Shown here: positions 1-64,000 of the stretch, piece after piece
Layout: each line of letters begins with the position of its first letter
Position numbering within the stretch: the stretch's first letter is position 1
Virus record (IMG/VR): IMGVR_UViG_3300012931_000018
Coordinates: 1-64,000 of that record
Direction: 5' to 3' (one strand)
Length of the DNA: 64,000 bases
Origin: a virus
Notes under the pieces: generated by a model
What the model saw: only the letters and a program-made list of their open reading frames with translations
The model's database searches: none
Told to the model about the DNA's origin: nothing
Translations under genes and position numbers: made by a program

Positions 1-2
1 AA

Positions 3-128
3 AAAATCAAAGAAAAAATAGAAGATGATGATAAATTATATTTTAATCATATTGAACAACTTCAAAAAAAGCATAAAGATTTTATTTCAAAAGAATGTAT
101 AATTGAAAAGGTAAGTAATGCTGAATAA
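3..128 (+). CDS. 3' end of a truncated upstream hypothetical gene
   Basis: Open frame KIKEKIEDDDK...VSNAE from the window edge to TAA at 126-128. Confidence 0.6.
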   Translation, partial: KIKEKIEDDDKLYFNHIEQLQKKHKDFISKECIIEKVSNAE

Positions 129-202
129 TACCCTTCTAAATCCCCATTTTAACGAACATAGATGTGTTTTTAAGCCTACTTAACCCCTAAATAGAGTAAA
201 AG
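127..202. repeat. 76-bp dispersed intergenic repeat, copy 1
   Basis: Matches 17849-17924 at 74/76 positions. Confidence 0.95.
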
Positions 203-230
203 TTAATAACTAATTAAATGAGGTATAATT

Positions 231-452
231 ATGATAGTTGAATTTGAATTTAGAGATAGATGTATTGCTGCTAATTATTATCATTATTATCAAAAAGATG
301 ATGATGTTTGTGTTAAATTGTATGGTTGTGAAAAAGTATGGTTTGATAATGGGAGATTATGTATTCAAACACAATATAGTACATTTAATTATAATACTTC
401 TGACATAATTAGTAGTTCATTGAAAATAAAAAGAGATATAAATGTCAAATAA
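231..452 (+). CDS. hypothetical protein
   Basis: GAGGT SD; overlaps the start of dnaE. Confidence 0.65.
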   Translation: MIVEFEFRDRCIAANYYHYYQKDDDVCVKLYGCEKVWFDNGRLCIQTQYSTFNYNTSDIISSSLKIKRDINVK

Positions 453-3400
453 AATAGTTGATTTTGTTCATTTGCATTGTCATAGTGAATTTAGTACACT
501 TGATGGATTGCCTAAAGTTGAAGATTATATAATTAAATCAGTTGAATTAGGTTTTCCGGCTTTAGCATTAACTGAACATGGTAATTTAAGATCAATGGTT
601 CAATTAATTCAAAAGTGTAATAGCAATTTTATGTATGGTGGTGTTAAATATGATTTTGAACCAATTAAACCTATAATTGGTTGTGAATTTTATTTGTCAC
701 CAAATGATTATAAAATAAAAGGTTTACCTGATAATATCAAAAATAAAATAAAAGAAAAATCAGAATCAACTAAACAATTAAAAGAGCTAACTAAAAAATA
801 TGAATTGAAATATGCTATTAAAAAAAGATGGCATATGTTGATGTTTGCAAAAAATACAATCGGATTAAATAATATTTTGACTATGAATTATTTATCTTGG
901 AAATATGGATTTTATTATAGACCCAGAATAGATATGAATTTAGTTAAAAAATATAGTGAAGGAATAATAGCAACAACTTCATGTATTGGTGGAATGATAC
1001 CGGATTTAATATTGAATGATAAAAAAGATGATGCTTATTTAAAAATGAAGGAAATGAAAAAAATATTCAAGGATGATTTTTATGTAGAAGTTCAACCACA
1101 TAATATAGATGAACAAAAAACGGTTAATAAAGTTATTGTTGACATGGCTAATGATTTGAAAGTAAAAGTAATTGCCACTAACGATTGTCATTATTTGAAT
1201 AAAGGTGATGATTCAGCACATAATATGTTATTGGATATAAATAGCAGAGCAAGTAAATCTACACCAACTGGTGATAGATGGCGTTTTGGAGATACGGAAT
1301 TCTATATGAAAAGTAAAGATGAAATGGCAGCTTCATTTTTATCTAATCATTCATTTTTTAGTAAAAAGGAAATAAATAATTTTTTAGAAAATACAGTTGA
1401 AATTTCAGATAAAGTAGATTTGAAAATTGTTTTATCTAAAAAGAAAGGGATTTTACCTAATGTCACTGTCCCTGATGGTTATGAAAATGAAAATAAGTAT
1501 TTAATTAAATTAGCTAAGGATGGATGGAAGTGGCGAAATATAAATTTAAGAGCAAAAGAATATGCTAACCATTTTAATCTTGAATACAGTGAAGCGAGAA
1601 AAATATATAAAGATAGAATGATATTGGAATTGAAAAGAATATTTAAGATGAAATACACTAAAGTGTTTTTAATAATTCAAGATATGATTAACTGGGCAAG
1701 AAGAAATGATATTTATGTTGGTGCTGGTCGTGGAAGTAGTGCTGCCAGTTTAATATGTTATTTAACAGGTATAACAAGCATTGACCCTTTAAGATATGAT
1801 TTGATGTTTGATAGATTTTTGCATGAAAAAAGAATAGATTATCCGGATGTTGATATGGATTTTCAAGATGATAGGCGAAAAGAAATATTTGGATATTTAT
1901 TTAAAAAATATGGTGCTAATTATACGGCTATGATAGGAACTATTGGAAGGATGAAAGGTAAGCAAGCAATACAGGATGTAAGCCGTGTATTAGGGATTCC
2001 TTCTTATGAAGTTAATGCTGTTACAAAGCATTTAATTATAAGAGGTGGTGGTGATGCAAGATCAAGTCAAACTGTAGAAGATAGTTTTAATGAATTTGAA
2101 GTAAGTAAACAGTTTAATAAAAAATATCCTGAAGTATTGCCATATGTAAAAAAATTAGAAGCCAAAGCCAGACAAGTAGGAATTCATGCAGCGGGAATAG
2201 TTTTATCACCTTTTGTACTATATAAAAATATTCCTATTGAATTTAGAAAATCACCTGGGTTTGAAAAACCTGTACCAGTTACAGCTATTGATGCCAGAGA
2301 TATAGAGAATTATGGATTAATAAAATTTGATTTACTTGGATTATCTGAATTGACTATATTCAAATATGCATTAGCAGAAATAAAGAAAAGATATGGAAAA
2401 GAAATAGATTTAGAGGCAATAAATCTTGAAGATAAAAATGTTTTAAATAATTTTACGAAAGGGAATTTTGCTGGAATATTTCAATTCGATTCCATAGGTA
2501 TGAAAAAGACTTGTGAAAAAATGAGATTTGATTCGTTCGATGACATTATAGTTTTAAATGCTCTTTACAGACCTGGATGCATAATGGAAGGAACTAAAAT
2601 AACAGTTGAAATGGATAATCATAATAGAAGAACATTTTATGAAATAGGTGAATTATATAATAAGTGGATTAATGCTCCATTATGCACAAAAAATGTTAAA
2701 AGAAATTTTAATATTGTTTCATATGATGAAAATAAAAATATCCATATCAATAATAAAATAGTTGATATTGTTAAGTCTGGAAAGAAAGAATGTTTTGAAA
2801 TTATTCTTCAATCTTATGGTGAAGGAAAAGGAATAATTAGGAATAAATGGATTGGTAAATCAGGGTTCAGTAAGAAACATAAAATATTGACATTGGATGC
2901 TGGGTGGAAAAATGTAAAAGATTTACAGTATGGTGATTATGTATTATATAGGTTCCAAAATACTGTTGCTAAAGGTAGAATAAATACAGCTAATAAAAAA
3001 AGAGATAATAAATTTGTAAGAAAAACACCATATAAATCCATTGCTTTATTTTATTATAAAAGTAAATGTGCAATTTGTGGATATGATAAAAAAAATATTT
3101 CTTTAGATTGTCATCATATGGATAATAATCAACAGAATAATGATTATAAAAATTTGATAATATTGTGCCCAAATTGCCATAGAGAGGTGCAAAACAATTT
3201 ATATGATTTTGATTTTTTAGAAAAGAAAAGAAAAGAATCAAGATTGCCTAATTCATATAAAAATAAATTTAGATGGAGCAAAGTTGTTGAAATAAAATCT
3301 TTAGGTGTTCATGAAACTTATGATATTGAAATGACTTCACCTTATAATAATTTTGTTGCTGGTGGATTAGTTGTTCACAATTCAATGCGTTCAGGTATGG

Positions 3401-5121
3401 CAAAGCATTATATTGATAGAAAAATGGGCAGAGAAAAAGTTACTAAACGATATCCATTATATGATGAGATAACTGAAAAGACGTATGGAATTGTAGTCTA
3501 TCAAGAACAGCTGATGCAAGTATTTATGAAAGTTGCTGGATATCAACCTTCGAAAGCGGATATTGTTAGAGTTAAAGTTGCAAAAAGTTCCGGTGTTGAA
3601 AGTATATGGCGTGAGAAAGAAGATTTTATGAATGGCGCTAAAAAAAATAATGTACCTGAAAAAATAGCAAATCAATTATTTAAGGATATGTCATTTTTTG
3701 GTAGTTATACTTTTAATAAAGCTCATGCTGCTGCATATTCTGTTAATAGTTATATTGGTATGTGGTTAAAAACTTATTATCCAACTGAATTTTTTTATGC
3801 AATGCTTAGGAAAGAAAATAAAAATGAAAGAATAAGGGAATTTATTATTGAAGCTAAATTAATTGGGATAAGTATAAAGATGCCTGATATAAATTTAAGT
3901 AATGAACAATTTTCTATTATATCTGAAAAAAATATTTCAGTTGGATTAACTGATGTAAAAGGTGTTGGATTAAAAGCAGCAAAAATAATTTCAGATAATA
4001 AACCTTATACAAGTTTATATAATTTTATAAATAAAGTTGATAGAAGGATTGTGAATAAAAGAGTGATTAACTCTTTGATTGTAGTTGGTGCATTTAAAAA
4101 TATTTATAGTCATACAGCAGCATTATTAAAAGAAGTTTCAATCCAACGGATTAAAAGAGATGGTAGTGAATTAAAAATTACTAAAAAAACATGGGAATGG
4201 ATGATTGAAGAAAAGACTGAATTTAATTCAGAATTATTTTATAAAACAGTTCGAAAAGAAACAATTCCATTTACTATTGATGAAGAACAAAGATTGATGG
4301 CAAAGGTTTCACCACTTCCACCGGATAAGCATGAAATTGAATATTATAAATATTTGGATAAGTATGTTGATAAGTGTTATAAAATTACAGACATAAATAA
4401 AATAAATTATGATGAAAAGAAATTTATTTTAAGAGGGATAATTGTTGATATTAAATATAATCAGATAGGTGATTTTTTCAAAGAACTTCCACCAGATGAA
4501 ACAAAAGAAAGAATTGGTTGGGGCAAAAGATATGTTTCTATAAATATAGATGATGGAACTGGAATAAAAAGAATGAAAGTTGATATTGATACATTTTCTA
4601 CTTTTAGATATATAATAGATAAAGGAATTGGAACACCAGTAATGGTAGCAGTTAGAAGTTTTTCGAAGTTCGAAGCATTGTTTGTTGATAATATGATAGA
4701 CTTGAATGAATTATCATCTATTATTGATTTAAAATCTATTACAATAAAAGAATCTTTTAAAAAGTTAAATAAGTTTCAAAGATATTTTATTCAGCACCCT
4801 ATAAAAAAATATAAAGAGTGTAGAACTAAAGTTGATAAAATAATCGATAAAAAGAATGGTATATTTGAAACCGTATGTTTGATATCAAAAGTAAAACATC
4901 ATTGGACTAATAAAGATGATAAAGAAATGATGTTTATAGATTTAGAAGATGAAACGGGGAATATGGATGTTGTTATATGGAATGATGTATTGATGAAAAA
5001 TAGAAAAAAGCTACAACAAGGTAATATTGTAAAAGTAAATTTGATTAAAAAAGGAAAAAGTATTTTTATCAAAGAAAAAAGTGAAATTATTTTATTAGAA
5101 CAACGATTAAAATATTTATAA
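442..5121 (+). CDS. dnaE: DNA polymerase III alpha subunit (family C, DnaE type), intein-containing
   Basis: PHP motif HLHCHSEFSTLDG; GRGSSAASL; catalytic PDVDMDF; HAAG; KFDLLGL; YGIVVYQEQ; FNKAHAAAY; C-terminal OB fold (DLEDETG). Confidence 0.97.
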   Translation: MSNKIVDFVHLHCHSEFSTLDGLPKVEDYIIKSVELGFPALALTEHGNLRSMVQLIQKCNSNFMYGGVKYDFEPIKPIIGCEFYLSPNDYKIKGLPDNIKNKIKEKSESTKQLKELTKKYELKYAIKKRWHMLMFAKNTIGLNNILTMNYLSWKYGFYYRPRIDMNLVKKYSEGIIATTSCIGGMIPDLILNDKKDDAYLKMKEMKKIFKDDFYVEVQPHNIDEQKTVNKVIVDMANDLKVKVIATNDCHYLNKGDDSAHNMLLDINSRASKSTPTGDRWRFGDTEFYMKSKDEMAASFLSNHSFFSKKEINNFLENTVEISDKVDLKIVLSKKKGILPNVTVPDGYENENKYLIKLAKDGWKWRNINLRAKEYANHFNLEYSEARKIYKDRMILELKRIFKMKYTKVFLIIQDMINWARRNDIYVGAGRGSSAASLICYLTGITSIDPLRYDLMFDRFLHEKRIDYPDVDMDFQDDRRKEIFGYLFKKYGANYTAMIGTIGRMKGKQAIQDVSRVLGIPSYEVNAVTKHLIIRGGGDARSSQTVEDSFNEFEVSKQFNKKYPEVLPYVKKLEAKARQVGIHAAGIVLSPFVLYKNIPIEFRKSPGFEKPVPVTAIDARDIENYGLIKFDLLGLSELTIFKYALAEIKKRYGKEIDLEAINLEDKNVLNNFTKGNFAGIFQFDSIGMKKTCEKMRFDSFDDIIVLNALYRPGCIMEGTKITVEMDNHNRRTFYEIGELYNKWINAPLCTKNVKRNFNIVSYDENKNIHINNKIVDIVKSGKKECFEIILQSYGEGKGIIRNKWIGKSGFSKKHKILTLDAGWKNVKDLQYGDYVLYRFQNTVAKGRINTANKKRDNKFVRKTPYKSIALFYYKSKCAICGYDKKNISLDCHHMDNNQQNNDYKNLIILCPNCHREVQNNLYDFDFLEKKRKESRLPNSYKNKFRWSKVVEIKSLGVHETYDIEMTSPYNNFVAGGLVVHNSMRSGMAKHYIDRKMGREKVTKRYPLYDEITEKTYGIVVYQEQLMQVFMKVAGYQPSKADIVRVKVAKSSGVESIWREKEDFMNGAKKNNVPEKIANQLFKDMSFFGSYTFNKAHAAAYSVNSYIGMWLKTYYPTEFFYAMLRKENKNERIREFIIEAKLIGISIKMPDINLSNEQFSIISEKNISVGLTDVKGVGLKAAKIISDNKPYTSLYNFINKVDRRIVNKRVINSLIVVGAFKNIYSHTAALLKEVSIQRIKRDGSELKITKKTWEWMIEEKTEFNSELFYKTVRKETIPFTIDEEQRLMAKVSPLPPDKHEIEYYKYLDKYVDKCYKITDINKINYDEKKFILRGIIVDIKYNQIGDFFKELPPDETKERIGWGKRYVSINIDDGTGIKRMKVDIDTFSTFRYIIDKGIGTPVMVAVRSFSKFEALFVDNMIDLNELSSIIDLKSITIKESFKKLNKFQRYFIQHPIKKYKECRTKVDKIIDKKNGIFETVCLISKVKHHWTNKDDKEMMFIDLEDETGNMDVVIWNDVLMKNRKKLQQGNIVKVNLIKKGKSIFIKEKSEIILLEQRLKYL
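2578..3381 (+). mobile_element. 268-aa intein with an HNH homing endonuclease, inside DnaE
   Basis: Interrupts LYRPG|SM; starts CIMEGTKI; ends TYDIEM...NFVAGGLVVHN followed by Ser; internal CAICG...DCHH...NN...NLIILCPNCH. Confidence 0.93.
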
Positions 5122-5123
5122 AT

Positions 5124-5134
5124 TTTGTATATTA
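5124..5134 (+). promoter_or_regulatory. candidate promoter motif TTTGTATATTA
   Basis: Identical 11-mer in three intergenic gaps (5124, 19726, 23909), each shortly upstream of an SD and ATG. Confidence 0.45.
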
Positions 5135-5154
5135 ATTAAAGGGAATAATATTGT

Positions 5155-5715
5155 ATGGAAAAAAGAGATTTTGAAGATTTAATACAAAAGAAAATATCTG
5201 ATGCTGAAAAGTTTTTAATAGTTGAATTGAATCCTAATGATCCTATGCTTGCTGATCAAATTACTTTAGGGGATGATTGGGATAATCCATTTAAATTAGC
5301 TAAGGCATTAGATAAACATTCTGCATATTATGCAAGATGGGCAACATTGTTAAAGACTTTAAAACAAAAAAGGCAAAGATTAACTGAAAGAAAAAATGTT
5401 TGGGAATCTAAGATTAAGAAGGATATTGAGAACCAAATATTTAAAGAGAATAAAGTAAAAGGAATGACTGCTAATAATGCTAAGCCATCAAGCGTATCTG
5501 TTGAATATAGATTCAATAGTATATACAATGCTAAGAATGAAGATTATGTCAAATATAATAAATCTATAATTAATATCGAAAGGCAAATAGATATTGTTGA
5601 AGTAGTAGTCAAAGCATTTGAACAAAGAAAAGATATGCTTGTTAGTATGGGTCATCTTGTTAGGACTATGATTGAAAAGGATTTACTTGTTTGTAAAAAA
5701 TTGATTAAAAAATAA
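5155..5715 (+). CDS. UvsY-like recombination mediator
   Basis: Helical protein with AYYARW...AFEQRKDML pattern; lies between polymerase and SSB/RecA. Confidence 0.6.
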   Translation: MEKRDFEDLIQKKISDAEKFLIVELNPNDPMLADQITLGDDWDNPFKLAKALDKHSAYYARWATLLKTLKQKRQRLTERKNVWESKIKKDIENQIFKENKVKGMTANNAKPSSVSVEYRFNSIYNAKNEDYVKYNKSIINIERQIDIVEVVVKAFEQRKDMLVSMGHLVRTMIEKDLLVCKKLIKK

Positions 5716-5723
5716 TTTGGTTA

Positions 5724-5960
5724 ATGATTATGAAGCTGCATATTTTTCTTGTTAAATTGAAAACTAAACAAATTGAATTATTGATGAAAAAGAATATTGA
5801 TGATTTTAAAAGAAAAAAGTTTATTTATAATAATTCAAAGTTCTATTCAGTTTATAATACTAAAAATGATTATTGGCATGTTTTAATTTTTTCACCTTCT
5901 ATTTCTGAAAAAATTAATATAATTGAATCATTAAATAAAATTGAGGTGCTTGATGATTAG
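5724..5960 (+). CDS. hypothetical protein
   Basis: 78-aa ORF in operon orientation. Confidence 0.5.
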   Translation: MIMKLHIFLVKLKTKQIELLMKKNIDDFKRKKFIYNNSKFYSVYNTKNDYWHVLIFSPSISEKINIIESLNKIEVLDD

Positions 5961-6044
5961 GGATTCATAGATAAAAATGTAAAAAATGATTTATATTGTT
6001 TATATAACTTTGTAATTAAATTGATAATAAAAAATGGAGTAAAA

Positions 6045-7274
6045 ATGTCATCTAAAGAAAAAGATATTAATAAAAAGTATGCCGATGCAGCTAAACGTGC
6101 TTCAAGTGGTGATTTTGATGATGCAATAAAACTTGAACAAGGTGAAAATGTAATAAGGATTATTGACCTTGATTTTCAAGAACAATTTGTTGGATGGTTA
6201 ACCGATACAGAAGGAAAGAAAAGAAAAATTCAACTTGGTGTAGATAAAAAAGTAATATTTGAAAAATATCCAATGCTTGAAGATGCTGATGAATTAAAAA
6301 TAAAACATAATTATTATTTCAAAGCCGTTGAAGGGAAAATAATTAAAAAGAAACTCAAAGAAATTGATCCAAAAACTAAAAAGAATAAAATTAAAATTTC
6401 AGTTGAACTTTCTAATGAAGTAAAAGTATTTGAATGTGGATCTACAATATTCAAACAGATAGCGTCTTTACAGCAGGATGATGAATATGGTGACATTACA
6501 GCAATTAATCTTAAAATAAAAAGAAGCGGTGAAGGATTGCTTACTGAATATGAAGTTAATCCTATGCGTGTAACAACAGAATTACCGGATGATTTGGAAG
6601 ATAGTATTGATTTATCAAAATATGCTATTCCTACTCCAATTAAAATAGTTGCTGAAATTGTTGGGGCTGAATTAAATGAAGAAAAATCTTCCAATAAAAA
6701 ATCTTCTAAAAAGGATGAAGAAAAATCTTCCAATAAAAAATCTAAGAAGGATGATGATGAAGATGAAGAATTAGAAGATGATGAAGAATTAGAAGATGAT
6801 GACGATGAAGATGAAAAACCTTCTAAGAAATCTTCTAAAAAATCTTCTAAAAAGGATGACGATGATGACGATGAAGAATTAGAAGATGATGAAGAATTAG
6901 AAGATGATGAAGAATTAGAAGATGATGACGATGAAGATGAAGATGAAAAACCTTCTAAGAAATCTTCTAAAAAATCTTCCAATAAAAAATCTAAGAAGGA
7001 CGATGATGACGATGAAGAATTAGAAGATGATGAAGAATTAGAAGATGATGAAGAATTAGAAGATGATGACGATGAGGATGAAAAACCTTCTAAGAAATCT
7101 TCTAAAAAATCTTCTAAAAAGGATGACGATGATGACGATGATGAAGATGAAGAATTAGATGATGAAGATGAAGAATTAGATGATGAAGAATTAGATGATG
7201 ATGACGATGAAGATGAAAAACCTTCTAAGAAATCTTCTAAAAAATCTTCCAATAAAAAATCTAAAAAGAAATAA
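6045..7274 (+). CDS. single-stranded DNA-binding protein (gp32-like) with a long acidic/basic repeat tail
   Basis: IKLEQGENVIRII...VKVFECGSTIFKQI...LKIKRSGEGLLTEYEV; acidic C-terminus; upstream of recA; GGAG SD before ATG 6045. Confidence 0.75.
   Translation: MSSKEKDINKKYADAAKRASSGDFDDAIKLEQGENVIRIIDLDFQEQFVGWLTDTEGKKRKIQLGVDKKVIFEKYPMLEDADELKIKHNYYFKAVEGKIIKKKLKEIDPKTKKNKIKISVELSNEVKVFECGSTIFKQIASLQQDDEYGDITAINLKIKRSGEGLLTEYEVNPMRVTTELPDDLEDSIDLSKYAIPTPIKIVAEIVGAELNEEKSSNKKSSKKDEEKSSNKKSKKDDDEDEELEDDEELEDDDDEDEKPSKKSSKKSSKKDDDDDDEELEDDEELEDDEELEDDDDEDEDEKPSKKSSKKSSNKKSKKDDDDDEELEDDEELEDDEELEDDDDEDEKPSKKSSKKSSKKDDDDDDDEDEELDDEDEELDDEELDDDDDEDEKPSKKSSKKSSNKKSKKK
6678..7271 (+). repeat. coding tandem repeats (GATGAAGAATTAGAAGAT and AAAAAATCTTCT units)
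   Basis: Alternating DEELED and KPSKKSSKK blocks. Confidence 0.95.
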
Positions 7275-7294
7275 ACTAATTTATTAATTTGCTT

Positions 7295-7329
7295 AAACAG
7301 GTGGATATTTTTAATCCACCTGTTTTATT
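7295..7329 (+). terminator. intrinsic terminator
   Basis: AAACAGGTGGAT/ATCCACCTGTTT stem with a T-rich tail. Confidence 0.8.
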
Positions 7330-7434
7330 AATTATGAGATTAGTTAATAAAATTTTTATAATCTAAAAGTTATTGCTTGAATTTGAATAATGAATAAATT
7401 TTATATCTTAAATTAAACATAGCAAGGTTAAATT

Positions 7435-8424
7435 ATGAAAAAAGGAACTGATGATAATTTGCAAGATGTTCTTAATCAAATTGATAAATTATATGGTACT
7501 GGAGCATTATTCAAATATGGTGAAGGAATAAAATTGAAAAATGTTTCTGTGATTTCATTTGGTAGTGTTAAAATAAATTTGGCATCAGGAATTGGTGGTG
7601 CACCTAAAGGTAGGATTATTGAAGTATATGGTGCTGAAAGTTCAGGGAAAACAACTTTATGTTTACATTTAATAGCAGAAGCCCAGAAAAAAGGTGGTAA
7701 AGCTGCATTTGTTGATGCTGAGCATGCACTTGATCCTATATATGCAACAAATATTGGCGTTAATATGAAAGAGTTATATTTGAGTCAACCGGATTGTGGT
7801 GAACAAGCATTAGATATAACTGAGAAATTAACAAGAACAGGTAAATTTGATATTATAGTAATTGATTCTGTTGCTGCTTTAGTACCAAGATCAGAAATTG
7901 AAGGTGATATGGGCGATGCTCAAATGGGTAATCAAGCAAGACTTATGTCGCAAGCAATGAGGAAACTTACATCAGTAGTTTCTAAATCAGGAACATGTCT
8001 TGTATTTATAAATCAAACAAGAATGAAAATTGGAGTTATGTTTGGAAATCCTGAAACTACAACTGGCGGAAATGCTTTGAAGTTTTATGCTTCACAAAGA
8101 ATTAAAATACAAACTATTGGTATTAATAAAGATGTTAAAGGTAATGTTATTGCTAATAAATCAAAAATCAAATTTGTAAAAAATAAACTTGCTTCACCTT
8201 TTAAGGAATGTGAAATTGAAATTAGGTTTGGAATGGGTATAGATAAATATGGTGAAATTCTTGATCTTGCAATTGAATCAGGTATTATTAAAAAAACTGG
8301 TGGTTGGTTTACATTTAGAGATGATAGATGGCAGGGCAGAGAACAAATGATGGATTTTATTTCTAAACATCCAAAACATTTTAATTATCTTAAAAAGAAA
8401 ATAACTGGTGAAAGTGATGAATAA
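7435..8424 (+). CDS. recA: RecA recombinase
   Basis: GAESSGKTT Walker A; DAEHALD; DSVAALVP; QARLMSQAMRKL; PETTTGGNALKFYAS. Confidence 0.98.
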   Translation: MKKGTDDNLQDVLNQIDKLYGTGALFKYGEGIKLKNVSVISFGSVKINLASGIGGAPKGRIIEVYGAESSGKTTLCLHLIAEAQKKGGKAAFVDAEHALDPIYATNIGVNMKELYLSQPDCGEQALDITEKLTRTGKFDIIVIDSVAALVPRSEIEGDMGDAQMGNQARLMSQAMRKLTSVVSKSGTCLVFINQTRMKIGVMFGNPETTTGGNALKFYASQRIKIQTIGINKDVKGNVIANKSKIKFVKNKLASPFKECEIEIRFGMGIDKYGEILDLAIESGIIKKTGGWFTFRDDRWQGREQMMDFISKHPKHFNYLKKKITGESDE

Positions 8425-8692
8425 TAATGCTATTAGTAATTATGAAAATAATACTAAAGTTTATCTTTATCAAAAGGTCGGTAAATTTGATAAGGGTATT
8501 GAAAGAAATTTTATAGGCGAAGGATACATTCATTCGCCTTTAGATGAAAAAATAATTATAGTCACACATCGTACAGATAAATGGGTATATGGGAATGAAG
8601 ATTTATTGACACAAGAAAGAATCAATATTAGAGAAATAAAAATATCTGATAAAGAATTGGAGAAAGATGAAAATGGCAGTCCAATATTTTAG
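8408..8692 (+). CDS. hypothetical protein
   Basis: Overlaps both neighbours, as expected for a translationally coupled gene. Confidence 0.6.
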   Translation: MKVMNNNAISNYENNTKVYLYQKVGKFDKGIERNFIGEGYIHSPLDEKIIIVTHRTDKWVYGNEDLLTQERINIREIKISDKELEKDENGSPIF

Positions 8693-9848
8693 ATTTATAC
8701 ATACAGCAGATTGGCATTTTTGGGATAAGCATAAATATAGTGTTAATGGTTCAAGGCTTAAACAATTATTCGGAAATGCTTTAAGAATTGTACAGTTTGC
8801 TATTAAAAATAAAGTTGATGTTATTTTTATTTCCGGTGATTTGGTTCATGTATATAATCCAGATGAAAAAATATTAGTACATCTTACTAAAATATTTAAA
8901 ATAGCTATTAAAAATGGAATTAAGATTAGAATAATAAACGGTAATCATGATACGAATGGTTTATCACACAGTTTAGAGTCTATTCAAAATGTGGTTTCAT
9001 CTTATGATCAGGATATGATAAAGATTTTTACTTTTAAAAAAGATGGAAGACCTTGTGCTAATAAAGAATTTTTTACTAAACAAATTGGTGAAGGGATATC
9101 TAATATATTGCAAATATCAATAGCATATATACCATATCAAAAGGATATTGTTTCTGCAATTAAAACAGTTAACAAAACTGCTTGCTTTAATAATTTTGAT
9201 AAAAATATAATCGTTGCCCATGGTGGAATAAATGGAGCTTATACTTCAAGTGGTAAAAAATTGAAAACAAATATTACGCTTGATTTATTTGAAGATTGGG
9301 ATTATGGAGCACTTGGGGATTATCATAAGTGGCAAAAGTTATCTGATGGAATATATTACAGTGGTTCGATTATTAAGATAAATAGAAATGAAAAAAATGA
9401 TCAGAAGTCATTTAATTATGTAACCATTGAAAAAGAAGAACATAAAAAATCTATAATGAAAGTTGAAAGAATAAATTTACCGGATATCGAATTAATAGAT
9501 TTGAAGGTTAAATATGAAAAATTAAAAGATGATTATAAAAAGATATCTAAAATTGGAGATAAAAAAGTCAAAGATGCAATAATAAATATTTTTATTTATG
9601 GAGATATAGGAACTGGTGAAAAAATAGTTAAATTGAAAATAGCTTTATATGCTGGTGGAGCAGCAGAAGTTTATCCAAGATTTATTAATAATAATTTTTC
9701 AAGCATAAGAAATAGTAGTAAGAAAATGAAAAGTAAGATTAAATTAGCTTTAGATGCCGGTGATGCCTGTGTTAAATTTGCGGAATCTAAAAAGATGAAT
9801 CAACAATATATTGATTATGGATTAAATAAAATAAATTCAGTGAGGTAA
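8667..9848 (+). CDS. sbcD: SbcD/Mre11-like metallophosphoesterase nuclease
   Basis: HTADWH, SGDL, GNHD, AHG, ALGDYH, YSGS. Confidence 0.92.
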   Translation: MKMAVQYFRFIHTADWHFWDKHKYSVNGSRLKQLFGNALRIVQFAIKNKVDVIFISGDLVHVYNPDEKILVHLTKIFKIAIKNGIKIRIINGNHDTNGLSHSLESIQNVVSSYDQDMIKIFTFKKDGRPCANKEFFTKQIGEGISNILQISIAYIPYQKDIVSAIKTVNKTACFNNFDKNIIVAHGGINGAYTSSGKKLKTNITLDLFEDWDYGALGDYHKWQKLSDGIYYSGSIIKINRNEKNDQKSFNYVTIEKEEHKKSIMKVERINLPDIELIDLKVKYEKLKDDYKKISKIGDKKVKDAIINIFIYGDIGTGEKIVKLKIALYAGGAAEVYPRFINNNFSSIRNSSKKMKSKIKLALDAGDACVKFAESKKMNQQYIDYGLNKINSVR

Positions 9849-9851
9849 TAA

Positions 9852-10241
9852 ATGAGTAAATATTATGATGCTTGGAAATATTTGATATTATTAAAAAAGA
9901 AATATCCACAAATTGATTTAGATAAAGTTGAATTAAAAATTAAGTCAATTAGAAATTCAAAAGTAAAAATTGGAAATGCCACGGTTAATGTTGATATTAA
10001 AAATGCTCCAGGTAAATTAGATGTTACTGCAAAAATAAAAATAGAGAATTATTTAGATAGTGATGCTGAAAAAATATTATTGTTTAAAGGTATAAAAGTA
10101 AAAGGGAAATTTTCTGATTTGATAAGAATGAAATTTAATAAACGGATTTATTTTAATGTAAAAGATATTTTACTTGGTGATGTTTCTATTATTACTGGTG
10201 CTTATGGAATTCAATTAAAAAATTTTAGAGTTATCCAATGA
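9852..10241 (+). CDS. hypothetical protein
   Basis: GAGGT SD; ATGA overlap with sbcC. Confidence 0.7.
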   Translation: MSKYYDAWKYLILLKKKYPQIDLDKVELKIKSIRNSKVKIGNATVNVDIKNAPGKLDVTAKIKIENYLDSDAEKILLFKGIKVKGKFSDLIRMKFNKRIYFNVKDILLGDVSIITGAYGIQLKNFRVIQ

Positions 10242-12313
10242 AACTTTTATCAGCAAGATATGTAAATGTATTTACTTTTAAGGATACATTTTTTGATTTT
10301 CGTTTAATTAATTTTGCACTTTTTCGTGGTAGAAATGGAGTTGGTAAAAGTTATTTTTTCGATGCATTATGTTTAGCTTTATATGGTGTTACGCCGCGTA
10401 AAAAATATAAAAGTGTTTTAAGGGATACACCGAAAAGATATGCAAGTGGTTTTGTAGAAATTGAATTTGAAACTGATTGTGTTTATAAAGTAGAAAGAAA
10501 GTTTGGAAGGGGCAAGTGTCTTAATCTTTATAAAAATGGGACACTTGTTCAATTTAGATTATCATCTATGGTTCAAGAAGAAATTGAAAAGATTATTGGA
10601 ATGAATTTTAAAACATTCCTTAATGTTTGTTATTTTAGTCAAGGTGATATTGGAAAATTTTTATCAAGTGATTCTAATGATAGAATAAATATTATTTCTG
10701 ATATATTGGATTTATTATTATTTGATGATGCAAGAAAAAGTATATCAAATGATATGAGAAAATATGAAACCAGACTTAATATTTTGAGATCAAAACTAAG
10801 TGTTTATACTTCAACAATAAATTTAACAGATGTTAAGAAATTATCTAAATTAAAAAAGATGGCTCAGGTTGTATATGATTCATCTGTTAATGAAACGGCT
10901 AAAATAAGTTTTGAATTAAATAGCACTAATGAAAAAATTAAAATGCTGAATGAATTAGCTTTAAGAAAAAAGGATTATATTCATGCTAAAGAAATAAAAG
11001 AACAATCTGCTGCTGATTATAAAAGAAATATTGTATATTGGAAAAGTAAACAAGTTGATACCAAATCTTTAATTGTAAAATTGAAAGGACAAAATGCTAA
11101 ATATAAAAAGGCGGAAGAAATTTCTGAAGAAATAAAATCTATTAAAGAATCAATGCAAAAAATGCAATTACTATCTTCTAAATTGGAATCAAGAAATGAT
11201 ATTTTCTCCGAATCATTACAATCTTTAATTGAAGTAATTAAATTAAAAGGCAGTCGGTGCCCTACTTGTAAAATTATTGTTAGTGATAATAGTGTTAAAT
11301 ATATAGAATCTGAAATTGAAAGGTTAAAAACGAAAATTGCTGATAATGAGAATAAAATTGCAAGGAATGATTTTAAAATTAATGAAGGTGAAGATTTAAT
11401 ATTGGATATGAATAATGAACTAAAGAAATATGAGTCAATTAAAAAGAATATTGCTGATATTGAATTAAAAATTAAAAATGCTCATTATGCTATTTTTGAA
11501 CAAGCTAAAATTCAAAAGGAATATAATAATGAAAAAATAAAATTAGCTGATAAAGTTAATAATGCAAAGAAAGAGTATAAAAAAATTAAACAAGACCTTG
11601 AACATTATAAAGAATATGATGCTGAGAATATAGAGATACTTGAGAAAAAATGGAACGATAATCAAAATAAAATATATGAATCTGAATCAAGATTAAAATT
11701 AATCAGGTTCAAATTAAATCAGCATAATACCGCTTTGTCTAAATCTAAAAAAATTAGCGAACAAATAAATTCATTTGATGAAAAGTTTAATATAATGAGA
11801 TGGTGGTATGATAATTATCCTAAGATAAAACTTGAAATGATTAATGAAGTTATTCCATTTATAGAAGCCGAAACAAATAAATATTTATCTCAAATATTAC
11901 CAGGTAGATTTATAAAATTTTTACTTGATACAGATAAAAAGAATAATAAACTGGAACTAATAATAAAAGATTATAATACGGGTATCGAAAGAGCATTTGA
12001 AGGTTGGTCGGGTGGTCAAAGAGATCGAATGGCATTGGCAGTTTATTTAGCTTTGAATAAAATGGTTTCGCTTCGTTCTGGTAAGTCTATTAATTTTTTA
12101 ATATTGGATGAAAAATTTGTTGGTGTTGATACAATAAGCATTCCATCAATATTGGAATTATTAAAAACTGAAAATAAATATAGAAAAATTTTCGTCATTA
12201 GTCATATTGAAAAAATAGAAAGTATTTTCAAGCAAGTTGTTACAGTTACTAATAAAAATGGAGTGTCTAATTTTGAAATCACAAATAATAAATTCCAACC
12301 AGCAATCTGTTGA
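10238..12313 (+). CDS. sbcC: SbcC/Rad50-like SMC ATPase
   Basis: GRNGVGKS Walker A; SQG Q-loop; CPTC zinc hook; WSGGQ signature; LILDE; ISH. Confidence 0.93.
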   Translation: MKLLSARYVNVFTFKDTFFDFRLINFALFRGRNGVGKSYFFDALCLALYGVTPRKKYKSVLRDTPKRYASGFVEIEFETDCVYKVERKFGRGKCLNLYKNGTLVQFRLSSMVQEEIEKIIGMNFKTFLNVCYFSQGDIGKFLSSDSNDRINIISDILDLLLFDDARKSISNDMRKYETRLNILRSKLSVYTSTINLTDVKKLSKLKKMAQVVYDSSVNETAKISFELNSTNEKIKMLNELALRKKDYIHAKEIKEQSAADYKRNIVYWKSKQVDTKSLIVKLKGQNAKYKKAEEISEEIKSIKESMQKMQLLSSKLESRNDIFSESLQSLIEVIKLKGSRCPTCKIIVSDNSVKYIESEIERLKTKIADNENKIARNDFKINEGEDLILDMNNELKKYESIKKNIADIELKIKNAHYAIFEQAKIQKEYNNEKIKLADKVNNAKKEYKKIKQDLEHYKEYDAENIEILEKKWNDNQNKIYESESRLKLIRFKLNQHNTALSKSKKISEQINSFDEKFNIMRWWYDNYPKIKLEMINEVIPFIEAETNKYLSQILPGRFIKFLLDTDKKNNKLELIIKDYNTGIERAFEGWSGGQRDRMALAVYLALNKMVSLRSGKSINFLILDEKFVGVDTISIPSILELLKTENKYRKIFVISHIEKIESIFKQVVTVTNKNGVSNFEITNNKFQPAIC

Positions 12314-12773
12314 TAAGATAATAAAAGTAACAGGTGAATTTAATAGAAAGAAATTTGCGAGATTGTTGAAAGAAAAAAGAATTCAACTTGGACTCACTAA
12401 AAAAGAATTAGGTTCTTATATTAATCGGAAACAAATGCAAATTCAAAGATATGAAACTGAATCTGATTATGAAGATTTACCACAATTAAATTTGTTTGTT
12501 GATTTATGTGTTCAGCTTCAAATAAATCCTAATGATTTATTAAATGTAAATTTATCGTATGAAGATAATATTGCTAATAAGGAAAAATTAATTGATGATT
12601 ATAATATTTGTAAAGATAGGATGTATTGGAAGTGTAAAGACTGTAAAGGAAAGAATGTTGACTATGATAATTATGTTAAAATAAATAAGAAAAAATTAAT
12701 GAAGAAACAATTTGAATGTGAACACTGCTCATCGTTTTATAATGGAATTAATTTAAGTAAATTAAAATATTGA
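12258..12773 (+). CDS. XRE-family HTH protein with a C-terminal zinc ribbon (start uncertain)
   Basis: LKEKRIQLGLTKKELG...IQRYE; CKDC...CEHC. Confidence 0.75.
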   Translation: MECLILKSQIINSNQQSVDKIIKVTGEFNRKKFARLLKEKRIQLGLTKKELGSYINRKQMQIQRYETESDYEDLPQLNLFVDLCVQLQINPNDLLNVNLSYEDNIANKEKLIDDYNICKDRMYWKCKDCKGKNVDYDNYVKINKKKLMKKQFECEHCSSFYNGINLSKLKY

Positions 12774-12782
12774 GGGAATAAA

Positions 12783-13448
12783 ATGGCAAAAATAATTCTT
12801 GGAATTGATGCAGGCTTTTCTAATATGGGGATAACAGCTATGCTGTTAAGTAAAGGAAAATTGAAATTAATTAATGCTGCTGTACTTACCACGGAAAAAG
12901 ACGAAAGAAAGAAAAGTATTAGAGTTGCTGATGATGATATTGAAAGATTAAAAAAATTGACTAATGATTTGACAGATTTTATTTCCGAAACACAATCGAT
13001 TCTTTATAATAAATTTGAATCTATGCATTTTAGATATTTTGCTGCCGTTGAATTCCCAACAGGCGGTGCACAAGGTTCACGAGCAAATAGATGTATGGGT
13101 ATGGCAACAGGTCATCTTGTTCCTTATTTAATGCTAAAAAATATTACATTTGAAATTATAACACCATCACAAGTAAAATCTATTGTTAAAAATAAAAAGA
13201 CGGTTTCTAAAGATGATGTTATTAAAGAAGTATTAAAATATGTAGATAAAGAAAATATTTGTAAAATAAATTTATCATCAGATGGAAGAAAAAAAATAGT
13301 TATAATATCAACTCCATTATATAACGATATTATAATCCAATATTCTTTATTTGAACATGTAGCTGATTCATTATCAGCTGTAAGATATTCAAAAAATAAT
13401 TCACCGTATTATAATTTATTAGCAACCGGAGTACAAAATGTCCAGTAA
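12783..13448 (+). CDS. ruvC: RuvC-like Holliday junction resolvase
   Basis: ILGIDAGFSNMG; AVE; ITPSQVK; HVADS. Confidence 0.85.
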   Translation: MAKIILGIDAGFSNMGITAMLLSKGKLKLINAAVLTTEKDERKKSIRVADDDIERLKKLTNDLTDFISETQSILYNKFESMHFRYFAAVEFPTGGAQGSRANRCMGMATGHLVPYLMLKNITFEIITPSQVKSIVKNKKTVSKDDVIKEVLKYVDKENICKINLSSDGRKKIVIISTPLYNDIIIQYSLFEHVADSLSAVRYSKNNSPYYNLLATGVQNVQ

Positions 13449-13653
13449 AAATAAAAAATATAAGAGTTTGAAATATATAATGATTGTTATTAAGGATGAT
13501 TCAGGAAATGTTAAGACGATTAAATATGAATTTAAGAAAATGATAAAAAAGGATGATGTTTTGCTTGTTGATATAAATGGGGATTCAAATGCTGAATTGA
13601 ATACATTTAATAAAGAAGAATTGCCTGATAATATTAATGAATTATTAAATTGA
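13438..13653 (+). CDS. hypothetical protein
   Basis: GGAG SD; coupled to ruvC. Confidence 0.65.
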   Translation: MSSKNKKYKSLKYIMIVIKDDSGNVKTIKYEFKKMIKKDDVLLVDINGDSNAELNTFNKEELPDNINELLN

Positions 13654-13664
13654 GAGGTAACTAA

Positions 13665-14030
13665 ATGACACATTTTATGGATGATAGAGCGCCATTGGAA
13701 TTAACAAAAGTTTCTACAAAACAAAAAATTATAGTATGCCCTAAATGTAAGATAGGTAGATATGTTTCTGTGCAATGTATAAGTATTATTTGTGTTTGTG
13801 GAAATTATTTTAGGCAAGAAGAATCATTGAAACCGGAACAAGCTGAGCAAATGCTAAGTGGTAATAGAACAGCACTTGATAAAAGTTATATGGACTTTCG
13901 AGCAAGTATGGAAAAGAAAGCATATGATTATAAAGAAAATGTTATGGATAAGAAGAAAAAAGGTATTAATAAAACACATGAACCTGAGGATGTTCAAAGA
14001 TTAAGAGATAATGGGTTTGTGAAAGATTAA
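13665..14030 (+). CDS. zinc-ribbon protein
   Basis: CPKC...CVCG; GAGGT SD. Confidence 0.7.
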   Translation: MTHFMDDRAPLELTKVSTKQKIIVCPKCKIGRYVSVQCISIICVCGNYFRQEESLKPEQAEQMLSGNRTALDKSYMDFRASMEKKAYDYKENVMDKKKKGINKTHEPEDVQRLRDNGFVKD

Positions 14031-14117
14031 AAATATTTTATTCCCTAAAAGGTTTATAGTGTTTTGAATATAAATGATTGGTTATTATTTTTAATGTAGA
14101 ATAAAAAAGGATTTATA

Positions 14118-14822
14118 ATGCCTAAAAGAACAGAACTTGAAAAACGTGCTATTGCTGCTTTGGAAGAAAAGTTGCCGGATAAATTTTGTAATGCCAGAAT
14201 ACCTACTAATGATGAAGGTGCAAGATATTGCAGAAATTTAGCAGGATTTAAGACAGATCACCTTGGATCAGGTAGATGTTATTTGCATGGTGGTGCTTCA
14301 GGTGGCAGACCTATTATTCATGGATTGTTTAGTAAAAAATTAACAAGTACACTTCAAGTTGAATATGATAAACTTGTTAAAGATCCAGCATTGATAGATT
14401 TATACGCAGAAATGGCATTGACTAAATTATTTGTTGGTCAATTATTATCTGCACTAAGAACTAAAATGCTTTCTGAATTTAGTGAATTGGATGAGAAAGA
14501 AATAGAAGAAATGACTGATGAAGATGTAATCAAATCAGGTAATTGGATGGTTCAATATTCTACTAAATCTGGAGCATATACCGCTTCAGCGGAATTAAAT
14601 GCTTTTATTAAAGTAGTTGATATGTCAAGAAAAATTTATAAAGATATCGTTGATACTGAAACTAAATCTATGAATACGCTTAATATAAAACAAGTCTATT
14701 CAATAATTAATCAAATAAAAAATCAAATGATGGAAACATGTGGTATGTGTCCTGTTAGAAATGAAATAGTAAATAGACTTGCCAGAACTAAAATTATGAA
14801 TCTTGATAAGCAACAAGATTAA
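14118..14822 (+). CDS. HGGxSTG-like protein, putative terminase small subunit
   Basis: C...C...GRCYLHGGASGG...HGLFSK followed by a helical domain. Confidence 0.6.
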   Translation: MPKRTELEKRAIAALEEKLPDKFCNARIPTNDEGARYCRNLAGFKTDHLGSGRCYLHGGASGGRPIIHGLFSKKLTSTLQVEYDKLVKDPALIDLYAEMALTKLFVGQLLSALRTKMLSEFSELDEKEIEEMTDEDVIKSGNWMVQYSTKSGAYTASAELNAFIKVVDMSRKIYKDIVDTETKSMNTLNIKQVYSIINQIKNQMMETCGMCPVRNEIVNRLARTKIMNLDKQQD

Positions 14823-14855
14823 TTAATCTAACTAAAAAAAATAGAGAGGTAAAAA

Positions 14856-15317
14856 ATGGGTTACAAAGCAGAACTTAAACAACATATTAAAGTTGGTGCA
14901 GAAATTGTTGCCGTTTATCAAGGGAGACCTTATACAGGCACAGTAGTAAAATATGAAAATACTGCAATACAAGATGCTGTATTAACATTGGAAGATAAGG
15001 CAGGTTTAATTCATATTATTCCTATATCAGTTGGAATGTTTCCTGCTATTACTGTTTTATTGGTAGAAAAAAATAAAACTGATGATATTGATGGTGAAAT
15101 TGATGAAGAATATGATTTAACTGATGACAAAACAGTTAATGCTGAAAAAATAGCTGAGTCTGAATTAATTAATTATAATACATTTGATGATAGTCAGTTA
15201 ATAAGAGCCGCTAAAAAGAAAAATATAGAATTATCTTTTAATGGTAAAAAACGTAAAAGAAAAGAATTAATAAAATTATTGGCTGAATATGATAAAAAAC
15301 AATTGAAGAAAAAATAA
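14856..15317 (+). CDS. hypothetical protein with a C-terminal Rho-N/HeH-like helix pair
   Basis: QLIRAAKKKNI...RKELIKLL; GAGGT SD. Confidence 0.6.
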   Translation: MGYKAELKQHIKVGAEIVAVYQGRPYTGTVVKYENTAIQDAVLTLEDKAGLIHIIPISVGMFPAITVLLVEKNKTDDIDGEIDEEYDLTDDKTVNAEKIAESELINYNTFDDSQLIRAAKKKNIELSFNGKKRKRKELIKLLAEYDKKQLKKK

Positions 15318-15335
15318 TTTATTAAATTCATTTAT

Positions 15336-15368
15336 AGTGGCGATAAATTTTTTATCGCCATTTTTTAT
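15336..15368 (+). terminator. intrinsic terminator
   Basis: TGGCGATAAA/TTTATCGCCA stem followed by a T6 run. Confidence 0.8.
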
Positions 15369-15379
15369 TTGAGGTGCAA

Positions 15380-16306
15380 ATGAAGGTTATTGGAAAATAT
15401 TTTAATAAGTTAGAAAAGAAATCTGGAAAATATTTAACCAAGAATCAATTATCAGATTGTTCTTTTCATGTTCATGATTATTTTTTTAATGATAGCTGTA
15501 AAATAGTAGTTGCTTTTTGTAATTCCGAAATTAAAAAATCGGTTAGGAAAAATTATTTTTTGAAAATTATAACTAAATTAAATGTTCATGTTCTTATATA
15601 TAGTAAAATAGTTCCAAGACTTTGTTCATTAAATAAGCGTGAAGTTTTTTATTTATTCGAAGTAGAAAAAAATAATAATAAATATTCAATTGTTTTGACT
15701 AAAGAATTACCTATTAAAATGAATAAGTCTTTTAATATTAAAAAAATTTCCAATTCAGGTCATCCAGGTATTGAGCAAAGTGCATTATTGGCAGCAAAAT
15801 ATTTTAATATTCATACTGGTGGATATGCACCTAAACATTTTTTAACAGCCGATGGAATAAATAATAATTTAATGATTAATTTTGGATTAACTGATTGTGA
15901 ACTTTTAAATAGAAATGATTTGATACAAAAAAATATCGAAACAAATCATGGGACTTTAATTATTTGTCCAGATAAAAAAGAGTTAAGGCATTTTAGATAT
16001 TTATTTTCAAAATTAAATAAATCATATTTCAGTTTATCTATTCAGGATATTTACATTATTTCTGAATGTGAAAAGGACAATCCTGTTTATAGGAAAATAA
16101 AATTTAATTTTGTTAAATGGTTAATTGATAATTGGATAACTGAAATAAATATCACCGGAACTAAAAATTCAACAGGGGAAATGAATAAAAGAATATTTAT
16201 GACTCTTGTAAAATTAATGAATAAAAATTTTCCAGACATAGAGAAATTGGAGAAAAAATATTTAATAGTTAAGGAATTGCTTAATGAAACTGAAAAAGCT
16301 GAATAA
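15380..16306 (+). CDS. SLOG-superfamily (YpsA / putative molybdenum-carrier-like) domain protein
   Basis: IKKISNSGHPGIEQSALLAA...TGGYAPKHF...GTLII...INITG. Confidence 0.7.
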   Translation: MKVIGKYFNKLEKKSGKYLTKNQLSDCSFHVHDYFFNDSCKIVVAFCNSEIKKSVRKNYFLKIITKLNVHVLIYSKIVPRLCSLNKREVFYLFEVEKNNNKYSIVLTKELPIKMNKSFNIKKISNSGHPGIEQSALLAAKYFNIHTGGYAPKHFLTADGINNNLMINFGLTDCELLNRNDLIQKNIETNHGTLIICPDKKELRHFRYLFSKLNKSYFSLSIQDIYIISECEKDNPVYRKIKFNFVKWLIDNWITEINITGTKNSTGEMNKRIFMTLVKLMNKNFPDIEKLEKKYLIVKELLNETEKAE

Positions 16307-17213
16307 TGAAAATATTATAATAATAGATGGTATGAATTTATTTCACCGTGTTTATTATAAGTTTTTTATGTTAACAAATAAGGATGGATATCCGAGTGGT
16401 GCTGTGTACGGATTTTTAAGTTCATTGTTGAATATTATTTCTGAATGTGATAGCAATAAACTTATTATATGTTGGGAAAGTAAAAAGAAGAATTGGAAAA
16501 AAATTGAATCTGAAAATTATAAATCTAATCGTGATGGAAGATTTACTTCAGAACAACAAGATGCATTTAAGTTATGTTTTAATGATGTAGTTGATTTTTG
16601 TAAAAAGATTGGGATATTGCAAATCAGAATTGATGGTTATGAAGCTGATGATGTTATATTTTTTATTACTAATAAAATGAAAAAAAATATTGTTGTTGTT
16701 AGCAAAGATAAAGATATGCTTCAACTTATTAATGATAAAAATAATATTACTTGTTTTAGGAATAATTCTAAAGGTGGTGGATATGATTCAATTAATGAAG
16801 ATAAAGCGAGTAATATTTTTCACAATTTGAGACCTAAACAAATAGCTTATTTTTTAGCAATAGCTGGAGATGCTGGTGATAATGTTAAAGGGGTAAAAGG
16901 AATTGGTGAAAAGAAAGCATTGAAAATTATAAATCAATATGGTAAAATAACTAAAGAAAATGTTAATAAAATTTTTAATGTTTCTGAAAAACAACAATAT
17001 ATAAGATCATTAAGACTTGTTAAATCTTCATTGATTGTTAAAAGAATTGAAAATATTAAAGAAAGTAATTTTATAGGAATAGATAAGTTTGATGAAAAAG
17101 AAGTTGATAAAATGATAAAAGTTTTCGGAATAAAAAGATTTAGCACAAGTAATTTAAGGCAATTATGTAATACTAATTTCAAAAATGAAATTAGTAGAAC
17201 TTTAATTGGGTGA
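16284..17213 (+). CDS. 5'-3' exonuclease / flap endonuclease (PolI N-terminal-like)
   Basis: IIDG; YKSNR; YEADD; SKDKDMLQL; GDAGDNVKGVKGIGEKKA. Confidence 0.93.
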   Translation: MKLKKLNNENIIIIDGMNLFHRVYYKFFMLTNKDGYPSGAVYGFLSSLLNIISECDSNKLIICWESKKKNWKKIESENYKSNRDGRFTSEQQDAFKLCFNDVVDFCKKIGILQIRIDGYEADDVIFFITNKMKKNIVVVSKDKDMLQLINDKNNITCFRNNSKGGGYDSINEDKASNIFHNLRPKQIAYFLAIAGDAGDNVKGVKGIGEKKALKIINQYGKITKENVNKIFNVSEKQQYIRSLRLVKSSLIVKRIENIKESNFIGIDKFDEKEVDKMIKVFGIKRFSTSNLRQLCNTNFKNEISRTLIG

Positions 17214-17217
17214 TAAA

Positions 17218-17526
17218 ATGGAAGATGAAATTTATAAAATAGGATGGTTTTCCGGTGGAATGCCTGTGAGTAAAAAAATAAAAAAGGCATCAGATATTCA
17301 AGTTGGTGATATTTATTATTCAAAAAATATTAGCAAAGATAAGAATTGGGGCGAAACACTAAAAAGAGATAAGTTGATAATAATAAAAATAGCAACTATA
17401 AGAGATGCTAATGGAAAATATAGAATACAATTTATTAAAATAAAGCAAGGTAAGATTTTTGAGAAAAAATATTTAATTAATGCAAATAAATTATTTTTAT
17501 TCATTAAAACAGGAAAGACTAAATAA
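17218..17526 (+). CDS. hypothetical protein
   Basis: ORF with TAATG coupling to the next gene. Confidence 0.6.
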   Translation: MEDEIYKIGWFSGGMPVSKKIKKASDIQVGDIYYSKNISKDKNWGETLKRDKLIIIKIATIRDANGKYRIQFIKIKQGKIFEKKYLINANKLFLFIKTGKTK

Positions 17527-17849
17527 TGAAAACTGTATTAAAAAATCAGCCAACTAAAATTCAAAATGATATTTTAAAATTTATCGCTGATAGAACTAAT
17601 GGTGTGAATAATACTGATCGAGTTACAAATATTGAAATATTCAAATTCTTAAAAGAGAAACCGGAATATAAAAGTATTCAAATTGGAATGGTGAATTCTA
17701 AGTTGACTAAATTTGAAATAAAGAAAATTATTTTGAAAGTTAATACTATTAATGTGAGTAATGATTTATCAAAATATAAGAACATCCCTGGCACTATTCC
17801 ACAATATTCTTATATTTTAACATCCGAAGCATATGAAACTATTTCTTAA
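17526..17849 (+). CDS. hypothetical protein, possibly winged-helix DNA-binding
   Basis: TKIQNDILKFI...YILTSEA pattern. Confidence 0.55.
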   Translation: MKTVLKNQPTKIQNDILKFIADRTNGVNNTDRVTNIEIFKFLKEKPEYKSIQIGMVNSKLTKFEIKKIILKVNTINVSNDLSKYKNIPGTIPQYSYILTSEAYETIS

Positions 17850-17924
17850 ATACCCTTCTAAATCCCCATTTTAACGAACATAGATGTGCTTTTAAGCCCA
17901 CTTAACCCCTAAATAGAGTAAAAG
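17849..17924. repeat. 76-bp dispersed intergenic repeat, copy 2
   Basis: Matches 127-202 with two T/C differences. Confidence 0.95.
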
Positions 17925-17933
17925 ACTATAAAC

Positions 17934-18323
17934 ATGAAAAATACAAAAAATAACCAATTATCAGATGAACAAATTTTAGAAATAATATCTAATGAAAAGA
18001 TTGCTGTGTATAATAATTTTCAGCTTCAAATGAAAGATAGTATATTTCAAGAAATGATATTGAAAATATGGGAAGCGTTATTTATTAGCACTAATCCAGC
18101 AGGTAAAAATAATACACTGAATTTTATCAAATCTTTTAATAGTACAGTATATGAAAATTTTGAAAAGAGTTTTGATGAAAATTATAAATTGTATTGTAGT
18201 AATAATGAATTTGCTATTAGTAAAAGTGATTATCGGGAAAATTTCTATGCAGCAATACAGAATAATGCAGATGATTTAATAAAATATTTTGATCTTGATA
18301 AAAAAATAATTATACCAACATAA
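17934..18323 (+). CDS. hypothetical protein
   Basis: 129-aa ORF. Confidence 0.65.
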   Translation: MKNTKNNQLSDEQILEIISNEKIAVYNNFQLQMKDSIFQEMILKIWEALFISTNPAGKNNTLNFIKSFNSTVYENFEKSFDENYKLYCSNNEFAISKSDYRENFYAAIQNNADDLIKYFDLDKKIIIPT

Positions 18324-18340
18324 TTAAAAGGTGGAATGAA

Positions 18341-18988
18341 ATGGATGATAGAAGATTTTTTGTATTCAGTAAAATTGATCCAGCATCTACTGATAAAGCA
18401 TATTTGATAATATTTAAGATTAAGGACAAAATAATTGATAAAAATTTTATTATTCCTTGCCATGGGTCTAAAATATCAACTGAAAGCTTTCCAGATAATT
18501 TTGAAATACAAATTTGGTTTCCTAAAAGTATAACGGAAATTAAGGATGAGAATAAAATATTATCAGTTCCAGATTGGTATGTTAAAGAACTTGATGCACG
18601 TTTAATCAAACCTTCAAATTTCAAATTTGAAATGTTGTTTATGTATTTTAAGAAATTGTGGTATTATGGAGAAACAATACCAGTTATTAAAAATAAAGAT
18701 GAAGGATTGGAAGATGGTAATTTTACATATAAAGAAGCTATTGAAAAAGAAAATGTAATTACTGATGCTGATTATAATTCAGAAGATAAACAAATTGGTA
18801 GTGTAGATGAATTATTTGTTAAGGATGCAGCAGAAGCTATTTTTAATAAAGAAGATGAAAAAATATTGGGCGGAGTTAATCTTGATTATGATTCAGAAGA
18901 TGAACAACTTGATCAATTAAATAAAGTAGGTATTACTAAAAAGAAATCAACCGATAAGCCAAGAAAAAAAGGTTGTTCAAGTTGTTGA
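18341..18988 (+). CDS. hypothetical protein ending in GCSSC
   Basis: 215-aa ORF; acidic C-terminal half; terminal CxxC. Confidence 0.7.
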   Translation: MDDRRFFVFSKIDPASTDKAYLIIFKIKDKIIDKNFIIPCHGSKISTESFPDNFEIQIWFPKSITEIKDENKILSVPDWYVKELDARLIKPSNFKFEMLFMYFKKLWYYGETIPVIKNKDEGLEDGNFTYKEAIEKENVITDADYNSEDKQIGSVDELFVKDAAEAIFNKEDEKILGGVNLDYDSEDEQLDQLNKVGITKKKSTDKPRKKGCSSC

Positions 18989-18996
18989 GGTGATAT

Positions 18997-19179
18997 ATGC
19001 CTGGAATAGTAAACAATAGTGTTATTATATTTTCAGCAATTGATAAAAATGATAATGACATTTTAGAAATAGTTGAAAATATATACGTTAAAATTCAACC
19101 AGATGGAATAAAGACAATTGTTGTTAATGATGAATATTTAACGTGTGAAATGAAAACTTGGCAGATATATGAAGAATGA
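18997..19179 (+). CDS. hypothetical protein
   Basis: GAGGTG SD. Confidence 0.6.
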   Translation: MPGIVNNSVIIFSAIDKNDNDILEIVENIYVKIQPDGIKTIVVNDEYLTCEMKTWQIYEE

Positions 19180-19348
19180 AATAATAACACCAGAAATGAT
19201 AAATAAATTAATAGAAGAAAAGAAAAAGTTAATGACTAAAAAATATCATTTCGAATTAACAGCCAATGATACAAAACGTTTATCTGAATTAAATATTCTT
19301 ATTTATATTAAAAATAAAAAAATGAAGGGGCAGCAATGTATAAATTAA
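19169..19348 (+). CDS. small hypothetical protein (59 aa, not in the ORF track)
   Basis: MKNEIITPEMINKL...QQCIN* fills the gap and overlaps both neighbours. Confidence 0.5.
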   Translation: MKNEIITPEMINKLIEEKKKLMTKKYHFELTANDTKRLSELNILIYIKNKKMKGQQCIN

Positions 19349-19716
19349 TGAATTTGTCTATTAAAAATATAATTATTTTTGAACCTACTGATTTGCTTGA
19401 TAAGGAAACTTATTTGAAATTAAACAAAGAAGAAAGAAGAGAATATATTAATAAAAGATCATCATTAACATATAATGATTTTTCTTTAAGTATTCCCCAA
19501 AGAAATGAAATACCCAATGCTGAATTAATAATATTTATAGATAATGAAAACCTTGATGAAGCAATTGTTATTAAAATAGGAATCTTGAGAAAAACTAAAA
19601 TATATGGATATCATAAAGGGAAAGATATTCTTGGTTTACAGATATTAAAATCAGAGAAAAATCTTTCTACTGCAATTGTTGCTAAATCATTAGCACTTCG
19701 TGATATTGAAAAATAA
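19336..19716 (+). CDS. hypothetical protein
   Basis: AAGGGG SD. Confidence 0.65.
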   Translation: MYKLMNLSIKNIIIFEPTDLLDKETYLKLNKEERREYINKRSSLTYNDFSLSIPQRNEIPNAELIIFIDNENLDEAIVIKIGILRKTKIYGYHKGKDILGLQILKSEKNLSTAIVAKSLALRDIEK

Positions 19717-19725
19717 TTAATAATA

Positions 19726-19736
19726 TTTGTATATTA
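19726..19736 (+). promoter_or_regulatory. candidate promoter motif TTTGTATATTA
   Basis: Second exact intergenic copy. Confidence 0.45.
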
Positions 19737-19764
19737 TAATAAGAAATTTAAGAAAGGGAATAAA

Positions 19765-20031
19765 ATGGAATTTTCATTTTATGTTTATTTAATATTAATA
19801 ATATGGATAATATTTATAGTAGTACATGCTGCTTGGATAATTAGTATTGAAAATGCTATTGAAAAAGAAAGAGAAAGAAATGCATTTATTAAATTTTCAC
19901 AATCATTAAATAAATATAGCATGGCAATGAGTTCATTAAAATTTTCAATAGGTGGAATGGTAAATAGTTTTAATTGTTTATCTAATGAAATGGAAAAGGT
20001 TCGTAAAAATTTGATATCTTTAAAGGAATAA
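19765..20031 (+). CDS. small membrane protein (N-terminal TM helix)
   Basis: Hydrophobic FYVYLILIIWIIFIVVHAAWII. Confidence 0.65.
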   Translation: MEFSFYVYLILIIWIIFIVVHAAWIISIENAIEKERERNAFIKFSQSLNKYSMAMSSLKFSIGGMVNSFNCLSNEMEKVRKNLISLKE

Positions 20032-20033
20032 AT

Positions 20034-20291
20034 ATGGCTAAATATGAAAGAAAGAAACCTGTTAGAGATTATTATTTAGAAATAGTGATTAGGAAAACAT
20101 ATAAAATAAAATCATCTACTAAACAAAAGGCACAAGGGATATTATGTGATCTTAATCATAAAGAAGATATTGCTGTTGAAAATGGAGAGATTGAAAAAAT
20201 TGAAGATTGTGTTCTTAAAAAAAGATTGTTAACATATTCTGAAAATAAATTATCTAAAGGTAAAGGAACAGGGAAAAGAAATAGTTGGTAA
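20034..20291 (+). CDS. hypothetical protein
   Basis: AAGGA SD. Confidence 0.6.
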   Translation: MAKYERKKPVRDYYLEIVIRKTYKIKSSTKQKAQGILCDLNHKEDIAVENGEIEKIEDCVLKKRLLTYSENKLSKGKGTGKRNSW

Positions 20292-20350
20292 TATAAAAAA
20301 TTGGCAGGATAGAATGCCAGTATTTATAACTAAATAAAAAGGATCAGATA

Positions 20351-20650
20351 ATGGCTAAAGCAACAAAACAAAAACCTATGACAAAAAATCAAGTCATTTC
20401 TACATTAGCAGAAAATACCGGATTGTCAAAAAAGGAAACTTCATCTGTATTAGAAACTTTAGTTTCTACTGCATTAAAAAATTGTAAATCAGGTTTTACA
20501 ATTCCTGGTCTTGGCAAATTAATTCTTGTTCACCGTAAAGCAAGAAATGGCAGGAATCCGTTTACTGGTGAAAAAATTAAAATTAAAGCTAAGAATGCTC
20601 TTAAATTTAGAATTGCTAAAGCAGCTAAAGATGCAATTCTTGGGAATTAA
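20351..20650 (+). CDS. hup: HU family DNA-binding protein
   Basis: MTKNQVISTLAENTGLSKK...IPGLGKL...RKARNGRNPFTGEKIKIKAK...KF. Confidence 0.95.
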   Translation: MAKATKQKPMTKNQVISTLAENTGLSKKETSSVLETLVSTALKNCKSGFTIPGLGKLILVHRKARNGRNPFTGEKIKIKAKNALKFRIAKAAKDAILGN

Positions 20651-20664
20651 TTAACAAATAATTT

Positions 20665-20759
20665 AGGTAACTGCTGCTTGTGTTAATAATAAATTAATTA
20701 ATTGACCCTTAGCTCCATTATTAAATGAAAAGTGAAAGAAAAATAGCAGCAGTTTACCT
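20665..20759 (+). other. long-range stem enclosing 66 nt; possible structured RNA
   Basis: AGGTAACTGCTGCT pairs with AGCAGCAGTTTACCT (one bulge). Confidence 0.5.
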
Positions 20760-20783
20760 TAATAATAAAAGAGGAATATAAAA

Positions 20784-21362
20784 ATGATTGCGGAAACAAA
20801 ATTAAATGATAATTTGATAATTACAAGTGATGACTTAATAACTACTAAAAATATAGAAGATTGGGCACAAGCTATTAACAATGTAAAAGGATTGTTTAAT
20901 AAAAGAAATATATTGTGTACTGGTATTTGTGTTAATGAAAATTTATTTAAAAAATTAAAACAAGAAACCGATAGCATATCAGTTCAATATCCTAAAATAA
21001 TTAATCCGCGTGTAGTAAATGATTATTTCATGCAATCACTTAAAATTGGTTTCGTAAATGGAATGAAATTTAAGAGTAATACGGAGAATAATTCATTTTT
21101 TGATTCTGCAATAAAAATAATTTGTTTAGAAAAACAAAAAAGCGGTATTATTTATTTTTACGATTATAAAAAAATGGAAATTTATATTTCTATGTATGAA
21201 TATTTTGTTAATGAATATAAAATTGAAAGATATTTGACTGAGCAAGAAGAAAATAAATTGCTTGAATTATTAAATTTATTAAAAGATAAATTTATACCAG
21301 TATATAAAATAAAAAGTGCATTATTTAAATATTTTGGAGATTATGAAAGTTATGGAAAATGA
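20784..21362 (+). CDS. hypothetical protein
   Basis: GAGGA SD; 192 aa. Confidence 0.65.
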   Translation: MIAETKLNDNLIITSDDLITTKNIEDWAQAINNVKGLFNKRNILCTGICVNENLFKKLKQETDSISVQYPKIINPRVVNDYFMQSLKIGFVNGMKFKSNTENNSFFDSAIKIICLEKQKSGIIYFYDYKKMEIYISMYEYFVNEYKIERYLTEQEENKLLELLNLLKDKFIPVYKIKSALFKYFGDYESYGK

Positions 21363-22014
21363 AAATAAGAATTGGACTGATGAAATAAAAGATAGATTAG
21401 AAAAGATTCAGAAACTGTGCGATTATGGTTGTGATTTGCATACATATCTTATGGGTGATGGCAGTTGTAATTGTATAAATCGTAAAAAGAATATTTTATT
21501 ATTAGCAACTGAAATAATAAAAATTAGTCGGTCTTTTTATGTAGAAGTTACGGAAAATGATCAGGTAGATTTATTATCATTTGAGAAAAAAGTTACAGAT
21601 TGGCAAGATAAGAATTTTAATAATCATCATCCTATTCCAATAATAAATAATATTAAAGCAGTAATGCAAAAACTTGATGATAATAGTTATCATACTGGTA
21701 ATACGTTTGATGAAGAAAATATTATGCTTAGTCAATGTATAACCGAACTTGAGAAAACTATTGGTTATCGGAATTTGTTAGGTACTGTAGAAGAAATTGG
21801 TGAATTAAGTCACGCTCAATTAAAAGGTGAGCAAGGTATAAGGCATACACCAGAGGAAATTTTGGAAAAGAAAAAGGATGCTATTGGTGATGTGATAATT
21901 TATTTAATAAATTATTGTAATGGTCAAGGATTTACTTTGACTGAATGTATTAATTTAGCTTGGAATGAAGTGAAAGATCGAGATTGGACAAAAAATAAGT
22001 TGACCGGTAAATAA
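21352..22014 (+). CDS. MazG-like nucleotide pyrophosphohydrolase (start uncertain)
   Basis: GTVEEIGEL...DAIGDVIIYLINYC...AWNEVKDR. Confidence 0.85.
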   Translation: MENENKNWTDEIKDRLEKIQKLCDYGCDLHTYLMGDGSCNCINRKKNILLLATEIIKISRSFYVEVTENDQVDLLSFEKKVTDWQDKNFNNHHPIPIINNIKAVMQKLDDNSYHTGNTFDEENIMLSQCITELEKTIGYRNLLGTVEEIGELSHAQLKGEQGIRHTPEEILEKKKDAIGDVIIYLINYCNGQGFTLTECINLAWNEVKDRDWTKNKLTGK

Positions 22015-22028
22015 AAAAGGTGCATAAA

Positions 22029-22523
22029 ATGAATACAAAATTATATTGTGAACAAAGAGGTAAAGAAATTGCTGATCGATTAATTGAAAGGGTTGGTGGA
22101 GATTGGAAAGTTAATGTATGGGAGAATATGGGTTGGCATTTCAATGTTCAATGTGGAACTTTATCTATAAGTGAATGTGTGAATGGCTATAAAAATAAAA
22201 ATAATAAATTCTATTATTATATTATGGTTTCTAAAGATGAAGATAATATTGATACTGGTCATTCCCCTATTCAAAATTTAATAAAGAATAGTTGTAAAAC
22301 TCCAGAACAAGCTGTTAAGAATGCAATTGATGCTATGGATGAATATACATTTGAAGTGATGAAACTTTATTATTCAAATAAAAGAAAATTTAATGTGTTA
22401 TATCCTGATATTAAGATGGCGGATATGCAAATGAAAGTTGCTATTAATTTAATTCCAGCAATTGAAATTAAATTAAATGAAATATTAAATAATGTTAATA
22501 AACAAATCAATAATAAAAAATAA
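22029..22523 (+). CDS. hypothetical protein (paralog family A)
   Basis: W...PEQAVKNAIDA pattern shared with the 22535 and 23514 genes. Confidence 0.65.
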   Translation: MNTKLYCEQRGKEIADRLIERVGGDWKVNVWENMGWHFNVQCGTLSISECVNGYKNKNNKFYYYIMVSKDEDNIDTGHSPIQNLIKNSCKTPEQAVKNAIDAMDEYTFEVMKLYYSNKRKFNVLYPDIKMADMQMKVAINLIPAIEIKLNEILNNVNKQINNKK

Positions 22524-22534
22524 AAGGTGCTAAA

Positions 22535-22933
22535 ATGTTAAAAGAAGAAAAATTTGAAGAAAAAGTTAAAACAGCATGCAAGATATTAAATAACGTATTT
22601 CCTAAAACGAATTGGTATATTAATAATATTGAAGATGAATATCCAAGAATATTAAATGATACCGTTCCTGCGTTGCAAATAATTTGTAGTACGGATGATA
22701 ACGGCTGTTGTTGGGCTTCGTTGTATGATAAGGATGGTGAGCCATTTTTAGGCGAAGATATGGAAGAAAGGATAAATCAGATAACTAATAATTTTATGAG
22801 AAATGGTGATGCTATACCATTGAATAAACCTATGAAAGCAATTAAGATTTTTATTGATGCTTATAGGATTGTTATTAAAGATATTACGGATATCAATGTT
22901 GATTTAAAAAATCTTTTAGCTGAAATAAAATAA
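22535..22933 (+). CDS. hypothetical protein (paralog family A)
   Basis: LNNVFPKTNWYI...PMKAIKIFIDAY. Confidence 0.7.
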   Translation: MLKEEKFEEKVKTACKILNNVFPKTNWYINNIEDEYPRILNDTVPALQIICSTDDNGCCWASLYDKDGEPFLGEDMEERINQITNNFMRNGDAIPLNKPMKAIKIFIDAYRIVIKDITDINVDLKNLLAEIK

Positions 22934-22957
22934 TAAATAAAAAAAGAGGAATGTGTT

Positions 22958-23473
22958 ATGAAAGATTTGTTAGATATATTTAAGAAGATGTACAATGAGC
23001 AATTTCTTATACAGGATTTTTCTGAAGAATTGCAAATTGAACTTTTAGATTTAATGAATTTGCTTGATAATATTAAGCAAATTGTAGAAAAATATAAATG
23101 GAAAGCTATTGATTTTATAGATAAAGAAACTGGGTTTAGCACAACTATTATTTTATATGATATTATTTTGAATAATAAATATACAATAGAATTTGAAAAA
23201 CCATTTGTTATTGTTGGCTGGACTGGTAATAATGTTAAAGACGCTGTTGCTCATCTTAGCGCTGAATTACATGGAATGCTGCTGATTAAAGAATATAGTA
23301 TTGATGAAATAAGAGATATTGATGATAATGCTGTAAAGGATTGGTTAAAAAAGGGATATTATAGTTTTCATCATTTGCCAATAAAAGATTTAAGCTATAT
23401 TGAGCAATTAAAATTTACGGATGTTTCGGATTATCATTTAGCAGATTATAGTTTTTATAAATTGGTTGAATGA
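22958..23473 (+). CDS. hypothetical protein
   Basis: GAGGA SD. Confidence 0.65.
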   Translation: MKDLLDIFKKMYNEQFLIQDFSEELQIELLDLMNLLDNIKQIVEKYKWKAIDFIDKETGFSTTIILYDIILNNKYTIEFEKPFVIVGWTGNNVKDAVAHLSAELHGMLLIKEYSIDEIRDIDDNAVKDWLKKGYYSFHHLPIKDLSYIEQLKFTDVSDYHLADYSFYKLVE

Positions 23474-23513
23474 GATTTATAATTGTTATAAAAAATAAAG
23501 TAAAGGATAAATT

Positions 23514-23900
23514 ATGAAAAATTCTGAAAAACTTACCGTTGCACAAGTTTTCTATAAAAAAGTAAATAAGGTGAAAGATAAATTGAATGCTGCTTATCCA
23601 GGAATGAAATGGTATATATTATATCATATAGATGATTATTATTCAGGAATAAGAAGTGAATCTTTGCCATTTTTAGTAATTATTTGCTGTCCTGATTCTT
23701 GTTATTGTACTTTTGATATATTTGATTCTAATTTGGAAAGGAATATGGATGAAATTATTTTAAAGAAATATAAAAAACTTACCAATTCAATTAATAATCC
23801 GGTAAAAGCTGTTGAGAAATTTGTATATGCTTTTAATATAATGGCTGTAAGAACAAATAATATTTGTTCACAATTAAATAATTTTATTCCAATAAAATAA
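23514..23900 (+). CDS. hypothetical protein (paralog family A)
   Basis: LNAAYPGMKWYI...PVKAVEKFVYAF. Confidence 0.7.
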   Translation: MKNSEKLTVAQVFYKKVNKVKDKLNAAYPGMKWYILYHIDDYYSGIRSESLPFLVIICCPDSCYCTFDIFDSNLERNMDEIILKKYKKLTNSINNPVKAVEKFVYAFNIMAVRTNNICSQLNNFIPIK

Positions 23901-23908
23901 TATTATGT

Positions 23909-23919
23909 TTTGTATATTA
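23909..23919 (+). promoter_or_regulatory. candidate promoter motif TTTGTATATTA
   Basis: Third exact intergenic copy. Confidence 0.45.
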
Positions 23920-23954
23920 TTATAAGAACAATAAAATATAAGGATGAATAAAAA

Positions 23955-24962
23955 ATGGAAAAATCATTTCAAGATCAATTAATTCAAATAATTGAAAAAA
24001 GAATTTCTTTATTAAAAAAGAATAAAAATAACAACTTAGATGATAGTGTAAGCAGGATGGCAGAATTACAAAAGATTTATATGCTATTACATGGTGAAAT
24101 AACTATAAAAGAATATATAGGTGAAAGTGAAAAAATTAAAGAGCCTGCTATTGAAGCTATTGAAGATAATTCAAAACCTATTAAGGTAAAGTTTGTTGTT
24201 GGTGTAGATAGTGATACTAAAAAAGAAAAGTTGTTTGCTGATAATTTTGATCGTGCATATTTAGATGGATTAGCTAAAGATACGGAGCAAGAAAATGTAA
24301 TTGATGGTGTAAAGAAAGCACCAGTTGTACTTAAAGAATCTGACCAAGCACATGCAGGTGAAGTGATTGATGAAGATGAATATTTTGCTGATTCGTTAAA
24401 TACTATAGAAATGGGAACAAAAGTTAATAAAATACCTATTGTATCTAAAGAACCTGATCAAGAACCTGCTGAACCTAAAAAGAAAAAAGAATATTATACG
24501 ACTTTAGCAGATGTTATGAAAAACTGTGAGTTCATAGTAAATACTAATAATGATAAGAAATGGTTTGAAGAAATAACGAAAATTTATAATAAAAAATTAG
24601 GGAAAAGAAGATTTAAGATCGTTAGCATACAACCGGATATGATTATAAGTAAAAGTAAAAAGTATTATATAGTAGAAAGTGAAGGTATAAGATCGTTATG
24701 GTTAAGGGTTGGAAATAATGGAAATAATAAGAAATGGGATTTACCGCGTCGAATTTTTATGAATAAGGAAATGGAAGAACATTGTGAACTAATACAACGA
24801 GATAATGATAAGAAAGAATTGCTTAATGAAATTGAAAGGGTTGGTGGACGTTGGATTGATTATTATCAAAACCATGCCATTAGTGTACGAAAATATAAAA
24901 GATATTATTGGATATATCGTAAATCATCGGATGCAACGGAACTTTGGAAAGTTAAAAAATAA
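23955..24962 (+). CDS. hypothetical protein with two copies of repeat domain B
   Basis: MKNCEFI...YYIV...SLWLRV and EEHCELI...YYWI...ELWKVK. Confidence 0.75.
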   Translation: MEKSFQDQLIQIIEKRISLLKKNKNNNLDDSVSRMAELQKIYMLLHGEITIKEYIGESEKIKEPAIEAIEDNSKPIKVKFVVGVDSDTKKEKLFADNFDRAYLDGLAKDTEQENVIDGVKKAPVVLKESDQAHAGEVIDEDEYFADSLNTIEMGTKVNKIPIVSKEPDQEPAEPKKKKEYYTTLADVMKNCEFIVNTNNDKKWFEEITKIYNKKLGKRRFKIVSIQPDMIISKSKKYYIVESEGIRSLWLRVGNNGNNKKWDLPRRIFMNKEMEEHCELIQRDNDKKELLNEIERVGGRWIDYYQNHAISVRKYKRYYWIYRKSSDATELWKVKK

Positions 24963-24975
24963 AAGGAATAATTCT

Positions 24976-25215
24976 ATGGATAAGGTAAATCAAATCTACC
25001 AAACTGTTAAAGAAGTAAAAAACAATTGCCGATTAATAGCTAATAGTGCTAAAGATTATCAGGAATATAAATCTGCTTTAAATAAGATATCTACTGAAAC
25101 GAAAGGAATGGATTGGCAGGAAATTAATATTGATGGTAATGTCCATATTAAAAAGATAAAAGAGTATTACTTGTTGTATTCTTTATATGGTACAGCACAA
25201 CTCTATAAAGCATAA
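24976..25215 (+). CDS. hypothetical protein (single domain B)
   Basis: AAGGA SD before ATG 24976; TVKEVKNNCRLI...EYYLL...QLYKA. Confidence 0.7.
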   Translation: MDKVNQIYQTVKEVKNNCRLIANSAKDYQEYKSALNKISTETKGMDWQEINIDGNVHIKKIKEYYLLYSLYGTAQLYKA

Positions 25216-25233
25216 AAGGGAGATTTATATATT

Positions 25234-25452
25234 ATGTCATATAATATTAATAAAACTATTAAAATAAGGAATAATAATAGCACATCATCTATAAGGACAC
25301 ATCGTAAACAAATAAGAAGTATAATCAATAGTTTACCTGTTGATATAGAAAAAGCGTTTAAGAATAATAAATTGATAAATATTAATGAAAGTGTTAAGTA
25401 TAGTGAGCAAGTTCCGGTATCTAAAACAATAACAATTGAGATCACGTTATGA
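25234..25452 (+). CDS. hypothetical protein
   Basis: GGGAG SD; ATGA coupling. Confidence 0.6.
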   Translation: MSYNINKTIKIRNNNSTSSIRTHRKQIRSIINSLPVDIEKAFKNNKLININESVKYSEQVPVSKTITIEITL

Positions 25453-25784
25453 AAGAACTAATAACTGTAAAGGAAATAAAAGAACAGTGTATGCTAATTT
25501 TTGATGCTGAAGATGATATAGTGCTTTATGTACAGGTATTAAATAGAGTTAAGGCACTATATCCTAATGAAAAGTTTAACCAGGTTGCTACATATAATGA
25601 TACAACAATAAGTAGAATGCGGGAATATTATATGGTAAACCATCTTGGTATGCTTAGTTTATGGAAATTAAAAGAAAAAGATAGTGTTCATACTGTTAAT
25701 AACCCTATAGAGCACATTGAAGAACCACATAAAGTAGAACCTAAATCTTGTAAGATGTATATAGGTGAAGGTCTCACGATTTAA
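25449..25784 (+). CDS. hypothetical protein (single domain B)
   Basis: TVKEIKEQCMLI...EYYMV...SLWKLK. Confidence 0.7.
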   Translation: MKELITVKEIKEQCMLIFDAEDDIVLYVQVLNRVKALYPNEKFNQVATYNDTTISRMREYYMVNHLGMLSLWKLKEKDSVHTVNNPIEHIEEPHKVEPKSCKMYIGEGLTI

Positions 25785-26664
25785 TAGAAAAAGAAAAAGG
25801 ATAATAATAGTAGTAAGGTAAAGGATAGTAAGAAAGAAAACAATTAACTGCATGTATATAGTAATAAGATAGAATAAGGAAAGAAACAATGAATATGTTG
25901 ATGAATAGTAGTAAAGAATATATAATATTAGATGGTAATAGAGTAATTGATTATAGTATATCGAGGAATAAAGTAATGAATAGTGTATTATGCTATTTAG
26001 ATGATAAGTTAAGTGATAATATGTTGAGCAATAAAACAATTTATTTGTTGAGTAATAAAGTAACAGTATTAGATCAAGACCAAAGATTAATAATATCAAG
26101 TAATAAAGGAATAGGGCAAAGATTGTTTTATTTGTTGAGTAATAAGATAATAAATAAAAGATTAAGGCACCACATGCTTCTAAACACACATGGTTCAACG
26201 ATGGCAATCCCCGATAACTCGATAGCTCGAATTGATATAGAAAGTAGTCTATTTACCCCTTACACTGCTGATACTGCCCATATTGTTAGAAGCTCCGTAA
26301 TATTGTTTAGTAGTCCTATAATACTGTTCATACTGTTGCTACTGTTGTATATTATTGATATAGTAATAAAATATATTGTTAGTACTGTCGATGATGTTAG
26401 CAGTATGGCAGTATTAGTAATGTTGAACAGTATATTATTAAATCCCAAGCAGTTAGGGGCGGGGGTATCAACAGTATCAACATTTTCACATTTAAGTATG
26501 AGATGTCTCTTTCGCCCCTACATACAATTTTTTCAAAAATTCTCTACTTTTCCCAACAGTATGAAAAAATTCTCTACTTTTCATAACAGTATTAAAAAAT
26601 TATCAGCATATCACTACTCACACACTGCCCACAATAGCACAATAAATATATAATTAACATAACA
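25785..26664. other. non-coding repeat-rich region; candidate replication origin, packaging site or genome-end region
   Basis: Purine-rich then C-richer halves; opposed ATACTGTT/AACAGTAT arrays; 30-bp tandem repeats; GC-rich inverted repeat. Confidence 0.5.
26535..26601. repeat. 30-bp tandem repeat (about 2.2 copies)
   Basis: AAAAATTCTCTACTTTTCCCAACAGTATGA / AAAAATTCTCTACTTTTCATAACAGTATTA / AAAAATT. Confidence 0.85.
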
Positions 26665-26682
26665 ACACAGGGGATAAATAAA

Positions 26683-27261
26683 ATGAATGAAAATAAGATA
26701 ACACATTTATCAATGAATGATAATAATTCTTTATTAACGAAAGAAGAATTAACCAGAGAATTATTAAAAGTACCGGACGTATTAAAGGAACAAATTAAAG
26801 AGGCAATAGAAAATAATCTCGATGTAAGTATATTGATGCATAATACACATGCTATGGATGCTGATGGTAAAATCCAGGTACTTGGTTGCCACTATAGTAT
26901 CTTTGTTCCTTTTAATGTTATGAATACTAAGGAAAAGAATCTTGAAGTAATTGTTAAAAATATTGTATATGTTCCTTTACATGATAATTATTCTGCTAAT
27001 GTAGAAATTTATTACGCGGATAATAAAATATATTCCGAAGATATAATAATTGATAGTGTTGATATGATTAATTATATAGAAACTAAATTTAATCATGATG
27101 TTGTGAATAGAAAATATGGAACAGTGATAAATATGGATGATAATGAAGTACTTGGTTTGGAATTGGCATTGAATCCTGATCCTAATCGGACTTTACAATG
27201 TGATATAGATTGGCAATCTTTATATGTTAATTTCTATTATAAAATAGATGAGATAGAATAA
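26683..27261 (+). CDS. hypothetical protein
   Basis: ACACAGGGGA box and SD upstream. Confidence 0.7.
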   Translation: MNENKITHLSMNDNNSLLTKEELTRELLKVPDVLKEQIKEAIENNLDVSILMHNTHAMDADGKIQVLGCHYSIFVPFNVMNTKEKNLEVIVKNIVYVPLHDNYSANVEIYYADNKIYSEDIIIDSVDMINYIETKFNHDVVNRKYGTVINMDDNEVLGLELALNPDPNRTLQCDIDWQSLYVNFYYKIDEIE

Positions 27262-27263
27262 AT

Positions 27264-27641
27264 ATGCGGACTATGGAAATAGAACTAATGGAAATACAAG
27301 ATGATGGCAATGCTGTATTAAAATTATCTATAAGTGAATTTGTTAATTATAAAATAGTATTGTCTAAGCATATTTCTTTTGAATTTGTTAATTATAAAAT
27401 AGTATTGTCTAAGCATATTTCTCTTGAAAAGAAAGTATTTGCTGAACTCAAGGAAACTAAAATAATGAATGGATTAGATAAGGTTGGAGATAAAAATAAA
27501 GTAGGCGTGTTAAATGTGATAGGTGGCAGTAATTTAAAAAATGGATTGAATAAAAATTTAGATATGAGTTTTGAAGTATCTGAAGATTGTGAAACTATAA
27601 GTGAATTTAGAATATTTGAATTAATAAAGGGAGGAAAATAA
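27264..27641 (+). CDS. hypothetical protein with an internal 15-aa duplication
   Basis: EFVNYKIVLSKHIS occurs twice. Confidence 0.65.
   Translation: MRTMEIELMEIQDDGNAVLKLSISEFVNYKIVLSKHISFEFVNYKIVLSKHISLEKKVFAELKETKIMNGLDKVGDKNKVGVLNVIGGSNLKNGLNKNLDMSFEVSEDCETISEFRIFELIKGGK
27335..27422. repeat. 45-bp-period in-frame tandem duplication
   Basis: TGAATTTGTTAATTATAAAATAGTATTGTCTAAGCATATTTCT twice. Confidence 0.95.
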
Positions 27642-27642
27642 A

Positions 27643-28242
27643 ATGAAAAATAATTTATTACAAGACTTGGAAGCAATACTGTTTTTAATAGGCATGACGA
27701 TAACACTGGTTATATTAACCAGGTGTACTTCGATTGGTAATAATACTGAAAAACCTATTCCGTTAGCTAACGATACGGAGCGTTTTCGGTATCTTTCAAT
27801 TCTAATAAAAGAGTGTAATGATAGTTTAATAGTTCATGGGAATACGGGTGATACTATAAAAATGAAATCTGATTATGGGTTAGTACAATCCCTGGAACAA
27901 AATCGCTTATTATTATTAAGACGTGTATTAGATTATTATAAAAGTCCTATTGCTGATGAAATAGAAATAGATACCTTGAATAAAATGGTGAGATGGAAAG
28001 ATGAAATCTTGTTTCATCAAGGTGATTGTATAAATCACAATAAATTTTTAACAGGTGTGATATTAAATAATAAGTATCTTCAAGATGATGCTGGTGCCAC
28101 GATGGTACTTGGATATTTTCGAGATGGTATGCATTTTGTAAAAATTAGGGATATAAAAAAAATAAGGTGTGAAGATATTCAGAAAGATTTTAAAGCAGAA
28201 GCCCGTATTTATATAAATAAATTGAATCGTAAACGAAAATGA
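27643..28242 (+). CDS. putative lipoprotein / exported protein
   Basis: Hydrophobic N-terminus ending ILTRC; GGAGG SD. Confidence 0.65.
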   Translation: MKNNLLQDLEAILFLIGMTITLVILTRCTSIGNNTEKPIPLANDTERFRYLSILIKECNDSLIVHGNTGDTIKMKSDYGLVQSLEQNRLLLLRRVLDYYKSPIADEIEIDTLNKMVRWKDEILFHQGDCINHNKFLTGVILNNKYLQDDAGATMVLGYFRDGMHFVKIRDIKKIRCEDIQKDFKAEARIYINKLNRKRK

Positions 28243-29504
28243 AACGTTTAATTTATTTACTGCCGTTTGTGTTATTGATAATATTTCAATTAATATTAAT
28301 AGATAAAGGAATATTATCGATATCCGCTGATGAAAGCGGTCATACCTTAAATGCTTATAATTATTATATAGGCAAAGGGAGTTTGTGGGGTATGTGGCTG
28401 CCAGGGCAACAGCTTATTTATACGGCGGGATTTATGGTATGGAAAGATTTAGTGTGGATGCCACGAATAGTGAGTATGATGTTTGGAATATTTACATTGA
28501 TAAGTTTAATGCTGGTGACTAAAGAATTATTTAAGGATAAGAATATAATTGTTATGACTGGAGTGTTTGGAAGTTTATTTGTTGGAATAAATTTATATAG
28601 CGTATTGCCCTTGACTGAAATATATTTCTTTGCTTTTATATTATTGGAAATATATTTAATGCTATATTATTTACGGACTGGTAAGAAAGAATGGCTGGTA
28701 ATTATAGTTGGAATAATAGCAACAATGTTTCGTTATGATGGTTGGGTATTTATACTGGTTGTGGGCGGTATGATGATAAAGAAATTAAAATATAAAACTA
28801 TACTGTTGTTTTTATTTCCGGTGGTATGGGTAATGTATGGATGGATAATGACAGGGGATATGTTTGGGTTTATACATAGTGTTGCTGAAAGAAGAATAGC
28901 GTTGCGAAATGATGAAGGTATGATATATAACTATATTCTTCTAACATTGGAATCTACTTTATTGGCTGGATTATTTTTTATTAATAAAAATAAAAAATAC
29001 TTAATGTTATATGTGATAACTTTTATTATTTGGGCAATAGCTTTATCTCGAACCGGAGCAATGCCGACTCATAATGTATGGCGTGTACCGTTGATATGGA
29101 ATATTATGATGATACCGTTTCTTGCTTATGTTGTGATGAAACCTAAACAAAAAATATTGAGCGTTGTAGTAATTATAATTATTTCACTTTTATTCATAAA
29201 GCAAACTGTTAAATATATTTCATTACCACAAAAATACATTTTAACGTGGAATGAAATTGAACTGGGTAAGAAAATTCAACAGCTCGATGGGGGAATTATT
29301 ATTCCTAAGATGGGTTGGGAATACTCGAATATTCTTGTGGTAAGTCAACGACCTGAAAGAATTTCTTTTAAAGATGGAATTAACTATATGGATTTAATAT
29401 TGTACGATTATTTAATTGTACCGCGCCGGATTTATATTGATAAGGAAGAAATATGGAATAATAAAGATTGGTTTATTTATAAATTAAAAAACACAGGGGA
29501 ATAA
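28239..29504 (+). CDS. GT-C fold multi-pass membrane glycosyltransferase (ArnT/PMT-like)
   Basis: First TM then SADE acidic loop motif; PLTE; FRYDG; many TM helices; soluble C-terminal domain. Confidence 0.72.
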   Translation: MKRLIYLLPFVLLIIFQLILIDKGILSISADESGHTLNAYNYYIGKGSLWGMWLPGQQLIYTAGFMVWKDLVWMPRIVSMMFGIFTLISLMLVTKELFKDKNIIVMTGVFGSLFVGINLYSVLPLTEIYFFAFILLEIYLMLYYLRTGKKEWLVIIVGIIATMFRYDGWVFILVVGGMMIKKLKYKTILLFLFPVVWVMYGWIMTGDMFGFIHSVAERRIALRNDEGMIYNYILLTLESTLLAGLFFINKNKKYLMLYVITFIIWAIALSRTGAMPTHNVWRVPLIWNIMMIPFLAYVVMKPKQKILSVVVIIIISLLFIKQTVKYISLPQKYILTWNEIELGKKIQQLDGGIIIPKMGWEYSNILVVSQRPERISFKDGINYMDLILYDYLIVPRRIYIDKEEIWNNKDWFIYKLKNTGE

Positions 29505-29505
29505 A

Positions 29506-29892
29506 ATGAAGAACACATTATTGAAAATATTAATTGTGATTGGCATAATAGTGCTAATAATATCAGCATCATTTACTACATTGAATGGTCAGACAATTTT
29601 GTGTACTAAACATTATCATCTAAGTACGGCAACTTGTACAGTTCCATTTATGGATGATACTTTATATGTAACCGGAAAATATTTAACAGCTGAATTTGAA
29701 TTTATATTAATAGAAATACAATTCCATGGTCTTGAATATTTGGATGCTTTACAAAAAACCAAAATAGGTGTTTGGCATATATCAGAATATATTGATGAAC
29801 AAATTAGATTTATTTATAATAGATGGATTGCTAAAAAAAGATTGCAAACAATCGATGATGATTTTTGGCAAGATGTAAATAAAAAAAGGTGA
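29506..29892 (+). CDS. exported hypothetical protein
   Basis: Signal-like N-terminus ending LNG-Q; ACACAGGGGA box upstream. Confidence 0.6.
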   Translation: MKNTLLKILIVIGIIVLIISASFTTLNGQTILCTKHYHLSTATCTVPFMDDTLYVTGKYLTAEFEFILIEIQFHGLEYLDALQKTKIGVWHISEYIDEQIRFIYNRWIAKKRLQTIDDDFWQDVNKKR

Positions 29893-29897
29893 ATAAA

Positions 29898-30890
29898 ATG
29901 GAAAAGAAAAATATTTTAATAACAGGGCATAATGGATTGGTGGGATCTGCTTTAGTAAAAATGTTTAAGAACGATGATAGAGAATATAATGTCATTGTTG
30001 CACCCAGAAGCAGTTTAGACTTAAAAAGTGAACAAAGTACCAGAAAATGGTTTGATCAAAGAATTAAAGAAGGCGTTAAGATTGATATGGTAATTTGTTG
30101 TGCTGGAAAGGTTGGTGGTATAGTTGCAAATTCTAAATATCCAGCTGAATTTTTATATGATAATGCTTTGATTGGATTGAATACAATTTCTGCTGCTTAT
30201 ATTTATAACGTAGATAAATTAATTTACTTAGGGAGTAGTTGTGTTTATCCAAAAACTTTAAAAATTATTGATGAAAATAAATTATTATCCAGTAAACTTG
30301 AACCTTCGAATGAAGGATATGCTATTGCTAAAATAATGAACATAAAACTTGTTGAAAAATTTCATATTGAATATGGTAAAAATTATTATTCAGTAATGCC
30401 TTGTAATGTTTATGGATATGGTGATAATTATAATCTTGAAAGTTCTCATGTTATTCCAGCATTGATTAGAAAATTGCATGAAGCTAAAATGAATAACAAT
30501 ACTGAATTTAATGTTATGGGTAATCCTGAAACACGACGTGAATTTACATTTTCAGATACATTGGCTGCTAAGATATATAATTTGATTGAATTTGTTAGTG
30601 CAGATTATTTAGATATAGTGTATGGTACTAATTTATTGAACCTTGGTAGTGGTGTGGAATATACGATGGATAAATTAGTGAAAACAATTTCTAAGGTTGT
30701 TGGCTATAAAGGAAAAATAAATTGGACTAATACTGGTGCTGGAGTTGAAAGAAAATTAATGGACTCGAAAAAACAAAAAGAAATTTTTTCATCATTTGGT
30801 TGTTATAATGATTTATATGAACCAGAATTAAGTGAAGGAATAAAAGTAACATATAATGATTTTTTAACTAATGAAGGATTAAGAAAATAA
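29898..30890 (+). CDS. fcl: GDP-L-fucose synthase
   Basis: ITGHNGLVGSA; AGKVGGIVAN; LGSSCVYPK; YAIAK; PCNVYG; SHVIPALIRK; RREF. Confidence 0.95.
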   Translation: MEKKNILITGHNGLVGSALVKMFKNDDREYNVIVAPRSSLDLKSEQSTRKWFDQRIKEGVKIDMVICCAGKVGGIVANSKYPAEFLYDNALIGLNTISAAYIYNVDKLIYLGSSCVYPKTLKIIDENKLLSSKLEPSNEGYAIAKIMNIKLVEKFHIEYGKNYYSVMPCNVYGYGDNYNLESSHVIPALIRKLHEAKMNNNTEFNVMGNPETRREFTFSDTLAAKIYNLIEFVSADYLDIVYGTNLLNLGSGVEYTMDKLVKTISKVVGYKGKINWTNTGAGVERKLMDSKKQKEIFSSFGCYNDLYEPELSEGIKVTYNDFLTNEGLRK

Positions 30891-31001
30891 TTTGTTAATA
30901 ATCGTCATATATTCATTAGACATGAAAAAATGGCACCAAGATAAGAAAACACAGGTGCAATAAATAATTAATTATACTACAATTTATTTCGGAGATTATT
31001 A

Positions 31002-31151
31002 ATGGAAAAAGAAAAAGAAAAAAATGAAACTGAAAGTAAATCAAATGAAGTTAAGACGGAATTTGATAAACTTTCAAAAGTTCAGAAAGATGTTGTCATG
31101 TCTGAATTAAATAAAAATCAGAAAACATCTGAGGTAAAAAATGAAAATTAA
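31002..31151 (+). CDS. small hypothetical protein (49 aa, not in the ORF track)
   Basis: GGAG SD; MEKEKEKNETESK...KNEN* overlaps the next start. Confidence 0.5.
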   Translation: MEKEKEKNETESKSNEVKTEFDKLSKVQKDVVMSELNKNQKTSEVKNEN

Positions 31152-32070
31152 TTGTCAATCAAAATCAGGTATGTCAGTATCTTCGGCATGGGGATGGACA
31201 CCATTATTTGGTGGTGTATCGACTTGTACACTTACATTTAGTCCAGGCATAGCGGCACAAGGCATAGATATATTAAATGTCAATATTATTCATGCTTGGA
31301 TGGTAAATGGGCAAATTATTGCTTCACAAAGTAATTTTGTTGATCAAATAAATAGTAATGGAATATTAAAGACAAGTCAATCTTTAATAATGGGTGGAAT
31401 TCCAACAGCACAAGCGGAATTAGTTTTTGTAGTTGACATAGGTATTCAGAATCCAGATGGTTCATATACTACTTGGAGAGGTACAACTCATACAGGTGTA
31501 TATAATTTTTCTGCACCCGGTCAAGTTCAAGCTAATGTTCCTGAAGGTTCACCTATACAATCAGGTATTGCTTATAATGCATATTGTGGTATTGATTATA
31601 ATGGAACAAATACTCATTATGAAGCAGAAGTCCAAAATGGATCAATAGTGAATATTAGTGGAAATCATTTTGCTATAATTCCAAATGCACCTAATTGTTC
31701 TTGGAGAGCAAGAGCGGTTAATGATCAAGGTACTGGTGCATGGAGTAGTTGGTGTTCATTTTCTGTTGATACATATATTAATAATCCTGTTGTTAGTGCT
31801 TATGCTGTGCAGCACCCATCTAAACCAATTATTGCTTTATATATGAATGGAAGTATTTCTGTTCCATCTGGTGTTGTTATAACAAGTAGTAAATTTATTT
31901 ATGGTGGTACTACAATTAATAATGGAACAACTTCAAGTCCATCTGCTTCAGTAAATAGTGTTAGTTTACCTATAACTGTGCAATTGCAAGTTATTTATTA
32001 TGATTCTGTTTGTGCAAAATCGGTTAGTAAAGAAGTATCAGTTGTAGTTAATGATACTGGTTTAGAATAA
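31141..32070 (+). CDS. beta-rich protein with an FN3/Ig-like domain
   Basis: WRARAVNDQGTGAWS FN3-like motif; G/S/N/V-rich; GAGGT SD. Confidence 0.7.
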   Translation: MKINCQSKSGMSVSSAWGWTPLFGGVSTCTLTFSPGIAAQGIDILNVNIIHAWMVNGQIIASQSNFVDQINSNGILKTSQSLIMGGIPTAQAELVFVVDIGIQNPDGSYTTWRGTTHTGVYNFSAPGQVQANVPEGSPIQSGIAYNAYCGIDYNGTNTHYEAEVQNGSIVNISGNHFAIIPNAPNCSWRARAVNDQGTGAWSSWCSFSVDTYINNPVVSAYAVQHPSKPIIALYMNGSISVPSGVVITSSKFIYGGTTINNGTTSSPSASVNSVSLPITVQLQVIYYDSVCAKSVSKEVSVVVNDTGLE

Positions 32071-32092
32071 TTATCACAAAATAATAATTCAA

Positions 32093-32124
32093 TAACAGTC
32101 TGGTTGAAATATATCAGACTGTTA
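32093..32124 (+). terminator. hairpin / probable terminator
   Basis: TAACAGTCTG/CAGACTGTTA stem; weak U-tail. Confidence 0.6.
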
Positions 32125-32150
32125 AAATTAATTTGATGAGGTTATATAAT

Positions 32151-33203
32151 ATGATAGATAAAAATAAACAAGTTGCATTGATAACTGGAATAACCGGGCA
32201 AGATGGAAGTTACCTTGCTGAACTTCTTTTAGAGAAAGAATATATTGTTCATGGTGTGATTAGAAGGTCAAGCAGTTTTAATACTGAAAGGATTGATCAT
32301 CTTTATAATGATCCAACATTGTTAGATAAAAAATTGTTTCTTCATTATGGTGATTTATCGGACAATAGTGTTTGTGAATTAATAAAAGAAATTAGACCGG
32401 ATGAAATTTATAATCTTGCTGCTCAAAGTCATGTTGCTGTAAGTTTTAAGATTCCTGAATATACTTCTGACATTAATTATATGGGTGTAGTTAGAATGTT
32501 GGAATGTATTAGGCATCTTGATTATCGTGTAAAGTTTTATCAGGCAAGCACAAGTGAAATGTTCGGCAAAAGTCTTCCACCACAAAATGAATCAACGTTA
32601 TTTCAGCCACAAAGCCCATATGCTGTTAGTAAAGTTGCTGCCCATAACATATGCACTAATTATAGAAATAGTTACAAGTTATTTATATGCTGTGGTATTT
32701 TATTTAATCATGAAAGCCCAAGACGTAATGAAACATTTGTAACAAGAAAAATTGTTAATGGTTTATGTAAGGTAAAACTTGGATTGCAAGACTGTGTAGT
32801 GTTAGGGAATATATTTGCTCAAAGAGATTGGGGTTGGGCACCTGATTATGTAGAAGCAATGTGGCTGATGATGCAAAGAAGTTTGCCTGATGACTATGTT
32901 ATTGCTACAGGGGCAAGTTATACTGTGAAAGAGTTTATAGAAGCGGTGTTGCTTTGTCTTAATATTGAATATGAATGGTTGGAACATACAGGTGGTTCAT
33001 TTCATGTACTGGATAAAAAAGATAGTAAAATTATTCTTTCAACTGATAGTATTAAATATATTAGACCATCTGATGTTGATTGGTTGTGTGGAGATTATAC
33101 AGCAGCAAAAAGATTATTAGGGTGGAAACCAACTAAATATATGGATCAAATAATAGATGAAATGGTCAAATCAGATTTTGAAAAATTAAATAGAGGACAA
33201 TAA
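32151..33203 (+). CDS. gmd: GDP-mannose 4,6-dehydratase
   Basis: ALITGITGQDGSYLAE; NLAAQSHV; FYQASTSEMFG; SPYAVSK; GILFNHESPRR; RDWG. Confidence 0.97.
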   Translation: MIDKNKQVALITGITGQDGSYLAELLLEKEYIVHGVIRRSSSFNTERIDHLYNDPTLLDKKLFLHYGDLSDNSVCELIKEIRPDEIYNLAAQSHVAVSFKIPEYTSDINYMGVVRMLECIRHLDYRVKFYQASTSEMFGKSLPPQNESTLFQPQSPYAVSKVAAHNICTNYRNSYKLFICCGILFNHESPRRNETFVTRKIVNGLCKVKLGLQDCVVLGNIFAQRDWGWAPDYVEAMWLMMQRSLPDDYVIATGASYTVKEFIEAVLLCLNIEYEWLEHTGGSFHVLDKKDSKIILSTDSIKYIRPSDVDWLCGDYTAAKRLLGWKPTKYMDQIIDEMVKSDFEKLNRGQ

Positions 33204-33373
33204 TGACAAGACGTGAATTAAAAGATGAAATAAAAGAATCAATAAAGGATTCAAAAAGTTTTGATGACATTATTGAAAATGTATCTGAATATATTGTGAA
33301 CAATTTCAAATTAAAAAGAAGGGTGATTGTTTATGGAAAAGACAAGAACAGCAAAAGCAAAAGCAAAAGATGA
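33203..33373 (+). CDS. small hypothetical protein (56 aa, not in the ORF track)
   Basis: GAGGA SD; TAATG coupling with gmd; MTRRELKDEIK... Confidence 0.55.
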   Translation: MTRRELKDEIKESIKDSKSFDDIIENVSEYIVNNFKLKRRVIVYGKDKNSKSKSKR

Positions 33374-33650
33374 TAAAAATTCAATGGTGGTATTTGACAA
33401 TATTATTTTTGAAACAAAATCTAATAACGAACTATTGATAATTAAAATAAATGATAAAAATTTAGATGAGCATCTTGATAATATTGCTAAAAATTTGAAA
33501 ACGTTGATAGATGCAAGCGGTTGGAATGGTAAAATAATTATTTTAAGAAGTGATGATGAAATAGTTTATGGCTCGATTAGTTTATTTAGATATGCTATTT
33601 ATTGCATAAAAAATAAAATTAAATTATTAAAAAAATGGAGTAAAAAATGA
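33333..33650 (+). CDS. hypothetical protein
   Basis: ORF with ATGA coupling to the next gene. Confidence 0.6.
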   Translation: MEKTRTAKAKAKDDKNSMVVFDNIIFETKSNNELLIIKINDKNLDEHLDNIAKNLKTLIDASGWNGKIIILRSDDEIVYGSISLFRYAIYCIKNKIKLLKKWSKK

Positions 33651-34270
33651 AAACTATATTTTCTAAAATTATTTTATTGAGTTCAATTTTAATATTAGTA
33701 TTATCCTTAAATGGATGTGGATTAATTACTGGAATGATATTCCAAGATGACCCTAATAAGTATTATAAACCAGATACCACATTAATCACACAAACTGATT
33801 CAGTGTATCCAGATTTAGATTATGATAATTTATATGGATATGATGAATCAGCGGAAATGAAAATTGATTCTTCTGAAATTAAAAAAATGAAAAATAATAT
33901 CGATAGTCTTAAAACAATATTAAATAGTGTTATCGGAGAAAAGAATAAAATTTTATTTGATTTTGATATAGAGAAAAATATAAAAGAAAATAATATCTTA
34001 TCAATACAATCAAAAATGTATAAATTAAAAAATATAATAGATAGTCTGGAACAAAATACAACTGATTCTACTTTGCTTAAGCAATTAAATGATGCTAAAT
34101 TATATATAGCTAAAAATGATTCTGCTATGGTAAATGCTATGAAGAAAAATAAAAATATGATAGGATCAATTGGTGATGAAAAGAATACATTAATAATGGG
34201 TATGTGTTTGATTGCAATATCGTTTATTATTTTATTTGTATATAGCATCTTTAATAAAAAGAAATCTTAA
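33647..34270 (+). CDS. putative unimolecular spanin (lipoprotein with a C-terminal TM helix)
   Basis: Lipobox LNGC; coiled-coil middle; C-terminal TM followed by NKKKS; immediately upstream of the endolysin. Confidence 0.6.
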   Translation: MKTIFSKIILLSSILILVLSLNGCGLITGMIFQDDPNKYYKPDTTLITQTDSVYPDLDYDNLYGYDESAEMKIDSSEIKKMKNNIDSLKTILNSVIGEKNKILFDFDIEKNIKENNILSIQSKMYKLKNIIDSLEQNTTDSTLLKQLNDAKLYIAKNDSAMVNAMKKNKNMIGSIGDEKNTLIMGMCLIAISFIILFVYSIFNKKKS

Positions 34271-34346
34271 AGGGTATTATTGCCATATTTTTTTTCTTTT
34301 ATTAATAGATGACAATTATTTTTATTACACAAGAATGGAATTAATT

Positions 34347-34973
34347 ATGAGAACACTAAAACTTGTCAGGGATTATATAAAAAGTTTTGAATCGTTAAAA
34401 TTAACAGCTTACCTATGCCCAAGTAGTGTTTGGACTATTGGATTTGGAACAACTATCTATCCTAATTATCAACGGGTAAAAGAAGGTGATAAATGCACTA
34501 TTGAACAAGCTGAAGAATATTTTAATCACAATATTAATGAAATAGAAAAATTCTTAAATAATAAAATAAAATTAATTGTTGATGACTTAACTGATTATGA
34601 ATATAGTGCATTAGTTAGTTTAATCTATAATATTGGAAGTGGAAATTTTGAACATAGTAAGGTTTTTTATTACTTACAAAGAAAAGATCATTGGTATGCT
34701 GCTAATTCGTTTCTTGATCATATATATGCTTGGGATAAAAATAAAAAGTGTCGTGTAAAATTAAAAGGTCTTGAAATAAGAAGAAAAAAAGAAGTAGAAA
34801 TTTTTAATTATAATAAATATGAAAAAGTTGTTAGTAAAACTGTTAAGCCGATTGAGAAAATAATTGATTTTAATTTTGCTAAAAAAATAATTGTAAAAGG
34901 ACTTACAAAGATATATAATATAAAAGAAAATATTTTGGTAATGCCTAAATATTTGGATGAAAGAATTTTATAA
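34347..34973 (+). CDS. endolysin, GH24 phage lysozyme
   Basis: IKSFESLKLTAYLCPSSVWTIGFGT; ALVSLIYNIG; LKGLEIRRKKE. Confidence 0.92.
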   Translation: MRTLKLVRDYIKSFESLKLTAYLCPSSVWTIGFGTTIYPNYQRVKEGDKCTIEQAEEYFNHNINEIEKFLNNKIKLIVDDLTDYEYSALVSLIYNIGSGNFEHSKVFYYLQRKDHWYAANSFLDHIYAWDKNKKCRVKLKGLEIRRKKEVEIFNYNKYEKVVSKTVKPIEKIIDFNFAKKIIVKGLTKIYNIKENILVMPKYLDERIL

Positions 34974-35008
34974 TTTATTAATCTATTATTAATCTAAGAG
35001 GCAATAAG

Positions 35009-35344
35009 ATGAAAGAAATAATAATAACAACAGTTGTTACATTATTGTTAACAACAGGAACAAGCTTCATAGTTTCATTAATTAAGAAAGGTCAATTTGA
35101 AACATGGGGAATTGCTTGTGGTAAGGCACTTAGTAAAATAGGTGATTTAAAGTTAGGTAGAAGTAAATGGGAAAAAGTTGAAGATGCATTAATGATTGCT
35201 ATTGTATCATTTGCTCAAGGTTTGAAAAAAGGTGCTGATTTAGATGATAGTTTATCAGATGATGAAGTAAAAGCTCAAGTTGAAGCAGGTGCTCAAAGAA
35301 TTGCCCGACGTTCTAATTCTGAAAAAAACAAGGCATCAAGTTAA
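35009..35344 (+). CDS. holin candidate / small membrane protein
   Basis: N-terminal TM, charged C-terminus, directly after the endolysin. Confidence 0.45.
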   Translation: MKEIIITTVVTLLLTTGTSFIVSLIKKGQFETWGIACGKALSKIGDLKLGRSKWEKVEDALMIAIVSFAQGLKKGADLDDSLSDDEVKAQVEAGAQRIARRSNSEKNKASS

Positions 35345-35362
35345 TGCTGTTAAAAATATAAT

Positions 35363-35372
35363 ACACAGGAAA
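35363..35372 (+). promoter_or_regulatory. ACACAGGAAA box upstream of terL
   Basis: Recurring motif at late-gene starts. Confidence 0.55.
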
Positions 35373-35382
35373 GGTTTTTATT

Positions 35383-37161
35383 ATGGCACGTACATTAACA
35401 AAAAAGCAGCCAACAAGAAAAATATTTGTAAATGGACTGATGGATATTCTTTCAGCACCAAGTGATAATGAACAATTAATAGATAACAGTGATTGGATTG
35501 AAATTCCTGTACCAATAGATTATTTTTGTGAAAAATATTTAGGTGAACCTTTATTTGATAAGCAGAGTGAATTTTCCAGTGCAATGATTGATGGGACTAA
35601 AAGAAAACTTGCAGGGAAACCTATTATAACAACGCGATGGAATAGGCAATATGACGAAGGTCATGCCTTTTGGGGCAAGGGATCAGGCAAAGATAGAACG
35701 ATTGCAAAAATTGTTGTTTATATAGGGTACAAATTAAAATGTCATAAGAATCCTCAAAAATGGTTAAGAGAAAAATATGGTGCATCGATAGGTGATGATG
35801 ATAATTTAGATATTGCTAATATTTCTATTAATGCACGTCAAGCACAAAATGTATTTTTTAAGAAACTAAAATCATTTGTAAAGAAATGCAAGAATCCTAA
35901 AACTAAAAAGAATTGGTTTGAAGAACATGGCATGGATTTAAGGGATGGTTATGATATCTTGCAAAATGAAATAAGATTTAGTGATTCAATAACAGCACAT
36001 TCTTTAAATTCAGAAACATATACAGGTGAAGGACTTAATTTATTAATAGTAGTAATAGATGAATATGGTGGATTCCCTGAAAAGAGAGCTTCTGATTTAT
36101 ATGATAGTTTAAGAACTTCTGTTGATTCACGTTTCCCTGGCGGTATTGGGAAGTTAATGATTTTGTCATATAAATATCACAATAATGATCCAATGGATAT
36201 TATATACAAGCAAGGTTCAAAAGAAGAAACAACATTTTCTTCTAAAGCATCAACATGGGATATAAATCCATTAAGAAAGAAAACTGATTTTGCTAAGCAA
36301 TATAAAAAGAATCCTGAAAAGGCAAAGATGACATTCGAATGTGAAGGCGGTGATATTGAAGGTGGTTATGTTACTAAGAAATATTTATTGTCTAAAGGTT
36401 TTGACCCACATTATGTTAATCCTATTGTTGGAGATTTACTATCTATAAAATCAAGCCATCTTACAAGTTTAAAATTTCATTCAGATTTTCAACCAGCAGT
36501 AGGAAAAATATATGCAGCACGTTTTGACTTAGCTACTGGAAAAAGAGATGGAAAAAGAGATATGGCAGGATTTGCTTTAGTACATCCTGAAAAAATGTTT
36601 CCGGTTTTTGATCCAAGATTAAAACGCGATTTAGCTAAAGAAGGTATAGTGATTGAATTTGCAGAAGGAACCGAACAAAATCCTGTTGCGAGAAAAGGAA
36701 TTCTAACAGACCTTGCTTTTCAAATAGTTGCTCCAACTGGTTCGGAAATTCAATTCAGTGATTTAAGGGAATTTGTATTGATGTTGAAAAAATTAGGGTG
36801 GAATATTGTTTATACAACTTATGATGGATGGGAAAGTAGAGATTCAATACAAATAATGAATCAAAATGGAATTGACGCATATCAAAGTTCGGTTGATAGA
36901 AATAATGATGCTTATGATTTGTGGAAAGAATTAATGTATCAGCAATTATGGAAATGTTATCCACAATCAATAGCACAACGTGAAGCTAAAGAATTAATTT
37001 TAACTGATCAAGGTAAAGTTGATCATCCTGAAAAATCATGGCAAAGATTTTTAATGGAAGGGATTAATCTTGGCTCTAAGGATGTTATGGATAGTATTGT
37101 TGGAGCAGTTCAATGTGCATATGAAAAAATACCTATTGAAGCAGATATATTTTTCGGATAA
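35383..37161 (+). CDS. terL: terminase large subunit
   Basis: GKGSGKD Walker A; VVIDE Walker B; RNase H-like FDLA...TYDGW...KVDHP...SKDVMDS. Confidence 0.9.
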   Translation: MARTLTKKQPTRKIFVNGLMDILSAPSDNEQLIDNSDWIEIPVPIDYFCEKYLGEPLFDKQSEFSSAMIDGTKRKLAGKPIITTRWNRQYDEGHAFWGKGSGKDRTIAKIVVYIGYKLKCHKNPQKWLREKYGASIGDDDNLDIANISINARQAQNVFFKKLKSFVKKCKNPKTKKNWFEEHGMDLRDGYDILQNEIRFSDSITAHSLNSETYTGEGLNLLIVVIDEYGGFPEKRASDLYDSLRTSVDSRFPGGIGKLMILSYKYHNNDPMDIIYKQGSKEETTFSSKASTWDINPLRKKTDFAKQYKKNPEKAKMTFECEGGDIEGGYVTKKYLLSKGFDPHYVNPIVGDLLSIKSSHLTSLKFHSDFQPAVGKIYAARFDLATGKRDGKRDMAGFALVHPEKMFPVFDPRLKRDLAKEGIVIEFAEGTEQNPVARKGILTDLAFQIVAPTGSEIQFSDLREFVLMLKKLGWNIVYTTYDGWESRDSIQIMNQNGIDAYQSSVDRNNDAYDLWKELMYQQLWKCYPQSIAQREAKELILTDQGKVDHPEKSWQRFLMEGINLGSKDVMDSIVGAVQCAYEKIPIEADIFFG

Positions 37162-37172
37162 AGGATAAGATT

Positions 37173-37373
37173 ATGAAAATAAATAAAGAAGAATTTAATA
37201 AAAAAGAATATGAAGCAAATTTATTTGCTTGCTATTTATTAATTCCTAAAGAAAAATTTGATAGTGAAATTAAAAACGGGAATAATACAGTAATAGGTCT
37301 TGCTGATTATTTTAATGTTCCAATACTTTCTATTTTGTTTTATGCAAGGCAGCTTAAATATCGAATAACTTAA
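37173..37373 (+). CDS. truncated ImmA/IrrE-like protein (C-terminal part only)
   Basis: EYEANLFACYLLIP...LADYFNV; no HExxH. Confidence 0.6.
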   Translation: MKINKEEFNKKEYEANLFACYLLIPKEKFDSEIKNGNNTVIGLADYFNVPILSILFYARQLKYRIT

Positions 37374-37383
37374 ACACAGGAAA
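37374..37383 (+). promoter_or_regulatory. ACACAGGAAA box
   Basis: Recurring motif; ATG at 37390. Confidence 0.55.
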
Positions 37384-37389
37384 AATAAA

Positions 37390-37944
37390 ATGAACAATCA
37401 AAATAATAATCAAGCACCATTACCACTTGATGGAAATGATGGTACTAATAATGAATTAAATAAAGAGTTGGAAGATGGCACAATTGAACTTGAAGGAAAT
37501 AGCAATAAACAAAGTTCTTTCATTAGTGACGAAAGAAGCAAAGAATCTATTCAACAAATATCTGGTGAAGTCGAAATTGCAGCGCCAGACAGAAGATTCA
37601 AAAAATCTTCAAAAGGAATTGGACGAAATGAGTCAGGAAAAAATAAACAATTGGAAAATGAATTCAAGCGACAAAATAAAAAACAAAATAAAATAAAAAG
37701 AAATAGTCAAAGGATAAAAAATATTAAAATGCTATTTAGATTTGATGGCAATAATATATTGTTTAGTTTAATTAAAAAATTATTTGGTTTGGTAGATGTT
37801 ATTTTGAATATTGTAACTATTTCAGCTATGGTGATTGGATTATATTGGGCAATTAAATATATAATTGATGGTAACTATTATATGGTTGCTGCTTGTTGCT
37901 TATTTATTTTTATAGTTGCATATGTAAATGAAAAAATACAATAA
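37390..37944 (+). CDS. membrane protein with two C-terminal TM helices
   Basis: Disordered N-terminus and two hydrophobic segments. Confidence 0.7.
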   Translation: MNNQNNNQAPLPLDGNDGTNNELNKELEDGTIELEGNSNKQSSFISDERSKESIQQISGEVEIAAPDRRFKKSSKGIGRNESGKNKQLENEFKRQNKKQNKIKRNSQRIKNIKMLFRFDGNNILFSLIKKLFGLVDVILNIVTISAMVIGLYWAIKYIIDGNYYMVAACCLFIFIVAYVNEKIQ

Positions 37945-37963
37945 TATAAAATGAGGTTAGGAA

Positions 37964-39523
37964 ATGATATCATTAAAAAAATCTTTACCAGCTGTTGATA
38001 TATATAAATCTAATTCAAAAATTTCTGTATTAGATAGCGATGAATTAGGATATGGCAGCAGAACAAACACTGGAGAAAAAGATTCATATGCGCAAAAATT
38101 AGCAGCCAGAGGACTTTCTTTTGAAGAAATGGAAATGATTTATGTGGCTAATGTATGGGTAAGATCAGCTGTGGATAGAATTGTTGAAAGAGTCTCCGGT
38201 GTACAACCATTAATTAAACCACTTGGATTAAAGATAGAAGATTATCAGGATGGTAAAGTTCCCGATAGTGTAAAAAGAGATATGGATGCTATTGGTGAAT
38301 TAATAATAAGACCAAATGATAATAATGAAACATTTACAGATATAAGAAAAAAATATTCAAGAGATTTATTGAAATTTGATGCCTCTGCTATTGAAATTGT
38401 AACCGATATGGATATAAATAGAAGTAAAAATAAGGCAAGACTTTATAATGTGTCGGGTGATCAGGTAAAAGTAAATGTTGATAACAATGGAATGATAAAA
38501 AATTATAAACAAGTAAAAAGAAATATGCAAGTTGTTGCCACGTGGTCTAAATCTGAAATGATTTATGGAATGTTAAATCCACAATCAAATAAAGTATATG
38601 GTTTAAGTCCGGCGGAATCTCTAATCCAAACAGTAACTGCTGAATTATATGCAAGTCAATATCAATTAGATTTTTATTATAACAACGCAACACCAAGATT
38701 TGCTGTAATGATGGAAGGACTTGGAATTGGACAAGGTTCAACTGCAATGAACAGATTTAGAAAATGGTGGGATGATGAATTAAGAGGCAATCCACATCGT
38801 CCTATTATTCTTGGAACTGAAAATGGGAAAATTTCATTTCAACAAGTTGGTCTTTCTAATCAAGATATGGAATTTCAACAATATAGTATTTGGTTATTGA
38901 ATAAGATTTGTTCTGTATATAAAATAATGCCATCGTTAATTGTTTCATTACCATCTTTACAAAATAAAGGTGAATATAAAGATATGAATGATCAGTTTAA
39001 TCTTGAAGCTATTAAACCACATCTATCTTTATTTGCAGAGCAAGTAAATCAGCAAATTATTTTTTCTGAAGATGTTATGGGAATAAAAAGTGCATATCTT
39101 GATTTTGATCTTGTTATTGGTGATAAAAAAGAACAAGCGGAAATTCATGAACGTTATGCGCGTATGGGTGTTTTAACAATTAATGATATTAGAACACGCG
39201 GATTAGGATTAGCTCCAGTACCTTGGGGTAATGTTCCTTATCTTCAAAATAATTTAGCACCATTTGGTGCAGGGAAAAATGGTCAAGTTTTGCCGGGCAA
39301 TTTAGATGAAGCAAATCAACAACTTAATGATGGTATTTCTGTTGATGATATATCTAATGTTCCAAATACATCAATAGCATCTAAAAAAATAATTGAGCAA
39401 TACTTATCTAAAACTAATAAACCTATTGGGTGGGAAAATTTAGAAGTAAATGAAAGACTTTTTATTGTTGAAAAATTATTAAAAGAAAAAGAAGATTGGT
39501 TGTCTAAAGTATATATTTATTAA
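37964..39523 (+). CDS. portal protein
   Basis: RPNDNNET; YGLSPAE; FYYNNATP; DMEFQQ; GVLTINDIR...GLAP; follows terL. Confidence 0.92.
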   Translation: MISLKKSLPAVDIYKSNSKISVLDSDELGYGSRTNTGEKDSYAQKLAARGLSFEEMEMIYVANVWVRSAVDRIVERVSGVQPLIKPLGLKIEDYQDGKVPDSVKRDMDAIGELIIRPNDNNETFTDIRKKYSRDLLKFDASAIEIVTDMDINRSKNKARLYNVSGDQVKVNVDNNGMIKNYKQVKRNMQVVATWSKSEMIYGMLNPQSNKVYGLSPAESLIQTVTAELYASQYQLDFYYNNATPRFAVMMEGLGIGQGSTAMNRFRKWWDDELRGNPHRPIILGTENGKISFQQVGLSNQDMEFQQYSIWLLNKICSVYKIMPSLIVSLPSLQNKGEYKDMNDQFNLEAIKPHLSLFAEQVNQQIIFSEDVMGIKSAYLDFDLVIGDKKEQAEIHERYARMGVLTINDIRTRGLGLAPVPWGNVPYLQNNLAPFGAGKNGQVLPGNLDEANQQLNDGISVDDISNVPNTSIASKKIIEQYLSKTNKPIGWENLEVNERLFIVEKLLKEKEDWLSKVYIY

Positions 39524-39538
39524 TAATAGGTTTATATC

Positions 39539-41284
39539 ATGTGTGAACTATGTGAACAAAAATCATTACCTATAAGAACATATAATATTGCTAATAAATT
39601 AGCAGATATTATATTTAGAAAAAAATATGAAGATAATCCTGTATTCTTTTTTATGGATTGGATAATACTTCAAGAAGAAAAATTGCAATTATTGATAGAA
39701 CAATGGTTGGATGATCAAAAGAATGAAACAATAAAAAAGTTTGATGAATTGGCTGAAAAATTTACTGAAAAAAGAGCAGAGTATGATTCGGAATATTTAT
39801 CTTTAACAGATAAGTTAAATAAATTTTCATTTGATCCAAAAATAATTTATGCACAATTTTGGAATTTTAGATTTGAACGATACACTTTCCCAATTGAATT
39901 AAAAGATATTATTAAATCCGGAAATAAGATTTCAGATAATATTGAAATAATAAGTGCTATAAATACAAATCCATTTTTAGAAGCTATTGATCAGGCAAGT
40001 CTTGATGCTTTATCACAAGGTGGTCAATCAGCATTCACTTCAATTAATATTAATATACAATTTAATATGAGAGATAAATTGATTGAGAATGCTATAAAAA
40101 ATTCACATATAGTATTATCTGATCAGGTTAAACAAAATTTACAATCTAAAATTAAATTTGAATTATATACTGGTGTTAAAAATGGAGAGAGTTTAAAACA
40201 ATTGCGTGATAGAGTTTTGTCTGTGTATGATAAACCTATTACTGTAAATGTTCCACCTAAGATTAAAGATAATGAAATTATTAGATCAGGTTACTCTTAT
40301 CAAATGTCGCCTAAAGATTGGGCTGCTGCTGTTGCTGGAACAGAAGTTGCAAAAGGCTTTATGGAAGGCAAACTTGAAGGATATAGACAGATGGGAGTTG
40401 TTGAGCAAGTTCAATTCATAACAACACCAGATGAACGTATGTGTGAACAATGTGGTGAATATACGGATAAAGTTTTTAGATTAGATGAAGCTGGTGGATT
40501 AATCCCATTACATCCACGTTGTCGTTGTACTCTTATTCCTTATTTCCCTAAAGAAAATATTGAAAGTGTTAGAAACAAAGCTACTGAAAATATTAATAAT
40601 TATTATGCACCTGATTTAACAAGTAATTTAGTTAAGTATGAAGATGAAATTGCTGATTTGAAAAAAGGAAAATTATATATAGTTGATAAAAATGGGAACA
40701 TGCTTTATACTAAAACAGGTTCTTCAAGTAAAATAAAAATAAATAAAGATGTTTTATCAAAAATAAAAGATAATATAATAACTCATAATCATACTATGGG
40801 TAATCCGGCATTTTCATCATCTGATATAAGTCTTGCTATTAAATTTAATGCTAAACAAATGCGTGCCGTTTCTGGAAAAACTAATCAAATAGGAATTATG
40901 ACAAGACCTAAAAATGGATGGGGTAATATTGACTATAATAATATTGCTAAATTATATGAACAAGTAGATCAGCAAATAGCATTGGAAAATTCATCAAAAA
41001 TTTTATCTGAAAAACTTGATTCAGCTAAAGCGGAATTAGAACATTATATAAATGTTAATAAAAGAATATCAGAACAACTTGGATATAAGTTTAATGTTGT
41101 TGATTTGAAAAGAATTAAAAAATCTATGAAGTTTTATAAATCAGCTGTAAATGATATAATGGATGAACCAATTATTATAGATGATTCAATTCTTAAAACA
41201 AAACATTATACTAAAGAAAAATTAAAAGAGTTATTTGATTATTATGAATATTTCAAGGGCATGTTTGACTTGATTAGTAAGTGA
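39539..41284 (+). CDS. minor head protein (SPP1 gp7/MuF) with a C-terminal JAB/MPN-like extension
   Basis: GESLKQLRDRV; DERMCEQC...PLHPRCRC; then THNHT...FSSSD. Confidence 0.85.
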   Translation: MCELCEQKSLPIRTYNIANKLADIIFRKKYEDNPVFFFMDWIILQEEKLQLLIEQWLDDQKNETIKKFDELAEKFTEKRAEYDSEYLSLTDKLNKFSFDPKIIYAQFWNFRFERYTFPIELKDIIKSGNKISDNIEIISAINTNPFLEAIDQASLDALSQGGQSAFTSININIQFNMRDKLIENAIKNSHIVLSDQVKQNLQSKIKFELYTGVKNGESLKQLRDRVLSVYDKPITVNVPPKIKDNEIIRSGYSYQMSPKDWAAAVAGTEVAKGFMEGKLEGYRQMGVVEQVQFITTPDERMCEQCGEYTDKVFRLDEAGGLIPLHPRCRCTLIPYFPKENIESVRNKATENINNYYAPDLTSNLVKYEDEIADLKKGKLYIVDKNGNMLYTKTGSSSKIKINKDVLSKIKDNIITHNHTMGNPAFSSSDISLAIKFNAKQMRAVSGKTNQIGIMTRPKNGWGNIDYNNIAKLYEQVDQQIALENSSKILSEKLDSAKAELEHYINVNKRISEQLGYKFNVVDLKRIKKSMKFYKSAVNDIMDEPIIIDDSILKTKHYTKEKLKELFDYYEYFKGMFDLISK

Positions 41285-41384
41285 TTAAATATAGTTATCC
41301 TTTTAGGATATTGACTGTTATTATTTTTCTATTTCATTACACTACCATTTATATTAATAGCGGGAATAAAAATAGGTTTTCAAA

Positions 41385-42848
41385 ATGCCATATACATCAA
41401 CTAATTATCCAGCACAATTAAAAAATTTACCTGCTGGTGCAAGGGAATTATGGATAAGAACATTTAATGCTGTATTGGAATCTACTCATAATGAAAACTC
41501 AGCGCGTCAAGCTGCTTGGAGTAATGTAAAAAATAAATATAAAAAAGTTGGGAATAAATGGGTGAAGAAAAGTATTAATTTTATTATAGATTTATTTAAA
41601 AAAGAAACTATGGTTTTACAAACTTTAATATTTGATAAAAATAAATTTTCTTCTAAAGATGATGCAATTAATTGGGCAACGAATCATGGATTTAAACATG
41701 ACTCAATTAGAGAAACTGGATCAAGTTATCGATTGCGTCAAGTATCTAAAAATGATTTTATACCTAATACATATAGAACAAAGAATATGTCTGATGGTGT
41801 TACTGCTGTCTATGGAAAATTAAAAGTGAATAATAAAAAATCATTTAATTATGAGGATGAAATGAAAATAAAAACTGATAATATTATTATCAAAAAGAAT
41901 GGTGTAACTGAAATTACCAACAATTCGGAAGATCAAGGAATATTTAAGGCATTTATTCCATTGGTAAAAAAGAATGGTAGTTATATCATAAAGAAAAGTG
42001 AAGGTGAAGGAATGCCGGAAAATTATTTTTTAGTTGGTGAGGCATCTAACACTAAAGTTGATAAAGCTGATGATCGAATGTCAAAGAATTTTGTAAGATC
42101 GATGAAAGCACAAATACAAGGTTTGAATGTATTTGCTGAGCATGAATATGATATTGAAAAAACATTAGGATATGTTTCAGCAACTGATGGAAATGATGAT
42201 ATGGTTATTGTAGAAACTGCTTTAGAAAATCCTGCTGAAAATTCACTTGTTGATAAGATAATAAAGAAGATAGCACATGGAACTAAAATATATTATTCTG
42301 TTGCTGGTAAAATAACTAAAGCATGTAAAAAAATTGATGAGTCTTTAAATAAAACTGTTAGAGAAATTGAAGATGGAATAATTTATGAAGTTTCCTTAAC
42401 CGCTCTACCAGAAGGTGATGTAGGGTTTGTATCACCAATAATGAAATCATTTAAGACATTTATGAAAGCAATAGATTCGAAAGATGATGATAATGATTTA
42501 GATGAAGATGAAGAAAATGAAGATGAAGATGAAGATGAAGAATTAGAAGATGAAGAAACTGATATCAATAAAAATGCATCAAATCTTGAAAACTTTTCTA
42601 AAGCATTACAAGAAATGATGCAAAGTCATGATATTAGTGATAAAATATATACTTTATTTTATACTTTCCGTGAGGCGATGTATCAAGTTACAAATGATGA
42701 AAATCTTAAACCAGCAGAAAAGAAAGAAAAAATAATGAATCTGGCTTCTGAATATGGAACAGAAGTTGAAAATTTATCTAATCAATTAGCTGAATTGACT
42801 GAAACGATTAATCAGCAGTTGTCATCTGAAAGTAGTTCAACTGAATAA
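41385..42848 (+). CDS. ChaB-domain / prohead protease fusion
   Basis: N-terminal MPY...LPAGARELWIRTFN...ARQAAWSNVKNKY...WVKK; central GEASNTKVDKADD...EH...YSVAG...EVSL. Confidence 0.8.
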   Translation: MPYTSTNYPAQLKNLPAGARELWIRTFNAVLESTHNENSARQAAWSNVKNKYKKVGNKWVKKSINFIIDLFKKETMVLQTLIFDKNKFSSKDDAINWATNHGFKHDSIRETGSSYRLRQVSKNDFIPNTYRTKNMSDGVTAVYGKLKVNNKKSFNYEDEMKIKTDNIIIKKNGVTEITNNSEDQGIFKAFIPLVKKNGSYIIKKSEGEGMPENYFLVGEASNTKVDKADDRMSKNFVRSMKAQIQGLNVFAEHEYDIEKTLGYVSATDGNDDMVIVETALENPAENSLVDKIIKKIAHGTKIYYSVAGKITKACKKIDESLNKTVREIEDGIIYEVSLTALPEGDVGFVSPIMKSFKTFMKAIDSKDDDNDLDEDEENEDEDEDEELEDEETDINKNASNLENFSKALQEMMQSHDISDKIYTLFYTFREAMYQVTNDENLKPAEKKEKIMNLASEYGTEVENLSNQLAELTETINQQLSSESSSTE

Positions 42849-42919
42849 ACTTTTGTTAAACTTAATTCAAAAAGACATATTAATTAAAAATAACTAAACA
42901 AAAAAGTATGGAGTTAAAA

Positions 42920-43477
42920 ATGAAAAAGAAAATTGATGCAAAATTAATTGCTAAGGCATTGACTGATACACTTACTAATATGGCTAAATCTGCTGCTGAT
43001 GCAATAAAAGATGATCAAGATAAAAAAGATGGGAACGCTGGAGATAATAAAAATAATCCACCCGTAACAAATGTTTCTAAAAACATAGAAATAAAAATTG
43101 ATGAAGCAAAGTTAGCAGAAGAAATTGCAAAACGACTTAATTTATCTGACGATAATTCAGATGATGCTAATGATGATTCTGTTGATGATTCAAAAGTACC
43201 TTCTGAAGAACAAATAAGCAGTGCTGTAAAAGATGTTGCTAAAAAATTAGGCATTAAACCTTCTGATATTCAAATCACAGCTAAAGGTGTAAAAAAATCT
43301 AAAACTAATGCTGATGATGAAAATGATGAAGAAAGCGATGAAGAATTTGCTAAAAAACTTATTGGTGAAGATAATGATTATGAATCAGATGAATATAAAA
43401 AGAAATTTAGCAAAATGTCTTCAGAGGAAAAAGATGCTGAACTTGATGATTATTTCGGGAATATATTAGCAAGATAA
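42920..43477 (+). CDS. capsid scaffolding protein (putative)
   Basis: Acidic, low-complexity, helical; between protease and MCP. Confidence 0.6.
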   Translation: MKKKIDAKLIAKALTDTLTNMAKSAADAIKDDQDKKDGNAGDNKNNPPVTNVSKNIEIKIDEAKLAEEIAKRLNLSDDNSDDANDDSVDDSKVPSEEQISSAVKDVAKKLGIKPSDIQITAKGVKKSKTNADDENDEESDEEFAKKLIGEDNDYESDEYKKKFSKMSSEEKDAELDDYFGNILAR

Positions 43478-43555
43478 ATCATTATTAACATTAGTAAAAG
43501 TAAAAATAAAAATAAAAATAAAAATATTTATTGATAATTTAAATCGGAGTTAAAA

Positions 43556-44551
43556 ATGAAAAAGAATCTTAGAGATGCACTCAGAAAAGCATTATCCACA
43601 ACCGCTGGTTCAGGTGGCGATTTTCTTCCAGCACCTTTAGCTGATCAATTTATTCAACATGTTCGGGATAAAAACTTTTTGCGTCAAGCATTTACTACAA
43701 CAACAATGACGTCAAAAACTAAAGATTATCCGAAAGTTCTTGGTGGTACAAAAGTTTATTATCAATCCACAGAAGGCGGAACTGCTAATAAGACTACGAT
43801 GAACACAGGAACAATTCGCTTAACAGCTAAAAAGTTTATGGCTCAGATTGATATGTCAACAGAAGTTATTGAAGATGCACAAGGCGATATTAAATCGGTT
43901 GTTCGTCAACATTTTTCAGATCAATTTGCTGCTGCTGAAGAAGAAGCAATGTTACAAGGTAATCCAGATCATACACCAACAACTGCAACTGAAGCATCTG
44001 CTGATGATACAACATGGTTTAACAAAGATCATCGTTTATCGTTTTATGGATTGTTAACCTTATCCGCCGATATAGCTGGAGATATTGCAGATGATACAAG
44101 AGCAGCAAACAGAGTTGATGCTGCTGGTAACGATATGTCAACTGCAATTGCGCGCCAAGCAATGTTCAATATGGGTAAGTATGGACGTGTAATGAGTGAT
44201 ATATTAATGATCTTGAATCCATGGTCAGCTAATCAATTACTTGATGATCCAAAATTAGTAACTGCTGAAAAATATGGCCCAAATGCTACAATATTAACAG
44301 GTGAATTCGGAAAGTTGTATGGGAAAATTTCTGTAATTAATTCAGCTTATTGTACAGATACTTATGGAGTTGTAACCCATAGAATGAATCCTTTAATTGG
44401 TGATAGACGGTTAATAAAAATTAAAGAGCAAGAATGGATATCGGATGATGTTGTTTATTATGTTCTCACAGCACGTTTAGATTTTACAGTTAATTATAAA
44501 GGTGCTCTTTGTCAAATTCATACTCTTGATACTGCTTCCACGGAATCTTAA
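43556..44551 (+). CDS. major capsid protein (HK97 fold)
   Basis: GGDFLPAPLADQFI; IRLTAKK; EVIEDA; AEEEAMLQGN; ARLDF; strong terminator follows. Confidence 0.92.
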   Translation: MKKNLRDALRKALSTTAGSGGDFLPAPLADQFIQHVRDKNFLRQAFTTTTMTSKTKDYPKVLGGTKVYYQSTEGGTANKTTMNTGTIRLTAKKFMAQIDMSTEVIEDAQGDIKSVVRQHFSDQFAAAEEEAMLQGNPDHTPTTATEASADDTTWFNKDHRLSFYGLLTLSADIAGDIADDTRAANRVDAAGNDMSTAIARQAMFNMGKYGRVMSDILMILNPWSANQLLDDPKLVTAEKYGPNATILTGEFGKLYGKISVINSAYCTDTYGVVTHRMNPLIGDRRLIKIKEQEWISDDVVYYVLTARLDFTVNYKGALCQIHTLDTASTES

Positions 44552-44577
44552 TCTCTTATTAATTTGATTAATTTATT

Positions 44578-44612
44578 TATAAGCCGGTAAATAATTTACC
44601 GGCTTATATTTT
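44578..44612 (+). terminator. intrinsic terminator after MCP
   Basis: TATAAGCCGGTAAA/TTTACCGGCTTATA stem. Confidence 0.85.
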
Positions 44613-44629
44613 AACTAATGAGGATGATG

Positions 44630-45145
44630 ATGAAAAAATATTTTTATTTTTTAATTATTTTACTCATCATGGTAATAAAAACCAATGCTCAAAGTCATAT
44701 GTGCAGACCTATTAGAGCATTTGCATCTATATATACTGTAGAAAATTCTATTGTTCAATCAGTGCCAACAGGTTCTACTTATATAAAGGTAACTTGCTAT
44801 TCTAAAAATGGTAGAAATTTTAATTGTATTGCTGATGTAACTAATGATCAAATAATAATATCTGTATCAGGCACATATGATCTTACAAGTAATTTTAGTA
44901 CAATAGCTTCAACTGCTGGTGTGACATTTACAACTGCTTTATTTGTAGATGAAACTGAAATTGAAAATATCTATACCAAAAGAAGGTGGGTGAATGCAAA
45001 TGATAATAGTTCAGCATCAATGAGCTGTCAAATTTATTTAATTGCAGGTCAAAAAATTACAGCAAGATGTAAACATGATAGTGGTAATTCAGTAGATATC
45101 ACTGTTATATATGCAAATTTAAGTGTAAATTATATTGGAGAATAA
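44630..45145 (+). CDS. signal-peptide protein with a C1q/TNF-like beta domain
   Basis: MKKYFYFLIILLIMVIKTNA-Q; SGTYDL...IYLIAGQKI...ANLSV. Confidence 0.65.
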   Translation: MKKYFYFLIILLIMVIKTNAQSHMCRPIRAFASIYTVENSIVQSVPTGSTYIKVTCYSKNGRNFNCIADVTNDQIIISVSGTYDLTSNFSTIASTAGVTFTTALFVDETEIENIYTKRRWVNANDNSSASMSCQIYLIAGQKITARCKHDSGNSVDITVIYANLSVNYIGE

Positions 45146-45146
45146 A

Positions 45147-45707
45147 ATGAAAATATTTAATAAAATTTTTTTAATAATATTGCTTTTATCGGGTATTATT
45201 TATTCACAAACTGTTATACCTAAAGATAAAATACATTATAAAATACCTGGTGATGGTAGTAATGGAAAATTTTCTATTATGGCATATTATAATCCATCAA
45301 CAAGTCAATATTATTATTATGAACCTACAGCTATTGGAACTATTAGTTTACCGGATTCAACAGCCTTACAAATTAGTGATCTTGAATCTTCAATAAATAT
45401 TTTAAGAAGTTATTTTCATCCATCTGAAAGATATGGTGGTGATGATAGTGTTACGGTAACTACTGAGACAGATACAATTCGTGCACCAACAAATACAACA
45501 ACTTGGTGGAAAATAGATATAACCAACATTTCAAGTTCTATAAATTTAGAATGGAGTTTTGATGCAGGGTGGAGTTGGCAAAGGGAAATTTTACCAACTA
45601 TGTCATTTTATACAGAAGTTGCTTTATCTGTAACTTCTGTTGTTGTTGTACGTAGGCGTTCAGCATCAGGAACTGGATTGTACGATTATATTACTTTTGG
45701 TTATTAA
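45147..45707 (+). CDS. signal-peptide beta-rich protein
   Basis: MKIFNKIFLIILLLSGIIYS-Q. Confidence 0.7.
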   Translation: MKIFNKIFLIILLLSGIIYSQTVIPKDKIHYKIPGDGSNGKFSIMAYYNPSTSQYYYYEPTAIGTISLPDSTALQISDLESSINILRSYFHPSERYGGDDSVTVTTETDTIRAPTNTTTWWKIDITNISSSINLEWSFDAGWSWQREILPTMSFYTEVALSVTSVVVVRRRSASGTGLYDYITFGY

Positions 45708-45722
45708 AAAATGGAGTGTGAT

Positions 45723-47789
45723 ATGAAAAAAATAATTTTATTCTTCTTAATTATAAACTGTGTTTTGATTGCACAATCAAGATGGTCTAATACAAATATC
45801 AGTTCGTTATCTCAAGCTACAAATGTTTTATATGTTGATAATAAGAGAACCGACGTTTATACAGAGGTTGGCACTTATAATTTACCATATAAGACTATCA
45901 TGGGTGCTATGAATGCTATTACAGGAAATAGTGCAAGCAACAGATTTTGCATTAAGATTGCTACTGGAGCTTATTATACTGAAAACATAACAATTAATAA
46001 AGATTTTGTAACATTAGAAGGATATGGAGAAACCCTTCTAAGTGGAACAATAACACTTACAGCTCCACATTTTAGATTAAAGAATCTTAAAACAACAGGT
46101 GTAGTTACAGGTACATATACTTCAGCATTTCTTGCTGAAATTTCTGATTGTTCAGTATCAACTGGAAAGTGGACGGTATCTTGTAGTGTTACTGGCGCTT
46201 ATGTGCAGATAAGTGGAGGTACTACATTATGGACATCTGATATAGATTTATCAGGAGTAACTGGTGTAGTGTCTTGTCAGAGTGGATACTTTGAAGGAAC
46301 ACATACTTTCACAAATTGTTATATGGAAATAATAGGTTTTGAAAATTATAATGGGGTTATAAATCTTGAAACTGGTACCGAAATTCATATTGGAGCTTCA
46401 CTTTGTATAGGAACGACAGTTAACCTTAAAACTGGAGCTACAGCTTATATAGATGCGACATCAGCCAGTGGAATAACACTTAACAATACAGGTGGTACTT
46501 TAGTACTAACTACAGAATCAAACAATATAAACTATGATAATACAACAAGTGGCATGACCGCTTCCAATGTAAAAACAGCAATAGATGAATTAAAAACTGA
46601 GCTAATAGGAGCTGGAGGAAATTTTGAGCTAATAACAATGACGGGAAGAAGTATCCTATATGGAGTAGAAGGCACTACCTATAGACCCTTTGCTTCTTAT
46701 GGTACAACTATTTTTTACGTTGATGGAATTAATGGAACTGATGATTTAGAGCATGGTTACGGAACAGGAACATCAGCTTTTGCTACCGTGCAATATGCGG
46801 TAGATCAAATACCTGCTTTATGCTATGGAAATGTATATATATACCTTGCATCAGGTCAAGCATTTGCTGAAAATGTAGTTATACAAGGTAAACAGGTAAT
46901 AGGGGATTATAATATATATATATCAGGTACTACAACTACTTTGACTACAGGTACAACTACTTCTGGTAGTGTTGCTGGTACAGGAAGTACGTTGGGAACT
47001 TTAGTAAATAATGCAAGTACTTGGACAGCAAGTGCCTATACATACCAATATGTCAAAATAACCAGTGGTGCTTTAAGTGGTCAAATAAGAATGATTAAAG
47101 ATAACACAGCAAGCACTTTAAGTATACTTGGAGGTTGGGCTACCGCTCCTGTAAGTGATGTAACTTTTGATATATTGTCAGGCTCTTCAACTAATAATCC
47201 ACGGTTAAATTCTCTTACTATGAAAGGACAACAGAATGTAATAGTGGAATTTGTTGCCTTTATTTCAGACACTTCTGGTGTATCAATATGGGGAGAAGCA
47301 AACTCACAATCAACAATTAGATATTGCTTTCTTCCTGGCTGTGTACTAACTACAGCATGTAAAATGGCTATAATTTCTTGTAATAGTATTGCCTGCACTA
47401 CAGGTAATGGAGGCATGACAGTAGATTGTTATTCCGGATTAAACACTTGGTTTAGGACTTCACGTATTGATATAAAATCTTGTTGGTTTAGAACACTTTT
47501 TACAACACAAGTAGGAATAATAAATTTTGACCATTGTTCTGCAGGTTTTATCTTTGGCAATACTGAAATTACAGGAAATACTTCTGGAGCGTATGCTCCA
47601 AGGGGTGTATGGATTGGTAATAATTCATTAGTAGATTTTGAAGGTACTAATTATAATATCATAGAGTATCTTACAGTAGGCGTATATGCTACACATGGTG
47701 GGGTGGGTTCACCTATAGCTTACAATACATATACAAGTTGCACTACAAATAACTCAGCCAATACTACATCTTATGGTTACATAGATTAA
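45723..47789 (+). CDS. signal-peptide, Thr/Gly-rich fibre/spike-like protein (beta-helix-like)
   Basis: MKKIILFFLIINCVLIA-Q; two YVD...G...(P/A)(Y/F)xT modules; YDNTTSGMTASNVKTAIDEL fibre-type linker. Confidence 0.7.
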   Translation: MKKIILFFLIINCVLIAQSRWSNTNISSLSQATNVLYVDNKRTDVYTEVGTYNLPYKTIMGAMNAITGNSASNRFCIKIATGAYYTENITINKDFVTLEGYGETLLSGTITLTAPHFRLKNLKTTGVVTGTYTSAFLAEISDCSVSTGKWTVSCSVTGAYVQISGGTTLWTSDIDLSGVTGVVSCQSGYFEGTHTFTNCYMEIIGFENYNGVINLETGTEIHIGASLCIGTTVNLKTGATAYIDATSASGITLNNTGGTLVLTTESNNINYDNTTSGMTASNVKTAIDELKTELIGAGGNFELITMTGRSILYGVEGTTYRPFASYGTTIFYVDGINGTDDLEHGYGTGTSAFATVQYAVDQIPALCYGNVYIYLASGQAFAENVVIQGKQVIGDYNIYISGTTTTLTTGTTTSGSVAGTGSTLGTLVNNASTWTASAYTYQYVKITSGALSGQIRMIKDNTASTLSILGGWATAPVSDVTFDILSGSSTNNPRLNSLTMKGQQNVIVEFVAFISDTSGVSIWGEANSQSTIRYCFLPGCVLTTACKMAIISCNSIACTTGNGGMTVDCYSGLNTWFRTSRIDIKSCWFRTLFTTQVGIINFDHCSAGFIFGNTEITGNTSGAYAPRGVWIGNNSLVDFEGTNYNIIEYLTVGVYATHGGVGSPIAYNTYTSCTTNNSANTTSYGYID

Positions 47790-47864
47790 TAATACACTAC
47801 TCAATAATATTCTAATATGGGAAATTAATTAACCCAATAAACAATTTTTATTAATGGGGTTTAT

Positions 47865-48155
47865 ATGGATATGGAAAAAGAAGTCAAAGATTTAAAAGAC
47901 AGTGTTCAAACTCTTAGAGATAATGTTCATATTTTACTTGGACGTAATAATGATTTTATAATTAAAGTAATTAATGGTAAAACAGATGAACGTCTTGCAT
48001 CAGAACTTATTGGTGAAATGTATCTTGCTATTAAAGAACTGAAGAAAGAAACACCAAAAAAAATATGGTCTAATTTTGGAGCTTCTTTAATGCCGTTGGT
48101 TCAATTATTAACATTAATTGGTTTATTAATAACAATGTTCAAAGTTTTTTCTTAA
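47865..48155 (+). CDS. small protein with coiled coil and C-terminal TM (holin/XhlA-like architecture)
   Basis: EKEVKDLKDSVQTL...LVQLLTLIGLLITMFKVFS. Confidence 0.55.
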   Translation: MDMEKEVKDLKDSVQTLRDNVHILLGRNNDFIIKVINGKTDERLASELIGEMYLAIKELKKETPKKIWSNFGASLMPLVQLLTLIGLLITMFKVFS

Positions 48156-48170
48156 AAAAGGAGGAATCTT

Positions 48171-48482
48171 ATGTCTATTTCAAATGCAAGATTAAGAGCT
48201 ATTGCTGATTATGAAAGTTCAGGTAATGGCAGTTGGTACATTCTTTTTAAAGATGGTGCAGAATTAGAATATTACCTGGCAGGTAGTGCAATGAATCCTA
48301 ATGGTGTAGCAGGTTAGTGGTTCACAGCAGCAAATGAATATGATTCAGTTTTCTATCCAGATAATGGAAGCCAAACAACTATGTGGTCAAATGATTCATA
48401 TCCTTATAGTTGTGTTTCTGTTAATGGTGGTGTTAGTGGGTATCCAATTAATTCTAAATACCATTTCCCAACAACTCCGTAA
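48171..48482 (+). pseudogene. 103-codon gene interrupted by one in-frame TAG (48315-48317); pseudogene or readthrough
   Basis: AGGAGG SD; MSISNARL...NGVAG*WFTAANEY...FPTTP*; terminator follows. Confidence 0.65.
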
Positions 48483-48494
48483 ATAATATTTTTA

Positions 48495-48527
48495 AATGGT
48501 GATAAAATTTTATCACCGTTTTTATTT
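48495..48527 (+). terminator. intrinsic terminator
   Basis: GGTGATAAA/TTTATCACC stem with a T-tail. Confidence 0.8.
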
Positions 48528-48536
48528 ATATAAATA

Positions 48537-48565
48537 ACACAGGAAAATAAAATGGACACAGGAAA
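48537..48565 (+). promoter_or_regulatory. two ACACAGGAAA boxes flanking ATG 48552
   Basis: 48537-48546 and 48556-48565. Confidence 0.55.
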
Positions 48566-50675
48566 AAAAATTCTTAATGAAAAAAAAGAACATCAAACTA
48601 AAACTATATCCATAAGAAGTGATGAAAAATATATTCATCTAACTATTAATAAAGAATTTTTAACCACAAAAAATAATTTTGAAATTTATCAAAGCATAAT
48701 GCTTGCAACATCTCCAATATTTACTAATGAAAATAAAGTCTTATTTAATAATAGAATAACTGCGGTTCCAAATAAATCTATTACCAAAAAATTATTCCCT
48801 CATATAGCATTTTTTATAGAAAATAAATCTCATTATACAGGTGGTAGATATTCAATGTGGCAACAAGCTGTATTGCTTTCTAATGTTGCTGATGTCACTA
48901 TTGTAACAAATGCAATTCCAAAATTTAGAGATGATTTTAAACCATATGAAACTGATTTTTTAAAAATCATTGTTAACAATAATTATTTGATTGATAATGA
49001 AAATAATGAATTTGATTTGATAATAGGCGTTCCGATAATAGCTGGTGAATTTGCAACTCAATATGCAAAGAAATTTAATTTACCATTATATCTTCAATTA
49101 TTTGAAAGTCCAAATTGGGTCAAACAATTTAGAGATTCATCACCTGATGCTACTGAAGAATTTTGGTCAGGATATAAAGAATGTTTAAAACAAGCTGATA
49201 AAATTTTAGTTCCAAGTATTGAAAGTTCAAATTGGTTAAGAAAATGGGATGAAAAATTTAATGATATTCCTATATCTGTTATTTATCCTTGCATAAATCA
49301 ATTTGCTGCTGATTATGTTAAACTTAATTATGGAAGTAAAAGATGTAAAAATGAAAAAGTTAATCTTGTGATGTCATCAAGAATGACTGATTTCAAATCA
49401 CCTATGGCAATAATAAAAAAACTCAACAAAGATAAATATGCTTTTCATTTTATAGGAAAAGTTTGGGATATAACTAATAAAGGTTTGGAAGAACTGAAAA
49501 ATAAAGGATATGATATAACAGTACATGGAATGATTAATGATGTGGAAAAATTCAAAATATTAGCAGATTGTGATATCCTTATCCACCCGTCTATTTTTGA
49601 AGGTTATGGTATGCCACCGCTTGAGGGTTTTTACGCTAATAGAAGCGTTATAGCGTATGATTTACCCGTTTTGAGGGAAATATACGGGGATAATATAATT
49701 TACGCTAAATTAGGTGATGCTAATGATTTTGCAAATAAAATAGAAAAAGAAAGTGAAAAAATAAAAAATAATGGATGTTATTATGCTGATAGCAATGTAA
49801 TTAAATATGCAACAGTCAAATATAATTTAAGTTGTTTAATGACTGAACTTGATATTCCTAAAATAACTGCCGGTATGATTGTTTATAATGGAATGGATTA
49901 TATAAAGCAATCAATAGGTTCTATTTATAAAAATTTATTTGAATTGATTATTGTTGAAGGTGCTGTTAAAGGTTATACTGATGAAAATAATTATACAAGT
50001 GCTGATGGAACTATTAAATATTTAGAAGAATCTTTATTAAATGATCATATTCATAAAATAAATCTTATCAAGAAAGATAAATTTTGGGAAAATAAAATTG
50101 AAATGCAAAATCATATTGCTGAAAATGTAAATGGTGATTTTTATCTTAAACTTGATCATGATGAAATTTGGAAACCGGAAACTTTAATTGAAGCTATTAA
50201 TGAATTTTATAAAGATAAAAATTTAATAATGCTTAAAATGCCATTTTATCATTTTTGGCTTAACTTCAAAACAATAGCTAAAGATGCTGGTGGTAAATGG
50301 TCAACTTGCCACCCAAGACTTTGGAGATGGAAAAAAAGTTATAAGCATACAATTAGTTTTAATCATTTCATAGATACTGAAAATGGTTTACCAGTTATAT
50401 CTCCATCAAAAGATTTTATTGGAGATCGAATTTATCATTTTGGTTATGTAAGAAAATTAAAAATATTGCAAAATAAAATTCATTATTATTCAAATCGTGG
50501 AATTGAAAAATTTGTTCAAGATACAGTTACAGATTATTCTGATGGTAAACCTACTCAACCAACACAAAAAGTAGAATCATGGGCAATTGATTTTGAAGGA
50601 ACACTTCCAAAAATATTAGATAATCACCCATATAAATCTTTATTAGACATTAGAAAATATCAAGATGAGGAATAG
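48552..50675 (+). CDS. bifunctional glycosyltransferase (GT4-like GT-B plus GT2-like GT-A)
   Basis: DILIHPSIFEGYGMPPLEG; ITAGMIVYNG...SADGT...LKLDHDE. Confidence 0.9.
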   Translation: MDTGKKILNEKKEHQTKTISIRSDEKYIHLTINKEFLTTKNNFEIYQSIMLATSPIFTNENKVLFNNRITAVPNKSITKKLFPHIAFFIENKSHYTGGRYSMWQQAVLLSNVADVTIVTNAIPKFRDDFKPYETDFLKIIVNNNYLIDNENNEFDLIIGVPIIAGEFATQYAKKFNLPLYLQLFESPNWVKQFRDSSPDATEEFWSGYKECLKQADKILVPSIESSNWLRKWDEKFNDIPISVIYPCINQFAADYVKLNYGSKRCKNEKVNLVMSSRMTDFKSPMAIIKKLNKDKYAFHFIGKVWDITNKGLEELKNKGYDITVHGMINDVEKFKILADCDILIHPSIFEGYGMPPLEGFYANRSVIAYDLPVLREIYGDNIIYAKLGDANDFANKIEKESEKIKNNGCYYADSNVIKYATVKYNLSCLMTELDIPKITAGMIVYNGMDYIKQSIGSIYKNLFELIIVEGAVKGYTDENNYTSADGTIKYLEESLLNDHIHKINLIKKDKFWENKIEMQNHIAENVNGDFYLKLDHDEIWKPETLIEAINEFYKDKNLIMLKMPFYHFWLNFKTIAKDAGGKWSTCHPRLWRWKKSYKHTISFNHFIDTENGLPVISPSKDFIGDRIYHFGYVRKLKILQNKIHYYSNRGIEKFVQDTVTDYSDGKPTQPTQKVESWAIDFEGTLPKILDNHPYKSLLDIRKYQDEE

Positions 50676-52364
50676 ATGGATAACTTAAATTCAAAAAATA
50701 TTCTTAATGGAAGACCTAAATATATTGAAAATATTGAAAATGATATTGAATCGTTTACAGGCAATATAAATTTATTCATTTCATGGTATAATGAAAAAGA
50801 TGAAAATAGAAAAAAAGAATTTATTAATTGTTTGTTAAAAAATATTTCAAATCGATATATAAACAAAATATATTTATTTGTTGAAAATAATTGTGAATGT
50901 GATTTTATAGAAGATAAAATTGAAAAAATATTTATCGATAAAAGAATAACATATTTAGATGCCTTTACATTTATAAATTCAATAACAAATAAAAATGATA
51001 TTAATATTTTATCTAATACTGATATTTATTTCGATGAAACTATAAAATTTGTATTTAACAAAATTGATTCTAATAAAGTTTTTTGTTTAACAAGATGGGA
51101 TATATTATCTAATGGTAAAATTGAATTTCACAATAGGCGTGATAGTCAAGATGCTTGGATATTTTATGGGAGTATAAAAAATAATATTCAATGCAATTTT
51201 AATTTAGGAATTCCTGGATGTGATAATAAGATAGCATATGAATTAGAAAAATCTGGATATTCTATTTTTAATCCAAGTTTATCTATTAAAATATTGCATA
51301 TCCATACAAGTAATATAAGAAATTATTCAAATAACACTCCAAAACTTTCAAGACCTTATCAGTTTATTTCACCTTGTACAATTGATTCTATAAAAAGTAA
51401 TAGAAAAAAGATATTGCATATAGGTCTGAATTTTGAAGGTCAACAAACTTTGACTAAAGCACTTAAAATGATGGGTGAATATATTTATATAAATTGGAGA
51501 AAAAAAGTTGATGAAATAGGTATTATAAATTTTAATAAATTTTTAATTCAAGCTATTAGAAATATAGAACCTGATTTTGTTTTTATGCAAATACAAACGC
51601 CGGATATAATATTACCAGCATCAATAATCAAAATAAATGAATTTAATAAAGTTCCAATATTAAATTGGAATGGAGATATCAGAAAACAAACTCCATTATG
51701 GATGTTAGAATTGGCAAAAGTAAGTGATAATATTCATACAGCTTTTACAAATGGTAGGGATATTAAAACATTCAAAATGAATGGCATTAATAATGTTCAT
51801 TATATACAAATTGGTTTCGAAGAAAATATTTATAATGCTGATGTTAAGCCAATGCAAAATGTACCAAAAATAATTTTTACTGGTTCATATTATGGTGATC
51901 ATTTTCCTTTATCTGAATTAAGATTAGAAATGTTTAATAAATTGAAAAGTTCATTTGGTTCTAATTTTATGGCATATGGTGGAAATTGGAAAAAAATGGG
52001 TGGTAACGATTCTTTGACTCCAAAAGATACTGCATCATTATATAAAGGTGCAGAAATAATAATATCCGTTAATAATATAAATGCTTTCAGATATACATCG
52101 GATAGATTGCTTAATATACTTGGAACAAATTCATTTTGTTTGGCTAATTATGTGGATGGTTTGAATTTGGATTTTCAAAATAATAAGCATTTAGTTTATT
52201 GGAATAATATTGATGAACTTATTGATTTGATAAAAGAATATTCTAAAAGTGAAAATAAAAATAAAAGACAAGAAATTGCATACAATGGTATGACTGAAGT
52301 TTGGTCAAATCATAGATGGCTTAATCGTATTGAACAAATGAAAACTGAAATATTGAAATGGTAA
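50676..52364 (+). CDS. two-domain glycosyltransferase (GT-A-like plus CgeB-like GT-B)
   Basis: LSNTDIYFD...SQDAWIF...GCDN; IIFTGS...SDRLLNILG...HRWLNR. Confidence 0.8.
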   Translation: MDNLNSKNILNGRPKYIENIENDIESFTGNINLFISWYNEKDENRKKEFINCLLKNISNRYINKIYLFVENNCECDFIEDKIEKIFIDKRITYLDAFTFINSITNKNDINILSNTDIYFDETIKFVFNKIDSNKVFCLTRWDILSNGKIEFHNRRDSQDAWIFYGSIKNNIQCNFNLGIPGCDNKIAYELEKSGYSIFNPSLSIKILHIHTSNIRNYSNNTPKLSRPYQFISPCTIDSIKSNRKKILHIGLNFEGQQTLTKALKMMGEYIYINWRKKVDEIGIINFNKFLIQAIRNIEPDFVFMQIQTPDIILPASIIKINEFNKVPILNWNGDIRKQTPLWMLELAKVSDNIHTAFTNGRDIKTFKMNGINNVHYIQIGFEENIYNADVKPMQNVPKIIFTGSYYGDHFPLSELRLEMFNKLKSSFGSNFMAYGGNWKKMGGNDSLTPKDTASLYKGAEIIISVNNINAFRYTSDRLLNILGTNSFCLANYVDGLNLDFQNNKHLVYWNNIDELIDLIKEYSKSENKNKRQEIAYNGMTEVWSNHRWLNRIEQMKTEILKW

Positions 52365-53170
52365 ATTATAGGAAAATTGTTATGAATGAAAATAGAATAA
52401 ATGTGTTTCATCATCAATCACCTAACTTTGGTGATTATATTGCTTTGGAAATAGTTAAAAGATTAAGTGGCAAGAATGTGAAAAGTATAAATCAAAATGA
52501 TTCTGAATTTATGCAAGAACACTATGTAACAACAGGAAGTATATTAACTCAAATAAATGAACATTCGATAGTATGGGGCACTGGATTAGCATTTTATTCA
52601 GATAAATTTATCAAAGCAAAAGAATTTCGTGCAGTCAGAGGTAAACTATCATTAATAAAAGTAAATGAATTAGGAATTGCTTGTCAAGTATGTGGTGACC
52701 CTGTTTTATTAACGCCGGAACTTTATAAAATATCTAAAATAGAAACAAGATATAAACTTGGTATAATACCACATTGGATAGATTATTATTCAGCAATGCT
52801 TGCATATAGAGATTGTGATGATGTATTAATAATTGATATTCTTAAAAAGCCGGAATTGATAATTGAAGATTTATTAACTTGTGAAAAAACAATATCAAGT
52901 TCATTACATGGTATTATTTTATCTCATTCATATGGCATACCTTGTCTTTGGGTAAAATTTTCAGATAAAATAATAGGTGATGATTTTAAATATCATGATT
53001 ATTTTACATCTGTTAATATTCCTATTTATAATGCTTTAGATTTGACACTTAAACAACCAATTGAAAATATAATATCTAAAATAATTAATTATGATATAGT
53101 TTTCAATAAAAAAGAATTTTTAATGTCATGTCCATTTTTATCTGATGAATGGAAAAACAAAATAAAATAA
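52358..53170 (+). CDS. polysaccharide pyruvyl transferase family protein (ExoV-like)
   Basis: NFGD; GSIL; VWGTG; AVRG; GDP; IIPH; SSSLHG; FKYHDY. Confidence 0.88.
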   Translation: MVNYRKIVMNENRINVFHHQSPNFGDYIALEIVKRLSGKNVKSINQNDSEFMQEHYVTTGSILTQINEHSIVWGTGLAFYSDKFIKAKEFRAVRGKLSLIKVNELGIACQVCGDPVLLTPELYKISKIETRYKLGIIPHWIDYYSAMLAYRDCDDVLIIDILKKPELIIEDLLTCEKTISSSLHGIILSHSYGIPCLWVKFSDKIIGDDFKYHDYFTSVNIPIYNALDLTLKQPIENIISKIINYDIVFNKKEFLMSCPFLSDEWKNKIK

Positions 53171-53183
53171 CTTGGAGAATATT

Positions 53184-53762
53184 ATGGATGCTTTTAACAG
53201 AGATTCATTTATTAAAAAAGAATTAGGAACATTGATTGGAAAATTTGGAATAAAAACTATAATAGAAACCGGAACATATCTTGGTCAAACTACTGAGGAA
53301 TTTTCAAAAATTGTTGATAATGTTTTAACAATAGAAATTAATGAAAGTTATTATGCATCATCTAAAAGCAAATTAAAAAAATATCCTAATGTTAAATGTT
53401 TGCTTGGCAGTTCACCAAATAAAATGTCAGAAATATTAAGTGCATCTGAATTAAACAAACCTGTTTTATTTTATCTTGATGCACATTGGGGAAACTATAA
53501 TCCATTAATTGATGAATTAAAAAGAATTTCATTGCATAAAATGAAGTGTTCAGTAATAGCAATTCATGATTTTAAAGTTCCTAATAAAGATTTTGGTTAT
53601 GATAATTTCCCAAATGGTGAACCATATTCTTTTGAAATTATTAAAAGTGAGATTGAAAATATCTATGGTAAAGATGGATATGAATATAAATATAATGATG
53701 TAGCAGAAGGTGCTTGTAGAGGAATAATTTATATTTATCCAAAAAAAATAAGGATATATTGA
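53184..53762 (+). CDS. class I SAM-dependent methyltransferase
   Basis: IETGTYLG; TIE; GSS; FYLDAH; IHD. Confidence 0.82.
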   Translation: MDAFNRDSFIKKELGTLIGKFGIKTIIETGTYLGQTTEEFSKIVDNVLTIEINESYYASSKSKLKKYPNVKCLLGSSPNKMSEILSASELNKPVLFYLDAHWGNYNPLIDELKRISLHKMKCSVIAIHDFKVPNKDFGYDNFPNGEPYSFEIIKSEIENIYGKDGYEYKYNDVAEGACRGIIYIYPKKIRIY

Positions 53763-53763
53763 A

Positions 53764-54312
53764 ATGAAAAATAATAACACAGGATTGAGATTTAAATTTT
53801 TCTTTAAAGGTGAAAACCAAAAAGATTATAATTGGATGGATTCTGAATTCATTCGACAATTAAGAAGTAATATAAATGTAAATAAATTTTTATTTCAAAC
53901 TAAAAATATTACAAAAATAGAACAAGAATATTGGTGGGAGCATGAATATAGTAAAAATGAAAATTGGAAAATATGGATTATATATGATGAAAAAATTGAA
54001 TGCCCTATCGGCTATATAAATATGCATATCGATAGTATTGCTCATCGGAGATGTCAAGTTGATTATATTATATCGCCTGATTTTGATGAAATGAAATATG
54101 AAACTAAAATAATTAAATGGATGATAAATTCTGCTAAAAAAATTGAAATAGATATTCATAAAATATGGTTATATGTTTTCCCTGAAAATGAAAGAAAGAT
54201 AGAATTGTTAAATAAAAAATTTGGATTTGAAATTGATGGCATTATTAGAGATCATGTTTATAAAGATGGGAAATTTAGAAGTGTATATTTAATGAGTCTT
54301 TTAGTTTCTTAA
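53764..54312 (+). CDS. GNAT N-acetyltransferase (RimJ/PseH-like)
   Basis: IRQLR...ITKIEQEYWW...HKIWLYVFPENER...FGFEIDG. Confidence 0.8.
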   Translation: MKNNNTGLRFKFFFKGENQKDYNWMDSEFIRQLRSNINVNKFLFQTKNITKIEQEYWWEHEYSKNENWKIWIIYDEKIECPIGYINMHIDSIAHRRCQVDYIISPDFDEMKYETKIIKWMINSAKKIEIDIHKIWLYVFPENERKIELLNKKFGFEIDGIIRDHVYKDGKFRSVYLMSLLVS

Positions 54313-54393
54313 AAGGTATTAAATGTGAAAGTAATTTCTGAAAATATAAACCTATAATTATATTTTAATCAGTTAATAAAAGGAAAATATAAG

Positions 54394-54993
54394 ATGGCGG
54401 TAACATTTTATGGAAGCGCTGAAAAAGCAGCAGACCTTGCTGGCGTTGATGAAACTGAAATAACAGATGAAATGATAGAGGCAATAAATTCTGTTATAGA
54501 TTCTGAAATCAGAACAGAAGGATTTACAAAAAAAGAAGTAACAGAATATTATGATATCAATGATAATAATAAAAAACAATTGATGTTAAAAAAATATCCT
54601 GTTATTATTAATACACTTGAAATAACTGATAATTGTGATGATGAAAGTTCAGGTATTGTTGATTCAGATAATTATAAAATAGATTTAGAAACTGGTATTG
54701 TTCAATTCAAATCTACTGTTGCTGCATTAACAAAAGGTTTTAAAACAGTTAAAGCGAAATATAGTCATGGTTTTGATACAGTACCTGCAATAATTATAGA
54801 ATTGGCAACATTATTGATGGCTAAATATGCAAAAGTAAAAGATCAAAATGGAGATGCTGATGGATTGGCAAGTTTCAGTGCTGGTAATTATAATGAAAGA
54901 AGGGATTTGCAATTTTTAAATGTAAATTCTGAATTCGATTCTATGATAAAAAAATTAACTGATAAAGCAAAAATACTTTATTATTTAGAATAA
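54394..54993 (+). CDS. head-tail adaptor/connector
   Basis: LKKYPV...IDLETG...YSHGFDTVPA; position. Confidence 0.75.
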   Translation: MAVTFYGSAEKAADLAGVDETEITDEMIEAINSVIDSEIRTEGFTKKEVTEYYDINDNNKKQLMLKKYPVIINTLEITDNCDDESSGIVDSDNYKIDLETGIVQFKSTVAALTKGFKTVKAKYSHGFDTVPAIIIELATLLMAKYAKVKDQNGDADGLASFSAGNYNERRDLQFLNVNSEFDSMIKKLTDKAKILYYLE

Positions 54994-54995
54994 TA

Positions 54996-55361
54996 ATGAA
55001 ACCTATTAGATTAAAAATATTGAATAAAAGAGTTACAATAGTATCTATTGGGAATACTATTGGATCAACAGGTTCTGTTAGTGGTGGAGATACTACTGTA
55101 TATAGCAATTTACCAATTAGAATAACAAAAGCTAAAGGTGATAACAATGTAAAAGATTTAGGCATTTCGGCTTCGAGTAATTATCTTGGTTTTATTCAAT
55201 GTGAATTAACTATAAATAATGTTGTGACTACAATTGTTATTAAAACAGGTTATATAGTTATTGATGGTTCTGTTAGATATAAAGTTGATTATGTAGATAG
55301 TGCCCCAGGTGGTCTTGAAGGACACCATCAAGAATTATATATGTCAACATTAGGAAAATAA
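54996..55361 (+). CDS. head closure (stopper) protein
   Basis: Size and position; HHQELY. Confidence 0.65.
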   Translation: MKPIRLKILNKRVTIVSIGNTIGSTGSVSGGDTTVYSNLPIRITKAKGDNNVKDLGISASSNYLGFIQCELTINNVVTTIVIKTGYIVIDGSVRYKVDYVDSAPGGLEGHHQELYMSTLGK

Positions 55362-55362
55362 A

Positions 55363-55791
55363 ATGGCAACTTTTACTGGAAAAGCTAATGCAAGATTTGG
55401 TTTTTATGTAGTTAATCCTAATTCTGCATTTAATAAATTATTATCATATTCAAAAAAAGTAATTGAACCAGCATTATTTATAGGATTCAAAAAAGCATTA
55501 TATGTTATAGAACGTGAAGCAGTTAGATTAATAAATCAAGGTTATTATAAACCAGCAGTTGATACAGGTCATATGAGACGTTCTGTAACATCGAAAATTC
55601 TTTATTCAACTCATAGAGAAATAGCTGGTGCTGTTGGTGTAATTGATACAAGTTATACTATTTATGTTCATGAAGGGACTTATAAAATGGAAAAGCGTCC
55701 TTTCTTGACTGATGCAGTTGAAAATAAAAAAGAAGAAATAATTGATTTATTTAGAGGAATTATAAAGACTGCTATCAAGGTGAAAAAATGA
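55363..55791 (+). CDS. HK97 gp10-like neck/tail completion protein
   Basis: AVDTGHMRRSV...YVHEGTYKMEKRPFL. Confidence 0.8.
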   Translation: MATFTGKANARFGFYVVNPNSAFNKLLSYSKKVIEPALFIGFKKALYVIEREAVRLINQGYYKPAVDTGHMRRSVTSKILYSTHREIAGAVGVIDTSYTIYVHEGTYKMEKRPFLTDAVENKKEEIIDLFRGIIKTAIKVKK

Positions 55792-56270
55792 ATCAAAATT
55801 ATGCAAAAGAAAATGTTATTTTAGAAGCTATAAGGACAATATTGGTTGGTGATAATGCTATATTAACAACTCAGGTGAAATCAATACACCAATATTGTGA
55901 AGATAGAATAATAAAGAAGACAGCATTTACTGAACCACCAGGCAATACATTAATAATGATGGAAATTATTCGTAGAGGTGGTCAAGATGGAATTCCATCA
56001 AGTAATTGGTTCTTAACTATAACAGCAGTTATACCAATGGATTCATTAAATGCTCAAGACATTGTAGTTGAGATGGCATCGAGAATAGAATTCTTATTAA
56101 ATAGAAAACCTGCTAATCTAAATTCTGTTGTTAGCTCAACAAAATATTTAAGATGCCGATATATAAATCATATTGGGACAATACCTGTTGATGATGATGT
56201 AAAAAAACTTTATAAAAGAGATGTTACATTTGATATTATTGTAGATGATGAAATAATGAAACTTAATTAA
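55788..56270 (+). CDS. tail terminator (putative)
   Basis: ILEAIRTIL N-terminus; directly precedes the tail tube gene. Confidence 0.6.
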   Translation: MNQNYAKENVILEAIRTILVGDNAILTTQVKSIHQYCEDRIIKKTAFTEPPGNTLIMMEIIRRGGQDGIPSSNWFLTITAVIPMDSLNAQDIVVEMASRIEFLLNRKPANLNSVVSSTKYLRCRYINHIGTIPVDDDVKKLYKRDVTFDIIVDDEIMKLN

Positions 56271-56307
56271 TTTATTAAAACAAACATTAAATAATGTGAG
56301 GTAGAAA

Positions 56308-56760
56308 ATGGCAGTTCAATTTGGTATGGCAACAATGGTTATGGGTGGAGTTGAAATAGGGTGCTTACAAAACGTAAGTATTGATTTTAGCTTCGATACA
56401 GCGGAATTATTTTGTGGTTCTGCATTATATCCAAAAGATGTAAGAACTCATACAGCACATATTACAGGTAATGCAGAATATGCTGAAATAACCGCCGTTG
56501 GATTGGAAAAAATTCTTGGAGCAACAAGAACTGGTAGTTCATTGGCATTAGATAATACTAATGCACCACAAAAATTTCAATTGGTTACTTCTTTAATAAC
56601 CGATGGAATTACTTTTTCAATAACATTTAAGAAAGTTCAATCAACTAAATTATCATTAGCATTTGCAAGAGATGGACACTTAATTCCTAATTTTGATTTT
56701 CAAGTTCAATCTGATACAGATGGTAGTGTTGCTACAATTGAAGTTGGTGATGTATCTTAA
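56308..56760 (+). CDS. major tail (tube) protein
   Basis: IGCLQNVSIDFSFDTAELF; beta-rich; precedes chaperone and TMP. Confidence 0.75.
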   Translation: MAVQFGMATMVMGGVEIGCLQNVSIDFSFDTAELFCGSALYPKDVRTHTAHITGNAEYAEITAVGLEKILGATRTGSSLALDNTNAPQKFQLVTSLITDGITFSITFKKVQSTKLSLAFARDGHLIPNFDFQVQSDTDGSVATIEVGDVS

Positions 56761-56785
56761 TAATAATTTAGCTATATGCTGATCT

Positions 56786-56876
56786 ATGCACTGGCTTAAA
56801 TGAAATCAGTTTCCTGTGTCTGAGAGTAGTTTAAGTCAGTTGCATTAATTTATATTAACACAGGAATCACAGGAAA
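56786..56876 (+). ncRNA. candidate structured RNA: hairpin with UUUCCUGUGU loop plus two downstream complementary boxes
   Basis: Outer stem 56786-56800/56830-56845; inner TCAG/CTGA; loop 56810-56819; ACACAGGAA at 56858 and CACAGGAAA at 56868. Confidence 0.55.
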
Positions 56877-56893
56877 ATATTATTGAGGTTAAT

Positions 56894-57331
56894 ATGTCTA
56901 ACAGTGAAAAAACTCCAGCAGCATTTATCGAAGATCAAGAACAAAAGGTTAAAAATATTCTTGGCTATGGTCAAAAATTAAAAGTATTTATAGGGAAAAA
57001 TGAAAAAAATGAAGATGAATTCAAAGAATATCATTTTTGTCCAGTTTCATTATCGGATATTCCTGACTTAACTAAATCATTAAATGAATTTGGTAAGACT
57101 GCTAAAAATAAAAATTGGACAAAAGAATCATTAGAAACTGTTGCTAAAATTATTCAACTTAGTCTTAAAAGAGCACATGGTGAAATCCAAATTGATACAT
57201 TATTAAATGAATTTGATTTTGGATCATTAGCTAAAGCAGTTAGAATAGCAATAAATGTAAATGATTTTTTATCAGAGATGCAAACAATTCAGCAGACATT
57301 CGAAACCATGGACAAAATGGACAAGAAGTAG
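56894..57331 (+). CDS. tail assembly chaperone (gpG-like)
   Basis: Between tail tube and TMP; slippery T TTT TTA near its end. Confidence 0.8.
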   Translation: MSNSEKTPAAFIEDQEQKVKNILGYGQKLKVFIGKNEKNEDEFKEYHFCPVSLSDIPDLTKSLNEFGKTAKNKNWTKESLETVAKIIQLSLKRAHGEIQIDTLLNEFDFGSLAKAVRIAINVNDFLSEMQTIQQTFETMDKMDKK

Positions 57332-57660
57332 GGGAACAATTAGATATATATGGAATTGTTGCACTACTTTCTGAAAAAGGATGGACTATTGAATATATAA
57401 TGAACTTAACTTGGGTTCAATTGAATTGTTTGCTTAAAGGAATAGGACAAGTGAATGATATTAGAAGTAAGGAAATTGAAAAGAATAAAAATAAGAATAA
57501 AATAAAAAGTGGTAAAAAAAATAATTCAACACCAGAAATTAATGATGCTATGAGCTTGCTTACATTGCCAGGTTTTAATCTATCTAAACAAGCTAAAGAA
57601 AAGTTGATACAGATAATGAAAGATAGAAAGCAGAAAAAAGAGGAACAGAAAAATGGTTGA
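57265..57660 (+). CDS. tail assembly chaperone -1 frameshift extension (gpGT-like)
   Basis: The -1 frame is open from the slippery site (57265-57271) through 57660; GWTIEYIMNLTWVQL. Confidence 0.8.
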   Translation, partial: FFIRDANNSADIRNHGQNGQEVGEQLDIYGIVALLSEKGWTIEYIMNLTWVQLNCLLKGIGQVNDIRSKEIEKNKNKNKIKSGKKNNSTPEINDAMSLLTLPGFNLSKQAKEKLIQIMKDRKQKKEEQKNG

Positions 57661-60600
57661 TGATAAAAATTTCATAGAAGAATTGTGGATAAAACTTCGA
57701 GCGGATATATTAGAGTTTCATAATGGAATGATTAAAGCATCTGCTGATCTAAAAGCATTTACTGCAAAAGTTGGAGCATCACATGCTGAAATGCAAAAAT
57801 TTGGTAAAGGTGTTGGAGTTGTATCTACTGCATTAGCAGTTATGGGTGGATATGCTGCAAAAACATTTGCTGATTTTGAACAAGCAATGGCTAATACATT
57901 TTCAGTTCTCGGTGCAACTAAATCGGAAATGGAAAAGATGACGACGGTTGCCAGAGAATTTGGAACAACTTCTGTTTTTCAAGCTAAAGAAGTTGGAAAT
58001 GCTATGTATTTTTTAGCAAGTGCTGGTTATAATGCTAAGCAAACTGTTGATGCTTTGAAAGGAACATTAATGTTGGCAGCATCTACTCAAGCAGATTTAT
58101 CTGATGCTACAAAGATTGTTGTTAATACATTAAATGCTTTTGGTATGCAAGCAAATGAAGCAGAAAGAGTTTCTAACGCTTTTGCTGCTTCTATTGCTTA
58201 TTCACAAGCAGAAATAGATAAGATTGGTGAATCTATGAAATTTGTTGCACCAATTGCTTCACAATTAGGAATAAGTCTTGAGCAAACAACGGCAGCACTT
58301 GGTGAATTATATGATGCTGGTTTAGATGCAAGTCAAACTGGAACAAATTTAAGACAAGCATTTCTTAAATTATTGAATCCAACTAAAGAAGCTAAAGAAG
58401 CATTATCGAAATTAGGTTTGAAAGTTAGTGATGTAAGTCCACAAGCAAAAGATTTAGTTGGAATAATTCAATCATTTGAAAAAGTTGGTGCTGGAGCTAA
58501 AGATAAACTTGATGAACTTGCAGCAATATTTGATGCCAGAGCAGTAACAGCTATGGCTGTTCTTATTAATAAAGGTTCTGAAGCATTATTGGATATGGAA
58601 AAAAGAATTACCGGAACATCTAAAGCATCTGAAATGGCAAATATACAAATGAATACATTAACTGGATCAACAAAATTATTTATGGGCAATCTTAATAATC
58701 TATTAATAACAATAGGTGAGGTATTAGCTCCAACAATTAGAAAGATAGCCGATGTATTTATAAATTTGATAAAATATTTTCAAAGTCTCAATCCAGCATT
58801 CAAAACTTTATTAATAACAATACCGGCATTGGCAACTGTATTTGGTTTATTAATATCTCCAATAGCTTTATTGATAGGATATTTACCAAAAATAATTGCT
58901 GGTATTGGTGTATTAAAAGTAGTTATGACTGGTGCTGGTGGAGCGGTACTTGGTTGGGTTTCGGTTATTGGTTTATTAATTGCTGCTGTTGGATATCTTG
59001 TATCAGCAAATGAAACAACATCACGGAGTACTGATGAATTAATAGGTAAAATGAATGAATATACTACATCAGCAATACAACAAAAGGAAACTCAAAAACA
59101 GTTACTTGATAGTTATTTAAACTTAGCATCTAAAACTAAAAAAAATAGCGAGGAAACTGAAAAGCAGAAATTAATATTTGAAAAAATAAAAAGATTATAT
59201 CCTGATTTAATATCTGCAACGGATGATTATAGGTCAGCACAAAGTAAATTAAAAACTGTTTCTGAAAATGTAAATGCTGAATTAGCTAATTTATATGCTC
59301 AGCAAAAAAGATTAAGAGAACTTGAACTAACAATTAATACTTCTAAGTTACAACAGCAAATGAAAGAATTAAAAACAGATATGGAAGATACTTCATTGGG
59401 ACTGTGGCAATCTTTAAAATCTGGTTTTAAAGATATTTCAGGAACTAATTTATTTGGCAATGCTTTTAATACAAATTTAGAAATAACAAAAGAAAAATTT
59501 GATAAATTAGCAGCAAGTACAGAAGGATTAAAAAAATTAGAAAGTGGTTTAGAACTATTATCACAAGGTTCACGTGCATTATCAATAGATTTAGCTGAAG
59601 TTGAAACAAAGATACAAAATATAGGTAATAGAAGTGATTTAACTAAAATTGGTAAAAAGGCAGAAACTGATATACTTGAAAAACAAAAAACATTATTAGA
59701 ATCAAGATTAGACACAACTGATAAATTTGTTGATGCATATATTTCCGCTATTGAAAAAGGAAAGCAATTATTATCAATTGATACAAATATAAAAGAAAAT
59801 CAAATCGAATTAAATAATTTAAAAATGGGTCTTAAAACTGAAACACCTGTTACTGCTGAAACTGTTGATATAAATGCATTGAATGAAGTGGAAAAGGAAA
59901 CTCAGAAAAAATTAAATGAGCAATTATTTGAAATTGTAAAAAATAGATTAGAATCTGAATTGGCAATTTTGAAATTAAATAAAGATAAGAAATTATCCAT
60001 TGCTTTAGAATATGCTGATAAAGAATCTAAACTTGAAAAAGCTCAAAATGATAAAGATAAAGCTGATGCTTTAATTGATGCTAAGGAAACCGGTGCTAAT
60101 GTTATTGAAATAAAAAAATCTTTTGATGCTAAAGAAAAAAGTCGTGTAGAAGTATTAGCATTCAATATTAATGAAATAAGACAACAATTTAGAGATAAAG
60201 ATGTAAAAGAAGAGTGGAATAAATTGAGTGTTCAAAATGTAATTAATGAAGATGAACTTAATAATTATAAAAAACATCTTCAAGATAAATTATCATTTTT
60301 AGAATCTATGGATGAAAAATGGACTGATGAATATACACAAACGGTAAATGAAATTAAAAAAATAAATGAAATGATTGCAGCACCACAAGAACAAAAACTA
60401 AAATTTAATGTTGACATGAGTCAATACTCTATTGACGAAGATCAAAAAGAACTTGCTTTAGAAAATTATAAAGCATATTTAGATGAGAAATTAATATATG
60501 AAGAAGAATTTAGTGAACAATGGTATGAGATTGCATCTGAAAGAGCAAGAATTGAAAAAGAATTAATTGATATGCAAATGAGTGATATGCAAATATATTT

Positions 60601-61150
60601 TGATAGTTTTGCTGAAGTAATAAATGCTGGTATAGGTCAAATGTCAGAAGAATGGTTGGTTGTTTCAAGGAAAGCTAAAAGTCAATTAGATGCTATTTGG
60701 TTGGCAGTTGAAAATGCAGCAATTAGAGCTATGACAAATATTATACAATCTCAAATTACAGAAATGTTTACTAAATTATTATTTAAGATAGCTTCATTTT
60801 TAGGTAGTGGTGGAACAAGTAGTTTTAGTGAAGCAGTAATGGGGAATTTTGATTTATCTACTGTTAGTAGTATTGCAGATACTGGTGGAATAGTTAAAAG
60901 AGGTGGATGGATAAATGTAAAACCACAAGAGGTTGTTGTATCCGGTGAAGTTGTAAGAGGAACTAAAGATAAGTATCAATCAGCATTAGGTGCTGATTCT
61001 AAATCAATGAATCAAACAGTTGAAAATAATAATACATTTTTGCTTGTTAATCCTATGGTTGATGATCAAAAATATTGGGAATCTGTTATGGAAAATCAAC
61101 TTAATCCAATACAAGAAAAACTTGATAAAAGATTTGGACGGAAAACATAA
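57653..61150 (+). CDS. tail tape measure protein (TP901 family)
   Basis: FADFEQAM...LASAG...ESMKFVAP...GISLEQT...GTNLR; long coiled coil. Confidence 0.93.
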   Translation: MVDDKNFIEELWIKLRADILEFHNGMIKASADLKAFTAKVGASHAEMQKFGKGVGVVSTALAVMGGYAAKTFADFEQAMANTFSVLGATKSEMEKMTTVAREFGTTSVFQAKEVGNAMYFLASAGYNAKQTVDALKGTLMLAASTQADLSDATKIVVNTLNAFGMQANEAERVSNAFAASIAYSQAEIDKIGESMKFVAPIASQLGISLEQTTAALGELYDAGLDASQTGTNLRQAFLKLLNPTKEAKEALSKLGLKVSDVSPQAKDLVGIIQSFEKVGAGAKDKLDELAAIFDARAVTAMAVLINKGSEALLDMEKRITGTSKASEMANIQMNTLTGSTKLFMGNLNNLLITIGEVLAPTIRKIADVFINLIKYFQSLNPAFKTLLITIPALATVFGLLISPIALLIGYLPKIIAGIGVLKVVMTGAGGAVLGWVSVIGLLIAAVGYLVSANETTSRSTDELIGKMNEYTTSAIQQKETQKQLLDSYLNLASKTKKNSEETEKQKLIFEKIKRLYPDLISATDDYRSAQSKLKTVSENVNAELANLYAQQKRLRELELTINTSKLQQQMKELKTDMEDTSLGLWQSLKSGFKDISGTNLFGNAFNTNLEITKEKFDKLAASTEGLKKLESGLELLSQGSRALSIDLAEVETKIQNIGNRSDLTKIGKKAETDILEKQKTLLESRLDTTDKFVDAYISAIEKGKQLLSIDTNIKENQIELNNLKMGLKTETPVTAETVDINALNEVEKETQKKLNEQLFEIVKNRLESELAILKLNKDKKLSIALEYADKESKLEKAQNDKDKADALIDAKETGANVIEIKKSFDAKEKSRVEVLAFNINEIRQQFRDKDVKEEWNKLSVQNVINEDELNNYKKHLQDKLSFLESMDEKWTDEYTQTVNEIKKINEMIAAPQEQKLKFNVDMSQYSIDEDQKELALENYKAYLDEKLIYEEEFSEQWYEIASERARIEKELIDMQMSDMQIYFDSFAEVINAGIGQMSEEWLVVSRKAKSQLDAIWLAVENAAIRAMTNIIQSQITEMFTKLLFKIASFLGSGGTSSFSEAVMGNFDLSTVSSIADTGGIVKRGGWINVKPQEVVVSGEVVRGTKDKYQSALGADSKSMNQTVENNNTFLLVNPMVDDQKYWESVMENQLNPIQEKLDKRFGRKT

Positions 61151-64000
61151 TGAAAACTGTATCAACTACATTATTAAATAATTTTAATAAAAGTGAAGTT
61201 AGGATTATCGATAAAGTTTATATTTATCAGCAATTTAATAATCCTATATTAACAGCATCTACTAATATTATAACATTAAATGGAGATGCTTCATTTTTAT
61301 TATCTGATGATTCAATAGTTTTTCCGTTAAAATCATTAACTGATGAATATATTATTGAGTCGGTAATATATGATGAAGAAACAGATATAACTGAAATAGT
61401 TATTACTGACATTACATTAGATAGTACATATATTGGCAATTATTTAGCTAAGGTTGTAAATATAACAGAGAAATTGACAAAAAAATCAGTTGATAGTGTT
61501 AAGCAAACTATTGAAGGAAAATATTTTAATGAATTTGATTCAGGAAGTATGACTGCTGTTGTTAGTAATGATGCTGGATATTTTAGAAATAAAAATAAAA
61601 CAGGTTTATTAGATGGTGATTATACTTTTTGGATAAAATATATTATGAAGTTTCAAGGGTATGATGATGAATTTATATATTTTGCAGGGATAATTGAAAT
61701 ATCTGATTGTGAACCGGATTTATATAATAAAACTGTTTCTATTATTGCTTATGGTCATAGTTATGAATTAGAAAGATATCCGGCTTTTTATTTAAGTGAT
61801 GACGAAAATACAATATTGCCTAAGATAAATGGAATAAAAATTATTGGTTATACTCCATCTGATGATTCTGAAGAAGGTATTAAAGAGATATCATTCAAAC
61901 CTTTTGGAACTTCTGATTTTGGTAATATCACTGTTGATTCAATTAATGCTAATGGAACTAAAACTATTAGAATTCTTGAATTCAAATATCCAAATTTATT
62001 TAAATGGGATAATGGCAGTTGGGTTGCAATAACTACATTACCAACTGATGGTATTCAAAAATTAACAGGTAAAGATGGTTCAAGTGCACAAGTTATTGTA
62101 GGTGATGGAGATGAACTATATGATTTTCCTTTGAAAGATACTGAAATGTGGGTGATTGATAATAATATTCCTAATTGGGTATTAGATAATATTTATAAAT
62201 CTGAAAGTGAGGATAATACACTTTCACAGGGCAAACCTACTATAACATTTGATAATGGTACTGAAGAAATGTTGAGAATATATTTTCAATATATATTAAG
62301 AAAAGTTTCCAGTACTTATACTGATATTACACAAGATATAAATGATCAAATAGAAAATGAAACAATTTTCAGTAGTGCTGCTGATGAATTGATAATAGTT
62401 TCCCCTAATAGATTTTGGGGAATAGATTTTAAATTTAATACCTTATTATCTACTGTTGCTGAATTTACTATTCATTATAGTATAGGTGGACAATTATGGA
62501 GTGCTGATTTTAGTTCATTAATAACTGATGAGACTTTAGGATTTACTAATCACGGTAAAATAAAATGGAATGAAGCTGGCAATTGGTCATCTAATAATAT
62601 AACTATTGACACCAGTACAAATTATTCTGGATATATGATTAAAATAGTAATTACAAGTATAACTGGAACATCAATCGCAAATTCTATAAAAAGAATATTA
62701 AGAGCACAAGGTGAAAATGGTGACTTCATAGATTTTGAAGCTGATATAAATCAAATGAATATTTCAGATACTACTGATGATGTAATTATTAAAAAAGATG
62801 ATAATGGTGATTGGAAATATGCTGTTTGGTATTATTCAGCAACACCAAATAAAATGCTTACAAAATTTAAAGAGATTGCTAAGTATGATGATGAAGATGT
62901 TATAAATGATAGTATGGAATATAATTTATCAGAACCTACTTTTAATATATACGGAAGACAACCAAGATATTCTTTGTATGAATATCCAACAGCATTTTAT
63001 ATAGATTTTATTAATGGATATATTTATATTGCAAATAAATTAGAAATTTATAGAAATAAAATGGATGGTACTGATTCATGGGTAAAATTATTTGATCTAA
63101 ATGGAACAGGTCTTCAAGATACAATAACACAATATATGCATATTTTTAGTATAGATATATATGGTGATAATGTTCATGTATTAGTTAGTAATGGTTTATT
63201 CAGAAATGGGATGACTATATATAAATTTACATATAATATAGTCACAAGTATTATAACTGATGATGGATATAATACGAAGCAATATAATGGAGAAGTAACA
63301 TCGAGATATGGTCAATCTATTTTAGAAGGCATAAATAAAAATAGATATATTGGGTGGTTTTCTACAAGAACTCCGGCTGGTGAAAATCTTTGTATTGCTT
63401 ATCCTCAATTAAATGAATGTGATGAATGGACAAGAACAGTGGCAATGTATCCAACGAGTGATGAGAAAACAAATACTGTTGGATATCCAGAATATTATTT
63501 TGATAATACAGCAGATCCACAAACTTTATTATTTAATTCTAAAATGGGTTTTTACGCTGTTCAAAATAATACATCACAAACTGGAGTATATCCTGATATT
63601 TATAATTTGACAATTAGATTTGGTCAAAAAGGAATAATTGCCAAAAGAACAATATCTGATGTTATATATAATTATATGTTTACTAAAACAGAATTTGCTG
63701 GTGAAGAAGTGTATTGGCAATTTTTATGTTTAGAAGATGTTTTAAAATTTATGAATTCTAATGTATTTACTTTTATAAGGCACATAGCTGGTCATATACC
63801 AATATCAATGGCAGGAAGTTTAGAAACAATTTCATATTGGTCGTGGACAGAATGGAAAGATTTTGATGGTGATGTAAAGTCATATTCTTATATAAGTAAA
63901 ATAGATGGTTTGATGGATTGGAAATATATAGCATCATTAGATAGCAGTCAAGTTCAAGTTGGGTTTAATATGGCTGATTCTATTAATGAAGGAACACAAG
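61150..64000 (+). CDS. large tail tip/baseplate structural protein, truncated at the window end
   Basis: TAATG coupling to TMP; frame (MKTVSTTLLNNF...) appears open to the edge; beta-rich. Confidence 0.75.
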   Translation, partial: MKTVSTTLLNNFNKSEVRIIDKVYIYQQFNNPILTASTNIITLNGDASFLLSDDSIVFPLKSLTDEYIIESVIYDEETDITEIVITDITLDSTYIGNYLAKVVNITEKLTKKSVDSVKQTIEGKYFNEFDSGSMTAVVSNDAGYFRNKNKTGLLDGDYTFWIKYIMKFQGYDDEFIYFAGIIEISDCEPDLYNKTVSIIAYGHSYELERYPAFYLSDDENTILPKINGIKIIGYTPSDDSEEGIKEISFKPFGTSDFGNITVDSINANGTKTIRILEFKYPNLFKWDNGSWVAITTLPTDGIQKLTGKDGSSAQVIVGDGDELYDFPLKDTEMWVIDNNIPNWVLDNIYKSESEDNTLSQGKPTITFDNGTEEMLRIYFQYILRKVSSTYTDITQDINDQIENETIFSSAADELIIVSPNRFWGIDFKFNTLLSTVAEFTIHYSIGGQLWSADFSSLITDETLGFTNHGKIKWNEAGNWSSNNITIDTSTNYSGYMIKIVITSITGTSIANSIKRILRAQGENGDFIDFEADINQMNISDTTDDVIIKKDDNGDWKYAVWYYSATPNKMLTKFKEIAKYDDEDVINDSMEYNLSEPTFNIYGRQPRYSLYEYPTAFYIDFINGYIYIANKLEIYRNKMDGTDSWVKLFDLNGTGLQDTITQYMHIFSIDIYGDNVHVLVSNGLFRNGMTIYKFTYNIVTSIITDDGYNTKQYNGEVTSRYGQSILEGINKNRYIGWFSTRTPAGENLCIAYPQLNECDEWTRTVAMYPTSDEKTNTVGYPEYYFDNTADPQTLLFNSKMGFYAVQNNTSQTGVYPDIYNLTIRFGQKGIIAKRTISDVIYNYMFTKTEFAGEEVYWQFLCLEDVLKFMNSNVFTFIRHIAGHIPISMAGSLETISYWSWTEWKDFDGDVKSYSYISKIDGLMDWKYIASLDSSQVQVGFNMADSINEGTQ

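Follow-up and report, generated by a model that had tools for sequence, protein, structure and literature searches.

A hairpin behind the tail tube gene of an uncultured phage group, with an apical loop that co-varies with boxes at two translation-initiation sites, is very likely a regulator of late protein synthesis

INTRODUCTION

The c4 antisense RNAs of phages P1 and P7 differ in specificity at matched bases of loop and target. Encoded in the immI operon, c4 is transcribed together with its target and pairs through its loops with boxes repeated at the RBS (Citron and Schuster 1990, cited in PMC8198154). The locus analyzed here is a hairpin in the 3' UTR of a phage tail tube gene; its preliminary description held that no described phage system has this design, which is too strong in view of c4. 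As with c4, a structured phage RNA lies upstream of its own target, its loop would pair with repeated boxes near the RBS, and loop and box vary in matched fashion, so that the criterion of likeness is met. The two differ in that c4 serves lysogenic immunity (icd/ant), matures from an early transcript, pairs through two loops and forms an Rfam family of its own, whereas the present element, with a single pairing loop, follows the tube gene in the late tail operon and has a second target 8 to 15 kb away. Membership of the Rfam C4 family would require a covariance-model match and location in an immunity operon, neither of which was met.

OppZ and CarZ of Vibrio cholerae are autoregulatory small RNAs derived from 3' UTRs (PMC7398697). 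The likeness lies in a regulator that comes from the 3' end of an operon mRNA, including the terminator hairpin, pairs with translation starts of the same cluster and inhibits translation (PMC7398697). In OppZ and CarZ the seed is single-stranded and upstream of the terminator, RNase E and Hfq are needed, and the RNA represses its own operon (PMC7398697), whereas the seed proposed here is the apical loop of the hairpin, directed not at the tube gene but at the cistron that follows and at a remote glycosyltransferase gene. Among the criteria for a regulator of this type, complementarity to initiation regions with covariation was met (the pairing itself being inferred), and a single-stranded upstream seed was not.

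In the icaR mRNA of Staphylococcus aureus, the 3'-UTR motif UCCCCUG pairs with the Shine-Dalgarno (SD) region and blocks initiation (PMC3868564). A short pyrimidine-rich motif is common to both, UCCCCUG in the icaR 3' UTR (PMC3868564) and UUUCCUGUGU here. Pairing in icaR takes place within one monocistronic mRNA and makes a substrate for RNase III (PMC3868564), in contrast to the present locus, where the loop has its partners in the following cistron and in a gene kilobases distant, and where the box is particular to the phage and not a generic SD sequence. With no Rfam match, a place in a late tail operon, a seed in the loop and a distant target, the element belongs to none of these three groups. 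T7 R sites and intrinsic terminators, as generally understood, resemble it in their position after a major tail gene, in a long stem with an internal loop, and in the T-rich tail seen in most relatives, but they have no constraint on loop sequence and no co-varying partner sites.

RESULTS

Phage and gene neighborhood

The window, that is, the whole stretch of DNA analyzed, comprises the first 64 kb of the IMG/VR virus record IMGVR_UViG_3300012931_000018 (87,945 bp, direct terminal repeats, 27% G+C). The sequencing runs that contained the phage DNA were wetland DNA metagenomes only, with no RNA run. No match to positions 55800-57700 was obtained by blastn among GenBank phages (50,697 records), and no prophage or cultured relative was found among the species genomes searched. 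The genes and signals relevant to the hairpin are as follows.

48494..48521, + strand: strong terminator hairpin with T-run just 5' of the glycosyltransferase gene (terminator scan)
48552..50675, + strand: GT4+GT2 glycosyltransferase gene, 707 aa, first of the glycan cluster, conserved distant target (Pfam PF13692, PF00534, PF00535)
56308..56760, + strand: tail tube gene, 150 aa, the 3' UTR of which bears the hairpin
56885-56889, + strand: Shine-Dalgarno sequence GAGGT of the chaperone gene, read from the sequence
56894..57331, + strand: presumed tail assembly chaperone gene, 145 aa, cis-linked target, assigned by synteny only

The AlphaFold model of the tube protein (pLDDT 87.5) was matched by Foldseek to solved tail-tube proteins, including the HFTV1 tail, SPR TTP and the R4C tube, with TM of about 0.7 and E from 4e-7 to 1e-3. 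As modeled, the 150-aa product has a tail-tube/Hcp-like beta-sandwich fold, and the tail-tube criterion was met. Downstream of the tube gene lie the 145-aa gene, an 86-aa ORF and a 1165-aa tape-measure-like gene. The 145-aa gene was named a chaperone from its position between the tube and tape-measure genes and had no Pfam or PHROG match; its orthologues follow the hairpin in all relatives. Because of the strong terminator 5' of the glycosyltransferase gene, the glycosyltransferase cluster is suggested to be a separate transcript start or a read-through unit.

Predicted fold of the hairpin

The hairpin starts 25 nt past the tube stop codon and is built in two tiers.

56786..56845, + strand: two-tier RNA hairpin, 60 nt
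56786-56800 and 56830-56845, + strand: arms of the outer stem, ATGCACTGGCTTAAA and TTTAAGTCAGTTGCAT, 16 bp with one bulged U and two G:U pairs
between the outer stem and the inner helix, + strand: purine-rich internal loop, GAAA on the 5' side and GAGUA on the 3' side
56806-56809 and 56820-56823, + strand: inner helix TCAG/CTGA, 4 bp
56810-56819, + strand: apical loop TTTCCTGTGT, 10 nt, anti-box and proposed antisense seed, exact complement of ACACAGGAAA
56846..56857, + strand: AT-rich linker TAATTTATATTA, weak U-rich tail of the hairpin, T at 5 of the first 9 bases

The sequences on which the preliminary description had drawn the hairpin were all found in place, and its drawing was reproduced by the MFE fold, which has 20 bp and a predicted energy of -21.6 kcal/mol (z = -4.38; none of 200 shuffles was as stable). 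The reverse strand reached only -13.0 kcal/mol, so that the + strand is favored by 8.6 kcal/mol. A cmscan of 54000-59000 against all 4227 Rfam families with E up to 10 gave no match at 56786-56876; three chance-level matches were reported, all elsewhere than the hairpin.

Conservation of the hairpin in related phages

Relatives were gathered by similarity of the tail-tube protein and later of the glycosyltransferase, with no RNA criterion, so that the set is unbiased towards any RNA feature. A single-protein scan of viral contigs yielded one relative only, and alignment-based searches supplied the others. A pattern scan of viral contigs for the loop with the inner helix returned 99 matches, about the number expected by chance, in which the sole real relative was the already known G006.

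A two-tier hairpin was predicted at the equivalent spot in about 20 distinct relatives with roughly 40 to 80% tube identity. The overall sequence identity of the hairpins was only 41% (global MAFFT alignment of 16 hairpins), too low for RNAalifold, and sub-group alignments were usable for the closest pair only; no covariance model, R-scape-type test or formal covariation statistic was computed over one structural alignment of the relatives. In the closest relative (L003/G006, 79% tube identity), 6 of the 17 pairs compared with this phage had changed by double compensation and 2 on one side (G:U to G:C and U:G to U:A), and none was broken. The loop was identical at 9 of 10 positions in this pair, whereas the stems differed.

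In 20 of 22 cases the + strand gave the more stable fold (mean ddG -8.5 kcal/mol, Wilcoxon P = 1e-4), because G:U pairs are many in that fold and almost absent from the fold of the - strand. Stability on the + strand indicates selection of the structure in the sense RNA, and the predicted hairpin is accordingly a sense-strand RNA structure, as the G:U pair noted in the preliminary description had led its author to prefer. More distant relatives (e.g., L040, L015 and L009) had plain small-loop terminators and nothing like the loop/box pairs described below.

Loop and box pairs upstream of the chaperone gene

Two matches to the loop lie between the hairpin and the chaperone gene.

56858-56866, + strand: local box 1, ACACAGGAA, -36..-28 from the chaperone ATG, 9-nt match to the loop
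56868-56876, + strand: local box 2, CACAGGAAA, -26..-18 from the chaperone ATG, 9-nt match to the loop

Both 9-nt matches had been pointed out at the outset as copies of an RBS box. They are present, but they do not form the RBS of the chaperone gene, since they span -36 to -18 and are distinct from the separate SD sequence GAGGT at 56885-56889. In most of the relatives, the apex of the hairpin was complementary to one to three tandem boxes at -38 to -17 of the chaperone gene, with sequences specific to each phage. The proximal box starts at about -26 to -23 from the ATG, often with a distal one at about -36 to -31, just 5' of the SD sequence. At 14 of 26 loci, the 18-nt apex had a perfect complement of 7 nt or more within the 70 nt that follow, compared to 7% of shuffles (binomial P = 4e-10), and two further cases were masked by over-extended stem calls. 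Altogether, local boxes occur at roughly 17 of 23 hairpin-bearing loci and are the most widespread partner of the loop; they are absent at three or four such loci (L039, L011 and L012, plus L007 in one count).

At least nine different cognate loop/box sequences were counted among the relatives, as distinct sequences and without a tree. Examples (loop/box) are listed below.

TTTGCCTGG / CCAGGCAAA
TCTGCTTTA / TAAAGCAGA
TTGACTGT / ACAGTCAA
CTGGTTT / AAACCAG
TGGTCTG / CAGACCA
TTTCCTGTG / CACAGGAAA
GGCCTGTGA / TCACAGGCC
TTTTGCCTGG / CCAGGCAAAA
TGCCTGTT / AACAGGCA
TTCTGTGT / ACACAGAA
ATTGACTGT / ACAGTCAAT

Imperfect cognate pairs (L004, L006, L034 and the ACACAGGGGA variants of this phage) differ by transitions that are compatible with G:U pairing. 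The strand preference of the loop-box duplex was uninformative, with 12 of 22 duplex energies in favor of the + strand, the duplexes being mostly Watson-Crick. The linker between hairpin and box measures 5 to 25 nt. For an H-type pseudoknot in cis, the complementarity and covariation are present and the linkers permit some of the boxes; sequence alone does not distinguish pairing in cis from pairing in trans.

The glycosyltransferase start as a distant target

A second set of boxes was found at the start of the glycosyltransferase gene.

48537..48546, + strand: box ACACAGGAAA, -15..-6 of the glycosyltransferase gene, predicted P(unpaired) 0.83
48555..48565, + strand: box GACACAGGAAA, +4..+14 of the glycosyltransferase gene, 11-nt complement of 56810-56820

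The GACACAGGAAA box was the best match to the loop among the 99 + strand gene starts in this phage. In the orthologues, which lie 8 to 15 kb upstream of the hairpin, a 7- to 11-nt complement of the phage's own loop was present at -15 to +21 in 8 of 9 genomes, as follows.

G000 (this phage): ACACAGGAAA at -15 and GACACAGGAAA at +4 (11 nt)
G006: CCACAGGAAA at -14 (10 nt) and CACAGGAAA at +6
G001+L090: CAGGCAAA (8 nt)
G002: ACAGGCA (7 nt)
G003: CAGACCA (7 nt)
G004: AACCAGCC (8 nt)
G005: CACAGGCAA (9 nt)
L096: AACCAGCCAAA (11 nt)

The glycosyltransferase start was the single best loop match among + strand gene starts in G000, G006, G004, G005 and L096, and tied near the top in the other three genomes, the 7-nt matches of G002 and G003 tying with a few gene starts. 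Fisher's combination of the rank fractions gave P = 2e-6, or 1.5e-3 with one genome per box type. The boxes were predicted to be unpaired with P of 0.6 to 0.8 in most genomes.

Single changes follow the loop closely. Between this phage and G006, the sole difference in the loop (last base, T to G) has its counterpart in the upstream of the two glycosyltransferase boxes (A to C). Where the box encodes Thr-Gly-Lys (G000, G002 and G005), the synonymous Gly codon GGA or GGC tracks the loop TTCCTGT or TGCCTGT, and in G004 and L096 the box is read in different frames, which argues for selection on nucleotides and not on protein. Comparison of the homologous intergenic regions, the check that the preliminary description had called for, revealed stems that covary by compensatory changes and a loop that co-evolves with its boxes, and in all, co-variation of the loop with boxes was shown at two separate translation-initiation sites, the chaperone leader and the glycosyltransferase start.

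Exceptions were recorded on either side. In G005 the local box is lost and the 9-nt glycosyltransferase match is kept; the L216/L105 genome is a counter-example, with an 8-nt match in the local box and only 6 nt at the glycosyltransferase start. No glycosyltransferase-start match was found in the genome of L011. G012, which has the hairpin and no box, likewise shows no such match, and G013 was ambiguous.

These observations bear on whether the loop pairs only with the adjacent boxes, as a purely cis pseudoknot or switch that sets chaperone against tube translation, the distant matches being by-products of a shared leader cassette. The wide occurrence of the local boxes and their fixed place at -38 to -17 from the chaperone ATG are what such a device would need, the 5- to 25-nt linker lets at least the distal box reach the loop, and L216 fits as well. 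It is nevertheless unlikely, since loop and glycosyltransferase start vary together in 8 of 9 genomes and across four to five box sequences, including the synonymous-codon change and the shift of frame, since G005 has its 9-nt match without a local box, and since a shared cassette leaves the boxes past the ATG, within coding sequence, unexplained.

Additional boxes in this phage

Four exact copies of ACACAGGAAA lie on the + strand (35363, 37374, 48537 and 48556), compared to 0.08 expected per strand from composition, and its complement occurs only in the loop; the exact complementarity of the loop to a recurring box, from which the idea of a riboregulator had started, thus held. The motif ACACAGG is found 10 times on the + strand and twice on the - strand of the complete 87.9-kb genome, compared to 1.7 expected per strand. 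The boxes outside the chaperone leader and the glycosyltransferase start are the following.

26665..26674, + strand: variant box ACACAGGGGA 5' of the ATG at 26683, able to pair with the loop via two G:U pairs
29491..29500, + strand: variant box ACACAGGGGA 5' of the ATG at 29506, contained in the 3'-terminal part of the preceding ORF
35363..35372, + strand: box ACACAGGAAA, -20..-11 of terL, specific to this phage
37374..37383, + strand: box ACACAGGAAA, -16..-7 of a 184-aa gene (37390), specific to this phage

The variant boxes ACACAGGGGA are compatible with the loop through G:U pairs, as had been predicted of them, and precede the ATGs at 26683 and 29506. All four boxes are far above chance in this phage, but no cognate box was found at the orthologues of terL, 37390, 26683 and 29506 in the relatives. 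In G006, matches of at least 9 nt within 35.7 kb were limited to the two glycosyltransferase boxes and the local box. The proposal that the loop pairs with the gene-start boxes therefore gained support from covariation at the chaperone leader and the glycosyltransferase start and none from conservation at the other four; since these are unconserved, the conserved core consists of the former two, and the wider regulon is specific to this phage and may be recent or incidental.

As a third conserved target, the SNF2 helicase gene was dismissed, the 7-nt matches in 3 of 6 genomes being too weak. A promoter or transcription start at the box was also considered, with TATAAATA or TATAAT just 5' of the copies at 48537 and 35363, and rejected: the box at 29491 lies inside an ORF and the glycosyltransferase boxes extend past the ATG, which marks the box as an RBS-associated element and not a promoter.

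Resemblance to a terminator

The 9 nt 3' of the hairpin contain 59% T in 20 relatives, compared to 30% in the surrounding 200 nt, and a T-run of at least four follows the hairpin in 12 of the 20. In this phage the tail TAATTTATATT is a poor U-tract, with 5 T in 9 and no run of four or more, and the stem itself is stable. The hairpin at 56786-56845 was not flagged by the consensus terminator scan. Given the T-rich tail in relatives, it is plausibly a leaky terminator or a 3' stabilizer of the tube mRNA, for which RNA data are lacking.

DISCUSSION

Because loop and boxes change together in related phages, the hairpin is very likely a real and undescribed RNA regulator of late phage protein synthesis, a judgment made on comparative grounds. 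That the pairing of loop and box is functional can be held with high confidence, although it is inferred from covariation and was not observed. Pairing in trans on the glycosyltransferase gene is an inference that we regard as probable. The best explanation, in which we place moderate confidence, is that the 3' hairpin of the tube mRNA, similar to a leaky terminator, dampens translation of low-copy late genes through antisense pairing of a kissing loop; which RNA carries the loop, whether it works in trans and in which direction it regulates are matters of inference. The fold, its strand, the covariation of the stems and the covariation of loop and box at both targets were shown by computation on the genomes; termination or processing, action in trans, any timing or balancing of translation, and repression as opposed to activation were only inferred, in the absence of RNA data.

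The steps would be as follows. The hairpin looks like a leaky terminator or 3' stabilizer, so that many of the abundant tube transcripts, or fragments processed from them, probably end with it. The 10-nt apical loop would act as an antisense seed that nucleates pairing with short boxes in translation-initiation regions. One target would be the one to three tandem boxes in the chaperone leader, met in cis on read-through transcripts or in trans, and the other the start of the first glycosyltransferase gene (-15 to +21), 8 to 15 kb upstream and reached in trans; in this phage, terL, gene 37390 and the G:U variants at 26683 and 29506 may be added. All boxes fall within the 30S footprint or at its margin, and those of the glycosyltransferase are predicted to be single-stranded, so that pairing would most likely lower initiation and keep catalytic low-copy late proteins below structural ones as tube mRNA accumulates. 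Reduced initiation is in keeping with the targets being enzymes or chaperones, of which few copies are required. The balance tips slightly towards repression as the inferred sign. The fullest form of the proposal, in which the tube mRNA doubles as a trans regulator and its 3' hairpin, whole or cut to an RNA of about 60 to 90 nt, restrains through its kissing loop the co-evolving low-copy late genes (the glycosyltransferase cluster, the unit of tail chaperone and tape measure and, in this phage only, terL and others), remains tentative and falls somewhat short of being favored.

A separate observation concerns geometry: a fully paired 10-nt loop would be sterically strained, which is a caveat to the pairing.

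From one set of late transcripts, tailed phages must produce tube and capsid proteins in hundreds of copies, and enzymes and chaperones in only a few. The usual explanations for late protein ratios are terminators and weak RBSs. The element suggests a further, programmable layer, in which the most abundant tail message ends in an antisense loop directed at the starts of low-copy genes, one of which is kilobases distant. If this is true, the amount of tube message sets the ratio of enzymes to structural proteins, and each phage lineage has its own orthogonal loop/box code. The element would also link the virion glycosylation genes with the expression of tail genes, and the natural orthogonal loop/box pairs are potential small translational regulators. 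For a phage group without cultured members the evidence is unusually clean: the match between loop and box holds for at least nine codes and at two target sites, through synonymous codon changes and shifts of reading frame.

The sign of the effect is untested, and the loop could instead activate or stabilize its targets, by protection from RNase or remodeling of the leader, and so couple glycosyltransferase and chaperone positively to the tube mRNA. The local boxes do lie 5' of the SD sequence and not over it, and pseudoknot activators beside an RBS are known, as in IncI-alpha repZ. We consider activation improbable all the same: the glycosyltransferase boxes fall within -15 to +21, in regions predicted to be open, where antisense pairing is generally understood to block 30S binding (a window of five codons), and the targets in this phage are low-copy proteins.

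Restraint of low-copy genes through the loop is also to be set against an ordinary intrinsic terminator, mRNA 3' stabilizer or RNase III hairpin with a functionless loop complementarity. The location behind the major tail gene is typical, the tail is T-rich in most relatives, and a long stem with an internal loop resembles what is generally known of T7-type RNase III sites. The loop of such an element would be unconstrained in sequence, yet it is the most conserved part of the hairpin between close relatives and changes in step with boxes at two separate sites, and the distant relatives that do have plain terminators (L040, L015 and L009) show no comparable loop/box pairs; this explanation is therefore very unlikely.

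Equally hard to sustain are DNA-level sites, in which the box is bound by a phage-specific late activator or repressor, the loop is merely an inverted copy and the copies co-evolve with the protein, for although each phage has its own box, the arrangement of tandem direct copies and an inverted one inside about 60 bp is reminiscent of operator arrays and the mostly Watson-Crick duplexes carry weak strand information, the inverted copy occupies in every case the apical position of a hairpin with stems kept by compensatory changes and by G:U pairs possible on the + strand only, the boxes occupy RBS positions, the first glycosyltransferase codons and, in one case, the 3' end of an upstream ORF, and the imperfect pairs (L004, L006, L034 and ACACAGGGGA) differ by G:U-compatible transitions.

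Internal loop of the hairpin

The hairpin between the tail tube gene and the presumed tail assembly chaperone gene (56786-56845, + strand) contains an internal loop in which GAAA (56802-56805) faces GAGUA (56824-56828). In the closest relative, L003, AAGUA replaces GAGUA at the same hairpin positions, and GA-rich internal loops (GGAU/UGAA, AGA/GAA, and GGA/GAA) were found at an equal level of the hairpin in other relatives. By sequence, the GAAA/GAGUA loop resembles the bulged-G or loop-E motif (AGUA/GAA), and it could introduce a structured kink or serve to bind a protein.

Proposed distant targets of the apical loop

A strong GC-rich terminator hairpin lies 5' of the glycosyltransferase cluster in several genomes, namely, that of the window (48494-48521) and those of the relatives G003 and G004. 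Expression of the cluster may thus depend on read-through or on a promoter of its own, a point that bears on why extra translational control would be needed there.

In the box-less relative G013, which has the tube hairpin but no local box, tandem AACAGGTAAACAGGAAA boxes of the type typical of other lineages are located at about 17190-17210 of G013:C1 (L076), immediately 5' of the terminator preceding the glycosyltransferase gene. The tube hairpin loop of G013, TTTACTGTTT, matches them only if a bulge is allowed, and the arrangement may represent a loop/box system that is decaying or has shifted.

Complements of 7 nt to the cognate loop (ACAGGAA, ACAGGCA, and CAGACCA) were detected at the start of a gene for an SNF2-family helicase (588 aa) in three of six genomes:

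G000 (the same phage genome), 72001-72016, outside the window, locus L114
G002 (relative), about 51470
G003 (relative), 74788

These short matches are suggestive of a third loop target and are too weak for such a claim.

Additional features of the window and contigs of relatives

Two further features were recorded in the window:

30949-30955, additional ACACAGG, followed by TGCAATAAATAA; intergenic
57400-57660, Lys-rich ORF of 86 aa between the chaperone-position and tape-measure genes

The ACACAGG copy sits in a 250-nt gap between a gene end at 30890 and a gene start at 31141, without an ATG at the usual distance. The interval between chaperone and tape-measure genes is the usual place of the frameshift-extended chaperone product.

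Among the relatives, loci L216 and L105 share one contig, IMGVR_UViG_3300035698_006717 (105,409 bp), on which 3 kb separate the tube gene from one end and the glycosyltransferase gene lies within 1-3 kb of the opposite end; the record probably represents a genome that is circularly permuted or complete. L090 and G001 are IMG/VR contigs of the same sample; the end of the former and the start of the latter share a 150-nt overlap with 99.3% identity within the glycosyltransferase gene, and the two contigs are neighbouring pieces of a single phage genome.
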